A stretch of 41,214 nucleotides of DNA, taken from the IMG/VR virus record IMGVR_UViG_3300049012_000004, positions 1-41,214 of that record; one strand, written 5' to 3'. The stretch is from a virus (taxonomy: Duplodnaviria > Caudoviricetes). Below the pieces are notes generated by a model. The model did not search any database, was not told the DNA's origin, and was given only the letters and a program-made list of their open reading frames with translations. Of the stretch, positions 1 through 41,214 are shown piece by piece (position 1 is the stretch's first letter; each line of letters starts with the position of its first letter). Made by a program: the position numbers and the translations under genes.

Positions 1-127
1 AGGGGACACGAGAACGGTGCAGAGACTTCTCTCTCACAACTACGTGGCTCCCACTCGATTGCCCAACTTGCCGACTTGGTGATTGGTCTTGAGCGTGACC
101 AACAGGGTGAGACCCCGAACGTTACAA
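1..127. repeat. 127-bp terminal overlap identical to 41088-41214 (circular-assembly overlap)
   Basis: AGGGGACACGAGAACGG...CCCGAACGTTACAA occurs at both ends, in frame inside the helicase gene; 127 is a common assembler k-mer size. Confidence 0.97.
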
Positions 128-279
128 CCCTGCGCGTACTGAAGAACCGACACAGCGGTGAGACTGGTGTGGCCGGATACCTGATGTATGACAAATGGAG
201 CGGAAGGCTTTCTGAATGTGATGGCCCGGAAGATAACATCCCGGACCTACCCGATGATTTAGCCAACGACTTCGCCTAA
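1..279 (+). CDS. C-terminal part of primase/helicase (T7 gp4-like), continuing from 39735
   Basis: Frame 1 reads RGHENGAETSLSQLRGSHSIAQLADLVIGLERDQQ...VLKNRHSGETG, which are SF4 helicase H4/arginine-finger motifs; acidic tail DDLANDFA. Confidence 0.95.
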   Translation, partial: RGHENGAETSLSQLRGSHSIAQLADLVIGLERDQQGETPNVTTLRVLKNRHSGETGVAGYLMYDKWSGRLSECDGPEDNIPDLPDDLANDFA

Positions 280-282
280 CCA

Positions 283-298
283 AGGGGCTTCGGCCCCT
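283..298 (+). other. Intergenic UUCG hairpin without U-tract
   Basis: AGGGGC-TTCG-GCCCCT between the helicase stop and the polymerase RBS. Confidence 0.6.
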
Positions 299-322
299 AT
301 CGCAATTCCCCGGAGAAAGCGA

Positions 323-2170
323 ATGATTAAACCAGACTACATCCTTGTCTCTGACTTTGAGACGGATGGACTACTCGACACAGTTACGAAGATTCACTGT
401 ATGACAATCTTCAAGTTCTACCCAGCCACGCTTACCTACGAGTGGATGCACGACTACAACACTGACATGGGTACTGTACGGCATGGCCTCAACGAACTCT
501 ACAACCACTGCCGCAACGGTGGCTTTGTGGCTTTTCACAACGGTATCAAGTATGACCACCCGGTACTCAAGAAGCTGCACCCGGAAGTAACCTTCCCGGT
601 TGAGCAGGTGATTGATACCATGGTGATGTCCCGACTCATCTACTCAAGCCTCGACTTGGTTGACTCCAACCTTCTCAAGCGGGGTATCCTCCCCGGTAAG
701 CTGTTCGGACAACACAGCCTGAAGGCGTGGGGTTACCGACTGGGTGAACTCAAGGGAAACTACGCTGCTGAGACTGAAGATGCTTGGGTCAAGTTCACCC
801 CTGAAATGGGTGTGTACTGCCAGCAGGACGTTCGCGTAACCTGCAAGCTACTGGCAAAGTTACTTGAAAAGAACTACTCACCCACCGCCATTGAACTCGA
901 ACACCAAGCTGCCCGACTGATGGCCCAGCAGGAGCGTAATGGTTTCCCCTTCAATGAACAGAAAGGTGCTGCCCTGTACGTTACCCTGTTGGAGAAACGT
1001 GAGGAACTGGAACGCAAGCTGAAGGAAGTATTCGGTTCTTGGATAGTTAAGCTACCTGACTTTGTTCCCAAGCGCGACAACAAGAAGCTGGGTTACAAGG
1101 CGGGGGTTCCTGTTCCACGGTCAAAGGTCATTGACTTCAACCCATCAAGCCGAGACCATATCGCAAACCGCCTGACCGCCCTGTATGGCTGGGTCCCCAC
1201 GGACTTCACCGAGAGTGGTAAGCCCATGGTAAACGATGAGATTCTTGGCAAACTGAAATACCCCGAAGCTCCTCTACTTACTGAGTATCTTCTGGTGGAC
1301 AAGCGAATTGCACAACTTGCCGAGGGCAACCAAGCGTGGCTCAAGGTTTCAAAACAAGGAAAGATTCATGGCTCTGTCAATCCGAACGGTGCGGTCACGG
1401 GCCGTGCTACCCACGCATATCCAAACGTGGCTCAAGTCCCATCATGCGCAGCGCCCTATGGCTCTGAATGTCGTGAACTCTTTGGTGCAGAACATGTTGG
1501 ATGGGTTCAAGCAGGTATTGATGCCTCAGGCTTGGAGCTACGTTGCCTTGCTCACTTTATGGGCCGCTGGGATGATGGTGCATACGGTGAGGTAATTCTC
1601 AACGGTGACATCCACACTGAGAACCAGAAGGCTGCTGGCCTACCGACCCGTGGTAATGCCAAGACTTTCATCTACGCCTTCTTGTATGGTGCAGGTGACG
1701 AGAAGATTGGCTCCATTGTAGGCGGTGGTAAGTCAGAAGGCGGTAAGCTAAAGCGTAAGTTCATGCAGTCACTACCTGCTTTGGGTAGCCTCGTGGATAC
1801 CGTAAAGGCCACCGCAAGAAAGCAAGGGTTCCTCAAGGGACTCGATGGGCGTAAGCTCCACGTTCGCTCAGAACACTCCGCACTGAACACCCTGTTGCAA
1901 TCTGCCGGGGCACTCATCTGCAAGAAGTGGATTGTACGCCTCGAAGAGCGCCTACTGGAACTTGGTCTCAAGCACGGCTGGGATGGTGACTTCGCCTACC
2001 TTGCATGGGTACATGATGAAGTACAGGTGGCCTGCCGTACCAACGAGATTGCCGAAGTGGTAGTCCGTGAAGCACAGCTTGCCATGAAGGACACTGAAGC
2101 CTTCTTCCAGTTCCGATGTCCACTGGACACTGAAGGGAAGATTGGTGGAAATTGGAAGGACTGTCACTGA
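323..2170 (+). CDS. DNA polymerase family A (T7 gp5-like) with 3'-5' exonuclease
   Basis: ExoI DFETDG, ExoII HNGIKYD, ExoIII YCQQD; motif A DASGLELR, motif B RGNAKTFIYAFLYG, motif C WVHDE; FNPSSRDHI as in T7 gp5. Confidence 0.98.
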   Translation: MIKPDYILVSDFETDGLLDTVTKIHCMTIFKFYPATLTYEWMHDYNTDMGTVRHGLNELYNHCRNGGFVAFHNGIKYDHPVLKKLHPEVTFPVEQVIDTMVMSRLIYSSLDLVDSNLLKRGILPGKLFGQHSLKAWGYRLGELKGNYAAETEDAWVKFTPEMGVYCQQDVRVTCKLLAKLLEKNYSPTAIELEHQAARLMAQQERNGFPFNEQKGAALYVTLLEKREELERKLKEVFGSWIVKLPDFVPKRDNKKLGYKAGVPVPRSKVIDFNPSSRDHIANRLTALYGWVPTDFTESGKPMVNDEILGKLKYPEAPLLTEYLLVDKRIAQLAEGNQAWLKVSKQGKIHGSVNPNGAVTGRATHAYPNVAQVPSCAAPYGSECRELFGAEHVGWVQAGIDASGLELRCLAHFMGRWDDGAYGEVILNGDIHTENQKAAGLPTRGNAKTFIYAFLYGAGDEKIGSIVGGGKSEGGKLKRKFMQSLPALGSLVDTVKATARKQGFLKGLDGRKLHVRSEHSALNTLLQSAGALICKKWIVRLEERLLELGLKHGWDGDFAYLAWVHDEVQVACRTNEIAEVVVREAQLAMKDTEAFFQFRCPLDTEGKIGGNWKDCH

Positions 2171-2376
2171 TGGATAACGTAAACGACATCCTACTCAAGG
2201 CATACCGTGATGGGTTCAAGGTCCAGTCGGACTTTGCCCGGACACACTCCCAAGAGGTAGCGATGCTTGCCTCTCTGGGTTACCTATCAACACGTGAGGG
2301 GTACCAACAGTTTGGCCGCACATGGCGTATCACTGAGTTGGGCCTACGCACTCTGGAAAAGGAAGACATCCTGTGA
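2170..2376 (+). CDS. T7 gp5.7-like host RNA polymerase inhibitor
   Basis: QSDFART..EVAMLASLGYLST...WRITELG resembles T7 gp5.7 (QSNYVR..LVAEAASRGHIS...WEITASG); same synteny; ATG overlaps the polymerase stop (TGATG). Confidence 0.75.
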   Translation: MDNVNDILLKAYRDGFKVQSDFARTHSQEVAMLASLGYLSTREGYQQFGRTWRITELGLRTLEKEDIL

Positions 2377-2714
2377 GTAAACGCCTACGCCCTGACTACA
2401 TGAGAGTCATCGGGAAAACATACACGGTGGATTACTGCCCCACGGAGGACATGGAAGATGCCCTAGGTATATGCACCATGGCAGAACAGAAGATTGAGAT
2501 TGACGAAACCCAGACCGCTGCTGAGGAACTGGACACGTTCATTCACGAGACCCTGCACGCTCTTGTCCGTGGTATGCGAATCGACTTCCGAACAGTGGAA
2601 GCTGAAGAGGCGGTGGTTGACCGACTAGGTGCCGGACTCGCAGCAGTCTTCACAGATAACCCACACCTTGTTCGGTACATCGCCAGACTGGTAAAGGAAG
2701 CCAATGATGCCTAA
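2373..2714 (+). CDS. Small HExxH zincin-like metallopeptidase-fold protein
   Basis: LGIC...KIEID...DTFIHETLHAL...EEAVVD pattern; GTGA overlap with the upstream stop. Confidence 0.65.
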   Translation: MSKRLRPDYMRVIGKTYTVDYCPTEDMEDALGICTMAEQKIEIDETQTAAEELDTFIHETLHALVRGMRIDFRTVEAEEAVVDRLGAGLAAVFTDNPHLVRYIARLVKEANDA

Positions 2715-3456
2715 AAAGAAAACAATGCTACTCGATGGTGACATCGTGTGCTACCAGCAGGCCATGCTTGCCGAGGTGGAAACCAAATGGGATGAGGACC
2801 TCTGGACCTTACATGCCTTTGAGGAACCCGCCCGTGCCAAGCTGGACGCAATGATTGAGTCCCTGAAGGAAAAGGTAGGGGCAACCGATGTTGTGATTGT
2901 GTTCACCGATGGTGTGAACTGGCGCAAAGACGTGCTACCTACCTACAAGATGAACCGCGCGGACAAGCGCAAGCCGATGCTGCTGAAGCCACTACGTGCG
3001 TACTGTGAGGAAAAATACAGGACGTACACCCGGCCACGCCTCGAAGCGGATGACGTGCTTGGTATCCTGTTGACTCACCCGAAGATTATCCCCGGAGATA
3101 AAATTCTGGTGTCAATCGACAAGGACTTCAAGACGATTCCCGGTAACCACTACAACTGGAAGACCGACCAGTTCTTCACGATTGATGAAGAGCAGGCCCA
3201 GTGGTGGCACTTCTACCAAACCTTGATGGGTGATGCAACGGACGGATATTCGGGATGTCCCGGTATCGGACCTAAGACTGCCGAGAAGGTGCTGGAACAC
3301 GGAGCCACATGGGAAACCGTAAAGGGTTGCTTCAAGGCCAAGGGTCTCGGTGAAGAGGCCGCGCTGATTCAAGCACGTGTTGCTCGTATATGCCACGCCA
3401 AGGATTACGACTTCGAGAAGAAAGAGGTTATCCTCTGGAATCCACCTGAAGTATGA
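2704..3456 (+). CDS. 5'-3' exonuclease (T7 gp6-like)
   Basis: LLDGD, NWRKDVLPTYKMNR, LEADDVLGI, SIDKDFKTIPG, GDATDGYSGCPGIG. Confidence 0.96.
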   Translation: MMPKKKTMLLDGDIVCYQQAMLAEVETKWDEDLWTLHAFEEPARAKLDAMIESLKEKVGATDVVIVFTDGVNWRKDVLPTYKMNRADKRKPMLLKPLRAYCEEKYRTYTRPRLEADDVLGILLTHPKIIPGDKILVSIDKDFKTIPGNHYNWKTDQFFTIDEEQAQWWHFYQTLMGDATDGYSGCPGIGPKTAEKVLEHGATWETVKGCFKAKGLGEEAALIQARVARICHAKDYDFEKKEVILWNPPEV

Positions 3457-3464
3457 TACTAGGA
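3446..3464 (+). promoter_or_regulatory. Putative phage RNAP promoter (start of virion genes)
   Basis: CTGAAGTATGATACTAGGA, one mismatch to the consensus; same position as T7 phi6.5. Confidence 0.7.
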
Positions 3465-3471
3465 AACTCCG

Positions 3472-3678
3472 ATGATTAAAGTCCCCGCTATTTCAAAAGA
3501 GTTGGTTGAATATCTCGAATCTCTGGTAGCCCCCTGCCAAAAAGAGACAGCCCCATTATGCTCCCCTGCTGATGTGGCAATCGTGAACTTCAACAGAGGC
3601 AGATTGCAGTTGACTCAACACCTTCGGCAATTACACGATAAACAATACCAAGGAAAGGTGATACCCGATGTGCACTAG
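3472..3678 (+). CDS. Small conserved-type protein in the gp6.5 position
   Basis: AGGA RBS; VPAISKELVEYLE...FNRGR pattern; synteny. Confidence 0.7.
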   Translation: MIKVPAISKELVEYLESLVAPCQKETAPLCSPADVAIVNFNRGRLQLTQHLRQLHDKQYQGKVIPDVH

Positions 3679-3877
3679 CAAACCATCATCCCCTCCGCCA
3701 CCACCCCCTCCCGCTCCACCACCACCAGTTATGCAGCCCACACGGATTGAAGCCCCGTTGAATTCAGGTGCTAACTCTCAGGTGCAGCGCAAGGCCCGTG
3801 GCACTTCTGCTTTACGTATTGACCGCGCAGGCGTGAATACAGGCAGCACAGGCTCTGGCCTAAACATCGCAGTGTGA
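3668..3877 (+). CDS. Small proline-rich virion protein (gp6.7/7.3-like)
   Basis: MC start, poly-Pro tract, RGTSALRID and C-terminal GLNI typical of T7-like pre-portal proteins. Confidence 0.8.
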   Translation: MCTSKPSSPPPPPPPAPPPPVMQPTRIEAPLNSGANSQVQRKARGTSALRIDRAGVNTGSTGSGLNIAV

Positions 3878-3887
3878 GGTAAGACAC

Positions 3888-5441
3888 ATGGAAGGAAATA
3901 ACACTGTAGCGAGTTGGTACAACAAACTTCACACAGACCGTGCGCCATTCCTTGAGCGTGCCTATGAGTGTAGCGAGTTGACCATCCCCTCGTTACTACC
4001 CCGTGAGGGCCACACAGGTTCCTCCGACCTTCCTACTCCGTACCAATCTCTGGGTGCCCGTGGTGTGAACAATCTAGCGGCTAAACTGTTGCTGGCTTTG
4101 TTCCCACCAAACACCCCATTCTTCAAACTGGCTGTTGACGACTTCACATTGGAAGAGTTGACCCAGCAGGAAGGGATGCGTGCGCAAGTAGAAGAGGGTC
4201 TAAACCGTATTGAGCGTTCCGTTCAGTCTGAGTATGAAGCTCGGGCCATGAACGTTTCCCTGTTTGAAGCCCTGAAGCACGCCATTGTGGTGGGCAACGT
4301 GGTAATCTACATCGCCCCCTCAGGTGAACTCAAAGTATTCCACCTCGGACGCTTTGTGGTTCAGCGTGATACCATGGGTAACGTCATTAAGCTAATCGTC
4401 AAAGAGTCGGTGTCAATGGGTTCACTACCCGAAGCGACCCGTGCTGAACTGATTGGTAATATGTCAGATGATGAGGTGGAGAAAGCCTTGACATCGAACA
4501 TCGACCTCTACACCTGTGTCAAGCGAACAGAGAGTGGAGGCTGGAAAGTCTGGCAAGAAGCAAAGAACGTGGTGATTGAATCCAGCAAGGGTGAATACCC
4601 TGAAGGTAAGTCGCCGTGGATTGTCTTGCGCTGGACCAAGATTGACGGTGAGCATTATGGCCGAGGGTACATTGAGGAATACCTTGGTGACCTGAAGAGT
4701 CTGGAAGGTCTCTCACAGGCTATCCTTGAAGGCTCCGCTGCAATGGCAAAGCTCTTGTTCATGGTGAACCCCAACGGGACCACCGATAAGAAGGACATCG
4801 CCAACGCAGAGAACGGTGCAGTGGTTGACGGTAACGCAGCCGATGTGACAACCCTACAGGCAAACAAGTTCGGTGACTTCCGGGTAGCTCTGGAACAAGC
4901 CAACACTTTGACTGAGCGTCTGTCATTCGCCTTCTTACTGAACTCTGCTGTTCAACGTAACGGTGACCGGGTAACAGCCGAAGAGATTCGGTTCATGGCT
5001 CAGGAACTTGAAGATGCCCTCGGTGGTATCTACTCGATTCTCTCGCAGGAACTCCAACTGCCCATGGTCTCCCGTATCATGTTGCAGATGCAGAAAGCTC
5101 GTAGACTCCCAGCACTTCCTAAAGGTGTGGTCCGCCCGGTAATCGTGGCTGGCTTTGCCTCACTTGGTCGTGGACAGGACCTCAGTAAGCTGACTCAGTT
5201 TGTATCACTGGTTGCTCAGTTGGCAAACCTCCCACCAGAACTCGACAAGAACGACATCATCAAGCGTATTGGTACCGCACTAGGTATTGATATGAAAGGG
5301 ATGGTCAAATCTGCTGATGTACTGGCAAAAGAGCAAGCCCAACAGATGCAACAACAAATGGCCCTGCAAGCGGCTGGCCCTATGGCTAATGCAGCAGGTA
5401 AAATGATGGAACAAGGAGCCACAAATGCCCCGCAAAACTAA
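3888..5441 (+). CDS. Portal / head-tail connector (T7 gp8-like)
   Basis: PYQSLGARGVNNLAAKLLLALFP, GEHYGRGYIEEYLGDLKSLE, RVTAEEIR, LGGIYSILSQELQLP. Confidence 0.98.
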   Translation: MEGNNTVASWYNKLHTDRAPFLERAYECSELTIPSLLPREGHTGSSDLPTPYQSLGARGVNNLAAKLLLALFPPNTPFFKLAVDDFTLEELTQQEGMRAQVEEGLNRIERSVQSEYEARAMNVSLFEALKHAIVVGNVVIYIAPSGELKVFHLGRFVVQRDTMGNVIKLIVKESVSMGSLPEATRAELIGNMSDDEVEKALTSNIDLYTCVKRTESGGWKVWQEAKNVVIESSKGEYPEGKSPWIVLRWTKIDGEHYGRGYIEEYLGDLKSLEGLSQAILEGSAAMAKLLFMVNPNGTTDKKDIANAENGAVVDGNAADVTTLQANKFGDFRVALEQANTLTERLSFAFLLNSAVQRNGDRVTAEEIRFMAQELEDALGGIYSILSQELQLPMVSRIMLQMQKARRLPALPKGVVRPVIVAGFASLGRGQDLSKLTQFVSLVAQLANLPPELDKNDIIKRIGTALGIDMKGMVKSADVLAKEQAQQMQQQMALQAAGPMANAAGKMMEQGATNAPQN

Positions 5442-5655
5442 TGCAAACCCAAAGGTACCAGTGAGCGACATCGTTCAGAATGTACCAGACCGTGACTACT
5501 ACACGTTCGTTACTGTACGCGCCCCTTTCGATGCGTTCATCGCTGAGTTCGGTACGGCAAACCCTACACTGGAAGCTGCCATCGCAGGTGCAGCCAAAGT
5601 TAAGTACAGCGCCGATGAACTTGGTGTAATTCAAACCCTTATCGTGAGCAAATAA
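5425..5655 (+). CDS. Hypothetical protein between portal and scaffold
   Basis: AAGGAG RBS; fills the gap exactly; capsid-like codon usage. Confidence 0.7.
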   Translation: MPRKTNANPKVPVSDIVQNVPDRDYYTFVTVRAPFDAFIAEFGTANPTLEAAIAGAAKVKYSADELGVIQTLIVSK

Positions 5656-5656
5656 T

Positions 5657-6451
5657 ATGACACTGACTGTGAATGTGCCCCCACAAGACCAGAATGTAAA
5701 CCTGTCCGAAGCTGACAAGGCCGCACTCGCCAAGGTCGATGAGAAGAACAAAGAGGTTTCCGAGGCTGTTGCAGCAGGTAACCAAGAAGGTTCTACCACT
5801 GAACGTCCAAGCTGGTTGCCTGAAAAGTTTGCAACACCTGAAGACATGGCGAAAGCCTACGCTGAGTTGTCAAGCAAGTTGGGCAATCCAGATGCCTCAA
5901 AGACACCTGCTGCTACTGACGCTCCTGCTGATGAAGCTGAGGCGAACAAAGCTGTTGCACAGGCTGGTTTGGACATGGATGCTCTGCGTGCTGAGTTTGC
6001 CGAAACTGGTGACCTGAAACCTGAGACATACGCCAAGTTCAAAGCTGCGGGTATCCCTGAGGAAATCGTAAAGGGCTACATCGAAGGCCAGAAGGTTGTC
6101 GCTGAGAACTACACCAACAGTGTGAAAGCCGTTGCTGAAGGGCAGTTCGACACCATGGCTGCATGGGCCGCTACAAACCTACAGCCAGCCGAACTAGCTG
6201 CCTACAACAAGGCCGTTGATTCTGGTGATGCGGACATCGCAAAGTTGGCTGTGGCTGGTGTGTACCAGAAGTTCGTTGCTGCAAATGGTAAGGACCCTGC
6301 ACTGGTCAACGGTGCCAATAGCGATGGCAAAGGTGATGTCTTCGAGTCCACTCGACAGGTAACCGATGCGATGCGCGACAAGCGTTACAAAACCGACCCT
6401 GCTTTCCGAAAGGCTGTGCAGGATAAACTGGCTCGTTCCAGCGTATTCTAA
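5657..6451 (+). CDS. Capsid scaffolding protein (T7 gp9-like)
   Basis: RPSWLPEKF..EDMAKAYAEL; C-terminal AMRDKRYKTDPAFRKAVQDKLARS. Confidence 0.95.
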   Translation: MTLTVNVPPQDQNVNLSEADKAALAKVDEKNKEVSEAVAAGNQEGSTTERPSWLPEKFATPEDMAKAYAELSSKLGNPDASKTPAATDAPADEAEANKAVAQAGLDMDALRAEFAETGDLKPETYAKFKAAGIPEEIVKGYIEGQKVVAENYTNSVKAVAEGQFDTMAAWAATNLQPAELAAYNKAVDSGDADIAKLAVAGVYQKFVAANGKDPALVNGANSDGKGDVFESTRQVTDAMRDKRYKTDPAFRKAVQDKLARSSVF

Positions 6452-6452
6452 T

Positions 6453-6476
6453 CTCATGGGGCTTCGGCCCTGTGAG
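6453..6476 (+). other. UUCG hairpin whose 3' arm overlaps the promoter motif
   Basis: CTCATGGGGC-TTCG-GCCCTGTGAG, 10 bp including 2 G-U pairs. Confidence 0.65.
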
Positions 6477-6490
6477 GTATGATATTTGGT
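6472..6490 (+). promoter_or_regulatory. Putative phage RNAP promoter for the holin-capsid-tail operon
   Basis: GTGAGGTATGATATTTGGT; phi10-equivalent position. Confidence 0.75.
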
Positions 6491-6509
6491 AACAATAGGA
6501 GTTTTCACC

Positions 6510-6890
6510 ATGATGTTTGGTGGCCTAGAAACGGTAGTGGGTCTTATGGCTCCTGCCCTAGTGGAAGGCTTCAAGAGCATTATCGTAAAGTTCACGGGTG
6601 GTGTACAGCCCAAGAGCATTGACGATGTTGCAAAGCTGGCTGACATTGACGTCCGCCGCCTTGAAGCAATTGCGAAACTGGATACCCCGGTCGGCACCCC
6701 CTCGCAATGGGTGATTGACTACAGGGCTATCTTCCGATACTTCGCAGTGACATTGATTTGGTTCTTCACGGGTATCAGCATTATTGCTCAAGCCCCCATG
6801 GAAGTAACCGAAATGCTACTGTCACTCGCTGGTATGACCCTTTCGTTCATCATTGGTGAACGCATGATGTTGAACTTTAATCGAAAGTAG
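6510..6890 (+). CDS. Putative holin (3TM / gene-transfer-release type)
   Basis: AGGAG RBS at 6497; PSQWVIDYRAIFRY followed by two hydrophobic segments and FIIGER plus a basic C-terminus. Confidence 0.65.
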   Translation: MMFGGLETVVGLMAPALVEGFKSIIVKFTGGVQPKSIDDVAKLADIDVRRLEAIAKLDTPVGTPSQWVIDYRAIFRYFAVTLIWFFTGISIIAQAPMEVTEMLLSLAGMTLSFIIGERMMLNFNRK

Positions 6891-6999
6891 TCCAAGTAAT
6901 CTTGGCCCTCTGCGGAGGATAACCCTGAAGAACAGTCTATAAGTAACATTCAGTCAACGCAAAACTTTCTCTCTTTAATCCCTACAAGGAAAATACAAA

Positions 7000-7953
7000 A
7001 TGGCAAACGCTTCCGTATCTCGCATTGGTCAAATCAACGCCGCTGGCGATACACAGGCTCTGTTCCTGAAAGTCTTCTCTGGCGAAGTACTGACCGCCTT
7101 TGAAGAAACCAACGTGATGATGAACCGTCACAACGTCCGTACCATTTCGTCCGGCAAGTCTGCTCAGTTCCCTACCTCTGGTAAGATTGGTGCTGAGTAC
7201 CACGTTCCCGGTAACGAAATTACTGGCCTGACTCTTCGCCATGGTGAGCGCGTTATCACTATTGATGACCTGCTGATTTCCCACGCTTTCATTTCAAACA
7301 TTGATGAAGCCAAGAACCACTATGACGTTCGCTCAATCTACTCGACTGAGATTGGTCGTCAGTTGGCCTACACCATGGACAAGCACGTTCTACAAACCGC
7401 AGTTCTGGCCGCTCGTGGTACTGGCTCTTTCACGGGTGACATTGGTGGTGGTAACTTCACTGACGCTACTGTAGGTACCGACTCTGACAAACTGGTTGCT
7501 GCTATCTACGCCGCTGCCGAAGAGTTTGACGAGAAGGACATCCCACAAGATGAGCGTTACTTCTTCGTTCGTCCTCAGCAGTACTACTTGCTGGCTCAGA
7601 ACACCAAGGTCCTGTACAAGGAAATTGGTGGTACTGGTTCCATCGCTGATGGTAACGTGCTGAAGATTGCTGGCTTTGAAATCGTCAAGGCCAACCACCT
7701 TCCCGGTGCTGTAGTAGCCCCCGGCTCTCTGTTGGCTGGTACTGGCGACAAGTACGCTGGTGACTTCTCTGTGACTGTGGGCTTGGCCTTGCAGAAGCAG
7801 GCTGTTGGTACCGTCAAGTTGATGGACTTGGCAATGGAAATGGAATACGACATCCGCCGCCAAGGTACCCTGATGGTTGCCAAGTACGCTGTGGGTCACG
7901 GTATTCTGCGCCCCGGCTGTGCCTTCGAGGTACGCACTGGTGCACCCGCCTAA
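7000..7953 (+). CDS. Major capsid protein (T7 gp10-like)
   Basis: ALFLKVFSGEVLTAF, RTISSGKSAQFP, ITIDDLL, HYDVRSIYS, KYAVGHGILRP. Confidence 0.98.
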   Translation: MANASVSRIGQINAAGDTQALFLKVFSGEVLTAFEETNVMMNRHNVRTISSGKSAQFPTSGKIGAEYHVPGNEITGLTLRHGERVITIDDLLISHAFISNIDEAKNHYDVRSIYSTEIGRQLAYTMDKHVLQTAVLAARGTGSFTGDIGGGNFTDATVGTDSDKLVAAIYAAAEEFDEKDIPQDERYFFVRPQQYYLLAQNTKVLYKEIGGTGSIADGNVLKIAGFEIVKANHLPGAVVAPGSLLAGTGDKYAGDFSVTVGLALQKQAVGTVKLMDLAMEMEYDIRRQGTLMVAKYAVGHGILRPGCAFEVRTGAPA

Positions 7954-7973
7954 TCTCGGTTAAAGATTAACAC

Positions 7974-8005
7974 ATGGGTCATCCTTCGGGGTGGCCCATT
8001 TTTTT
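7974..8005 (+). terminator. Rho-independent terminator after the capsid gene (T-phi equivalent)
   Basis: ATGGGTCATCC-TTCG-GGGTGGCCCAT followed by a T-run. Confidence 0.92.
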
Positions 8006-8025
8006 GCTGCTATTGGAGAAACATC

Positions 8026-8259
8026 ATGGCATTAACAGGTATCAAGCGTGGTTATGTAGGCAACGGCGAACAGACAGTCTTCATCCTCCCGGCCAACGTA
8101 GTGGGCACGCCTACAGTAGAAATCAACGGTGCACCAGCGGTAAACACCACAATCACAACCCAAAAGATTGTCTTCGGTCTGGCCCCAATGCTGGGTTCAA
8201 TCATTGACGTTACAATGGACATAAAAGAGGAAGCCCTCTTGACCCGTACAAACCCCTAA
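8026..8259 (+). CDS. Small beta-rich virion protein (possible head decoration/adaptor)
   Basis: GGAG RBS; YVGNGEQTVF.LP...VEING...IVF..AP..GS.I pattern seen in fibre/decoration domains. Confidence 0.65.
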   Translation: MALTGIKRGYVGNGEQTVFILPANVVGTPTVEINGAPAVNTTITTQKIVFGLAPMLGSIIDVTMDIKEEALLTRTNP

Positions 8260-8269
8260 GAGGTGACAC

Positions 8270-9286
8270 ATGGCTAAACCCTTCAAGCCCGGATTCTTCT
8301 CGAATCTAAACGGTGTCAAGGACAACAACGATAGACCCCCTCTTGTAGGAGGGTCTGGCGGGGGCACCAATACATTCACCAGTCTCGGTACAGGGCAGGG
8401 ACAAGTCTTCAAGCAGGTGCTTGTCAATGACGTTCAGTTCCGTACCTTGAGGGCTGGCTCAGGAGTAACCATCACACAGGATGCCAACGAGGTAACTATT
8501 AGTGCGTCTGGTGGTGGGAGCGGTACACCAAAGAACATCAAGTGGTTAGAGTTTGATGACCTTGTTGGTTGGGACAACGCTGGAACATCAAACAGATTTT
8601 TCATCGGAGCGGTCTCAGGAACGGGGGCGGCTGCAACAAACACGAACAACCACACGTTCAATTTACGGGGGCTTACAGGTCACGTACAGTTAGAAACAGG
8701 CACTACGTCAGGGGGCTTTGGACAACTTCGTTCAAACGATGATGCCACCCAAAACACCTTCAGCCCCGGTGGTAAGGTGTATGGCGCTGCCAGATTCTAT
8801 ATCGAACAACTACCCTCAATTGATGCTGAATTGGGCCTGATTTTGTACGGTGAAGCTGCTACAGGCACAGTGGCTGGTACAGCGGTTATCCGCCTTGCTG
8901 GTAGACTACAGGGGATAAACAACTGGCAAATAACCATAGCGACAACCTCGACAGGGGACCCCCCGCAGGTTATCGACACGGGAATTCTTTTTGACAATTC
9001 GACAGCTATTCAGGAAATAGAACTTTCTTTTGATGATGTCACCCAGACAGTAACCGCTGTTGTAAACGGTACTACAGTTTCCTATGCGAGTACTTACAGC
9101 GCATCCCAGATTCAAGGACTCCCAAACAGTAACTTAGCAACACACCTTCCCTACAGGTTCTCTCTAGCGGCAGACGGTAATACGAACTCCACTGAGGCCC
9201 GTGTGGTAGTTGATTACGTTGCCTTTGGGATGGACCTTTCAGGCGCAACAGGGACAGGTACTCGCCGCCCATTCACTTTATTCTAG
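8270..9286 (+). CDS. Putative head/tail fibre or decoration protein
   Basis: GAGG RBS; Gly linkers; SLGTGQGQVFKQ...QFRTLRAGSGVTIT fibre-like motif; Thr/Gly-rich beta-sandwich-like C-terminus. Confidence 0.6.
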   Translation: MAKPFKPGFFSNLNGVKDNNDRPPLVGGSGGGTNTFTSLGTGQGQVFKQVLVNDVQFRTLRAGSGVTITQDANEVTISASGGGSGTPKNIKWLEFDDLVGWDNAGTSNRFFIGAVSGTGAAATNTNNHTFNLRGLTGHVQLETGTTSGGFGQLRSNDDATQNTFSPGGKVYGAARFYIEQLPSIDAELGLILYGEAATGTVAGTAVIRLAGRLQGINNWQITIATTSTGDPPQVIDTGILFDNSTAIQEIELSFDDVTQTVTAVVNGTTVSYASTYSASQIQGLPNSNLATHLPYRFSLAADGNTNSTEARVVVDYVAFGMDLSGATGTGTRRPFTLF

Positions 9287-9294
9287 GAGGAACC

Positions 9295-9909
9295 ATGAGT
9301 TCTTTACCAACAACTGTTCCTTTGACGGAACTTGAAGTAGTAAACAAGATGCTGTTCTCTATCGGGGAATCCCCGGTGAACACTCTTGATGGTTCCGTGC
9401 TGGAAGCAGTGCAGGCCCTGAATGTTCTCCGCAACATTAACCTTGAGGTTCAGTCCCATGGGTGGCACTTCAACACTGAAGAGCGTTTCCCACTCCAACC
9501 GAACACCGACAAGGAAATCCCTATTGGTGTGAACATCCTGTCCGTGGATGCCTCCAAGTATGAAGACTGGGATGTGGTCCAACGAGGTCAGCGCCTGTAC
9601 AACAGACGAGACCGTACCTTTGAGTTTGACAAAGAGGTACTGTGTGACATCACCTTGGGTCTGCCCTACGACCAACTCCCCCAGTATGCCCGGTGGTATA
9701 TCTGCGTGAAAGCCACTCGTCAATTCTGCGAGGGTTTCCTTGGTGGTGAACTACAAGCTGCCTTCACACAACGTGATGAGCAGGACGCATGGCGCATGTT
9801 CCTGAAAGTAGAAGGCCGACAAGGTGACTACAACATGCTGACAGGCAGTAATGCGGTCAAGCGGGTTATCTCGCGCCGACCCTACAACAACCGTATCGTG
9901 AGGTTCTAA
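9295..9909 (+). CDS. Tail tubular protein A (T7 gp11-like)
   Basis: TELEVVNKMLFSIGESPVNTL, VQSHGWHFNTE, VQRGQRLYNR. Confidence 0.96.
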   Translation: MSSLPTTVPLTELEVVNKMLFSIGESPVNTLDGSVLEAVQALNVLRNINLEVQSHGWHFNTEERFPLQPNTDKEIPIGVNILSVDASKYEDWDVVQRGQRLYNRRDRTFEFDKEVLCDITLGLPYDQLPQYARWYICVKATRQFCEGFLGGELQAAFTQRDEQDAWRMFLKVEGRQGDYNMLTGSNAVKRVISRRPYNNRIVRF

Positions 9910-12680
9910 TGGCTTTCATTTCTTCTTCAATCCCCAACATGGTGAATGGGGTATCGCAACAGCCTCAAGTTCTGCGACTGCCCTCACAGGCAGATGAACA
10001 GGTAAACGGTTTCTCTTCCACGTCATCGGGATTGAGGAAGAGGGCCGAGACAAACTTCGTGGCCTCTCTATTCCCAGTGTCCCTGACGGATACCCGACAA
10101 GCGAAGATTCACTGGATTAACCGGGATGGTGACGAGAAGTATGTGGTCGTGTTCCAAGCGAACAACCTCCGTGTGTTCGACCTGAATGGTGTTGAGCAGA
10201 CGGTGAACTTTCCAGATGGGAAGGCATACATCACAGAGGCGTTTCCTCAAGATTCCATTCGGGCATTGACCATTGCTGACTTCACCTTCATCGTGAACGC
10301 AAACCGTGAGGTTCGTGAGTCAGTGGAGTTGTCCCCCAAGAGACCCTACGAGGCAATCGTGTCTGTCAAGGGTGGTAACTACGGGAAGAAGTACACGGTC
10401 AAGATTGACGGTATCGAACTCGCCAGCTTCACAACCCCTGATGGCACAGCCGGGTCCCATGCAGCACAGATTGGTACGGACTTTATCGCACAGCAGTTGT
10501 TCAACGACTTGGTTGCAACCCAGAACATCGCCAGCTTGGGGCCATTCCCTACAAGGGTCTACTACCGGACACCCGGTACGGACCGAGCCGCAGGCAACAG
10601 CAACTCATCGAACAGTTACTTCGTGTCCGCCATTCAGGTTCCTGTAGGTGTACGCTCAGAGACTCTGGCAGCTACCGTGGGCAACTACAGGTACACTGTC
10701 ACCGACAACCCGTTCATTGCCAGCTTCGGCTTCTTTAATGGTGACATCCTTCAGAGTTTCTTCTCGATACCATACGTTCAGGGTTCCCCGTTCGTTTCAC
10801 AGAATGGCGGGTTCGACCCGTTCAATCCCCCGGTCAACTTCAAGACTGTCTGGGTGGCCCATCCCGGTCTACCTACACCCCCAACACTTTCGCTGGTGGG
10901 TGTGAACTCAACCAATGATGGTTCAGGTAACGTGACATCACAGGCCCGTGAGTTGAAACTGTTTGGTTCGACCATCTACATTTCTCAGGACAACGACTTC
11001 ACAATCGAAGCTGCTGATGACTTCAACAACAATGCGATGCAAGCCTACAAGGGTGAGATTCAGAACTTTGAAGAACTACCAGCCAATGGTGGTGCTGAGG
11101 GTTTCACAATCAAAGTTGTTGGTGACTCAGTTACTGAAGATGATGACTTCTACCTGACATGGGTACCGTTCAAGAGTTCTGTCAACACAGGTGTGTGGCG
11201 GGAAACTGTAGAACCAAACTCCGTGATTGGTCTTGATGAATCCACCATGCCCCACATTCTAGTGAGGGAGGCAGACGGTACATTCACATTCAAGCGTGCT
11301 GATTATGGTCAGCGTGTGACAGGGAACGCAGAGAGCAACCCTGCCCCTTCCTTTGTGGGCAAGAAGATTGCCAACCTGTTCTTCTTCAAGAACCGCCTCG
11401 GTTACGTTGCGAACGAACAGGTAGTAATGAGTGAGGCAAGTGAGTTCTTCAACTTCTATCGGAGTACTGTTCGGCAGCTTTTGGATAGCGACCCTATCGA
11501 CATCGCCGTGGCACACAGCCGGGTGAGTGACATCAAGTGGGCTGTACCACTGTCCCGCAGATTACTGTTGTTGTCTTCACAGACCCAGTTCGCAATTGAT
11601 GGTAACGACTTGTTGACCCCAAAGACAGCCAACGCCAAGGTACTGACCGAGTTCGATTGCTCAACAAAGTGCCAGCCAAAGATTCTGGGGCGCAACTTGT
11701 ACTTCCCGTATGAGGCCAGTGGGTTCACCAAGGTTCGAGAGTTCTACATTGATGCTGACGAGGTGGCTGATGCTGCCGATGTAACAGCGCACGTGGACCG
11801 CTACGTTCCCCCTAACGTACACACAATCGCGGAGGCTTCAAACGAAGACTTCATGGCACTGTTGACCAACGACAGGCCAAACGAAATGTACGTGTACAAG
11901 TTCTACCTTCAGGGCACCGAGAAGCTACAATCTTCATGGTCAGTCTGGGAGTTCAAACCTCAGGAGAAACTTCTGGGTGCAAACTTCTACTCGTCAGAGT
12001 TGTACATTGTGACCCAGCGGGATAACCGTATGGTCCTCGAAAAGATGGACTTGAGGGAAGAGTCGGTAAGCCCAAATGAACCGTACCGTGTGTTGCTGGA
12101 CTCCAAGTTCACGACAAACGCGGGGGTCTTCCAATCACCCATTACGTTGTTCACGGCTCCCTATCCAGTCAACGGCCTTCAAGAGTACTTCGGTGTGGTT
12201 GCAGAAGGTGAAGAAGATGCGGGACTGATTGTTCGCCTACATGTGACAGGTACCAATACCCTGTTTGCAGAGGGTGACTACTCAGGTGTCAACATGTTGA
12301 TTGGTGTTCGCTACAAGTTCCGTTACAAATTCTCCACCATCTTCGCTCCAAAGCCAAGTAACGGTGCACGGCAGGCTGACCAGTTGGTCAAGCTCATGCT
12401 GAGAAACATGGTGGTAAACTTCAACGAGACGGGGTGGTTCAAAGCATTGGTTACCCCGGAAGCTCGGGACACTTACGAGTACATATTCTCAGGTAAGACA
12501 CTTGGAGTTTCAAGCAACATCATCGGGCAGGTGAACCTTGTCGATGGTTCCTTCAAGTTCCCCATTGGGACAAAGAACTTGAATACGGACATTGTGTTGG
12601 AGAACGACACCCCCTTACCTTCAGTATTCACAAGTGCCGATTGGGAGGCAACCTATGTTAAACGGACTCGTGGTGCGTAA
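9909..12680 (+). CDS. Tail tubular protein B / nozzle (T7 gp12-like) with internal insertion
   Basis: SIPNMVNGVSQQP, HWINRD, MPHILVR, PSFVG..I..LFFFKNRLG, DSDPID, LQSSWS.W. Confidence 0.96.
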   Translation: MAFISSSIPNMVNGVSQQPQVLRLPSQADEQVNGFSSTSSGLRKRAETNFVASLFPVSLTDTRQAKIHWINRDGDEKYVVVFQANNLRVFDLNGVEQTVNFPDGKAYITEAFPQDSIRALTIADFTFIVNANREVRESVELSPKRPYEAIVSVKGGNYGKKYTVKIDGIELASFTTPDGTAGSHAAQIGTDFIAQQLFNDLVATQNIASLGPFPTRVYYRTPGTDRAAGNSNSSNSYFVSAIQVPVGVRSETLAATVGNYRYTVTDNPFIASFGFFNGDILQSFFSIPYVQGSPFVSQNGGFDPFNPPVNFKTVWVAHPGLPTPPTLSLVGVNSTNDGSGNVTSQARELKLFGSTIYISQDNDFTIEAADDFNNNAMQAYKGEIQNFEELPANGGAEGFTIKVVGDSVTEDDDFYLTWVPFKSSVNTGVWRETVEPNSVIGLDESTMPHILVREADGTFTFKRADYGQRVTGNAESNPAPSFVGKKIANLFFFKNRLGYVANEQVVMSEASEFFNFYRSTVRQLLDSDPIDIAVAHSRVSDIKWAVPLSRRLLLLSSQTQFAIDGNDLLTPKTANAKVLTEFDCSTKCQPKILGRNLYFPYEASGFTKVREFYIDADEVADAADVTAHVDRYVPPNVHTIAEASNEDFMALLTNDRPNEMYVYKFYLQGTEKLQSSWSVWEFKPQEKLLGANFYSSELYIVTQRDNRMVLEKMDLREESVSPNEPYRVLLDSKFTTNAGVFQSPITLFTAPYPVNGLQEYFGVVAEGEEDAGLIVRLHVTGTNTLFAEGDYSGVNMLIGVRYKFRYKFSTIFAPKPSNGARQADQLVKLMLRNMVVNFNETGWFKALVTPEARDTYEYIFSGKTLGVSSNIIGQVNLVDGSFKFPIGTKNLNTDIVLENDTPLPSVFTSADWEATYVKRTRGA

Positions 12681-13113
12681 AAGCACATACGGGGACATCC
12701 ATGATTTGGTAGCGGTGATTCGTCCTGAGGATGCAGCGGAAGTTGCTGCCGCCTCCGGGCGTTCCCCTACCGAAGCTCTTATGGATGGCCTTTTGGAATC
12801 ACAAGAATGTTGGACCGCAAGGAACCAACGACAAGACATCCTTGCCATGGGCGGGGTGGTTTGGAACAGCGAACACTCAGTTGGTATCCCATGGATGCTC
12901 TGCTCGGTGACTGCTGAAAAGCACAAGCTGTCCCTCGTCAAACTCATGCGCCACCTGAACGCTCGGTGGGTCAAACATTATGAGCGTCTGTTCAACACTG
13001 CGTGGGTACACAACCCGATGCACGTTGCTATTATCAAAGCACTTGGTTACCAAACCCTACAGGATGGTGACTGGGTAAAGTTCTATATGGAGGCACCATG
13101 TGTGACCCAGTAG
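12655..13113 (+). CDS. Internal virion protein A (gp13-like, GNAT-like fold)
   Basis: GGGAGG RBS before ATG 12655; IRPED.AEV.A, AMGGV, GIPWML, LFN...N...IKALGY; synteny. Confidence 0.85.
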   Translation: MLNGLVVRKSTYGDIHDLVAVIRPEDAAEVAAASGRSPTEALMDGLLESQECWTARNQRQDILAMGGVVWNSEHSVGIPWMLCSVTAEKHKLSLVKLMRHLNARWVKHYERLFNTAWVHNPMHVAIIKALGYQTLQDGDWVKFYMEAPCVTQ

Positions 13114-13607
13114 TTGGAACTGCACTTGCTATAGGCTCGACTCTGGCCCAGTTCCAAGCACAACGACAACAAGCCAAAGCACAGACAGAGTTCAATAACA
13201 ACCAGTACAAGGCCGCTGTCCAGAACAGGAATGAGAACCTTGCGTTTAGCAACGCCGAGGCGGAGCAGGAACGACAGGGGGCGGCAGACCGACTGGATGC
13301 AATCGAGCAGGAACGTCAAGCACGAATGGCAACAGCGCGGGTATCCGCAGGTGAAGCCGGGGTGAGCGGTCTTTCAGTCAACGCATTGTTGTCCGAGTTG
13401 AGTGGTGATGCAGGTGATGCTTCCACCGCCACAATTACGAACTACTTGCGGGGACAGCAGGGTATCCGCCTGCAACAAAGTAATATCAACAATCAAGCGT
13501 CAAGCACAATCAACAACCTTCAGTCTGTAGCACGTCCCGACCTCATTGGTACTGCCCTGAAGATTGGTTCTGCTGTTGACGGTTACTACAATCCAAAGGT
13601 GAAATAA
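13098..13607 (+). CDS. Internal virion protein B (gp14-like)
   Basis: MCDP start, Gln/Ala-rich helix, AGEAGVSGLSV. Confidence 0.9.
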   Translation: MCDPVVGTALAIGSTLAQFQAQRQQAKAQTEFNNNQYKAAVQNRNENLAFSNAEAEQERQGAADRLDAIEQERQARMATARVSAGEAGVSGLSVNALLSELSGDAGDASTATITNYLRGQQGIRLQQSNINNQASSTINNLQSVARPDLIGTALKIGSAVDGYYNPKVK

Positions 13608-15802
13608 TGGCACGAGTACAAGTTGGGGGCGTGAGCGCACCCGAAGCACTACGCACCACATTGAGTCCCAGTTTGCAGATGGTTCAGCAACGGCAGGACC
13701 GCACAGCAGGTACTCAAGCGGCCCAACTTGCCGAGGCCCTTGGTGTGGGAGCAACGTTCGCCCAGCAGAAAGCTGTTGAGTCAGCCGATGCTGAGGCCCG
13801 TAAGGTTCTCAATTCGATGACCATTGATGAACTTGGTAAGAAGCTGAAGTCTGGCGAACTGGCACCAAACCAGTCCCCGCTCTTCATGGCAACCCTTAAC
13901 GGTATGTATGGGGAAAACCTACGGTCCAAGCTGGAACGAGACACCATCGAGAAGATGGAAACAGGTGAGCTACAGTTCAACACCCCTGAAGACCTCGACA
14001 AGTACATCACTGAGGCCCGAGGTACGTACCTGACTGAGGTAGACCCGAACGCTGTCAAGGGGTTTGACTCCAAGTTTAACCAGATGAGGCAGGGTCTTCT
14101 GGACGCTCAAGGTAAGATTACCGCCAGCGCAACCGTGGATAGGATGTCCAGCGAAGCGACTCAGTTCATGTTGAATGACGTGGATGAGTTCCGCAAAGAG
14201 AACCCTGACGCATCCCCCGGTCAGATTGCCCAGCACTTGATGAACCTCGACAAGAACCTTCGAGACATGGCACCGCTGCCACCGAAGATTCAGAAGGGTG
14301 TACTCAAGGGTGTGTTCAACGACTTGGCTGCACGTGGTGAGTTCGAGCTACTGAACGAAGCCTTGAAGATTAAACAGCCGAGTGGTCAGACAGGGGCAAC
14401 CCTGATTGGTATGGACACCGCGCGTCAGCTTCTGTCAATTGCGGAGAACACCAACGACAAGAACCAACGAATCCAGTTGGACACAGACGTTGAACCATAC
14501 TACCTGCAAGCCATGGAAGGTGAACTGGACCGTAAAGGTTTGGATGCCCTGAAGAAATCCAAGGAGAGGTATTTCACGACTGAGCGGTACGCGAGTATCC
14601 TCAGGATGAATGAGGTGGCTATTGACCAACGCCGCCGTTCTATTGCAGACTTTGAGCGGCAACGACAAGAAGCTCAGGGTGATTACTTTGCCCAGACCGC
14701 AGCCATGGACGCAATCCGTGCGGCCCAATCGGGTCAGCCAGTCCTTCTTAACAATGACAAGGTAACCGTGGGTTCCAAAACGATTGACTTGCAGAAAGTC
14801 CGTGAGGAAATGGTAAACACCACACTGGGTCAACGCCTGAGTGCGGGTGAGGTGAGTGTCGGACAGGCGACTGCTGAGTTGTCAATCCTTGACCAAGACT
14901 TCAAACCTTGGAAATCCTCCTTGTCACAAACTGCCAGTGCTATTGATTCCTTCAAGTTCACCCGTGGTGAGCAGGGGGGCCAGATGCCTGAGCAAATCAA
15001 GCAGGGTATCGAGTTGTATCGTCAGGTACGGGCACAGTCCCCAACATACGCTGACCGTATTGCTGGACCCAACAAGGATTTGTTCGAGGCGATTGACTTC
15101 GGTATCAGCCAGTTCGGTCTTACCACGGAAGCCGCTGCCCAAGCTGCTGCCACTATGAAGCAGTACGACCAGTTGGACCCGCTAACCCGTAAGGAACGGG
15201 ATGCAGTTGCAGGGGCTGTCCGCTCTGAGGTTCTACAACCAAACTGGTTCATGGACTTCTTCACAGATGGTGCCAAGTATTCCCCCGCATTGAGTGCCCG
15301 AATCAACAAGCTGATTGACTTCTCGGTACAGGGTCTTGGTGCCACCGCTGCTGACACTTCAGAAAACCTGAAGACAATGTTATCGGCCAATACTGTGAAG
15401 GTAGGCAGCTACGCTTACCTCAACACTGACATGCCCCAGTTCAGTGGTATCAACCCGTACACTGGGACACCTATTGACCCCTCAGCACGTCCACGGTATT
15501 TGGAACGTATGCACGATTCTTTGCTGACTGCTGTTAAGCAATCACTAGCAAGCGATGAGGACATCGAACCAGACCGTATGGAAATGCGTAAGGTGGGCGC
15601 GAACATTCAAGTGTTCTACCGGGGATTCCCGGCAACGCGACCTGATGGTAGACCCTTGGTGTACCCAATCAGCCTTCTCGAAAAGGACATCCTAAAGAGG
15701 GAGGCTGATGACACCACTAAGTTTGTGGGTAATGTTGGTGGTAGAGCCACACTAGAAGAAGCAGAACGAGTACGTAACCAAGTACGAAACCGACTAAACT
15801 AA
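13607..15802 (+). CDS. Internal virion protein C (gp15-like)
   Basis: 731-aa helical protein, QLAEALG N-terminal motif, lies between gp14 and gp16. Confidence 0.85.
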   Translation: MARVQVGGVSAPEALRTTLSPSLQMVQQRQDRTAGTQAAQLAEALGVGATFAQQKAVESADAEARKVLNSMTIDELGKKLKSGELAPNQSPLFMATLNGMYGENLRSKLERDTIEKMETGELQFNTPEDLDKYITEARGTYLTEVDPNAVKGFDSKFNQMRQGLLDAQGKITASATVDRMSSEATQFMLNDVDEFRKENPDASPGQIAQHLMNLDKNLRDMAPLPPKIQKGVLKGVFNDLAARGEFELLNEALKIKQPSGQTGATLIGMDTARQLLSIAENTNDKNQRIQLDTDVEPYYLQAMEGELDRKGLDALKKSKERYFTTERYASILRMNEVAIDQRRRSIADFERQRQEAQGDYFAQTAAMDAIRAAQSGQPVLLNNDKVTVGSKTIDLQKVREEMVNTTLGQRLSAGEVSVGQATAELSILDQDFKPWKSSLSQTASAIDSFKFTRGEQGGQMPEQIKQGIELYRQVRAQSPTYADRIAGPNKDLFEAIDFGISQFGLTTEAAAQAAATMKQYDQLDPLTRKERDAVAGAVRSEVLQPNWFMDFFTDGAKYSPALSARINKLIDFSVQGLGATAADTSENLKTMLSANTVKVGSYAYLNTDMPQFSGINPYTGTPIDPSARPRYLERMHDSLLTAVKQSLASDEDIEPDRMEMRKVGANIQVFYRGFPATRPDGRPLVYPISLLEKDILKREADDTTKFVGNVGGRATLEEAERVRNQVRNRLN

Positions 15803-15803
15803 A

Positions 15804-15827
15804 GGCGGCACCCTGAGGGGTGTTGCC
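15804..15827 (+). other. Intergenic hairpin before gp16
   Basis: GGCGGCACCC-TGAG-GGGTGTTGCC. Confidence 0.6.
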
Positions 15828-15842
15828 CTCATGAGGTGAACT

Positions 15843-18800
15843 ATGCAAATGAGTAAACAACAAATCCGTGAAGTTATCACTGCTGCGGCAGAGGAACACG
15901 GAGTAAACCCAGAAGTCCTCTACAAGATGGCCGCTGTGGAATCGAACTTCAAGGCCGATGCTGTGTCCCCTAAAGGTGCACAAGGCTGGTTCCAGTTCAT
16001 GCCTGCCACCGCCAAGTCTTATGGTGTGGATGACCCCACGGATTTGACTCAAGCTGCCAAAGGTGCTGCCAAGTACATGGCCGACAACCTGAAGAAGTAC
16101 AACGGTGACTACGAGTTGGCCCTTGTGGATTACAATGGTGGACCACGGGCTGTCAAAGCGTATTCAAAAGGTAACGGCTTTGCGGAGTCCATCGGCTACA
16201 CCCAAAAGATTCTGGGTGATGAGACCGTAAGGGGGTCCCTTAGAGGCCGAGCGCCTGTGGTTGAAGTGCCAAGTGCTGGTGCAACCCGGTCCATCACTGG
16301 TGGAAACGTGTACGGTACCGACAGCCCAACACGTAACGCCGACCCTTTTAGTATTACCCGTGCTTCTAACATTGATGCTGCTGGTAAAACTTGGACGAAT
16401 CTACCTGAGAGACTTTCAGAAGCAGTCTCATTGGGTTTCAAAACGGAGAACTCTGCTTATGCCTTCCTTACTCGTACCCCTGAAGAAAGCGATATTGACC
16501 TTGACTTTGTGCTTACTGACGAAGTTGCCAAGCAATACGCCGCTGACATCCCTGAAGACAACCGTGAGTACGTTCTATCAGGCGGCTCGTTAAAGGCTAT
16601 TCAGGCACGCCGTGAGCGTTACCTAGCTGCTGACAAGGACCGTCAGGAACTGTACAAGCTGGGTGCTGGTCCGGCCCTTACAGGTACCCTTCTGGGTGCT
16701 GGCTTGGACATCCCAACACTGGTAGGCTTCATCCCTCTGTTTGGTCAGACTGCAACGGTTGCCCGTGGTTCCCGTTTGGTGAACGCTGGTATCAACGCTG
16801 TTGCTGCTGGCGCTGCTGGCGGTGTTGCTGAGGCGGTGGCTGGCGCTTACCGTCCCCTACAAACCCAAGAAGACATCATGTTCGCTGCCATTGCAAGTGG
16901 TGTGTTTGGTGGTATTGGAGGTGGTCTAGCAAAACTGTCCCCAGTTGTTGCCCCTGATGCCAACGACCTGACCGATGCTATTCGCAGGCAGGCCAACCGT
17001 GAACTGGGTGGTGAGGTTATTCCCCCGGCACCAAGCCGTGAGGTTATTGTACGTCCACGTGATGCTGCGATAGAAGGTGAGGTACTGCCCCCACTGGAAC
17101 CCACTGGTTTACCCGGACAACGTGCCCTTCCTTTTGACATGGTTGAAGGTGAAGGTCGGTTTGTTGATGACGCTGCTGATGGAATCGAAGGTCCCCGTGG
17201 TCTCCCAGCCCCGGCCCGTGACACTGAACCAGCAGGTATGACCGGCCCACTCGGTATCAAGGAACCCCGCAAGGAGGTACCTGAGGAAGCCGTGGAGCCA
17301 ACCGTGGTACCGGAGAAGGGCGTACTACCACCGCCACCAAAGGAAGAGCCTGTGGCCCCAAAGAAGCCCAAGGCGGACCCATGGAAGCCTGAGTGGAACA
17401 CCCCCAAGTTCACTACAGGTATGAACGCACGGCTGACATCCATTGGAAACAAGCGCACGCTTCGACTTCCTGAGTTGGACAAGGTGGGTGACTTGGTTGA
17501 GTACATCATGAAGTTTTCCCAGAACGATGCCATGAAGGAAATCCTGAAGAAAATCGGGAAGGTAACAAACCTCAAAGGTATCCGTGCAGAAATCATGGGA
17601 GGCGGTTTTAGTGCTGCTGGCGCTGTAACATGGCGGGGGGCCAATGCGACATCCAAACAATGGGAACGTATCCTGAAGTTGAAGCGTGGTGAAGCAGGTT
17701 TCAACGAAGAGACTCTGACCCATGAGTTGATTCACTACGTTACTGGATGGCATATCTGGGCAGCGATGGCAAAACGTGGTGTACAATCCTCAAACATTGG
17801 ATTCATGGTTGACCTGCCGGAAGACTTGTTGAAGACTCTGGACCCTAAGAAGGTTCAAGTGGGTGAGGAATTGATTGACCTTTGGCTTGAAGCCCGTAAG
17901 CAACTGGCAGGTACATCCACCAGTGCAGACTTCAAGTATGGTCTCTCAGACCCGCATGAGTTCATGACCATGGGTATGACCAACCGGGAGTTCCAAGAAG
18001 CGTTGAAGTCGATGAAGTTCGGTACCTCAAAGAAGACCGTGTGGAACGCCTTTGTGGAAAAGCTGAGTAACCTTCTGGGTATCAGCAAGGGCCAGTCCAA
18101 TGCCTTCAAGGAACTGGTAAGTATCTTCGAGCGTATCGCTGACGACAGTGCTGAAGTTGCAAAGTTTGAGAAGCGTAGTGGTCGAGGTAAGTCGAAGGGT
18201 GTGGATTCAGCACAGCCCATGCCTGAGGTGGAACTGTTCGCAAAGAACAACCCTGAGGTAGGTGACTCCGTGTTCGGATTTGGTATGGGAATGGAAGACA
18301 GGCTGATGAACAAGAACATCCCCAAGTCTGTACGTGTTCTTGCAGGTAAACTGTTCGGTACCACCAAAGGTTACAAGGACAAGGCAATCGCCGTGGGTGA
18401 GTCTGTCTGGGACTTGAAGTTGAAGTTGCAGAACGGCTGGCGCACCAAGGTGAACAAGGCTGGGTATGCTGGCTTCAACAAGTACAAGATGGACGGTGGT
18501 TACAAACTCCACGAAGAGTTCAAGGCCAAAGAGGACTTCCAAAAGGATATGTACCGTTTACTCCATGGCCGAGTGACTGAGGCTGATGTACACCCCGGTG
18601 TGGTAGAGGCTGTCAAAGAATGGCGTGCTACCATGCGTGACGTGGTGGACAATATCAACAACCCGGCCAAAGCAACTGGTGGGCAGAAGCGTGGTATGAC
18701 CCAGCGGGTAACCAAGGATGAGAACGGTAATGATGTGTTGAGTGACCCGCTTGACTACAACGACAACTACATCCCCCGTGTAATCGACATGCAGAAATGG

Positions 18801-20663
18801 CACCAGATGGCGAACGAGTTTGGACGAGAGTTCATGAACGACTTCTTCGCCCAGTCATTCAAACGGGCACGTCCTGAAATGGATGACGAGCGTGCGGAAC
18901 TACTAGGTAAGTGGTACGTTCAGGCGGTGGAGAAAGCCAAGCTGAACCAGAACGAAGACTTGTTGGATGCTGCACTTGCTGGTCAAGACATGCAGTGGTT
19001 GGCACAGTCTCTACGTGAGGTGAAGATTGATGAGGACATCATCAAGCAATTGTTGAACGACTTGAACCCAGCAACAAAGGGCGCAGTCAACAACAGCAAC
19101 TTGAAGTTCCGTTCACTGCTGGATGAGACTCTGGAAGTGACAGGACCTGATGGACGTACTATCAGCTTTGAAGACTTCTTCGATACCAACGTGATGAACC
19201 TCGGTGACCGCTACTTCAGTCGGATGGCTGGCTCTATCTCTCTGGCAAACAAGCTGGACATTTATGATGGTGCAGGTGAGGCCAACGAGATTGCCAAGGC
19301 ACTCGAACGCGAGCTAGGTACCACCATTGATGACGGTTTGAAGCGCCGAATGGAGAAGGACCTGAAGTTCGCCTTTGACCGTATCATGAATCGCCCTATG
19401 GAAGACCTGACGAAGTTCTCCAAGTCCGCCGAAATGTTCCGTAACTACAACGTGGCTACGAAAATGTCCATGGCGGTACTGAACCAGATTCAGGAACTGT
19501 CCCAGATACTGGGTACCATGGGTCTCAAGGCGACACTGGCCGCTGTGCCTGAGTTGAGGAAGTTCATGCGGGATGCCCGTACTGGAAAGTTGGGTAACGA
19601 CATGCTGAACCAACTTGAGGAAATGATTGATGGTGCAGGTAACGACCTAATCAACCGTATCCAGTGGGCACCAAACAATGACTGGGTAAGAACCTTCGGG
19701 GACTCTACAGTAAACCAGTGGTTGGACAAGGCTGATACCGCCTCACGGTTTATGGCTGATGGTGTCTTGAAGGTAACCGGGATGACTGGTTTGATGTCAC
19801 AGCAGAAGCGTCTACATGCTATTGCCTTTATCAACCACTTCCATGCTGCCGCGCTGGGTAAGAAGAAGTTGGCCTTCAGTGCTGACCGCCTTGCGTGGAT
19901 GGGTTTAAACCCGGAAGACTCAGGTAAGATACTAGGTAGTCTGAAGACTTACACCAAGCAGAAAGCCAATGGGCGTGTAGACACAGTGGACTTTGTAAAG
20001 TGGCAGTCTGAAGACCCTGACTCATTCAGTAAGTTCATGACCGCCTTCCAACGTGAAGCTCGTAGAACGGTACAGGAAAACGACTTGGCCTCAATGGTGC
20101 CCTTCATGGGAACCACACTGGGTCAGACATTCTTCCAGTTCATGAACTTTGTGGTTCAGGCTTGGAACAAGCAGATGATGTTCGCAGCAAACTACCGCGA
20201 CATCGAGACTGTACAAACCATGTTGTGGGGCACAATGATGTCCGCAATGACTTACACCTTCCGCACCTATCAACAGGCGCAGGGCCGCAGTGAAGAAGAG
20301 AAGCAGAAGTTCCTTGAAGAAAACCTTGCGTTAGACAAGGTAGTCCTTCGGTCTGTAGGCCGAATAGCTCAGGCTTCATTGATTCCTTCATTCATTGATA
20401 CCCTGTCCCCTGTACCGCTCTTTAGTGGTATGCGGACGACAACCGAGAAGACTGACTTGTTGGCTAACCCCACGACTGACCTTATCTCCACCGCCATGGC
20501 AACAGCCAAGCGTATCGGGAAGGCAGCGGCGGGGGAAGAGTCAATGAGCGAGGCAGACTACCGTGCTGCCCTCAAGATGCTCCCCATGAGTAACGCCATT
20601 GGGGTATCCTCGGTGTTGAATAACATTGCGGCAGACTTAGCTGCTGACGTGGAACTTGAGTAA
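15843..20663 (+). CDS. Internal virion protein D (gp16-like) with N-terminal lytic transglycosylase and internal HExxH domain
   Basis: SLT motifs AAVESNF, GAQGWFQFMPATA, ALVDYNGG; NYIPR and LGQTFFQFMNF core motifs; internal THELIH. Confidence 0.92.
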   Translation: MQMSKQQIREVITAAAEEHGVNPEVLYKMAAVESNFKADAVSPKGAQGWFQFMPATAKSYGVDDPTDLTQAAKGAAKYMADNLKKYNGDYELALVDYNGGPRAVKAYSKGNGFAESIGYTQKILGDETVRGSLRGRAPVVEVPSAGATRSITGGNVYGTDSPTRNADPFSITRASNIDAAGKTWTNLPERLSEAVSLGFKTENSAYAFLTRTPEESDIDLDFVLTDEVAKQYAADIPEDNREYVLSGGSLKAIQARRERYLAADKDRQELYKLGAGPALTGTLLGAGLDIPTLVGFIPLFGQTATVARGSRLVNAGINAVAAGAAGGVAEAVAGAYRPLQTQEDIMFAAIASGVFGGIGGGLAKLSPVVAPDANDLTDAIRRQANRELGGEVIPPAPSREVIVRPRDAAIEGEVLPPLEPTGLPGQRALPFDMVEGEGRFVDDAADGIEGPRGLPAPARDTEPAGMTGPLGIKEPRKEVPEEAVEPTVVPEKGVLPPPPKEEPVAPKKPKADPWKPEWNTPKFTTGMNARLTSIGNKRTLRLPELDKVGDLVEYIMKFSQNDAMKEILKKIGKVTNLKGIRAEIMGGGFSAAGAVTWRGANATSKQWERILKLKRGEAGFNEETLTHELIHYVTGWHIWAAMAKRGVQSSNIGFMVDLPEDLLKTLDPKKVQVGEELIDLWLEARKQLAGTSTSADFKYGLSDPHEFMTMGMTNREFQEALKSMKFGTSKKTVWNAFVEKLSNLLGISKGQSNAFKELVSIFERIADDSAEVAKFEKRSGRGKSKGVDSAQPMPEVELFAKNNPEVGDSVFGFGMGMEDRLMNKNIPKSVRVLAGKLFGTTKGYKDKAIAVGESVWDLKLKLQNGWRTKVNKAGYAGFNKYKMDGGYKLHEEFKAKEDFQKDMYRLLHGRVTEADVHPGVVEAVKEWRATMRDVVDNINNPAKATGGQKRGMTQRVTKDENGNDVLSDPLDYNDNYIPRVIDMQKWHQMANEFGREFMNDFFAQSFKRARPEMDDERAELLGKWYVQAVEKAKLNQNEDLLDAALAGQDMQWLAQSLREVKIDEDIIKQLLNDLNPATKGAVNNSNLKFRSLLDETLEVTGPDGRTISFEDFFDTNVMNLGDRYFSRMAGSISLANKLDIYDGAGEANEIAKALERELGTTIDDGLKRRMEKDLKFAFDRIMNRPMEDLTKFSKSAEMFRNYNVATKMSMAVLNQIQELSQILGTMGLKATLAAVPELRKFMRDARTGKLGNDMLNQLEEMIDGAGNDLINRIQWAPNNDWVRTFGDSTVNQWLDKADTASRFMADGVLKVTGMTGLMSQQKRLHAIAFINHFHAAALGKKKLAFSADRLAWMGLNPEDSGKILGSLKTYTKQKANGRVDTVDFVKWQSEDPDSFSKFMTAFQREARRTVQENDLASMVPFMGTTLGQTFFQFMNFVVQAWNKQMMFAANYRDIETVQTMLWGTMMSAMTYTFRTYQQAQGRSEEEKQKFLEENLALDKVVLRSVGRIAQASLIPSFIDTLSPVPLFSGMRTTTEKTDLLANPTTDLISTAMATAKRIGKAAAGEESMSEADYRAALKMLPMSNAIGVSSVLNNIAADLAADVELE

Positions 20664-20669
20664 TCAACT

Positions 20670-20697
20670 GGGGCACCTTCGGGTGTCCCTATTTTTT
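20670..20697 (+). terminator. Rho-independent terminator after gp16
   Basis: GGGGCACC-TTCG-GGTGTCCC-TATTTTTT. Confidence 0.8.
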
Positions 20698-20707
20698 GGA
20701 GAACAAG

Positions 20708-21424
20708 ATGGCTTTTAGCTTTCAAACATACGTGGGTTCAGCAGGCCGGGTGGACTTTCAGTTCGACTTCCCGTACCTAGATGAAGACCACGTTCAAGTA
20801 ACGGTTGATGGTTTGGCGGCACAGTTTGCCTTCCTGAATCCCTCAACGGTACGTCTGGCAACGCCGCCTGCTGATGGCGCAGCAATCCTTATCCGCCGCA
20901 GAACACCTATTGACAAAGCCCCTGTAGATTACAACGATGGTACTGTACTGGCCGAGAAAGACTTGGACCGGGCTGTACTATACAACCTGTACGTAGTTCA
21001 GGAACTGCGTGATGAGTTGGATGCAGATGTGCAGTTGGGTGAAGGCGATGGTGAACTCCTGAACAACGCTTCGTTTAATTACGACTTAGCCTTGTCGGTC
21101 CCCTATGCCCCTGAGAATGAAGAGGTACTGTTGAACATTGTGATGACAACCAACGTCAGACTCGGTGTTAATGCGGGAGGTTCCACTTCCTATGTTCGTA
21201 TCCCAGCACTAGGCAGTAACGCAGTGTTCAGTCTACGCCGGAATGGTGTGGAGATTGGTACCTTGACTTTCCTTGCAGGTTCAAACGTGGGTGTCTTCTC
21301 GGTACCAACCGAAGTGGTGTTCGCTGTGGGTGACCGCCTTGATGTTGTTTCCCCCGCACTGGTTCCCTTGAATTTCCGAGGTATGGGTGTGGTCCTACGT
21401 ACACGCAGAGTAACGGTGGTGTAA
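20708..21424 (+). CDS. Short tail-fibre adaptor (T7 gp17 N-terminal domain)
   Basis: YVG..GRVDFQFDFPYLDEDHVQVTVDG...IRRRTP...VDYNDGTVLAEKDLD...LYVVQE; GGAG RBS. Confidence 0.9.
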   Translation: MAFSFQTYVGSAGRVDFQFDFPYLDEDHVQVTVDGLAAQFAFLNPSTVRLATPPADGAAILIRRRTPIDKAPVDYNDGTVLAEKDLDRAVLYNLYVVQELRDELDADVQLGEGDGELLNNASFNYDLALSVPYAPENEEVLLNIVMTTNVRLGVNAGGSTSYVRIPALGSNAVFSLRRNGVEIGTLTFLAGSNVGVFSVPTEVVFAVGDRLDVVSPALVPLNFRGMGVVLRTRRVTVV

Positions 21425-21426
21425 TC

Positions 21427-22623
21427 ATGAGTTTCGTCTACATTGAGGGTTTCGACAACTTCGCTGTCAACCAAGACTTACGCGATGAGGGCTGGCAAAG
21501 CACTCGAAGTGATGGTGCAATTCTAGGAAGCACGCTGACGTTTTACTCAGGTAGACTGAACGAGCGTAGCTTCGGTAAGAACACTGCAAGTACAAACACT
21601 GATGGATTCGGCAGGTTAATCCCTGCTGCCATTGAGCGAAACCTGCACATGGGTTTTGGTTTTAAGGATGCGGGACAGCGTGAGAATTCTTCTTGGTCCT
21701 CGTCTTCTGAGGTGGTATCGAACATTGTGACTGCGATGACTACAGCCAGTAACGGTTCCCTGAAGCCAATCCTTGTTGTTACCTACCTACATCGCTCTCG
21801 AAGATTCGCCATCACAAGCAACACAAACACAAACATCACTAACCCCGGAAGTACCTCTGTCAGTCAAAGGACATTCTATTCGGATGCTCCTGACTGGTTT
21901 GACCCCACGGTTTGGAACTATCTTGAACTCATTGTGACAAACAACGGTAACGAAGCATACCTATTCTGTAACGGTGAGGCGGTGGCGAGTAACATCGACA
22001 CGGGAATTGTTTATGGCTCAGGAGGATTCACATTCTTCTACTTCATCGACTTCCCGAACAGGGTCCAGTGGAGTTACCCAATCCACGGACCTATTGGTAA
22101 CGGTGAGTTTACAGGGAACGCTGTCGGTGTAGGGGGTCCCAGACCACGATATGATGACGTGTTCATCAAACAGTCAACCGTACTTGCACAACCTTTAGGG
22201 GACTTTAGGATTAACGATGGTCCTGCAACAGCAGACTTCTCTGTTGAGTTTACCCCAACGGTTGGTTCACTGGATAACTTCTCGAACCTTGATGAACTTA
22301 CAGCCGATGGTGACATCACTGTGGTATCTTCGGACACTCCCACAAAGACAGACCTATATTCACACTCTGTGGTTCTTTCACCTGTTGTTGTTCCGAATAC
22401 CGTGACGGTAAAGACACGGGTCGTGGCAAAGAACGCTGTGATTGCCCCTGTGGTATTCGCTGGGGTTATCTCGGACGGTCTTGTTACAATCGAAGGTGGT
22501 GTATATCCGATAGGAACAACCTATGGATACCATTCCTTAACCTACAACACAGATGCCAATGGTGTTCCATGGACAAAGCTGAGTGCTGAGTCAACACTAT
22601 TTGGATTCATCCACAAACCATAG
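21427..22623 (+). CDS. Putative receptor-binding protein 1 (LamG/ConA-like beta-sandwich)
   Basis: YIEGFD, WNYLEL, YDDVFI, PLGDFRI; lies in the tail module; paralogous to the next gene. Confidence 0.7.
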   Translation: MSFVYIEGFDNFAVNQDLRDEGWQSTRSDGAILGSTLTFYSGRLNERSFGKNTASTNTDGFGRLIPAAIERNLHMGFGFKDAGQRENSSWSSSSEVVSNIVTAMTTASNGSLKPILVVTYLHRSRRFAITSNTNTNITNPGSTSVSQRTFYSDAPDWFDPTVWNYLELIVTNNGNEAYLFCNGEAVASNIDTGIVYGSGGFTFFYFIDFPNRVQWSYPIHGPIGNGEFTGNAVGVGGPRPRYDDVFIKQSTVLAQPLGDFRINDGPATADFSVEFTPTVGSLDNFSNLDELTADGDITVVSSDTPTKTDLYSHSVVLSPVVVPNTVTVKTRVVAKNAVIAPVVFAGVISDGLVTIEGGVYPIGTTYGYHSLTYNTDANGVPWTKLSAESTLFGFIHKP

Positions 22624-22631
22624 GAGTTTTT

Positions 22632-23687
22632 ATGTCAATTACTTTCATTGATGGCTTCTCCACTTATGGGACCACGGAGAAACTCTACCAGAACGGGTGG
22701 GTTCCAACAGGTTCCAGCCCCACTACCTTCACTACAGGTCGGTTTGCAGGTTCCTCTGCTGCCAGTTTTGATGGTATTCAGCGTGGACTACGCCGCAGCT
22801 TTGGTCAAGGTGCAGTGACTGAGTTCTGTATTGGGTTTGCCCACCGGGTTAATTCTTCAGATTCAAACTCAATTAGGGTTCTAAACCTGTTCGGCCAAAC
22901 AATTCCCCGGTACATCCTGCGGATATTACCAGAGGGTGTTCTTGAAGTACTGTACAACAACAACCTGTCCAGCAGTCAGATTACTTTGGAAACCCTGAGT
23001 TTGGGCCAAGGCTCAACTGTGGTAAACACTGTAGGTGCTTGGAACTACATCGAGTTCCGTGTGTTCGACAACACGAGTTTCCAAGTGTTTGTGAACGGTA
23101 CCCTAGACTTTGGAGGTACCCTACCTGACTCCGTTAGCCTGTTCTCCTACGGCTTTGGATACGACCCCGTATTCCAAAACAACGGTGGACAACGAAGCCG
23201 TGTTACAGACCTCTATGTTAAAGTGGCGGGTGGTATCTACAATACTGACACATTACCTCTGGGCGACTGTCGGGTTGACGTTAAGGTTCCTGAAGAGGAT
23301 GTGACAACCCAATTCGTTCCGTCTTCCGGGACAACCAACTACGAGAACGTTGATGAGCGGGAGCAGGATGGTGATGCAACGTTTGTCAGTGCTGCAAACA
23401 CTGGTGAGTTCGATGCTTACCGCTCTACTACCCCACTACCGTACAATCCCCAAAAGATTCATGCGGTTCAAGTCGGTGTTGTAGCCCGGAAGTCCGATGC
23501 AGGTCTTCGCCGCGCGGGTATTCGTGTACAATCCGCTGGTGGTACGGTGGTTACCTTCCCCGGAACATCACTGGGTATCGAATACCAGAGAACCAACGAG
23601 GTTCTTGAGGTTGACCCAGATGGTAACATCGAATGGTCAAAGCCTAAAGTTGATTCCTTAATCTTCGGCCCACGTATCGAGGTGTAA
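22632..23687 (+). CDS. Putative receptor-binding protein 2 (paralog of 21427-22623)
   Basis: FIDGFS, WNYIEF, VTDLYV, PLGDCRV; AGGAG RBS. Confidence 0.7.
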   Translation: MSITFIDGFSTYGTTEKLYQNGWVPTGSSPTTFTTGRFAGSSAASFDGIQRGLRRSFGQGAVTEFCIGFAHRVNSSDSNSIRVLNLFGQTIPRYILRILPEGVLEVLYNNNLSSSQITLETLSLGQGSTVVNTVGAWNYIEFRVFDNTSFQVFVNGTLDFGGTLPDSVSLFSYGFGYDPVFQNNGGQRSRVTDLYVKVAGGIYNTDTLPLGDCRVDVKVPEEDVTTQFVPSSGTTNYENVDEREQDGDATFVSAANTGEFDAYRSTTPLPYNPQKIHAVQVGVVARKSDAGLRRAGIRVQSAGGTVVTFPGTSLGIEYQRTNEVLEVDPDGNIEWSKPKVDSLIFGPRIEV

Positions 23688-23688
23688 C

Positions 23689-23958
23689 ATGAGTAACCCT
23701 GTAGTCACCAAGCAGAATATCGCCATCGGATTCTCGGTGGACACGTCTGTGGTTGACGTTAGGGTTACCTCAATCAATCTGCAAGTCCTTGCCAGCGTAG
23801 CTGCTGGTTTGGACAACCTTGTTAGGGTTACGCAGGTACCAGTTGAGGTACTTCTTTCGGCTTCCCCAGCTAAGGCACCCTCGGTGTCAATCATTCAACA
23901 CGGATGGAACCCAGACTTGGATGTTCCACCAGAATTAGAAACGGATTTAGAACCATGA
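23689..23958 (+). CDS. Small Val-rich tail-module protein
   Basis: Internal repeat VVTKQNI / VRVTSINLQVL / VRVTQVPVEVL; tightly packed between its neighbours. Confidence 0.65.
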   Translation: MSNPVVTKQNIAIGFSVDTSVVDVRVTSINLQVLASVAAGLDNLVRVTQVPVEVLLSASPAKAPSVSIIQHGWNPDLDVPPELETDLEP

Positions 23959-24185
23959 ACCATGAAGACGTTACTGACAAGCGGGTAACACTGCTTGAGT
24001 TCCGCATGGAACTACAAGAGAAAGCGACTTCGGAACTCACAACCACTGTCTCGGCGGTGGACAAAGCCTTGGGCAACGTAGTACAGCAACTATCTCAAAT
24101 CAAATGGATTGCCATTGGGGGTATTGCCTCCCTGTTTCTTGCAGGGTCCCCATGGGCAGCTAAAGTAATAGGATTGATTCTATGA
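23955..24185 (+). CDS. Coiled-coil plus C-terminal TM protein (holin-like, gp17.5 position)
   Basis: ATGA overlap; heptad-like N-terminus then WIAIGGIASLFLAG hydrophobic segment. Confidence 0.6.
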   Translation: MNHEDVTDKRVTLLEFRMELQEKATSELTTTVSAVDKALGNVVQQLSQIKWIAIGGIASLFLAGSPWAAKVIGLIL

Positions 24186-24448
24186 GTAAAGCCTCAGAAA
24201 AGGTCCTTAATGACCTTCACACTAAACTTGCAGAGGTCCTGAAGGACGCACTTGCGGATAAGCACGACCCGGAGACTGGCGACAAGCTGCCTCCCAACGC
24301 TGCAATTCTGAACGTGGCCCGACAGTTCCTCAAAGACAACAAGATTGAAGCCGGTCTGACCAACACTGATTCAGCTATCGGCTCTCTGGCTGACCTGCCA
24401 GTGTTCGATGATGACGAGAATGTGGTGCCCTTCAGGGCTTCCAAGTAA
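24182..24448 (+). CDS. Terminase small subunit (gp18-like)
   Basis: KASE..L..LH..LA..L, AAILNVARQFLKDNKI, LADLPVFD. Confidence 0.92.
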   Translation: MSKASEKVLNDLHTKLAEVLKDALADKHDPETGDKLPPNAAILNVARQFLKDNKIEAGLTNTDSAIGSLADLPVFDDDENVVPFRASK

Positions 24449-24502
24449 CACGGTAAGGGGTGAGTATCCCCTTGCCCCTACCGATGCAACCAAGAGGCCC
24501 TC

Positions 24503-26197
24503 ATGACTCCACAACAGCAGGAATACGCACGGATGTTGAAAGACTTCCGGGTGTTTATCTTTCTGGTATGGCGCAGTTTAAACCTGCCCAAACCAACCCG
24601 TATGCAAAACGACATTGCACTCTACCTTCAGCATGGTCCAAAGCGTTCAATCATTGAGGCTTTCCGTGGTGTTGGTAAATCATGGCTCACAGCGGCCTTT
24701 GTCGTGTGGCTGTTGCTTCGCAATCCCCAGTTGAAGATTATGGTAGTGTCGGCCTCCAAGGACCGCTCAGATGCCTTCTCAACGTTTGTGAAGCGAATCA
24801 TTAACGAACTCCCTATTTGTGAACACCTGAGGACCAAGCCGGGTCAACGGGACTCCATGATTAGCTTTGATGTTGGCCCAGCCACTCCTGACCAGTCACC
24901 TTCGGTTAAGTCCGTGGGTATCACCGGGCAGCTTACTGGTTCTCGTGCTGATATTATCATTGCCGATGACGTGGAAGTTCTGAACAACTCCGCTACTCAG
25001 GCCATGCGTGACAAGCTCAGTGAACTGGTAAAGGAATTCGATGCGATTCTGAAACCGCTGGACACCTCAAGGATTATCTACTTGGGTACCCCGCAGTGTG
25101 AAATGTCCCTGTACAACGCCTTGCCAGAACGTGGCTACGAAGTACGGGTATGGCCTGCTCAGTATCCCACCGCCAATAAGGTGGCAAACTACAAGGGACG
25201 ACTGGCCCCCATCATTACCCATGACATGGAGAATGGTGCAAACGCTGGTGACCCTACAGACCCTGTACGATTCACCCACGAGGACTTGATGGAACGCCGG
25301 GTCTCCTATGGAGCCGCAGGCTTTGCCATGCAGTTCATGCTGGATACAACCCTGAGCGATACCGAGAAGTACCCATTGAAGCTGAAGGACCTGATTGTAC
25401 AGTCCTTGGCACTCGACAGGGGACCCTTGAAGTTGGCTTGGGCTGCTGACAAGGACTTGGCCCATACCGACCTTGAAGCCATGGGGCTTACTGGTGACCG
25501 TTTCTATTCCCCCTTCTGGGTTGACCGGGAGAACATGAAGGAATGGGAAGGTACCGTATTAGCCATTGACCCGAGCGGTAGAGGCTCCGATGAGACCGGG
25601 TATGCCGTAGTATCCCAGCTTGGTGGTTATCTCTTCCTGAGGGCTTCTGGTGGCCTCCGTGGGGGTTATACACCTGAGAACCTTGAGACTCTGGCAAACA
25701 TCGCCAAGAACTACAAGGCCAAGCAGGTAATCATTGAGGCCAACTTCGGTGATGGTATGTATTCAGAACTCATCAAACCTGTACTGGGAAGAATATATCC
25801 CTGCTCAGTTGAAGAGGTGAAACACCACACCCAGAAGGAACGCCGCATCATTGACACGCTGGAACCAGTACTGTCAACCCATAGGCTGGTTGTCGATAAG
25901 GCAGTCATTGAGAAGGACTACAAGGACACCATGGTAGACCCATGCTATTCCCTGTTCTATCAGATGACCCGTATCACCGCTGACCGTGGGGCATTGAAGC
26001 ATGATGACCGATTGGATGCCTTGGCTATTGCTGTTGCGTACTGGTCAGAAGCCATGGCCCGTGATAACGACAAAGCTCTGGAATCCCACAAGGCTAAACT
26101 GCTGGATGCAGAACTGAGGAAGTTCAAGTCTCAAGTAGTGGGTGCCAAGAAGCAATCCTCTGGTGGTTGGTTCAAAGGTAACCGAGGGTTCAGATAA
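24503..26197 (+). CDS. Terminase large subunit (gp19-like)
   Basis: IEAFRGVGKSW, GQLTGSRADIIIADDVE, YLGTPQ, IDPSGRGSDETGY, HDDRLDALA. Confidence 0.98.
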   Translation: MTPQQQEYARMLKDFRVFIFLVWRSLNLPKPTRMQNDIALYLQHGPKRSIIEAFRGVGKSWLTAAFVVWLLLRNPQLKIMVVSASKDRSDAFSTFVKRIINELPICEHLRTKPGQRDSMISFDVGPATPDQSPSVKSVGITGQLTGSRADIIIADDVEVLNNSATQAMRDKLSELVKEFDAILKPLDTSRIIYLGTPQCEMSLYNALPERGYEVRVWPAQYPTANKVANYKGRLAPIITHDMENGANAGDPTDPVRFTHEDLMERRVSYGAAGFAMQFMLDTTLSDTEKYPLKLKDLIVQSLALDRGPLKLAWAADKDLAHTDLEAMGLTGDRFYSPFWVDRENMKEWEGTVLAIDPSGRGSDETGYAVVSQLGGYLFLRASGGLRGGYTPENLETLANIAKNYKAKQVIIEANFGDGMYSELIKPVLGRIYPCSVEEVKHHTQKERRIIDTLEPVLSTHRLVVDKAVIEKDYKDTMVDPCYSLFYQMTRITADRGALKHDDRLDALAIAVAYWSEAMARDNDKALESHKAKLLDAELRKFKSQVVGAKKQSSGGWFKGNRGFR

Positions 26198-26206
26198 AGG
26201 TAGACG

Positions 26207-26225
26207 GTGAGGTATGATACTTGGT
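26207..26225 (+). promoter_or_regulatory. Putative phage RNAP promoter at the right end (phiOR equivalent)
   Basis: GTGAGGTATGATACTTGGT, consensus copy with no credible ORF downstream. Confidence 0.8.
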
Positions 26226-26543
26226 AGTATAAAGCTACTGGGGGCACGCTTCATCGTCTAGCGATGGGGTCCACGATACAGACCGTTTGTTGTCTGGTAG
26301 TGGCTCAGGGGAACTTCATTGCTGGACTAATGTGGATAACACACTAGGACCCAATAAGAAACCTGTGGGAACCTACTCACCTGAACTGGTAACCTACGTG
26401 TATCTCCCTTTGATGGGAATGATTGTAAGCTGAACAACCTTGAGTAACACTACTCTGGGTCTAGTAGCCTTCCCTTCAGATAGACTATTGGGGTAACCAC
26501 TGGGGGGTAGGGGGGCACCTCATAGGTTTCTTATTGCGTCCTA
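26223..26543 (+). ncRNA. Candidate structured non-coding RNA (or ssDNA hairpin element)
   Basis: 25-position stem 26345-26369/26519-26543, two further nested helices, three 5' hairpins, and a 15-bp cross pairing 26296-26310/26438-26454. Confidence 0.55.
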
Positions 26544-26635
26544 ATATAGAGTAACCTTGTAAGGTCTCTTTAAGATACCCTATAAGAGTAATGACCATCA
26601 TAGATATAAACTATCCATGACCTATCCTGTAGACA

Positions 26636-27064
26636 ACCCTCAAGGTAATCCACAAGATGATTCAGCTAGGTACCCCTTAGGGGGTGACCGCTCAGTGGAC
26701 TGTAGGTACCTTCTGGTGACTCCCATGGGGTATCCCGTAGGGAGGAATGTTTATAGTGAAAAATGTGAGAGAGTAATCGACAAGATCGGGACAGTTCAAA
26801 CCCCCCTTGCCACCCCTGCTCTACCCACAGGACACCCCACAAGTTCCCCCACAAGGGTAACGCGCAGGCGTGCACGGGTATACGATAGGGGAATCCTATG
26901 GGTAATCAAGGGGTTATCATAGGGATTGACTATAGGGGAGACTCAAGGGGATAGTCAGGGGCTATGTCCTAGGCTATCTGTTCCCCTCAAGATACACCAC
27001 AAGATGTAGTACTGGATACCACCGCCACCACAACCTATAGTGTACCCTCAAGACAATCCACAAG
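26636..27064. repeat. Short-repeat region likely flanking the physical termini (T7 SRR/SRL-like)
   Basis: Repeated CC(A/T)CAAG heptamers near 26639, 26650, 26837, 26849, 26985, 26997, 27046 and 27058, plus ~12-nt-period GGG(G) repeats at 26885-26963; lies between terL and the early promoters. Confidence 0.65.
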
Positions 27065-27091
27065 GCGTATCAATTTTTTTCTTCGAGGGGG

Positions 27092-27120
27092 TTGACAAGG
27101 TGCCCGGAAGTGTGCACAAT
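27092..27120 (+). promoter_or_regulatory. Host sigma70 promoter A1
   Basis: TTGACA-N17-CACAAT with an upstream T-tract. Confidence 0.8.
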
Positions 27121-27156
27121 GGGAACCACTGATTCAACACAACAAGGAAATAGACC

Positions 27157-27372
27157 ATGATTACACGTGAAGCCTTTGAACAAATGGACCATGCCAAGCT
27201 GGTAAACATGCTGGTATCAATTCAGGGCCTTATAGGTGCCCAGCGTTCCAAGTGGATAGAATTAAAACGGGGTGCTGAGGTGGAAGGTTTCCAGATTATG
27301 GCGACTCGCTTGGAGGCCCGGATTGAGACCGCGAGTCACCTTCTGGATGCCATTTCGAGGGAGGCCGAGTAA
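27157..27372 (+). CDS. Early hypothetical protein
   Basis: AAGGA RBS directly after promoter A1; followed by the hairpin GGGACCC-GCAA-GGGTTCC (27380-27397). Confidence 0.75.
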   Translation: MITREAFEQMDHAKLVNMLVSIQGLIGAQRSKWIELKRGAEVEGFQIMATRLEARIETASHLLDAISREAE

Positions 27373-27433
27373 CCCACAAGGGACCCGCAAGGGTTCCATT
27401 CTGTCAGGCTCTTATCAATTTTTTGGTAGGGGG

Positions 27434-27462
27434 TTGACAAAATGGAAAACACCGTGTAGAAT
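27434..27462 (+). promoter_or_regulatory. Host sigma70 promoter A2
   Basis: TTGACA-N17-TAGAAT with an upstream T-tract. Confidence 0.88.
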
Positions 27463-27490
27463 GGTTTCCATGCTGAAGAAAACACTCAGC

Positions 27491-27502
27491 CGCTCATTAA
27501 AA
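27491..27502 (+). promoter_or_regulatory. boxA-like antitermination site
   Basis: CGCTCATTAAAA directly after a GCTGA/TCAGC hairpin; compare boxA (C/T)GCTCTTTAACA. Confidence 0.5.
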
Positions 27503-27521
27503 GTTTAATCCGATATAACCA

Positions 27522-27600
27522 CCTTCAGGTGGGCGTACAGGTGACTGTATGCTCTCAGGACTAGGTACGGGGACAGGCCGATTATTCCCGCACCTGAAGG
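27522..27600 (+). ncRNA. Candidate three-way-junction RNA
   Basis: CCTTCAGGTG/CACCTGAAGG perfect 10-bp stem enclosing GGCGTACAG-GTGA-CTGTATGCT and CGGGGA/TTCCCG hairpins. Confidence 0.5.
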
Positions 27601-27641
27601 CCACGTGGAAAATTCCCTTGATTGGGTGAGTACTGTGGGGG

Positions 27642-27669
27642 TTGACAAACCGGATTAAACGTGTATAAT
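27642..27669 (+). promoter_or_regulatory. Host sigma70 promoter A3
   Basis: TTGACA-N16-TATAAT. Confidence 0.85.
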
Positions 27670-27734
27670 GGGCACCATGCTGAAGCGATTCAGCAAGTAT
27701 CCTAAAGGTGGCACTAGGAAAGTCATAGGCCCTA

Positions 27735-27746
27735 CGTTCTTTAACA
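27735..27746 (+). promoter_or_regulatory. boxA-like antitermination site
   Basis: CGTTCTTTAACA(ATTT), downstream of the GNRA hairpin GCTGAA-GCGA-TTCAGC (27679-27694). Confidence 0.7.
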
Positions 27747-27804
27747 ATTTGATAATGATGCGATTTTCTCTCACAAGGGGATGTCCTGCGGGTAACACTG
27801 CGGG

Positions 27805-27847
27805 GCAAACCCTGAGGGCTTACCATGGGTGGGTCTTCAGGGTTTGT
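27805..27847 (+). other. Long hairpin, putative RNase III processing site
   Basis: GCAAACCCTGAGGGCTTACC-ATG-GGTGGGTCTTCAGGGTTTGT, ~20 bp with G-U pairs. Confidence 0.65.
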
Positions 27848-27871
27848 TTAACAACCTGTGAGGTAATCAAA

Positions 27872-27949
27872 ATGACAAGTCTTGAACTGTACATAGCTGT
27901 GTGGTCTGTGGTCTCGTTTTACGTAGCCTACAAACTGTGGAGCATGTAA
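27872..27949 (+). CDS. 25-aa membrane micropeptide
   Basis: GAGGT RBS; MTSLELYIAVWSVVSFYVAYKLWSM. Confidence 0.6.
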   Translation: MTSLELYIAVWSVVSFYVAYKLWSM

Positions 27950-27951
27950 CC

Positions 27952-28137
27952 ATGAATAAATTCTTCCTGAAATTCGCACCCTTTACGGTTACAGTGTACT
28001 GGGGTCGTGACGTATTCACCCACAAAGCATGGTCCCTAAAGGGTGCCCTTGAGTGGGTACGCTGTTATCCCTTGGGGGCTGACTTGGTGGCCCGTAAGCG
28101 GGGGTCTCTGGTCCTTTACCGGGGGATGTCACTGTGA
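27952..28137 (+). CDS. Early hypothetical protein
   Basis: GGAG RBS before ATG 27952; coupled to the next gene by GTGA. Confidence 0.65.
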   Translation: MNKFFLKFAPFTVTVYWGRDVFTHKAWSLKGALEWVRCYPLGADLVARKRGSLVLYRGMSL

Positions 28138-28343
28138 AAACCTTCGAGAAAAATCAACAGGTAGTCTGTCAGAACCCTGAGGGGTACTCCCTCACTATGG
28201 GTAAACCCTACACTGTACTGTGGTACTGGCCCAGTGAGGGTTCCGACTTACCCGGCTTTACATGGCCTGCCTATGTGGATTTAATGGATGATAGGGGTAA
28301 AAAAGTAACCTGCCATGCTTCACGATTCAAACCGATAGATTGA
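28134..28343 (+). CDS. Early hypothetical protein (small SH3-like beta protein)
   Basis: GTGA overlap; QVVC...LT.GKPYTV...DDRG...HASRF. Confidence 0.7.
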   Translation: MKTFEKNQQVVCQNPEGYSLTMGKPYTVLWYWPSEGSDLPGFTWPAYVDLMDDRGKKVTCHASRFKPID

Positions 28344-28393
28344 CAACTCAGGCCCATTGTGTTACAGTGGGTCTCGGTGGTCGATTTGACCGA
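28340..28393 (+). promoter_or_regulatory. Intergenic module 1: sigma70-like promoter embedded in a long hairpin plus 17-nt repeat
   Basis: TTGACA-N17-TACAGT; GCCCATTGT/ACAGTGGGT stem; GTGGTCGATTTGACCGA at 28377-28393. Confidence 0.6.
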
Positions 28394-28413
28394 TAACCTG
28401 TGAGGATAACATC

Positions 28414-28944
28414 ATGACAACACAATTTGAATTTGACCGTGCCCGTGCTAACCTGCACCATTTCGTGCTGCGTACCGCCCGTAATGTGGCCCGTTCTGTG
28501 GGCTTCAGTTACGAGGAACGCGAGGATGCACCGGACACCCTGCAATCAATCCGCGAGGCTTTCCTGAAGTCCCGTAATGACCGCTCAGGGTTTCCAGTGT
28601 ATGCCGGGGCAAGTGATAAAACCATTTATTTGTCACCTGAGGGTAATTGGGCTTTCCGGTTCTGGCATGACATCCTGCATGTAATCCATGCGAGTAACAC
28701 CACATTCGAGGATGAGGTTAAGCTCGGGTGGCTCCACGTGCAGGCAGTCGAAAAGGAATTCGGCAAGGGTTCCCTTGAAGCTCGGATTATGGGCTGGGAT
28801 ACCGTGGGACAATCAGCATACCATGTAATGATGGGGAATTTCCCTGAAGACCAGCGTGAGTTTGTCTTCAATGCCCTGACTCGTGGTGCGAATCTCAACC
28901 AGTGGGCGGACATGGCCTACAATGGTCTGGAAGTCGAAGTTTAA
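28414..28944 (+). CDS. Early hypothetical protein with HDxxH motif
   Basis: GAGG RBS; NWAFRFWHDILH...F.DE...DTVGQ. Confidence 0.8.
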   Translation: MTTQFEFDRARANLHHFVLRTARNVARSVGFSYEEREDAPDTLQSIREAFLKSRNDRSGFPVYAGASDKTIYLSPEGNWAFRFWHDILHVIHASNTTFEDEVKLGWLHVQAVEKEFGKGSLEARIMGWDTVGQSAYHVMMGNFPEDQREFVFNALTRGANLNQWADMAYNGLEVEV

Positions 28945-28948
28945 CAGG

Positions 28949-28997
28949 TTGACAATCGTAGGGCCTCAAGGGGTCCTACAGTGGTCGATTTGACCGA
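28949..28997 (+). repeat. Intergenic module 2: hairpin plus 17-nt repeat
   Basis: TTGACAA, GTAGGGCCTC/GGGGTCCTAC stem, GTGGTCGATTTGACCGA at 28981-28997. Confidence 0.7.
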
Positions 28998-29015
28998 ATA
29001 TGTGAGGTATGAATA

Positions 29016-29654
29016 ATGGAATCAATCATAAAGTTTCACCGGAAGAACCCTGAAGTGGGGTCCTTGGGTAAGCCCAGCAAAATGCCGGGGTTTGCCTATG
29101 GCCTGAGCGCGTTCGACTGTAAAGTAGGGGCCAAACTCCGTGAGGTGGAAGGCTCCACGTGTAACAAGTGCTACGCAACCCGTGGGCACTACCTGTACGC
29201 CAACGTGAAGAAAGCACAAGCTGTCCGCCTTCACTCACTCGATGAGGCCCAATGGGTCCTTGCCATGGTGGAGAAAATCCGCGAGACAACAACGGGTTAC
29301 TTCAGGTGGCACGATAGCGGGGACCTGCAAAGTCTTCAGCACTTGTTTCAAATTGTGGCGGTGGCTGAGGCACTACCTGAAGTCAAATTCTGGATGCCTA
29401 CCCGTGAGAAAGCCATTGTGAACGAGTACCTGAGGACCTTCGGGGATTTCCCTGAGAATCTGACCGTGCGTGTATCTGCTGCCATGATTGGGGGTGAACC
29501 ACCTGCGGGTTTCCCTCAGACATCGACAGTACACAAGAAAACCATGGTACCTGTGGGCCACGTGTGTCCATCGAACATGAACGCTGGGAAGTGTGGCGAG
29601 TGTCGCGCTTGCTGGGATAAATCCGTGGATAACGTGTCGTATCCATACCACTGA
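29016..29654 (+). CDS. Gp88-like cysteine-rich (probable Fe-S) protein
   Basis: LGKPSKMPG, C-x13-CNKCYA, YFRWHDSGD, FWMPTRE, NLTVRVS, C-terminal CP...CGECRACW. Confidence 0.8.
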   Translation: MESIIKFHRKNPEVGSLGKPSKMPGFAYGLSAFDCKVGAKLREVEGSTCNKCYATRGHYLYANVKKAQAVRLHSLDEAQWVLAMVEKIRETTTGYFRWHDSGDLQSLQHLFQIVAVAEALPEVKFWMPTREKAIVNEYLRTFGDFPENLTVRVSAAMIGGEPPAGFPQTSTVHKKTMVPVGHVCPSNMNAGKCGECRACWDKSVDNVSYPYH

Positions 29655-29660
29655 TAGGGG

Positions 29661-29716
29661 TTGACAGCCAAGTGGGATTCGTGTAGAGTCTCACTTAACG
29701 GTCAATTCAGGCCGAT
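29661..29716 (+). promoter_or_regulatory. Intergenic module 3: sigma70-like promoter embedded in a hairpin
   Basis: GGGG-TTGACA-N17-TAGAGT; AAGTGGGATTC/GAGTCTCACTT stem closed by TTGAC/GTCAA. Confidence 0.65.
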
Positions 29717-29745
29717 TTTAAAACCGCCATTATAGGAGAAATACC

Positions 29746-30051
29746 ATGGCAAAGCGCGATTCTCACATCATTGACACTGTGCTGAACACCCTGAAGCAGG
29801 ACAGCATGACAAACCTTGAAGGTATGGTTCTGTGTGGTACAACCCGACTTGCTGCCCACGTGGAAAAGCTACGCAAAAAGGGCTACCTGATTCGTTCGGA
29901 GAACTTTGTGACCAAGCAAGGTATCCGACTGGCCCGATACAAGCGTGTGAAGTACCAAATGCAAGGCGATGCGCGGCCATATTGCACACCCGATAATGAA
30001 GGGAACTACAAACCTATCCCACAAGACACCTTGTTCACACGTTTAGCGTAA
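29746..30051 (+). CDS. Winged helix-turn-helix protein
   Basis: AGGAG RBS; MT.LE...GTTRLAAHVEKLRKKGYLI...ARY. Confidence 0.8.
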   Translation: MAKRDSHIIDTVLNTLKQDSMTNLEGMVLCGTTRLAAHVEKLRKKGYLIRSENFVTKQGIRLARYKRVKYQMQGDARPYCTPDNEGNYKPIPQDTLFTRLA

Positions 30052-30119
30052 TACTCCAATTCATGGGCCTTGCGGGGTCCATGGGTGGGCGTGTTGCCCG
30101 GTTTAAGATGAGGTGAATC

Positions 30120-30506
30120 ATGAAAGTATTCGTTTACAGGAACCTGCACCGGAAGTGCTTCAGCGTGAAGGCGTTGGAAGGCCCCAACAAGGGCCGGGTG
30201 GTGGCTTGGGTTGATGACATCACACTGTCCGGTGTGGTCTTCAAGGTTTCCAAGGCAGGCCGTGCTAGGGTTCTGGCTGAGGGCAAAAAGAATGTCCACG
30301 CTGGTGTGGCGGGTGAGTGGGTCCGCAATGAGGTGGTAGCACGTACCAAAGAAGCCCAGTACAATGAGGTCCTTCGCAAGTCATGGGCCACGTACAACCC
30401 CTACAAGTTTTCATCATTTGTTTTCTCGGATGACTTGTCACCTGTGACCACCGCCACGTATGCCCGTGTGAATCACCAAGGCATTGCCGTGTGGGGTGCA
30501 CAATGA
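30120..30506 (+). CDS. Conserved-type phage hypothetical protein
   Basis: GAGGTG RBS; VYRNLH..CFSVK...VSKAGRARVL.EGKKNVHA...YNPYK. Confidence 0.85.
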   Translation: MKVFVYRNLHRKCFSVKALEGPNKGRVVAWVDDITLSGVVFKVSKAGRARVLAEGKKNVHAGVAGEWVRNEVVARTKEAQYNEVLRKSWATYNPYKFSSFVFSDDLSPVTTATYARVNHQGIAVWGAQ

Positions 30507-30889
30507 TAGTCTACCGTGTTGAGGACCGTGAAGGTGAGGGTTTCTACCGCTCGTCTGATACCCCATGGGATGAACTGGGTGGTGGGTACCAGTCTGAACC
30601 ACGTCACCCGGCACCTTGGAGGGATGCACGACTGGCACCTGAGTGGAGCGGCTTGGAGGACCAAGAGGTACACCTTGAGTGGCACTTCGGGTTTACCAGC
30701 AAGGCTTCCCTGAAGCGGTGGTTCTGGCTGAAGGAAGACCGTGTTACAATGCACCGTGCTGGCCTGAGGGTGGCAGTGTATGAGGTACCCAAAGAATTTG
30801 TGAAGCGCGGTGCTGCCCAGTGTATTTTCCATGGGGATTATCACCGGGAGTGTCACAGGATTGAAGTGATTGATTTGGACAAGATATGA
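30503..30889 (+). CDS. Early hypothetical protein
   Basis: ATGA overlap; VYRVE...GFY...HPAP..D...FGF.S...L..WF. Confidence 0.8.
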   Translation: MIVYRVEDREGEGFYRSSDTPWDELGGGYQSEPRHPAPWRDARLAPEWSGLEDQEVHLEWHFGFTSKASLKRWFWLKEDRVTMHRAGLRVAVYEVPKEFVKRGAAQCIFHGDYHRECHRIEVIDLDKI

Positions 30890-30954
30890 GTTTGACAATT
30901 GTGGTGGTCTGCTGTATAGTGGGCCTTCTGGTTTGTTCTTTTTGGAGGAAGTAA
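30886..30954 (+). CDS. 22-aa membrane micropeptide
   Basis: MSLTIVVVCCIVGLLVCSFWRK; ATGA overlap upstream and TAATG overlap downstream. Confidence 0.6.
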   Translation: MSLTIVVVCCIVGLLVCSFWRK

Positions 30955-31199
30955 TGTTCCCAATTAAATTGTGCGGTGGTACAGTAACCACCAAGCGAGT
31001 GATGGTGAGGGTCAACGGGGTTACCCTGCTGGTTCGCATCCGTTGCTGGTCTAATCGCCCTGCCCGTGGGTACATCACGAGTATCAGCGGGTACGAGAAC
31101 GACACGGACCTGTCTGCTGTGCTGGACCGTGCTGTGATTCATTATATTGAAGACAAGGTGGGATACGCCTTACAACCTGAGGGGAATCTGAATGATTGA
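30954..31199 (+). CDS. Early hypothetical protein
   Basis: GGAGG RBS before ATG 30954. Confidence 0.7.
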   Translation: MFPIKLCGGTVTTKRVMVRVNGVTLLVRIRCWSNRPARGYITSISGYENDTDLSAVLDRAVIHYIEDKVGYALQPEGNLND

Positions 31200-31437
31200 G
31201 TTGAAGAAGGAAGAAGGTGTTCGCCTGTTTCGTATGCTTATGGAACTGGTGAACTACCAAAGAAACCATATCGACCAACTGGATGAGGCTGTTACAAACG
31301 CCATGCTGTTCAGTGAAGGGGAGGAGGATGACATATCCCAGCTTGAATATGAGGTGGAAATGTTACGGAAACAATTGACCGGACTCGGTGTTGAAATTGA
31401 ATTTGACAAGGAAGAAAAAAGTGTTGACGAGAACTGA
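31192..31437 (+). CDS. Acidic coiled-coil hypothetical protein
   Basis: GAGG RBS; heptad-like ISQLEYEVEMLRKQL. Confidence 0.7.
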   Translation: MIELKKEEGVRLFRMLMELVNYQRNHIDQLDEAVTNAMLFSEGEEDDISQLEYEVEMLRKQLTGLGVEIEFDKEEKSVDEN

Positions 31438-31639
31438 GCAGGCGGTGGTTGACCACTTCCTTGATGAGTACGATGAGGAAGACAACTTCCAGCAAGTCAT
31501 CTTCAAGGTGACAAACTGGGACAACTCAGTGGTGGTCAAGGATGACTACGATGAGTTCAAGAGACCTGAACTGGTCTCGATGATGTGGGATTACCGTGCT
31601 GGTCTTGAAGCTGCGGGGGTTCCTGATGGACCCAAATGA
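31421..31639 (+). CDS. Acidic hypothetical protein (start uncertain, GTG/TTG)
   Basis: Open frame with phage-like codon usage; AAGGA upstream. Confidence 0.6.
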   Translation: MLTRTEQAVVDHFLDEYDEEDNFQQVIFKVTNWDNSVVVKDDYDEFKRPELVSMMWDYRAGLEAAGVPDGPK

Positions 31640-31698
31640 TTACGCCGACTGGCTAGACTGGTTGGATTCTTTTTCTTTTAACCGTAAGGGGTGATGTG

Positions 31699-31809
31699 AT
31701 GCGATATGTGGTTGGTTACGTAGCGTGCTGTGTGTTACTTGTGGTTGCCAAGGTAGCCATGTTCACAGCGATTGTGGTGGGTGTTGCTTCTTGTCTGGGG
31801 GTTGTATGA
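31699..31809 (+). CDS. 36-aa membrane micropeptide
   Basis: GGGGTG RBS; MRYVVGYVACCVLLVVAKVAMFTAIVVGVASCLGVV; ATGA overlap with the next gene. Confidence 0.6.
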   Translation: MRYVVGYVACCVLLVVAKVAMFTAIVVGVASCLGVV

Positions 31810-32282
31810 GAAAGAGCACCTTGATGGGCTGGTCTCAGGAACAATGGGACCAAGCAAGTGATGAGTTCAAGAAGCGTTACAAAGTACCACCGAGAATTCG
31901 TGGTAGTATCTTGAACGCAATGTGTGGCGAACCCTCGGACGTACAACCGTACATTGACCTTCAAGTGTGGTGGGATACGAACTTCAGTTCACCACCACCA
32001 GATAGACCAGTTGTTAAACCAGTGGAGCAAAGCAAGATGAGTACAGAACGAGTGAACTTCGGATTCCCCTGCAAGGTTATCACCAAGGGTTGGACCTATG
32101 ACCCGATGACCATGCGGAAAGTGTATGAAATCAGGGTCCGTGTGGGTGAGGTAACCTTCGGTTCCAGACAAGTACTGGATACCCGAATGGCGGAGGATGC
32201 TTTTTTCATGAACGCCGTGGAACACCGCACGATTGAGAACCTAAAGCGTGAGGTGGTTGACAAACTGTTTCCAAACCTGTAA
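31806..32282 (+). CDS. Early hypothetical protein
   Basis: ATG 31806 coupled to the upstream micropeptide; 158 aa. Confidence 0.7.
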   Translation: MRKSTLMGWSQEQWDQASDEFKKRYKVPPRIRGSILNAMCGEPSDVQPYIDLQVWWDTNFSSPPPDRPVVKPVEQSKMSTERVNFGFPCKVITKGWTYDPMTMRKVYEIRVRVGEVTFGSRQVLDTRMAEDAFFMNAVEHRTIENLKREVVDKLFPNL

Positions 32283-32338
32283 ACTGTAGTTTCTGTAGTA
32301 CCCTGTTGTTTTTTACTAACGTTAATGAGGAAATGAAA

Positions 32339-32866
32339 ATGGACCGTATCACTTTAACCCGCGCCGAAGCTGTTGCCCTGCTGTTGTTGACTGGCCCCGG
32401 CGGTGCTGACCTGACCCGTAAGAACAAGGCTCCGGCCCTGAAGATGTTCCCTGAGTTGGCCCGTGTTCTGAACGAGACAACCCAGAAGGAAGTGGATGAT
32501 GCCTGTTACAACTTTGTCGAGAAGGTACGCACGCAACTGGTTCAGTTCAACGAGGGTATCATCAACCGGGAGCGTACCGAGCGTGAACGACAAGAGCGTG
32601 CCAAGCAGAACGACCTGTTCTACAAGAATGTGACTGGCCTGCTGAAGAAAGTAAACGACACCGTGTGGTTGACCGGGAAGGAAGGTCTCGACTTGGCATT
32701 GGCCCGTTACCCTGAGGCAGACATCCGGGAGAACCGCTTGGGAAAGCTGGAATACTTTGGTCGAAAGAGCATGAGCACTCCGCCAGTGCCCCGTGGTCCA
32801 GTGTCCGACAACTCGTTGAGTGAGTTGCTCAAGACCAAGCTACCGTACCCTCCCCTTGTGTTCTAA
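32339..32866 (+). CDS. Early hypothetical protein
   Basis: GAGG RBS 8 nt before ATG 32339; strong phage codon usage. Confidence 0.8.
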   Translation: MDRITLTRAEAVALLLLTGPGGADLTRKNKAPALKMFPELARVLNETTQKEVDDACYNFVEKVRTQLVQFNEGIINRERTERERQERAKQNDLFYKNVTGLLKKVNDTVWLTGKEGLDLALARYPEADIRENRLGKLEYFGRKSMSTPPVPRGPVSDNSLSELLKTKLPYPPLVF

Positions 32867-33032
32867 GTACAGGGTTGAGTATCACCTTCTCGATGACTTC
32901 GGGGAGGTGATACGGATTGTGAAGACGAAGTGGGAGGCCCTAGGTTGGTACAACAACGGGGGTCTCTATGACCGTAAGAAAGTTCCTGTCCCTGTGGTTG
33001 ACCACTCGGACCTACCTGATGCACCATTCTAA
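32820..33032 (+). CDS. Small hypothetical protein (start uncertain)
   Basis: YHLLDDFGEVIR and C-terminal DLPDAPF, typical of small phage proteins; fills the gap. Confidence 0.5.
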   Translation: MSCSRPSYRTLPLCSKYRVEYHLLDDFGEVIRIVKTKWEALGWYNNGGLYDRKKVPVPVVDHSDLPDAPF

Positions 33033-33042
33033 AGGATTGATT

Positions 33043-33381
33043 ATGAAAGACTTTTTGTTGAAGACTCTGGCGAAGACTATCGAAGTACCGGGTAAGGCAG
33101 TGGTATCCACCGCCAAGTTTGTATCCCCGTTCCTCATCAAGAACCAGTACATCCGTGAGTTGTACCGCAAGAACATTAACTTGTTCCGCTTGCACTTGGC
33201 CCTGTCCGTTCTGCTGTTGTCTGTACCCGTGGTTATCATCTGCCTGTGGGGTACGTTCCTCGGCGCAGTGGTTGCAATCAAGGACTTCCTTGTTGAGTTG
33301 ACTGAGGAACTGACCTACGAATTCAAGTCAGTCTACCGTCCAATCGTTCGTGGTTTCAAAGAGGGCCTACCACGTGACTGA
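33043..33381 (+). CDS. Membrane protein
   Basis: AAGGA RBS; long hydrophobic stretch LHLALSVLLLSVPVVIICLWGTFLGAVVAI. Confidence 0.75.
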   Translation: MKDFLLKTLAKTIEVPGKAVVSTAKFVSPFLIKNQYIRELYRKNINLFRLHLALSVLLLSVPVVIICLWGTFLGAVVAIKDFLVELTEELTYEFKSVYRPIVRGFKEGLPRD

Positions 33382-33562
33382 ACTTGAAGTGCTTCGGATT
33401 CGATACAACAATGCACGTGACACGATTGCGGAACTCAAGCAAGAACTGTCCGTGCTGTACTCAAAGGTGGCTTACTATGAAAGCATTAAAGGAACTGGTG
33501 ACGTTCATCAGCATTATGGTGGCACTGCTACTAGCACTGTCGGGCAAGGCCAACTCAAGTGA
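33374..33562 (+). CDS. Small coiled-coil protein
   Basis: GAGG RBS, GTG start; IAELKQELSVLYSKV; 3' part overlaps the next gene. Confidence 0.5.
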   Translation: MTELEVLRIRYNNARDTIAELKQELSVLYSKVAYYESIKGTGDVHQHYGGTATSTVGQGQLK

Positions 33563-33761
33563 CTCGGTTGACAAGGCACACTGTCTACCCACCGATGTGG
33601 TACGCACTACCATGGCTGAGGAACAGTTCAGGATGACCCGCATTGACTTCGATAGGGATTGGGCACTGGTTACCTACACCCGCTACAACGAGGTCGTACA
33701 GTGGGTGTTCCTGCCCTCTGGTAAGGCATGTTTGTTTCGTGAAAGATTAGGAGGAAGTTGA
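33477..33761 (+). CDS. Exported/periplasmic protein with signal peptide
   Basis: MKALKELVTFISIMVALLLALSGKANS signal-like N-terminus; two Cys; AAGGTGG RBS. Confidence 0.7.
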   Translation: MKALKELVTFISIMVALLLALSGKANSSDSVDKAHCLPTDVVRTTMAEEQFRMTRIDFDRDWALVTYTRYNEVVQWVFLPSGKACLFRERLGGS

Positions 33762-34309
33762 AGATGAATATAGTAAGTAAGCTACCCAGTATCATTGGTA
33801 TCTGCGGACCTGCCCGTGCTGGTAAGGACACAATTGCTTCAGTACTGGTTGGCAAGTTCGGTTACCAGAAGGACAGCTTCGCTGCACCACTACGTACCTT
33901 CGTGGCAAACCTGTGTGGTGTATCGCTGGCCCAGTTGGAAAACATCAAGGACTTCCCATCGGATGCCCTCGGTGGTAAGACCCCGCGCTACGCCATGCAG
34001 ACATTGGGCACTGAGTGGGGCCGCAAGATGCTGGCTGAGGACCTGTGGATTAACTACCTGATTCGCCGCTCGACTGGTCTTCGGATGGTGGTCCCGGACA
34101 TTCGGTTTGAGAACGAGGCGGAAGCCATTGTTAAAGCAGGTGGCGCTATCATCAAGGTGATTCGCCCCGGTGTTGAGATTGTGGAATCCACCCACGTGAG
34201 TGAGCGGGGTATTCCTGACAAGTACGTGGACCACTTCGTGTTGAACGACAAGGCCGAACAGGACTTGAAGAACTCGGTGGTTGACCTGATGTATTGTTTC
34301 TACGAATGA
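33758..34309 (+). CDS. Deoxynucleoside monophosphate kinase
   Basis: IIGICGPARAGKDT P-loop, SFAAPL, TPRYAMQTLGTEWGR, VPDIRFENE, HVSE. Confidence 0.93.
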   Translation: MKMNIVSKLPSIIGICGPARAGKDTIASVLVGKFGYQKDSFAAPLRTFVANLCGVSLAQLENIKDFPSDALGGKTPRYAMQTLGTEWGRKMLAEDLWINYLIRRSTGLRMVVPDIRFENEAEAIVKAGGAIIKVIRPGVEIVESTHVSERGIPDKYVDHFVLNDKAEQDLKNSVVDLMYCFYE

Positions 34310-34317
34310 GGTAGCTT

Positions 34318-34851
34318 ATGAAAGTCTTGAACTTTGTGGACCTGTTGGGTTCCAGCAAGATAGAACAGATGGACTGTGGTCTGATGGATGCCCAGATACA
34401 ACACGTGAGGGTCTGGGACAGGGGTGTGTATGACCGTATCAACGAATCATTCCCGAACAATCCACACCGCTACACGTTTGACATCAAGGTGCACATGCTG
34501 ATGCCCGGTCAGTACCCTTGCATACCCAACTGGCACTTCGACATGGTACCCCGTGATGGGCAGAACAAGGTACAGTTGGACAAGCGCAAGGACACACCGA
34601 TGTACCTGTGGTTGAGCAACGGTCCTTACACGGAGTTCAAGGCTGATGTGGGTGTGATACAGGTACCTAGTAAAACTTGGGTTGAGTTCACCCAGTTCGA
34701 TGAACACCGTGGTGTAGCCAGTACCGGGCACCAGTGGCGTATGTTCGTGAGGGCAGTACCAAAAGAATTCCGTGCACCAAAGAACCTTACCGAGTCAGCC
34801 TCAAGGCGGCACGCTCAGGTGTATCTGGATGCTTCAAACTTTAAATGGTGA
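34318..34851 (+). CDS. 2OG-Fe(II) oxygenase-like protein
   Basis: HMLMPGQYPCIPNWHFD (HxD), distal EHRG, and WRMFVR (2OG-binding Arg position). Confidence 0.65.
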   Translation: MKVLNFVDLLGSSKIEQMDCGLMDAQIQHVRVWDRGVYDRINESFPNNPHRYTFDIKVHMLMPGQYPCIPNWHFDMVPRDGQNKVQLDKRKDTPMYLWLSNGPYTEFKADVGVIQVPSKTWVEFTQFDEHRGVASTGHQWRMFVRAVPKEFRAPKNLTESASRRHAQVYLDASNFKW

Positions 34852-34852
34852 G

Positions 34853-34871
34853 GTGAGGTATGACACTTGGA
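34853..34871 (+). promoter_or_regulatory. Putative phage RNAP promoter
   Basis: GTGAGGTATGACACTTGGA. Confidence 0.7.
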
Positions 34872-35000
34872 TTCGAGAGCGTGGTGGCTGCGGCTACCCC
34901 GGTAAACGTAGTGCTGATAGTTACCTTCTGCTGCCTGTTCATTGGAGCCATGATGGTTGACTGTTTCAACGATGATGACGACATGGATGGTTTAGCATGA
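34860..35000 (+). CDS. 46-aa membrane micropeptide starting inside the promoter motif
   Basis: MTLGFESVVAAATPVNVVLIVTFCCLFIGAMMVDCFNDDDDMDGLA; stop overlaps the next ATG (ATGA). Confidence 0.5.
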   Translation: MTLGFESVVAAATPVNVVLIVTFCCLFIGAMMVDCFNDDDDMDGLA

Positions 35001-35224
35001 AGATTCACATTGTGATTGAGGATACCCTAAAGGGTGTCGATGTGTCATGCAAGGTAGATACCAGTGAGAAGAACCCTGCTGGATACACCGAAAGTCTGGC
35101 CTACCTGATAGCCCAGCAGGTTTACTGGCAGGTATTGAAGCCTGCTTTGGACAACAAAAGTATGAGAGTGAAAGAAGTACCCTACCCTAGGGCATTGGGT
35201 CTCCCGCCAAAGGCGACTCACTGA
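34997..35224 (+). CDS. Hypothetical protein
   Basis: ATGA coupling; MKIHIVIED...; stop lies in the promoter motif. Confidence 0.7.
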   Translation: MKIHIVIEDTLKGVDVSCKVDTSEKNPAGYTESLAYLIAQQVYWQVLKPALDNKSMRVKEVPYPRALGLPPKATH

Positions 35225-35239
35225 GGTATGATACTAGGG
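35221..35239 (+). promoter_or_regulatory. Putative phage RNAP promoter upstream of the origin and RNAP gene
   Basis: CTGAGGTATGATACTAGGG. Confidence 0.78.
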
Positions 35240-35249
35240 TGTACCCAGA

Positions 35250-35366
35250 GAGATACTCTTATAGATTATCTTATAGGTACACCTTATAGTTTTCTTTCTT
35301 ATAGAGTATATATTAAAGATAATACCTATAAGAAAGAACATTAAGATAATCATTAAGTAACCATAA
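35250..35366. other. Putative replication origin (AT-rich repeats)
   Basis: CTTATAG at 35258, 35270, 35283 and 35298; perfect 13-bp inverted repeat 35292-35304/35326-35338; ATTAAG repeats; directly behind a phage promoter, as for the T7 primary origin. Confidence 0.65.
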
Positions 35367-35376
35367 GGATGACATT

Positions 35377-37926
35377 ATGTGGACACCTGAAGCACTGTTG
35401 GCAGAACAAGTGAAGTTGGAAGAGCAGATGGTTCTGGATGGTGCTGACCGCTACATGCGTAACGTGAACCGTAACCGTGAGCGTGGGATGGAAGACAAGT
35501 TGGACTACAGCAAGCGCATCATTGGTGCCAAGACTGAGGCCCTTGCAAAAGCCATTGAGGAATGGAAGCAGGCCATGGCAGCAGGCCACGCCAGTCACCG
35601 GGGGATTGCCTACCGTTACATCCATGACATGGACAACAAGGTACTGGCCTACCTGACCCTGAAGGCTGTACTTGCAGGTATCACCAAGCCGCGCACCTTA
35701 CAGATGGTTACCATTTCCATTGGGACCACCGTTGAGGATGAGAAGCGACTGGCTGCTATCCGGGACACCGAGAAGAAGTCCTTCAACCGTATCGTTGAGA
35801 AGGCCAGTGAGCGTGCCAGTGACAACAACAAGCACTACTACGCAGTCCGTGCTGCCCGTGAGGTGGACGACTGGGAAGAGTGGGGCAAGCAGGACAGGCT
35901 GCACATTGGGATGCGCCTGCTGGACATTATGATGCAGACCGTGGGGTTGGTTGAGGTGTTCATGCAGAAGCATAGCGCCACGACTGGTGCCAAGTACATC
36001 CGTGCCACCGCCGAGACAGTCGAGTGGATTGAGAAGCGTGTTGAGGTTGCCCAGTACTTCCGCCCGGTGTTCGAGCCGATGGTTGTACCGCCCAAGCCAT
36101 GGACCAATGTCCGTGACGGTGGGTACCTGACCTCGTTCATCAAACCATTGTGTCTGGTGAAGTTCTCTCGGGTGAGCAAGGAGTACATCGAACAGTTGGA
36201 CTCAGTGGAAATGCCAGTGGTCTACGAGGCAGTCAACGCCTTGCAGAATACAGCGTGGTCAATTAACAGCAAGGTGCTGGACGTGATGCAGACATTGTGG
36301 GAAGCAGGAAGCAACCTGCCCTGCCTACCCCTGCGTAATGGCCTGCCCATGCCAACCAAGCCACACGACATTGACACCAACAAGATGGCCCAGCGTGATT
36401 ACCGAAGTGCTGCCGCGAAGATTCACATGCTGAACCTGTCCCACATGGGGCAGCGTATTGGATTCAACTACACGGTACGACAAGCCAGAAGGTTTGAGGC
36501 GTACCCTGAGTTGTACTTCCCGTACCAGTTGGACTTCCGTGGACGCATCTATGCGGTGCCCCACCTGAACCCGCAAGGTCCTGACAACATGAAGGGACTG
36601 TTGCAGTTCGCCAAGGGTACCCCGCTGGGTAAGGATGGTGCCAAGTGGTTGGCTTTCCATGGTGCGAATGTGGCAGGCAATGACAAATGCAGCATTGATG
36701 AGCGCGTGCAGTGGGTACTGGAAAACGAGAAAGCAATCTTGGCCTGTGCGGAGAATCCTCTGGACAACCTTGAGTGGACAACCACACTGGGTGGTGTTGA
36801 GATTGACAAGCCGTTCCAGTTCTTGGCCTTCTGCTTTGAGTGGGCCGGGTACCGCCGTGAAGGTGAGGCGTATGAGTCTCGCATCCCGGTTGCCTTGGAT
36901 GGTTCATGCTCAGGTATTCAACACTTCTCCGCTATGCTCAAGGACGAGCGTGGTGGTGCAGCGGTGAACCTGACCCCCGCCAAGCTACCTCAGGACGTGT
37001 ACCGGATGGTGGCCGAGGAAGTCATCAAGATGGCCGAGGTGGATGCCGTGAGTGGTACCCCTGATGAACCTATGAGCAGGACCGATGAGGCCACTGGCGA
37101 GGTGTATGAGTGGGTTCGTGACGGTTCCAAGAGTGCGGCCCAAGCGTGGTTGAAGTTTGGTATCACCCGCAAGGTGACCAAGCGTTCAGTCATGACGCTG
37201 GCCTACGGTTCCAAGGAGTACGGGTTCCGTGACCAGTTGATGACCGACATCATTGGACCAGCCAAGACCGCAGCGATGCGCCCGGATGGTACCACTGACA
37301 GCGAGAAGTTCCCCTTCTCTGGTGATGGTTATGGCGCTGCCCTGTACATGAGCAAGTTGATTTGGATTGCGGTGAACCGGGTACTTGTGAAGGCAGGCGA
37401 AGCCATGGAGTGGTTGCAAGATGCAGCGAAACTCCTAGGCCAAGAGGGTCTCCCAGTGCGCTGGACCACGGTGGTTGGTTTCCCTGTGATGCAGGCTTAC
37501 TACAACACCGAAAGAAAGAACGTGAAGACTGCGCTGTACGGCAAGACCTTCCTGACTACCCTTCACCGGGAAGTGGATGGAATTGACAAACGCGCCCAGT
37601 CTCAGGCTGTGTCACCAAACTTCGTACACTCGTGCGATGCGGCACACTTGATGCTGACCGTGGTTCGCTGTACCCAGCAGGGTATCAACCAGTTCGCCAT
37701 GATTCACGACTCGTTCGGTACGACAGCAGGCCGCACTGAGGAAATGTTCAAGACTGTCCGCGAGTCCTTCGTTGAGATATACGATGAGATTGACGTGCTG
37801 GAAAATTTCCGTGAGGAAGTGGCTGAGCAGTTGAGCGACAAGCGCCTGAAGAAACTACGCCCCCTTCCGTTGAAGGGAACACTTGATGTGAAGGGTATCT
37901 TGGAAAGCAAGTACGCCTTCTCCTGA
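35377..37926 (+). CDS. Single-subunit DNA-dependent RNA polymerase (T7 gp1-like)
   Basis: PMVVPPKPW, LDFRGRIY, DGSCSGIQHFSAML, RKVTKRSVMTLAYGS, SPNFVHSCDA, IHDSFGT, C-terminal YAFS. Confidence 0.99.
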   Translation: MWTPEALLAEQVKLEEQMVLDGADRYMRNVNRNRERGMEDKLDYSKRIIGAKTEALAKAIEEWKQAMAAGHASHRGIAYRYIHDMDNKVLAYLTLKAVLAGITKPRTLQMVTISIGTTVEDEKRLAAIRDTEKKSFNRIVEKASERASDNNKHYYAVRAAREVDDWEEWGKQDRLHIGMRLLDIMMQTVGLVEVFMQKHSATTGAKYIRATAETVEWIEKRVEVAQYFRPVFEPMVVPPKPWTNVRDGGYLTSFIKPLCLVKFSRVSKEYIEQLDSVEMPVVYEAVNALQNTAWSINSKVLDVMQTLWEAGSNLPCLPLRNGLPMPTKPHDIDTNKMAQRDYRSAAAKIHMLNLSHMGQRIGFNYTVRQARRFEAYPELYFPYQLDFRGRIYAVPHLNPQGPDNMKGLLQFAKGTPLGKDGAKWLAFHGANVAGNDKCSIDERVQWVLENEKAILACAENPLDNLEWTTTLGGVEIDKPFQFLAFCFEWAGYRREGEAYESRIPVALDGSCSGIQHFSAMLKDERGGAAVNLTPAKLPQDVYRMVAEEVIKMAEVDAVSGTPDEPMSRTDEATGEVYEWVRDGSKSAAQAWLKFGITRKVTKRSVMTLAYGSKEYGFRDQLMTDIIGPAKTAAMRPDGTTDSEKFPFSGDGYGAALYMSKLIWIAVNRVLVKAGEAMEWLQDAAKLLGQEGLPVRWTTVVGFPVMQAYYNTERKNVKTALYGKTFLTTLHREVDGIDKRAQSQAVSPNFVHSCDAAHLMLTVVRCTQQGINQFAMIHDSFGTTAGRTEEMFKTVRESFVEIYDEIDVLENFREEVAEQLSDKRLKKLRPLPLKGTLDVKGILESKYAFS

Positions 37927-37941
37927 GGTATGACACTTGGT
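37923..37941 (+). promoter_or_regulatory. Putative phage RNAP promoter for replication genes
   Basis: CTGAGGTATGACACTTGGT overlapping the RNAP stop codon. Confidence 0.8.
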
Positions 37942-37953
37942 AAAGGAAACGTG

Positions 37954-38151
37954 ATGAAAACTATTGAAGACCTGATGTACGAACTGGAACTCGAACTGGA
38001 TGACGAAGCCCACGAAGCTGAACTCGACCACGAGGATGACGAGTTGATGTTCCAATCCACGCAGCATGAGTACGACTGTGCCCGTGTACCTCTTGATGCA
38101 GCAGTCCGACTCATGTCGAAGGGTTACATCATTGAATCCGATACACTTTAA
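37954..38151 (+). CDS. Very acidic small protein
   Basis: AAGGA RBS; 20 D/E versus 4 K/R in 65 aa; VPLDAAVRLMSKGY. Confidence 0.75.
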   Translation: MKTIEDLMYELELELDDEAHEAELDHEDDELMFQSTQHEYDCARVPLDAAVRLMSKGYIIESDTL

Positions 38152-38177
38152 TCAACACTCAACCATAAGGAATTACC

Positions 38178-38819
38178 ATGAGTGATAAGAAGAAGTTAGA
38201 ACGTGTAGTAACCCCCAAGGGTCGCTTGGGTTACCCCTTCTTGGTCAAGCCCGATACCAAGTTCAACCCCGAAGGTGAGTACAAGACCCACTTGTTCTTG
38301 GATGGCCCTGCCGCTGAAGACATTCTGGCAAAGCTGGAAGCTGGTGTGAAGGAAGCTGTTGCCAAGGCCAAGGCTGACCCGAAGAACAAGGGTAAGAAAA
38401 TCAAGGAAGCTGACCTGCCAATTCAGTGGAATGAGGAAGAGACTGAAGTCCGCCTATCATTCAAACTGAAGGCCAGCGGCAAGAACGGTAAGGGCGAAGC
38501 CTTCACCCAGAAGCCTGCTCTGTTCGATGCCAAGGGCAAGCCACTGCCAGAAGGTGTGAAGATTGGTAGCGGTTCAATCGCCAAGGTATCCTTTGAGGTT
38601 GTCCCCTTCTTCACCGCACTGGTTGGTGCTGGCGTAAGCCTCCGCCTGAAAGCTGTGCAGGTTATCAACCTGAAGGAATACAGCGGTTCAAGCAACGGTT
38701 CATCCTACGGCTTCGAGGAAGAAGAGGGTGACGAGATTGAAGGTAGCGACTCTTCCGAGTTCGGTGATGAATCAGCAGGAGCAGCAGATGCCCCGACTGA
38801 CGACAACCCGGACTTCTAA
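38178..38819 (+). CDS. ssDNA-binding protein (T7 gp2.5-like)
   Basis: TPKG..YPFLVKPDTKFN, LFDAKG, IGSGS, GVSLRLKAVQVI, acidic tail ending in Phe. Confidence 0.96.
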   Translation: MSDKKKLERVVTPKGRLGYPFLVKPDTKFNPEGEYKTHLFLDGPAAEDILAKLEAGVKEAVAKAKADPKNKGKKIKEADLPIQWNEEETEVRLSFKLKASGKNGKGEAFTQKPALFDAKGKPLPEGVKIGSGSIAKVSFEVVPFFTALVGAGVSLRLKAVQVINLKEYSGSSNGSSYGFEEEEGDEIEGSDSSEFGDESAGAADAPTDDNPDF

Positions 38820-39207
38820 AAAGGGTTTGGCTGAAGGTTATCGCAGCGGTCTTGAAGAAACACTGGGACTCCAACTCGAAAGGGCTGGGGTCCCTTTTGC
38901 TTTTGAGAAGCTGAAAATAATCTACACCAAACCTGAGACCAAACACAAATACACACCGGACTTTGAACTCCCCAATGGAATCATCATTGAATCCAAGGGC
39001 CGCTTCGTAACGGCTGACAGGCAGAAACACCTGATGGTCAAGAAGCAATGTCCTGAGTACGACATCCGCTTTGTATTCTCCAACTCCCGCCAGAAAATCA
39101 GCAAGGGTTCCAAGACTTCATACGCCGACTGGTGTGAGAAGCACGGGTTCCAATACGCCGACAAGGTAATCCCTCAGGCGTGGCTGGACGAGGCCAAAGG
39201 AAAGTAA
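38788..39207 (+). CDS. Endonuclease I / Holliday junction resolvase (T7 gp3-like)
   Basis: YRSGLEE, YTPDF.LPNGIIIESKG, DIRFVFSNSR.KI.KGSKTSYADWC; AGGAG RBS before ATG 38788. Confidence 0.96.
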   Translation: MPRLTTTRTSKKGLAEGYRSGLEETLGLQLERAGVPFAFEKLKIIYTKPETKHKYTPDFELPNGIIIESKGRFVTADRQKHLMVKKQCPEYDIRFVFSNSRQKISKGSKTSYADWCEKHGFQYADKVIPQAWLDEAKGK

Positions 39208-39208
39208 C

Positions 39209-39646
39209 ATGGCAACATTCACAAAAAGAAAATCAACAGACTGGCTGGTGGTACACTGTGCCGCAACCCGCCCGAGCCAAGACATTGGTGCCAAGGAAAT
39301 CTTCGGATGGCACCGCAAGCAAGGCTTCATTGCGATTGGTTATCACTACGTAATCCGCCGCGATGGTACCCTTGAGACTGGACGACCAGACGATGTAGTA
39401 GGTGCCCACGCTGTAGGTGCAAACCACAACGGCATTGGTATCTGCTTGGTAGGTGGTGTGGACGAGAAGCTACAACCAGAAGACAACTTCACCCCCGCCC
39501 AGTTTACCACACTGAAAGAACTCCTGTCAACACTGAAGGCGAAGTACCCCACCGCCAAGGTAATCGGCCACCGCGATGTGCCCGGTACTAAGAAGGCGTG
39601 TCCCTCGTTTGACGCGAAGGCTTGGGCCAAGATGAATCAACTGTAA
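39209..39646 (+). CDS. N-acetylmuramoyl-L-alanine amidase (T7 lysozyme gp3.5-like)
   Basis: VVHCAAT, IGYHYVIRRDG, GAHA, IGICLVGG, GHRD, KACPSFD. Confidence 0.97.
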   Translation: MATFTKRKSTDWLVVHCAATRPSQDIGAKEIFGWHRKQGFIAIGYHYVIRRDGTLETGRPDDVVGAHAVGANHNGIGICLVGGVDEKLQPEDNFTPAQFTTLKELLSTLKAKYPTAKVIGHRDVPGTKKACPSFDAKAWAKMNQL

Positions 39647-39647
39647 C

Positions 39648-39684
39648 GAGAACCCCAACGGCTTAGGCCCGAGGGGTTTTTTTT
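39648..39684 (+). terminator. Rho-independent terminator after the amidase
   Basis: AACCCC...GGC-TTAG-GCC...GGGGTT followed by a T8 run. Confidence 0.7.
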
Positions 39685-39688
39685 CATG

Positions 39689-39707
39689 GTGAGGTATGAC
39701 ACTTGGT
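39689..39707 (+). promoter_or_regulatory. Putative phage RNAP promoter for helicase/polymerase
   Basis: GTGAGGTATGACACTTGGT. Confidence 0.8.
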
Positions 39708-39734
39708 GAAAGAAACTTTAACTAAGGACTCAAA

Positions 39735-41214
39735 ATGGAACACGAAGAAAGTACCCTGATTCGCAAGGGACCATGTGATGATTGCGGTTCGAGTGACGCT
39801 TGTGCGTTGTACTCCGATGGACATACCCACTGTTTCTCCTGTGGTAAAACCCGCAAGGGTGACGGTGAGGTTCAGGCCACTGGTCGCAAGTACGCCCGTG
39901 AAGACTTGATTACCGATGGTCAGTACATGGCGTTGGTCAAGCGCGGACTCACCGAAGAAACCTGCCGCAAGTGGGGTTACACGGTTGGTAAGTGGAGCGA
40001 TGGGCAGTGGGTGCAGGTTGCGAACTACTGCAACGAGGAAGGGCAGGTTGTGTCCCAGAAGATTCGGTTCCCCAACAAGGATTTCCGAATGATTGGTGAC
40101 AAGAAAGCCTACTCGTTCTTCGGCGCACACCTCTGGAATGGTGGCAAGAAGATTGTCATTACCGAGGGTGAGATTGATGCCATGTCGGTGTCCCAAGTTC
40201 AGGACCACAAATGGCCCGTGGTCTCCGTACCGAACGGTGCCGATGCTGCCAAGAAAAAGATTGCAGCCAAGTTGCAGTACTTCGACAAGTTTGAAGAAAT
40301 CATCCTGATGTTCGACATGGATGAACCGGGCCGTGAAGCTGCTGCTGAGGTGGCCGAGTTGTTCCCACCCGGCAAGTGCAAGATTGCCACCCTGCCCATG
40401 AAGGATGCCAACGAGTGTCTGGTTGCTGGTAAGGGTGCCGAGATTGTCAAGGCCATCTGGAACGCCAAGGAGTATAGACCTGACGGTATCATCGCAGGTA
40501 CAGACCTGTGGGAAGAAGTCATCAAGCCTATCAACGAGTCAACCATTGGTTACCCATGGATGAAACTGAACGCCATCACCCATGGTATACGTGAGGGTAC
40601 CCTGATTGTGCTGACCTCAGGCTCAGGTATGGGCAAGTCCGCAGTTGTCCGAGAGATTATGTACCACATCCTGATGGGTGCTGGACAGAACATCGGCATG
40701 ATTATGCTTGAAGAATCCGTGAAGCGTACCGCCATGGGATTCATGGGGATGTACCTCAACAAACCAATCCACATTAACGATGAGGGTATCACCGATGAGC
40801 AAAAGAAAGAAGCCTTTGATGCAACTGTTGGCAGCGGTAAAGTCTTTCTTTACAATCACTTCGGCTCTACTGAAATCGAGAACCTACTCAATCGAATCAG
40901 ATTCCTTGTCAAAGGATGCGGGTGCAAATACATTGTACTCGACCACATTTCCATCGTGGTATCTGGCATGGGAGAAGGGGACGAACGCCGCCTCATCGAC
41001 AACGCTATGACTGCACTCCGTACACTGGTTGAAGAACTTGGATGTACCCTGTTCCTCATTTCCCACCTGAAGCGCCCAAGCGGTGACAGGGGACACGAGA
41101 ACGGTGCAGAGACTTCTCTCTCACAACTACGTGGCTCCCACTCGATTGCCCAACTTGCCGACTTGGTGATTGGTCTTGAGCGTGACCAACAGGGTGAGAC
41201 CCCGAACGTTACAA
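39735..41214 (+). CDS. Primase/helicase (T7 gp4-like); wraps around to end at 279 (543 aa in total)
   Basis: Missing from the ORF track. AAGGA RBS; Zn finger CDDCGSSDA...HCFSC; TOPRIM ITEGEIDAMS, FDMDEPG, KDANE; Walker A SGSGMGKS; IVLDHIS; ISHLKR. Confidence 0.97.
   Translation, partial: MEHEESTLIRKGPCDDCGSSDACALYSDGHTHCFSCGKTRKGDGEVQATGRKYAREDLITDGQYMALVKRGLTEETCRKWGYTVGKWSDGQWVQVANYCNEEGQVVSQKIRFPNKDFRMIGDKKAYSFFGAHLWNGGKKIVITEGEIDAMSVSQVQDHKWPVVSVPNGADAAKKKIAAKLQYFDKFEEIILMFDMDEPGREAAAEVAELFPPGKCKIATLPMKDANECLVAGKGAEIVKAIWNAKEYRPDGIIAGTDLWEEVIKPINESTIGYPWMKLNAITHGIREGTLIVLTSGSGMGKSAVVREIMYHILMGAGQNIGMIMLEESVKRTAMGFMGMYLNKPIHINDEGITDEQKKEAFDATVGSGKVFLYNHFGSTEIENLLNRIRFLVKGCGCKYIVLDHISIVVSGMGEGDERRLIDNAMTALRTLVEELGCTLFLISHLKRPSGDRGHENGAETSLSQLRGSHSIAQLADLVIGLERDQQGETPNVT
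41088..41214. repeat. 127-bp terminal overlap identical to 1-127
   Basis: Direct sequence identity. Confidence 0.97.

What the first reader, a model, noticed from the sequence alone, without database searches (positions are those of the whole stretch)
26207..26543. Phage-promoter-driven ~320-nt ORF-free element with a long rod and a 15-bp cross pairing (candidate novel structured ncRNA)
Seen: a consensus phage promoter (26207-26225) fires into DNA with no credible ORF. The first 90 nt form three hairpins: GGTAGT/GCTACT, CTTCATCGT/GCGATGGGG, and CCAC..CAGAC/GTCTG..GTGG. Next, 26345-26369 pairs with 26519-26543 (22 Watson-Crick, 2 G-U, 1 mismatch). This is extended by 26372-26381/26502-26511 and 26387-26395/26491-26499 into a ~200-nt rod capped by small hairpins. 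Separately, 26296-26310 (GGTAGTGGCTCAGGG) can pair with 26438-26454 (CCTTGAGTAACACTACT) over 15 bp with a 2-nt bulge. That pairing crosses the rod, so it is either a pseudoknot or an alternative conformer. The wobble pairs are G-U on the + strand, which favours a single-stranded + polarity molecule. Known: T7 uses right-end transcription and a DNA hairpin near the right end for terminal-repeat duplication and packaging. Inference: this element is more elaborate than one hairpin and could be a packaging-linked RNA, a 6S-like polymerase decoy or a switch.
Basis: partly seen in the sequence, partly recalled or inferred. Interest (0 to 1): 0.85.

Follow-up and report, generated by a model that had tools for sequence, protein, structure and literature searches.

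The report
Switching RNA beside phage genome end
Behind the last promoter before its genome end, this T7-like phage and a group of distant relatives carry a conserved non-coding sequence, absent from the Rfam library, that is predicted to fold into an RNA with two alternative shapes and a G-rich tract, and that likely helps start DNA copying at the genome end much as primer RNAs do in mitochondria and ColE1 plasmids.

Summary
The element is real. It starts at a phage promoter (8 copies in the genome) that is the counterpart of T7 phiOR, about 550 nt left of the inferred terminal repeat. As + strand RNA it folds at z -5.4. It is more conserved than terL or its flanks (320/321 and 300/321 nt in two relatives), and variants show compensatory changes. 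About 18 distinct elements of the same layout lie behind the same promoter in Gyeongsanvirus-like and uncultured phages: a 5' hairpin, a G5 run, a two-state middle domain, and a rod holding G6-TA-G6. One variant keeps both mutually exclusive pairings of strand 26261-26269. Rfam has no match. The T7 M-hairpin counterpart is separate (26591-26601). The best inference is a cis-acting pre-primer/R-loop RNA with a CSB II-like G tract; this is untested. Against it: the tract is paired in the final fold, some members interrupt it, sister lineages lack the element, profile models do not link the window to the distant groups, and no discrete transcript was shown.

The parts
24503..26197 (+). Terminase large subunit gene (upstream context)
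   Evidence: PHROG 38, E 8.7e-123
26207..26224 (+). Phage RNA polymerase promoter, counterpart of T7 phiOR; start site inferred at G26223
   Evidence: 8 copies vs 0.07 expected; last promoter before the inferred terminal repeat, as for phiOR
26223..26239 (+). Hairpin 1 (P0), from +1
   Evidence: In all prefix folds; T26239C turns G-U into G-C in L001/L002; equivalent hairpin covaries in group A
26240..26244 (+). G5 run, a G4-5 run at this place in every group A, B and window-type member examined
26248..26270 (+). Hairpin 2, early conformer (state 1)
   Evidence: In prefix folds of 50-95 nt, lost in full-length fold; T26254C+A26264G in run X22
26256..26327 (+). Alternative 15-bp helix 26256-26270/26313-26327 (state 2), exclusive with hairpin 2
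   Evidence: Full-length minimum, 8.2 kcal/mol below state 1; A26264G+T26319C in X22
26271..26303 (+). Hairpin 3
   Evidence: C26274T+G26300A and C26279T+G26296A in X22
26296..26454 (+).
26345..26543 (+). Long rod with a 25-bp base helix
   Evidence: z -6.3; conservation ends at 26556/7 in three relatives' contigs
26372..26382 (+). Pyrimidine arm that pairs with the G tract
26405..26418 (+). Small hairpin in the rod interior
   Evidence: C26406T+G26417A in L317, X19, X20, X22, X23
26502..26515 (+). G6-TA-G6 tract, CSB II-like; the only G5+/N1-7/G5+ motif in the genome on either strand
   Evidence: shared by most family members
26591..26601 (.). Small palindrome, counterpart of the T7 M site (not part of the RNA fold)
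   Evidence: 185 nt left of the inferred repeat; 195 in T7, 190 in LUZ100
26776..26975 (.). Inferred direct terminal repeat (about 200 bp), with a C6-N3-C-rich tract at 26801-26816
   Evidence: 17 nt after the AAAAA motif, the offset seen in T7 and in the annotated vRsoP-WF2 repeat; right edge inferred from the ATCTGTT site
26976..26982 (+). ATCTGTT, T7-type concatemer-junction pause motif (motif meaning recalled)
   Evidence: only + strand copy in the window

Best explanation
This conserved non-coding element directly behind the phage's right-end promoter is predicted to fold as the 5' part of the transcript that runs toward the terminal repeat, and it likely acts in cis as a pre-primer RNA whose folding path would decide whether its G-rich tract anchors an RNA-DNA hybrid that starts DNA synthesis across the repeat. 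Shown from sequence: the promoter, the position left of the M-like site and the repeat, conservation above terL, covarying helices, two exclusive pairings kept in one variant, and a G6-TA-G6 tract. Inferred steps: (1) phage RNA polymerase starts at G26223; (2) local hairpins form first and refold into long helices at about 105 nt; (3) while the pyrimidine arm is held elsewhere, the emerging G tract re-pairs with the C-rich template or forms a hybrid G-quadruplex with the non-template strand, as at mitochondrial CSB II and the ColE1 G-rich stretch; (4) the stalled or processed RNA primes rightward synthesis, or opens the DNA at the M-like site 75 nt downstream, for terminal-repeat duplication or right-end replication; (5) if the rod closes over the tract instead, the polymerase reads on to the ATCTGTT pause linked to packaging.
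For: Position matches T7 phiOR. The element travels with the promoter even when a gene is inserted after terL (L223, L228, L237). The G side of the tract stays purine while its partners alternate C and U, so the G-rich identity is kept beyond what pairing needs. CSB II is GGGGGAGGGGGGG, stops T7 RNA polymerase and primes mtDNA (PMC4176368; PMC6317783). ColE1 uses a long folded RNA and a G-rich stretch for R-loop priming (PMC5043065). Two-state fold: triple change 26254/26264/26319; both states pair with varied letters in groups A and B; early helices are lost in the full-length fold in 16 of 17 members. In 12 of 17 members the G5 run pairs with the pyrimidine arm before the tract is made (no control). 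T7 has an AT-rich stretch at this place instead, which fits an alternative way to open DNA.
Against: The tract is paired in the predicted final fold, which would compete with R-loop formation. BOESR1 and L304 interrupt the tract with A. The G5/pyrimidine-arm pairing is absent in the window itself (P 0.02), and G5 is not predicted to be exposed. The bistability test is weak: 15 of 16 above the control mean, only 1 of 16 at p<=0.05, and absolute alternative energies equal the controls'. The distal pairing is poor in L246 and in the window for strand Z and not evident in L502. Sister lineages L384, L242, L244, L255 and L318 lack the full element. Models R1 and R2 do not detect the window's element. 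RNA-library contigs run past both ends, so no discrete RNA or stop site is shown.
Confidence: 0.4

Rival explanations
1. The folded nascent RNA is a packaging signal: held by the polymerase paused at the concatemer junction, it helps recruit or activate terminase.
For: Lies on the transcript that would reach ATCTGTT at 26976; T7 packaging depends on this transcription (recalled from Chung and Hinkle 1990, titles only seen). A C-N3-C double tract complementary to the G tract sits inside the repeat in 20 of 22 element-bearing phages vs 35 of 121 others.
Against: That correlation is confounded by kinship, two of the 121 'others' carry the element, and element-less sisters keep the C tracts. The middle domain differs between groups whose terminases are 61-68% identical to the window's.
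Confidence: 0.2
2. It is a free small RNA, released by processing or termination near 26545, that acts in trans (decoy for a host or defence protein).
For: Sharp conserved boundaries at 26203 and 26556/7; own promoter, 5' hairpin from +1 and a long closing helix; present in two freshwater RNA libraries of one study.
Against: No U tract or terminator found after the rod; RNA-library contigs continue past it and may be DNA; fixed position at the genome end in every member.
Confidence: 0.15
3. It works as single-stranded DNA (displaced + strand) only, an enlarged M-hairpin analogue.
For: Close to the terminal repeat; as DNA the + strand folds somewhat better than the - strand (-49.4 vs -44.0).
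Against: A separate M-like palindrome exists at 26591-26601; structure starts exactly at the inferred +1; many G-U pairs (273 of 1716), weak as DNA.
Confidence: 0.08
4. It is a self-cleaving ribozyme that makes a defined RNA end.
For: Group A can be drawn with an HDV-like nested pseudoknot and invariant loop letters (sequences).
Against: L439 lacks the needed P1 pairing; no canonical P3/L3 or J4/2; no Rfam ribozyme match; group B and the window lack the motif.
Confidence: 0.07
5. It is the mRNA of a small protein like T7 gene 19.5 (frame 26287-26433).
For: A 48-aa frame at the place of the 49-aa gene 19.5; it stays open with the same stop in L317.
Against: TTG start without a clear ribosome-binding site; 1-nt deletion at 26338 in X22; no PHROG match; conservation extends well outside the frame.
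Confidence: 0.05

Closest known systems
T7 phiOR transcript and right-end region (phiOR, gene 19.5, M site, short repeats, terminal repeat, CJ pause)
   Same: Same promoter position after terL, M-like palindrome about 190 nt left of the repeat, AAAAA..C-tract boundary motif, ATCTGTT site.
   Different: T7 has an AT-rich stretch and gene 19.5 after phiOR and no G5-N-G5 tract; here a 320-nt covarying fold fills that place.
Mitochondrial CSB II / LSP R-loop (human OriH)
   Same: Phage-type single-subunit polymerase, promoter 120-280 nt upstream of a split G tract; CSB II stops T7 RNA polymerase too (PMC4176368).
   Different: The tract here is paired with a conserved pyrimidine arm inside a long rod and preceded by a two-state domain; termination and priming untested; no U-rich tail directly after the tract.
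ColE1 RNA II pre-primer
   Same: Long non-coding folded transcript with alternative structures and G-rich stretches upstream of a DNA-synthesis start (PMC5043065, PMC6317783).
   Different: No sequence or Rfam similarity; made by a phage polymerase; no antisense RNA I promoter found (no phage promoter on the - strand); shorter (200-320 nt vs about 550).
phi29 packaging RNA (recalled)
   Same: Phage-encoded structured RNA near a genome end.
   Different: No Rfam match; different packaging motor; no evidence for a free RNA.

Membership tests
Any Rfam 15 family | Match at gathering score | tested here: not met
   0 matches in the window and 4 cultured relatives; only chance-level or unrelated hits in E-value mode on the region and 20 further loci
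T7 phiOR-type right-end promoter | Phage promoter after terL pointing at the terminal repeat | tested here: met
T7 M hairpin | Short palindrome about 190 bp left of the terminal repeat | tested here: not met
   The element ends 233 nt left of the repeat; a separate palindrome at -185 fits instead
CSB II-type R-loop origin | Split G tract on the non-template strand downstream of a promoter of a T7-type polymerase | tested here: met
   26502-26515, unique in the genome; compare PMC4176368
CSB II-type R-loop origin | Tract invariant as G runs in all members | tested here: not met
   A-interrupted in BOESR1 and L304
CSB II-type R-loop origin | K+-dependent termination, hybrid G-quadruplex, RNA-to-DNA transition | not testable with these tools
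   needs in vitro transcription and primer mapping
ColE1 RNA II | Folded pre-primer with alternative conformers | tested here: inconclusive
   covariation supports two states; thermodynamic test weak
ColE1 RNA II | Antisense RNA I control | tested here: not met
   no phage promoter on the - strand at up to 4 mismatches; no sigma-70-like - strand site inside the element
ColE1 RNA II | Persistent hybrid cut by RNase H to give a primer | not testable with these tools
   bench test
HDV-like ribozymes | Nested double pseudoknot with P1, P1.1, P3/L3 and catalytic C in J4/2 | tested here: not met
   inspection of group A: P1 absent in L439, no canonical L3; no Rfam match; consensus features recalled
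6S RNA | Rod with central bubble matching the 6S model | tested here: not met
   no Rfam match
tRNA/tmRNA | ARAGORN detection | tested here: not met
   0 genes

The most novel reading that the evidence does not exclude
A clade of T7-like phages uses a folding RNA switch at the genome end to choose between priming DNA synthesis (open G tract, R-loop) and reading through to the packaging pause (closed rod): a phage counterpart of the mitochondrial CSB II origin run by the same polymerase family, coupling terminal-repeat duplication to packaging.
Probability: 0.25. Interest if true: 0.9.

Novelty: new variant of a known kind. Interest (0 to 1): 0.7.

Why it matters
How T7-like phages duplicate their terminal repeat and couple it to transcription and packaging has rested on the T7 M-hairpin model (recalled). 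A covarying RNA element at exactly this place, present in cultured phages and with a CSB II-like tract, gives defined mutations to test whether the right-end transcript itself primes or opens DNA. It would also link phage right-end origins to the mitochondrial R-loop origin, which uses a T7-type polymerase. Even without that mechanism it is an RNA family missing from Rfam 15 and from my ten paper searches.

Tried and rejected
blastn of the region against cultured phages gave only 30-nt chance hits; blastn and nhmmer against the first 92 loci found only L001/L002 and their duplicates. Group A, group C and the L220-type element have no cultured match. Rfam, ARAGORN and terminator scans were negative. 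Covariance models: R1 found only group A (L090 at E 0.55); R2 had only 5 base pairs from a poor alignment and found only group B (L244 at E 0.16); neither hit the window. HDV-like reading of group A rejected (see rivals). The idea that G5 is exposed in the finished RNA was not supported (that script stopped early at group C). The terL tree is the quick tree only; the window's lineage is about 1.0 changes per site from group B and not placed with starred support, and L247 was labelled 'no' although it carries a displaced element. RNA runs were contigs only, so start, end, strand and level could not be read; X9 and X21 are probably DNA. None of 15 outgroup records (T7, P413, phiA014S, RLP, UAB_Phi78, AltoGao, PMK34 and others) has a G5-N-G5 tract after terL; some may lack their genome end, and family member BOESR1 also fails that pattern. 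The last pattern scan gave 1 new member among 36 loci (L502). The LUZ100 paper had no passage on this region. The supplements of PMC10690425 showed no hit, but files 1, 2 and 4 were not searched and may list this motif. Five look-ups of earlier findings gave nothing relevant.

Full report
Setting. The window is a complete, circularly permuted T7-like phage genome (127-nt end overlap; complete record) with RNA polymerase, DNA polymerase, capsid and terminase genes. Its closest cultured terminase relatives are Gyeongsanvirus phages of Ralstonia and Bordetella and Limnohabitans phage YIMV22061, at 61-67% identity. The promoter at 26207 is one of 8 matches (0.07 expected) and is the last one before the genome end. 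The terminal repeat is inferred at 26776 to about 26975. It starts 17 nt after an AAAAA motif, the offset seen in T7 and in the annotated repeat of vRsoP-WF2, and ends at the only + strand ATCTGTT (its role as the junction pause is recalled). A small palindrome at 26591-26601 lies 185 nt left of the repeat, like the T7 (195) and LUZ100 (190) palindromes. The promoter is therefore the phiOR counterpart, and the M-hairpin counterpart is outside the element.

Observation. The pairings are as described. The element folds at z -5.37 on the + strand and -3.83 on the - strand. This is among the strongest folds of the genome but not unique; the rod carries the signal (z -6.3) and the first 200 nt alone score -1.6.

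Conservation in close relatives. L001 keeps 320 of 321 nt, against 550/600 in terL and 210/233 just downstream. L317 keeps 300/321, against 529/600, 156/233 and 144/199 in the repeat. Contigs from four runs extend this; similarity of the X22 and X23 contigs stops at 26556/7, and that of the longer X22 contig starts at 26203. That contig (depth 6.3; 23 of its 25 substitutions listed) has six double changes that keep pairs: 26254/26264, 26264/26319, 26274/26300, 26279/26296, 26332/26342 and 26406/26417. It also turns the C-C mismatch 26351/26537 into A-U and has three one-sided G-U changes. Some changes in other variants break a pair (26346 in L317 and X20).

Switch. Strand 26261-26269 pairs with 26249-26257 in transcripts of 50-95 nt and with 26313-26322 from about 105 nt on; state 2 is 8.2 kcal/mol more stable. 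X22 changes all three partners together, so both exclusive helices are kept. This rests on one contig. L317 offers the same 5' strand a shifted partner of equal strength, so a loose long-range contact is not excluded.

Family. Of 201 distinct terL-downstream stretches, 20 had a G5-N1-7-G5 motif within 600 nt; 13 of these are family members, 4 form a looser marine group C, and 3 lie in the repeat region. Pattern scans and record look-ups added L439, L449, L223/L228/L237, L464 (BOESR1) and L502. In all there are 6 distinct group A members, about 11 of group B and L086. The layout is the same: promoter, hairpin from +1, G4-5 run, middle domain, rod with a pyrimidine 5' arm and a G6-N2-7-G6 3' arm. 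All 22 sequences folded had z between -2.9 and -9.7 and a lower energy on the + strand. Group A consensus: 91% of cells paired, 15 of 60 pairs with double changes, 0 of 500 shuffles as high (relatedness inflates this control). Group B hairpin: 50 of 50 cells paired, 10 double changes. In group A both states pair in all 6 members with varied letters; in group B the distal pairing holds in 5 of 7, partly in L449 and poorly in L246. A thermodynamic test of bistability was weak (15 of 16 above control mean, 1 at p<=0.05). Homology of the window type to groups A and B rests on position, layout and short shared motifs, because neither covariance model detects it. Several sister lineages have lost or reduced the element, and 15 outgroup records lack the tract.

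Mechanism. The G tract is the only one of its kind in the genome. Its partners alternate between C and U while the tract stays purine, which suggests a second role beyond pairing. It resembles CSB II, which stops mitochondrial and T7 polymerases through a hybrid G-quadruplex (PMC4176368, passages) and anchors the R-loop that primes mtDNA, in a way likened to ColE1 (PMC6317783, passages; PMC5043065, passages). The pairing of an upstream rG run with a template dC run in ColE1 is recalled, not read. I therefore infer a cis-acting pre-primer whose folding path opens or closes the tract (confidence 0.4). In 12 of 17 members G5 holds the pyrimidine arm before the tract appears, but not in the window, and without a control. 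Against the model: the tract is paired in the final fold, two members interrupt it with A, and nothing shows a stall or a primer. Rivals are a packaging scaffold (0.2), a free small RNA (0.15), a DNA-only structure (0.08), a ribozyme (0.07) and a small-protein mRNA (0.05).

Novelty. No Rfam 15 match. Ten paper searches (listings) showed no description. Passages of PMC8703784, PMC10134795, PMC10914365, PMC13236587 and PMC4925675 do not mention it. PMC10690425 (passages; 6 supplementary files searched, 3 not) could hold it unnamed. The library lacks most subscription papers, including the 1990 T7 packaging series, which I cite from recall. Verdict: a real, apparently undescribed family of structured elements in a known setting, mechanism inferred. 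Interest 0.7.

Noticed in passing
L100-L172: Of 31 long ORFs covering an exact G6-TA-G6 in unrelated viral contigs (31 of 68 listed; 30 with the C run on the coding strand), 19 match replication-initiator or primosomal PHROGs. The tract lies mid-gene, where lambdoid origins are (recalled), but it also encodes a proline motif.
   Followed up: partly
L220:982-1151, L221, L227, L229, L235: AT-rich contigs without a T7-type terL hold a conserved intergenic look-alike of group B (small G-rich hairpin, then a pyrimidine arm closing over a G7-AAA-G7 tract), beside a divergent CxxC-containing gene. No Rfam or cultured-phage match.
   Followed up: partly
L286, L279, L277, L316 after terL; L430: Marine group C: 5' hairpin and a G6-TTT-G6 hairpin flanked by two similar ~19-nt direct repeats; a similar unit occurs in L430 outside a terL context.
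   Followed up: partly
L415, L419: G6-TA-G6 lies in the intergenic stretch upstream of terminase-like genes (judged by eye from the translation) on the opposite strand in unrelated phages.
   Followed up: no
window 35254-35357: Strong AT-rich inverted repeat just before the RNA polymerase gene, behind a phage promoter at 35221 (z -6.4); part of it is complementary to 26568-26590. Possibly an RNase III site or left-side origin.
   Followed up: no
window 27092-27120, 27434-27462, 27642-27669: Three strong sigma-70 early promoters right of the terminal repeat, like T7 A1-A3.
   Followed up: no
window 26801-26816: C6-N3-C-rich tract inside the repeat, complementary to the G tract; double C run in 20 of 22 element-bearing phages, none with the local G-run partner that T7 has (confounded by kinship).
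   Followed up: partly
L223, L228, L233, L237: A lone gene of about 140-155 aa is inserted between terL and the promoter-plus-element unit; L086 and L088 have insertions between the element and the repeat.
   Followed up: no
L464:284-2716: BOESR1 terL is annotated in two parts around a homing endonuclease gene.
   Followed up: no
window 21427-23687: Two adjacent tail-region genes both match the unknown family phrog_2448.
   Followed up: no

What the first reader, a model, noticed from the sequence alone, without database searches (positions are those of the whole stretch)
27463..27635. Three-way-junction RNA candidate with its own early sigma70 promoter
Seen: promoter A2 is followed by ~180 nt with no RBS-supported ORF before promoter A3. 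A perfect 10-bp helix (27522-27531/27591-27600) encloses a 9-bp GNRA-capped hairpin (GGCGTACAG-GTGA-CTGTATGCT), a 14-nt joining strand (CTCAGGACTAGGTA) and a second hairpin whose loop (CAGGCCGATTA) could pair with upstream TAATC. It lacks hammerhead CUGAUGA/GAAA cores. Inference: because it is among the first DNA injected, it may be an anti-defence RNA (antitoxin mimic or sponge), a put-like cis antiterminator, or an unclassified ribozyme or aptamer.
Basis: partly seen in the sequence, partly recalled or inferred. Interest (0 to 1): 0.7.

Follow-up and report, generated by a model that had tools for sequence, protein, structure and literature searches.

The report
Uncatalogued folded RNA between phage promoters
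Between two host-type promoters at the first-read end of an uncultured T7-like phage lies a 160-base non-coding stretch whose predicted fold is kept by paired mutations in related phages and matches no catalogued RNA family; it is laid out like a miniature ribosomal-RNA gene, so it is likely cut out as a small RNA that would bind a host protein early in infection, though neither step has been tested.

Summary
The structure is real and larger than reported. The window is a complete T7-like phage (Autographiviridae). The three-way junction (27522-27600) is the core of a ~160-nt RNA (27503-27660) closed by a 10-bp stem that reaches into the spacer of the next promoter. In three lineages all 46 pairs are kept, five by double changes, and the 25 unpaired junction and loop bases are invariant. 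The proposed loop-TAATC pseudoknot fails: TAATC belongs to the closing stem. No Rfam family matches, no hammerhead can be built in any block order, and no homologue was found outside this small clade. The layout (promoter, hairpin, boxA-like site, long-range closing stem, no terminator) resembles a ribosomal-RNA operon unit. Best reading (0.38): the RNA is likely released by RNase III and acts in trans as a protein-binding decoy; expression, cutting and partner are untested. Rivals: cis leader that aids read-through (0.27); unclassified self-cleaving ribozyme (0.15), prompted by a hammerhead in the same slot of phage RHEph01 whose sequence likeness is not significant after correction. Only three full lineages exist, so statistics are thin.

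The parts
27434..27462 (+). Host sigma70-type promoter A2; start predicted at A27470
   Evidence: 11 of 12 consensus; hexamers kept in L011 while 7 of 17 spacer bases differ; in L146 a different sigma70-type promoter stands before the same RNA. Start site inferred.
27472..27490 (+). 5-bp hairpin at the 5' end of the transcript, in the place of boxB in an rrn leader
   Evidence: Pair probabilities 0.67-1.0; stem invariant in 3 of 3 lineages.
27492..27502 (+). boxA-like site, one mismatch to the published consensus, critical C4 kept
   Evidence: with the consensus of 10.1101/091223. Not significant by count alone (5 sites at <=1 mismatch against 3.7 expected); the mismatch is changed towards consensus in runs X6 and X7. 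27492-27499 is also predicted to pair with 27666-27673.
27503..27512 (+). Closing stem P0, 5' strand (contains the TAATC of the proposed pseudoknot)
   Evidence: Pair probability 0.99-1.0 for the two outer pairs checked in three transcript lengths, 0.59 for the innermost; G-C to A-U double change in L011.
27517..27520 (+). Short inner closing helix, 5' strand (pairs with 27640-27643)
   Evidence: Pair probability about 0.54; never varies in 3 lineages, so untested by covariation.
27522..27531 (+). P1 5' strand
   Evidence: Perfect 10 bp with 27591-27600; probability 0.69-0.89; invariant, so no covariation.
27532..27553 (+). P2, 9-bp hairpin with GNRA loop; the variable arm
   Evidence: 4 of 9 pairs with double changes, 1 with a single change, none broken; loop GUGA or GCGA; further pair-keeping variants in X7, X14, X18.
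27554..27567 (+). J2/3, 14-nt single strand; candidate recognition or catalytic strand
   Evidence: 14 of 14 invariant in 3 lineages; no difference listed in X14, X18, X22.
27568..27590 (+). P3, 6-bp stem with 11-nt loop L3
   Evidence: 2 of 6 pairs swap G-C and G-U on one side; loop 11 of 11 invariant.
27591..27600 (+). P1 3' strand
27601..27638 (+). Second arm: 4-bp helix, purine-rich internal loop (loop-E-like by inspection, motif recalled), 3-bp hairpin
   Evidence: Helix probability 0.91-0.92, tip 0.77; 35 of 38 positions invariant, changes in unpaired bases; no covariation.
27651..27660 (+). Closing stem P0, 3' strand, inside the spacer of promoter A3
   Evidence: A3 spacer differs from L011 at 1 of 16 bases, the compensating one; A2 spacer at 7 of 17, A1 spacer at 2 of 17.
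27642..27669 (+). Host sigma70-type promoter A3, overlapped by the 3' end of the RNA
   Evidence: 12 of 12 consensus.
27736..27746 (+). Perfect boxA in the A3 leader (context)
   Evidence: Only 0-mismatch site in the window; also a match in L011 and L146.
27805..27847 (+). 20-bp hairpin before the first A3 gene; likely RNase III site like T7 R0.3 (context; T7 comparison recalled)
   Evidence: 27760-27860 folds at z = -5.85; a long hairpin of changed sequence forms in L011 and L146.

Best explanation
A covarying ~160-nt structured non-coding RNA (27503-27660) is encoded behind a consensus host-type promoter, and it is likely made like a small ribosomal RNA, likely cut free by RNase III in its closing stem, and would then act in trans as a decoy that binds a host protein in the first minutes of infection. 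Steps: (1) host RNA polymerase starts at A2, about 27470 (promoter shown by consensus and conservation; start inferred); (2) the hairpin and boxA-like site recruit Nus factors, which hold the 5' strand of P0 until its partner is made 140 nt later (inferred from the rrn precedent); (3) P0 closes over two nested three-way junctions (fold shown by covariation for P0, P2, P3; predicted for P1 and the second arm); (4) there is no terminator, so the RNA is either the head of the long early transcript or is released by RNase III (inferred); (5) the invariant single strands J2/3 and L3 and the purine-rich loop form a binding surface for a host protein, most plausibly a defence or RNA-decay factor (inferred; no target identified).
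For: Fold under selection: 138 of 138 cells paired, 5 pairs with double changes, 3 of 500 shuffles as high, slid controls 30-51% paired. Unpaired J2/3 plus L3 25 of 25 invariant, against 141 of 201 in the neighbouring A3 leader and 12 of 22 in P2: specific recognition, not only structure. The RNA is the only sequence that A2 adds to what A3 transcribes, and it is kept, with a promoter in front, in L146, which lost the upstream ORF and replaced the promoter. Layout hairpin, boxA, long-range stem equals the rrn layout, in which Nus factors are proposed to deliver the RNase III stem strand (PMC8632103, passages; 10.1101/091223, passages). P0 with its predicted extensions gives about 22 pairs with two internal loops, in the range of RNase III substrates (two turns typical, 11 bp minimum, internal loops tolerated; PMC1540722, passages). 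No + strand terminator-like site between 27000 and 30906. The same slot between mapped promoters P1 and P2 of LUZ100 is 201 nt long and is predicted to close with a stem into P2, with unrelated sequence.
Against: No expression, processing or binding data. Only three full lineages (about 95% identical over the RNA); P1 and the second arm never vary, so they rest on folding energy. The unbroken part of P0 is 10 bp (11 in L011), at the lower limit for RNase III; proximal and distal boxes were not mapped. The A2 boxA has a mismatch and is not significant by count (5 against 3.7 expected). No target could be named; features of the known decoy classes were not met. Tandem promoters in T7-like phages can exist only to load polymerase, so a private promoter does not prove a private product.
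Confidence: 0.38

Rival explanations
1. Cis-acting leader module: boxA/Nus plus the folded RNA keep host polymerase processive (Rho shield or put-like contact) so that transcription pulls in the genome and reaches the early genes; the RNA has no life of its own.
For: boxA-like sites follow both A2 and A3; LUZ100, J8-65 and ROV85 carry boxA near their early promoters; about 8 kb separate the leader from the phage polymerase gene; Nus factors can block Rho in reporters (10.1101/091223).
Against: A3 (12 of 12) and further sigma70-type promoters at 28340, 28990, 29661, 30892 and 32257 start downstream and bypass the element; boxA alone would serve; a Rho shield does not need 25 invariant unpaired bases; no terminator-like site for 3.2 kb.
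Confidence: 0.27
2. Self-cleaving ribozyme of an unclassified or hammerhead-derived kind that cuts the early transcript, possibly after the GUA at the end of J2/3 (27565-27567).
For: RHEph01 has a type III hammerhead right after a boxA-like site in its early leader and two more nearby, and shares 11 bases with the J2/3-P3 border, across its cleavage site, followed by a like hairpin; hammerhead cores lie in early regions of L122, L127, L129, L133, L269, L285; new ribozyme classes were found in places where other classes are common (PMC10085705, parts 1 and 3 of 8); a variable capped arm with invariant junction strands is the pattern of small ribozymes (own knowledge).
Against: No hammerhead in any of the six block orders with up to 2 core mismatches, control found; no ribozyme family at E <= 10 while a same-size control finds three hammerheads at E 0.001-0.04; the RHEph01 likeness is 7 of 500 shuffles alone but 1 of 9 comparisons and 77 of 500 against the 4-kb locus; one 11-mer hit in about 2.5 Mb of loci, both strands, is what chance gives.
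Confidence: 0.15
3. Base-pairing small RNA or ligand-sensing aptamer: the invariant strands pair with a host or phage RNA, or bind a small molecule and switch the leader.
For: Invariant 14-nt and 11-nt single strands; an alternative hairpin 27519-27532 competes with P1 in short transcripts (probability 0.34 against 0.63).
Against: No antisense match longer than 9 nt in the phage genome; no terminator or start codon next to the element for a switch to act on; no riboswitch family match. Host targets were not tested because the host is unknown.
Confidence: 0.12
4. Not an RNA function: a DNA-level site (origin, operator), a small protein, or conservation by recent exchange.
For: A minus-strand frame 27497-27826 stays open over the element in 3 of 3 lineages; left ends of T7-like phages hold DNA sites (own knowledge).
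Against: That frame has 1 synonymous to 7 non-synonymous codon changes (L011) and 2 to 7 (L146), against 8 to 3 and 18 to 8 in real ORFs; G-U pairs and the GNRA loop are kept on the + strand only, and the minus strand folds at z = -1.7; the phage-promoter repeat is absent from the element; P2 differs at 10 of 22 columns, so the segment is not a recent copy.
Confidence: 0.08

Closest known systems
Phage T7 early control region (host promoters A1-A3, boxA, RNase III site R0.3); recalled, not found in searches
   Same: Left end of an Autographiviridae genome, tandem sigma70 promoters, boxA, long hairpin before the first gene.
   Different: A ~160-nt covarying two-junction RNA with its own boxA-like site fills the A2-A3 interval and closes into the A3 spacer; no sequence match in 50,697 phage records.
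Bacterial rrn leader: hairpin, boxA, RNase III processing stem, Nus complex (PMC8632103; 10.1101/091223)
   Same: Order hairpin, boxA, 5' strand of a long-range stem that encloses a structured RNA.
   Different: Stem is 10 bp plus predicted extensions, the enclosed RNA is 140 nt and not ribosomal, the boxA has one mismatch; Nus binding and cleavage untested.
Type III hammerhead ribozyme in the early leader of Rhizobium phage RHEph01 (Rfam RF00008; phage hammerheads in PMC3088659)
   Same: Same slot after a boxA-like site; 11 shared bases; GUA followed by a short hairpin.
   Different: Core and stems II and III cannot be formed; the core-like bases are paired in P1; likeness not significant after correction.
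Leader-derived small RNAs of Pseudomonas phages seen by ONT-cappable-seq (10.1101/2023.10.13.562163; LUZ100, PMC10134795)
   Same: Short structured RNAs at 5' ends of phage transcripts, conserved within a genus, function unknown; LUZ100 P1-P2 has the same spacing and a predicted closing stem.
   Different: Those arise by premature termination; here no terminator is seen. No sequence likeness. The passages and section 10 read of the LUZ100 paper do not describe a small RNA at P1-P2.
HK022 put RNA (recalled)
   Same: Structured RNA just behind an early promoter.
   Different: put is two adjacent hairpins that need no boxA; here nested junctions, a boxA-like site and a downstream promoter that bypasses the element.

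Membership tests
Hammerhead ribozyme (all six permutations) | CUGAnGA, GAAA and NUH blocks joined by stems I-III | tested here: not met
   No solution in 27465-27700 with up to 2 core mismatches; RHEph01 control found; block definition from PMC10085705.
Hammerhead ribozyme (all six permutations) | Rfam profile match | tested here: not met
   None at E <= 10; control finds three.
Other self-cleaving ribozymes and riboswitches in Rfam 15 | Covariance-model match | tested here: not met
   Gathering thresholds missed even the RHEph01 hammerheads, so only the E-value scans count; no control was run for non-hammerhead classes.
Self-cleaving ribozyme (any class) | Site-specific self-cleavage | not testable with these tools
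   Needs in vitro transcription.
rrn-type boxA element | Match to the 11-nt consensus with C at position 4 | tested here: inconclusive
   27492-27502: 10 of 11, C4 kept; 5 such sites against 3.7 by chance. The A3 copy 27736-27746 is 11 of 11 (met).
rrn-type boxA element | NusB/NusE binding | not testable with these tools
   Needs binding or ChIP assay.
RNase III substrate | Helix of at least 11 bp, typically two turns, internal loops allowed | tested here: inconclusive
   10 unbroken pairs (11 in L011), about 22 with predicted extensions; criteria from PMC1540722.
RNase III substrate | Proximal and distal box sequences at the cut | not tested
   Cut site unknown; boxes not mapped.
Type III toxin-antitoxin antitoxin mimic | Tandem pseudoknot repeats (recalled) | tested here: not met
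   No tandem repeat inside the element among the 20 largest of 40 repeat families shown; proposed pseudoknot not supported.
RNA anti-CRISPR (solitary repeat) | Likeness to a CRISPR repeat | tested here: not met
   No CRISPR repeat family among Rfam matches at E <= 10.
Csr/Rsm sponge | Several GGA motifs in hairpin loops (recalled) | tested here: not met
   Four GGA in 27503-27660 (27558, 27571, 27607, 27652), none in a hairpin loop.
tRNA or tRNA mimic | Cloverleaf or T-arm with acceptor stem | tested here: not met
   ARAGORN none; the CCA after P1 is paired in the second arm (0.91-0.92).
put-type cis antiterminator | Read-through of downstream terminators in cis without Nus factors | not testable with these tools
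   Needs a reporter; no terminator-like site on the + strand before 30906.

The most novel reading that the evidence does not exclude
The inner junction is a new class of self-cleaving ribozyme, perhaps rebuilt from a hammerhead, that fills the early-leader slot where RHEph01 keeps a hammerhead, and the phage borrows the host's ribosomal-RNA folding machinery (boxA/Nus) to fold it.
Probability: 0.13. Interest if true: 0.9.

Novelty: new variant of a known kind. Interest (0 to 1): 0.5.

Why it matters
Very few non-coding RNAs of lytic phages have a known function (PMC10884466, passages). This one is short, has natural compensatory variants as built-in controls and sits in the first DNA to be read, so all three readings can be tested with one 200-base template. 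A trans-acting RNA released by an rRNA-style route would be a new form of RNA-based host takeover; a new ribozyme class would join a list of about ten (PMC10085705). If it is only a cis leader module, it is an unusual but modest variant of the T7 early region.

Tried and rejected
Homologue searches, all empty beyond the clade: blastn against 50,697 phage records (none; three hits of 19-25 nt at E >= 2) and 72,556 plasmids (none); pattern scans of IMG/VR (2 of 4 loci real; 2 of 8; 2 of 101; 2 of 3; always the same two contigs, the rest without the helices) and of GTDB genomes (0 of 10); models R1-R3 on fetched loci (window and L146 of 93 sources; window only of 85; 2 strong hits in 100 of the 111 motif loci; 0 of 9, filters off: L146 only of 9, next 13.4 bits); model R2 on 151 genomes of the order of a Burkholderia record (0, no positive control in the set, host unknown). 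The models come from three near-identical sequences and cannot see far. No RNA holder listed among 24 runs. X8 gave no contig. Supplements of the viral structured-RNA survey PMC10690425: no occurrence of four motifs or the sample id in the 3 of 6 files searched; files 1, 2, 4 and three larger files could not be searched, so a listing there is not excluded. Paper searches for boxA in T7-like phages found nothing relevant; two searches for phage non-coding or decoy RNAs listed no paper on this RNA (listings only). Rejected: loop-TAATC pseudoknot; minus-strand and plus-strand ORFs; hammerhead; phage-promoter site; retron-like RNA (no reverse transcriptase among 47 ORFs scanned; no long hairpin); weak alignments to Bonnellvirus leaders (12 and 7 of 500 shuffles; one is the promoter hexamer, the other a gapped patchwork); L278 shares a 10-mer only. 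Likenesses to glycine and glutamine riboswitches, the sarcin-ricin loop, 5S rRNA and phi29 pRNA were considered from memory and dropped: order of motifs differs and Rfam shows none.

Full report
Context. The window is a whole 41.2-kb virus record with T7-type RNA polymerase (35377-37926), DNA polymerase, capsid, tail and terminase genes. Nearest named phages infect Ralstonia, Limnohabitans and Bordetella (terminase 61-67%; polymerase 50-59%), so a betaproteobacterial host is likely but not shown. The finding lies after the terminase and the repeat-rich end region, among sigma70-type promoters at 27092, 27434 (A2) and 27642 (A3).

Observation. The 79-nt core folds at z = -3.3, but the stated interval does not (z = -1.36). 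Folding further showed why: 27503-27512 pairs with 27651-27660 inside the A3 spacer, and 27601-27638 forms a second arm, so the core is one branch of a ~160-nt RNA with two nested junctions (27492-27673 z = -3.9, 0 of 300). The TAATC proposed for a pseudoknot is part of this closing stem; freeing it costs 10.9 kcal/mol for a 1.1 kcal/mol duplex.

Relatives. Two IMG/VR contigs (L011, L012, identical over the element) and one metagenome contig (L146) carry it. On these three lineages all 46 pairs are kept; 5 pairs change on both sides (4 in P2, 1 in P0), 3 on one side; 3 of 500 shuffles reach this, slid controls give 30-51% paired. With three related rows this is supportive, not a formal proof. 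Contigs in public runs add variants: X18, X14 (L146 type), X22, X7. The tally over all is 12 distinct pair variants kept, 0 broken, 7 of them double, where a random single change keeps a pair 49 of 276 times; two of the 12 (X7, closing stems) assume an unchanged partner on another contig in a cut table, so 10 are firm. X6 diverges after 27500 and its contig ends before the core is complete. The unpaired J2/3 and L3 are 25 of 25 invariant, the A3 leader 141 of 201, P2 12 of 22. The A3 spacer differs from L011 at 1 of 16 bases, the compensating one; the A2 spacer at 7 of 17, though the A1 spacer also differs at only 2 of 17. L146 lost the upstream ORF and has another promoter, yet kept the RNA. 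No coding signal: the plus frame loses its start, and the open minus frame changes mostly non-synonymously.

What it is not. Rfam gives nothing at gathering level or at E below 2.6. Gathering level is a weak test here, since it missed hammerheads in RHEph01 that the E-value mode finds. A block-wise search for hammerheads in any order failed on the element and found the control. Homologue searches beyond the clade were empty (see Tried and rejected), with models too narrow to see far.

Layout. The transcript would begin with a hairpin, then a boxA-like site (10 of 11, C4 kept), then at once the 5' strand of the closing stem. A perfect boxA follows A3. By count the A2 copy is not above chance (5 sites against 3.7); its position, and the change towards consensus in X6 and X7, are the support. 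In rrn operons boxA-bound Nus factors are proposed to hold the leader and deliver it to its partner to make the RNase III stem (PMC8632103, passages; 10.1101/091223, passages). P0 has 10-11 unbroken pairs and about 22 with predicted extensions, borderline to typical for RNase III (PMC1540722, passages). No + strand terminator-like site lies before 30906, so a free RNA would need processing.

The slot in other phages. LUZ100 has mapped host promoters P1 and P2 (PMC10134795, passages and section 10; record), 201 nt apart; the interval is predicted to close with a stem into P2 (z = -2.3 for 400-660) and holds a 29-nt motif shared with distant phages but absent from the window. RHEph01 has a hammerhead straight after a boxA-like site that shares 11 bases with the J2/3-P3 border; the alignment reaches 7 of 500 shuffles but is one of nine comparisons. 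So the slot carries different small RNAs in different phages; this is a lead, not homology.

Mechanism. Because A3 and five later promoters bypass the element, because this RNA is all that A2 adds, and because single strands are held invariant, I favour a product that acts on its own: likely folded with Nus help, likely released by RNase III, then binding a host protein (0.38). A cis leader role (0.27), self-cleavage (0.15), base-pairing or sensing (0.12) and non-RNA causes (0.08) remain. Shown: sequence, promoters by consensus, covariation of P0, P2, P3, invariance. Inferred: transcription, Nus binding, cleavage, partner.

Novelty. The setting (T7-type early leader with boxA; T7 details recalled, not found) is known, and earlier AI notes report other boxA-headed structured phage leaders (leads only). 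The fold itself matched no catalogue searched; part of the supplements of PMC10690425 could not be searched. Leader-derived phage small RNAs of unknown function are published (10.1101/2023.10.13.562163 and PMC9163698, passages). Verdict: new variant of a known kind, interest 0.5.

Noticed in passing
L238:450-478 (LUZ100); L417:701-739; L418:701-757; L419:386-415; L420:701-727: A ~29-nt motif is shared by LUZ100, Bonnellviruses, a Zobellviridae contig and Bacillus phage QCM11; in LUZ100, J8-65, ROV85 and T4S1 it lies between tandem TTGACA-type promoters. No Rfam match. It looks like a small pseudoknot by inspection; absent from the window.
   Followed up: partly
L239:658-715, 2078-2148, 2544-2605 (RHEph01); L122:2249, L127:3703, L129:3904, L133:3904, L269:7024, L285:7064: Hammerhead cores in early regions of related phages, not listed in the RHEph01 annotation and below Rfam gathering scores.
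   Followed up: partly
window 6473, 26208, 34854, 35222, 37924, 39690: A 17-nt repeat in intergenic positions is the likely phage RNA polymerase promoter; it differs from the T7 promoter.
   Followed up: no
window 27675-27850: The A3 leader repeats the first 10 transcribed bases of the A2 leader, has its own hairpin, a perfect boxA and a 20-bp hairpin that changes sequence but stays paired in relatives.
   Followed up: partly
window 27497-27826 (minus strand): An antisense frame stays open over the element in three lineages, in L146 through a -1/+1 indel pair, but has no conserved start and no synonymous bias.
   Followed up: yes
window 28340-28395, 28990-29015, 29661-29720: Later early promoters are followed by related short near-palindromes; the one at 29708 shares 10 bases with loop L3, within chance.
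   Followed up: no
window 27601-27608: An 8-base palindrome directly after P1 is invariant in 3 of 3 lineages; it could also allow RNA dimers or be a DNA site.
   Followed up: no
L146:7550-7740: This relative lacks the 71-codon ORF between A1 and A2 and has an A1-like promoter in place of A2.
   Followed up: partly
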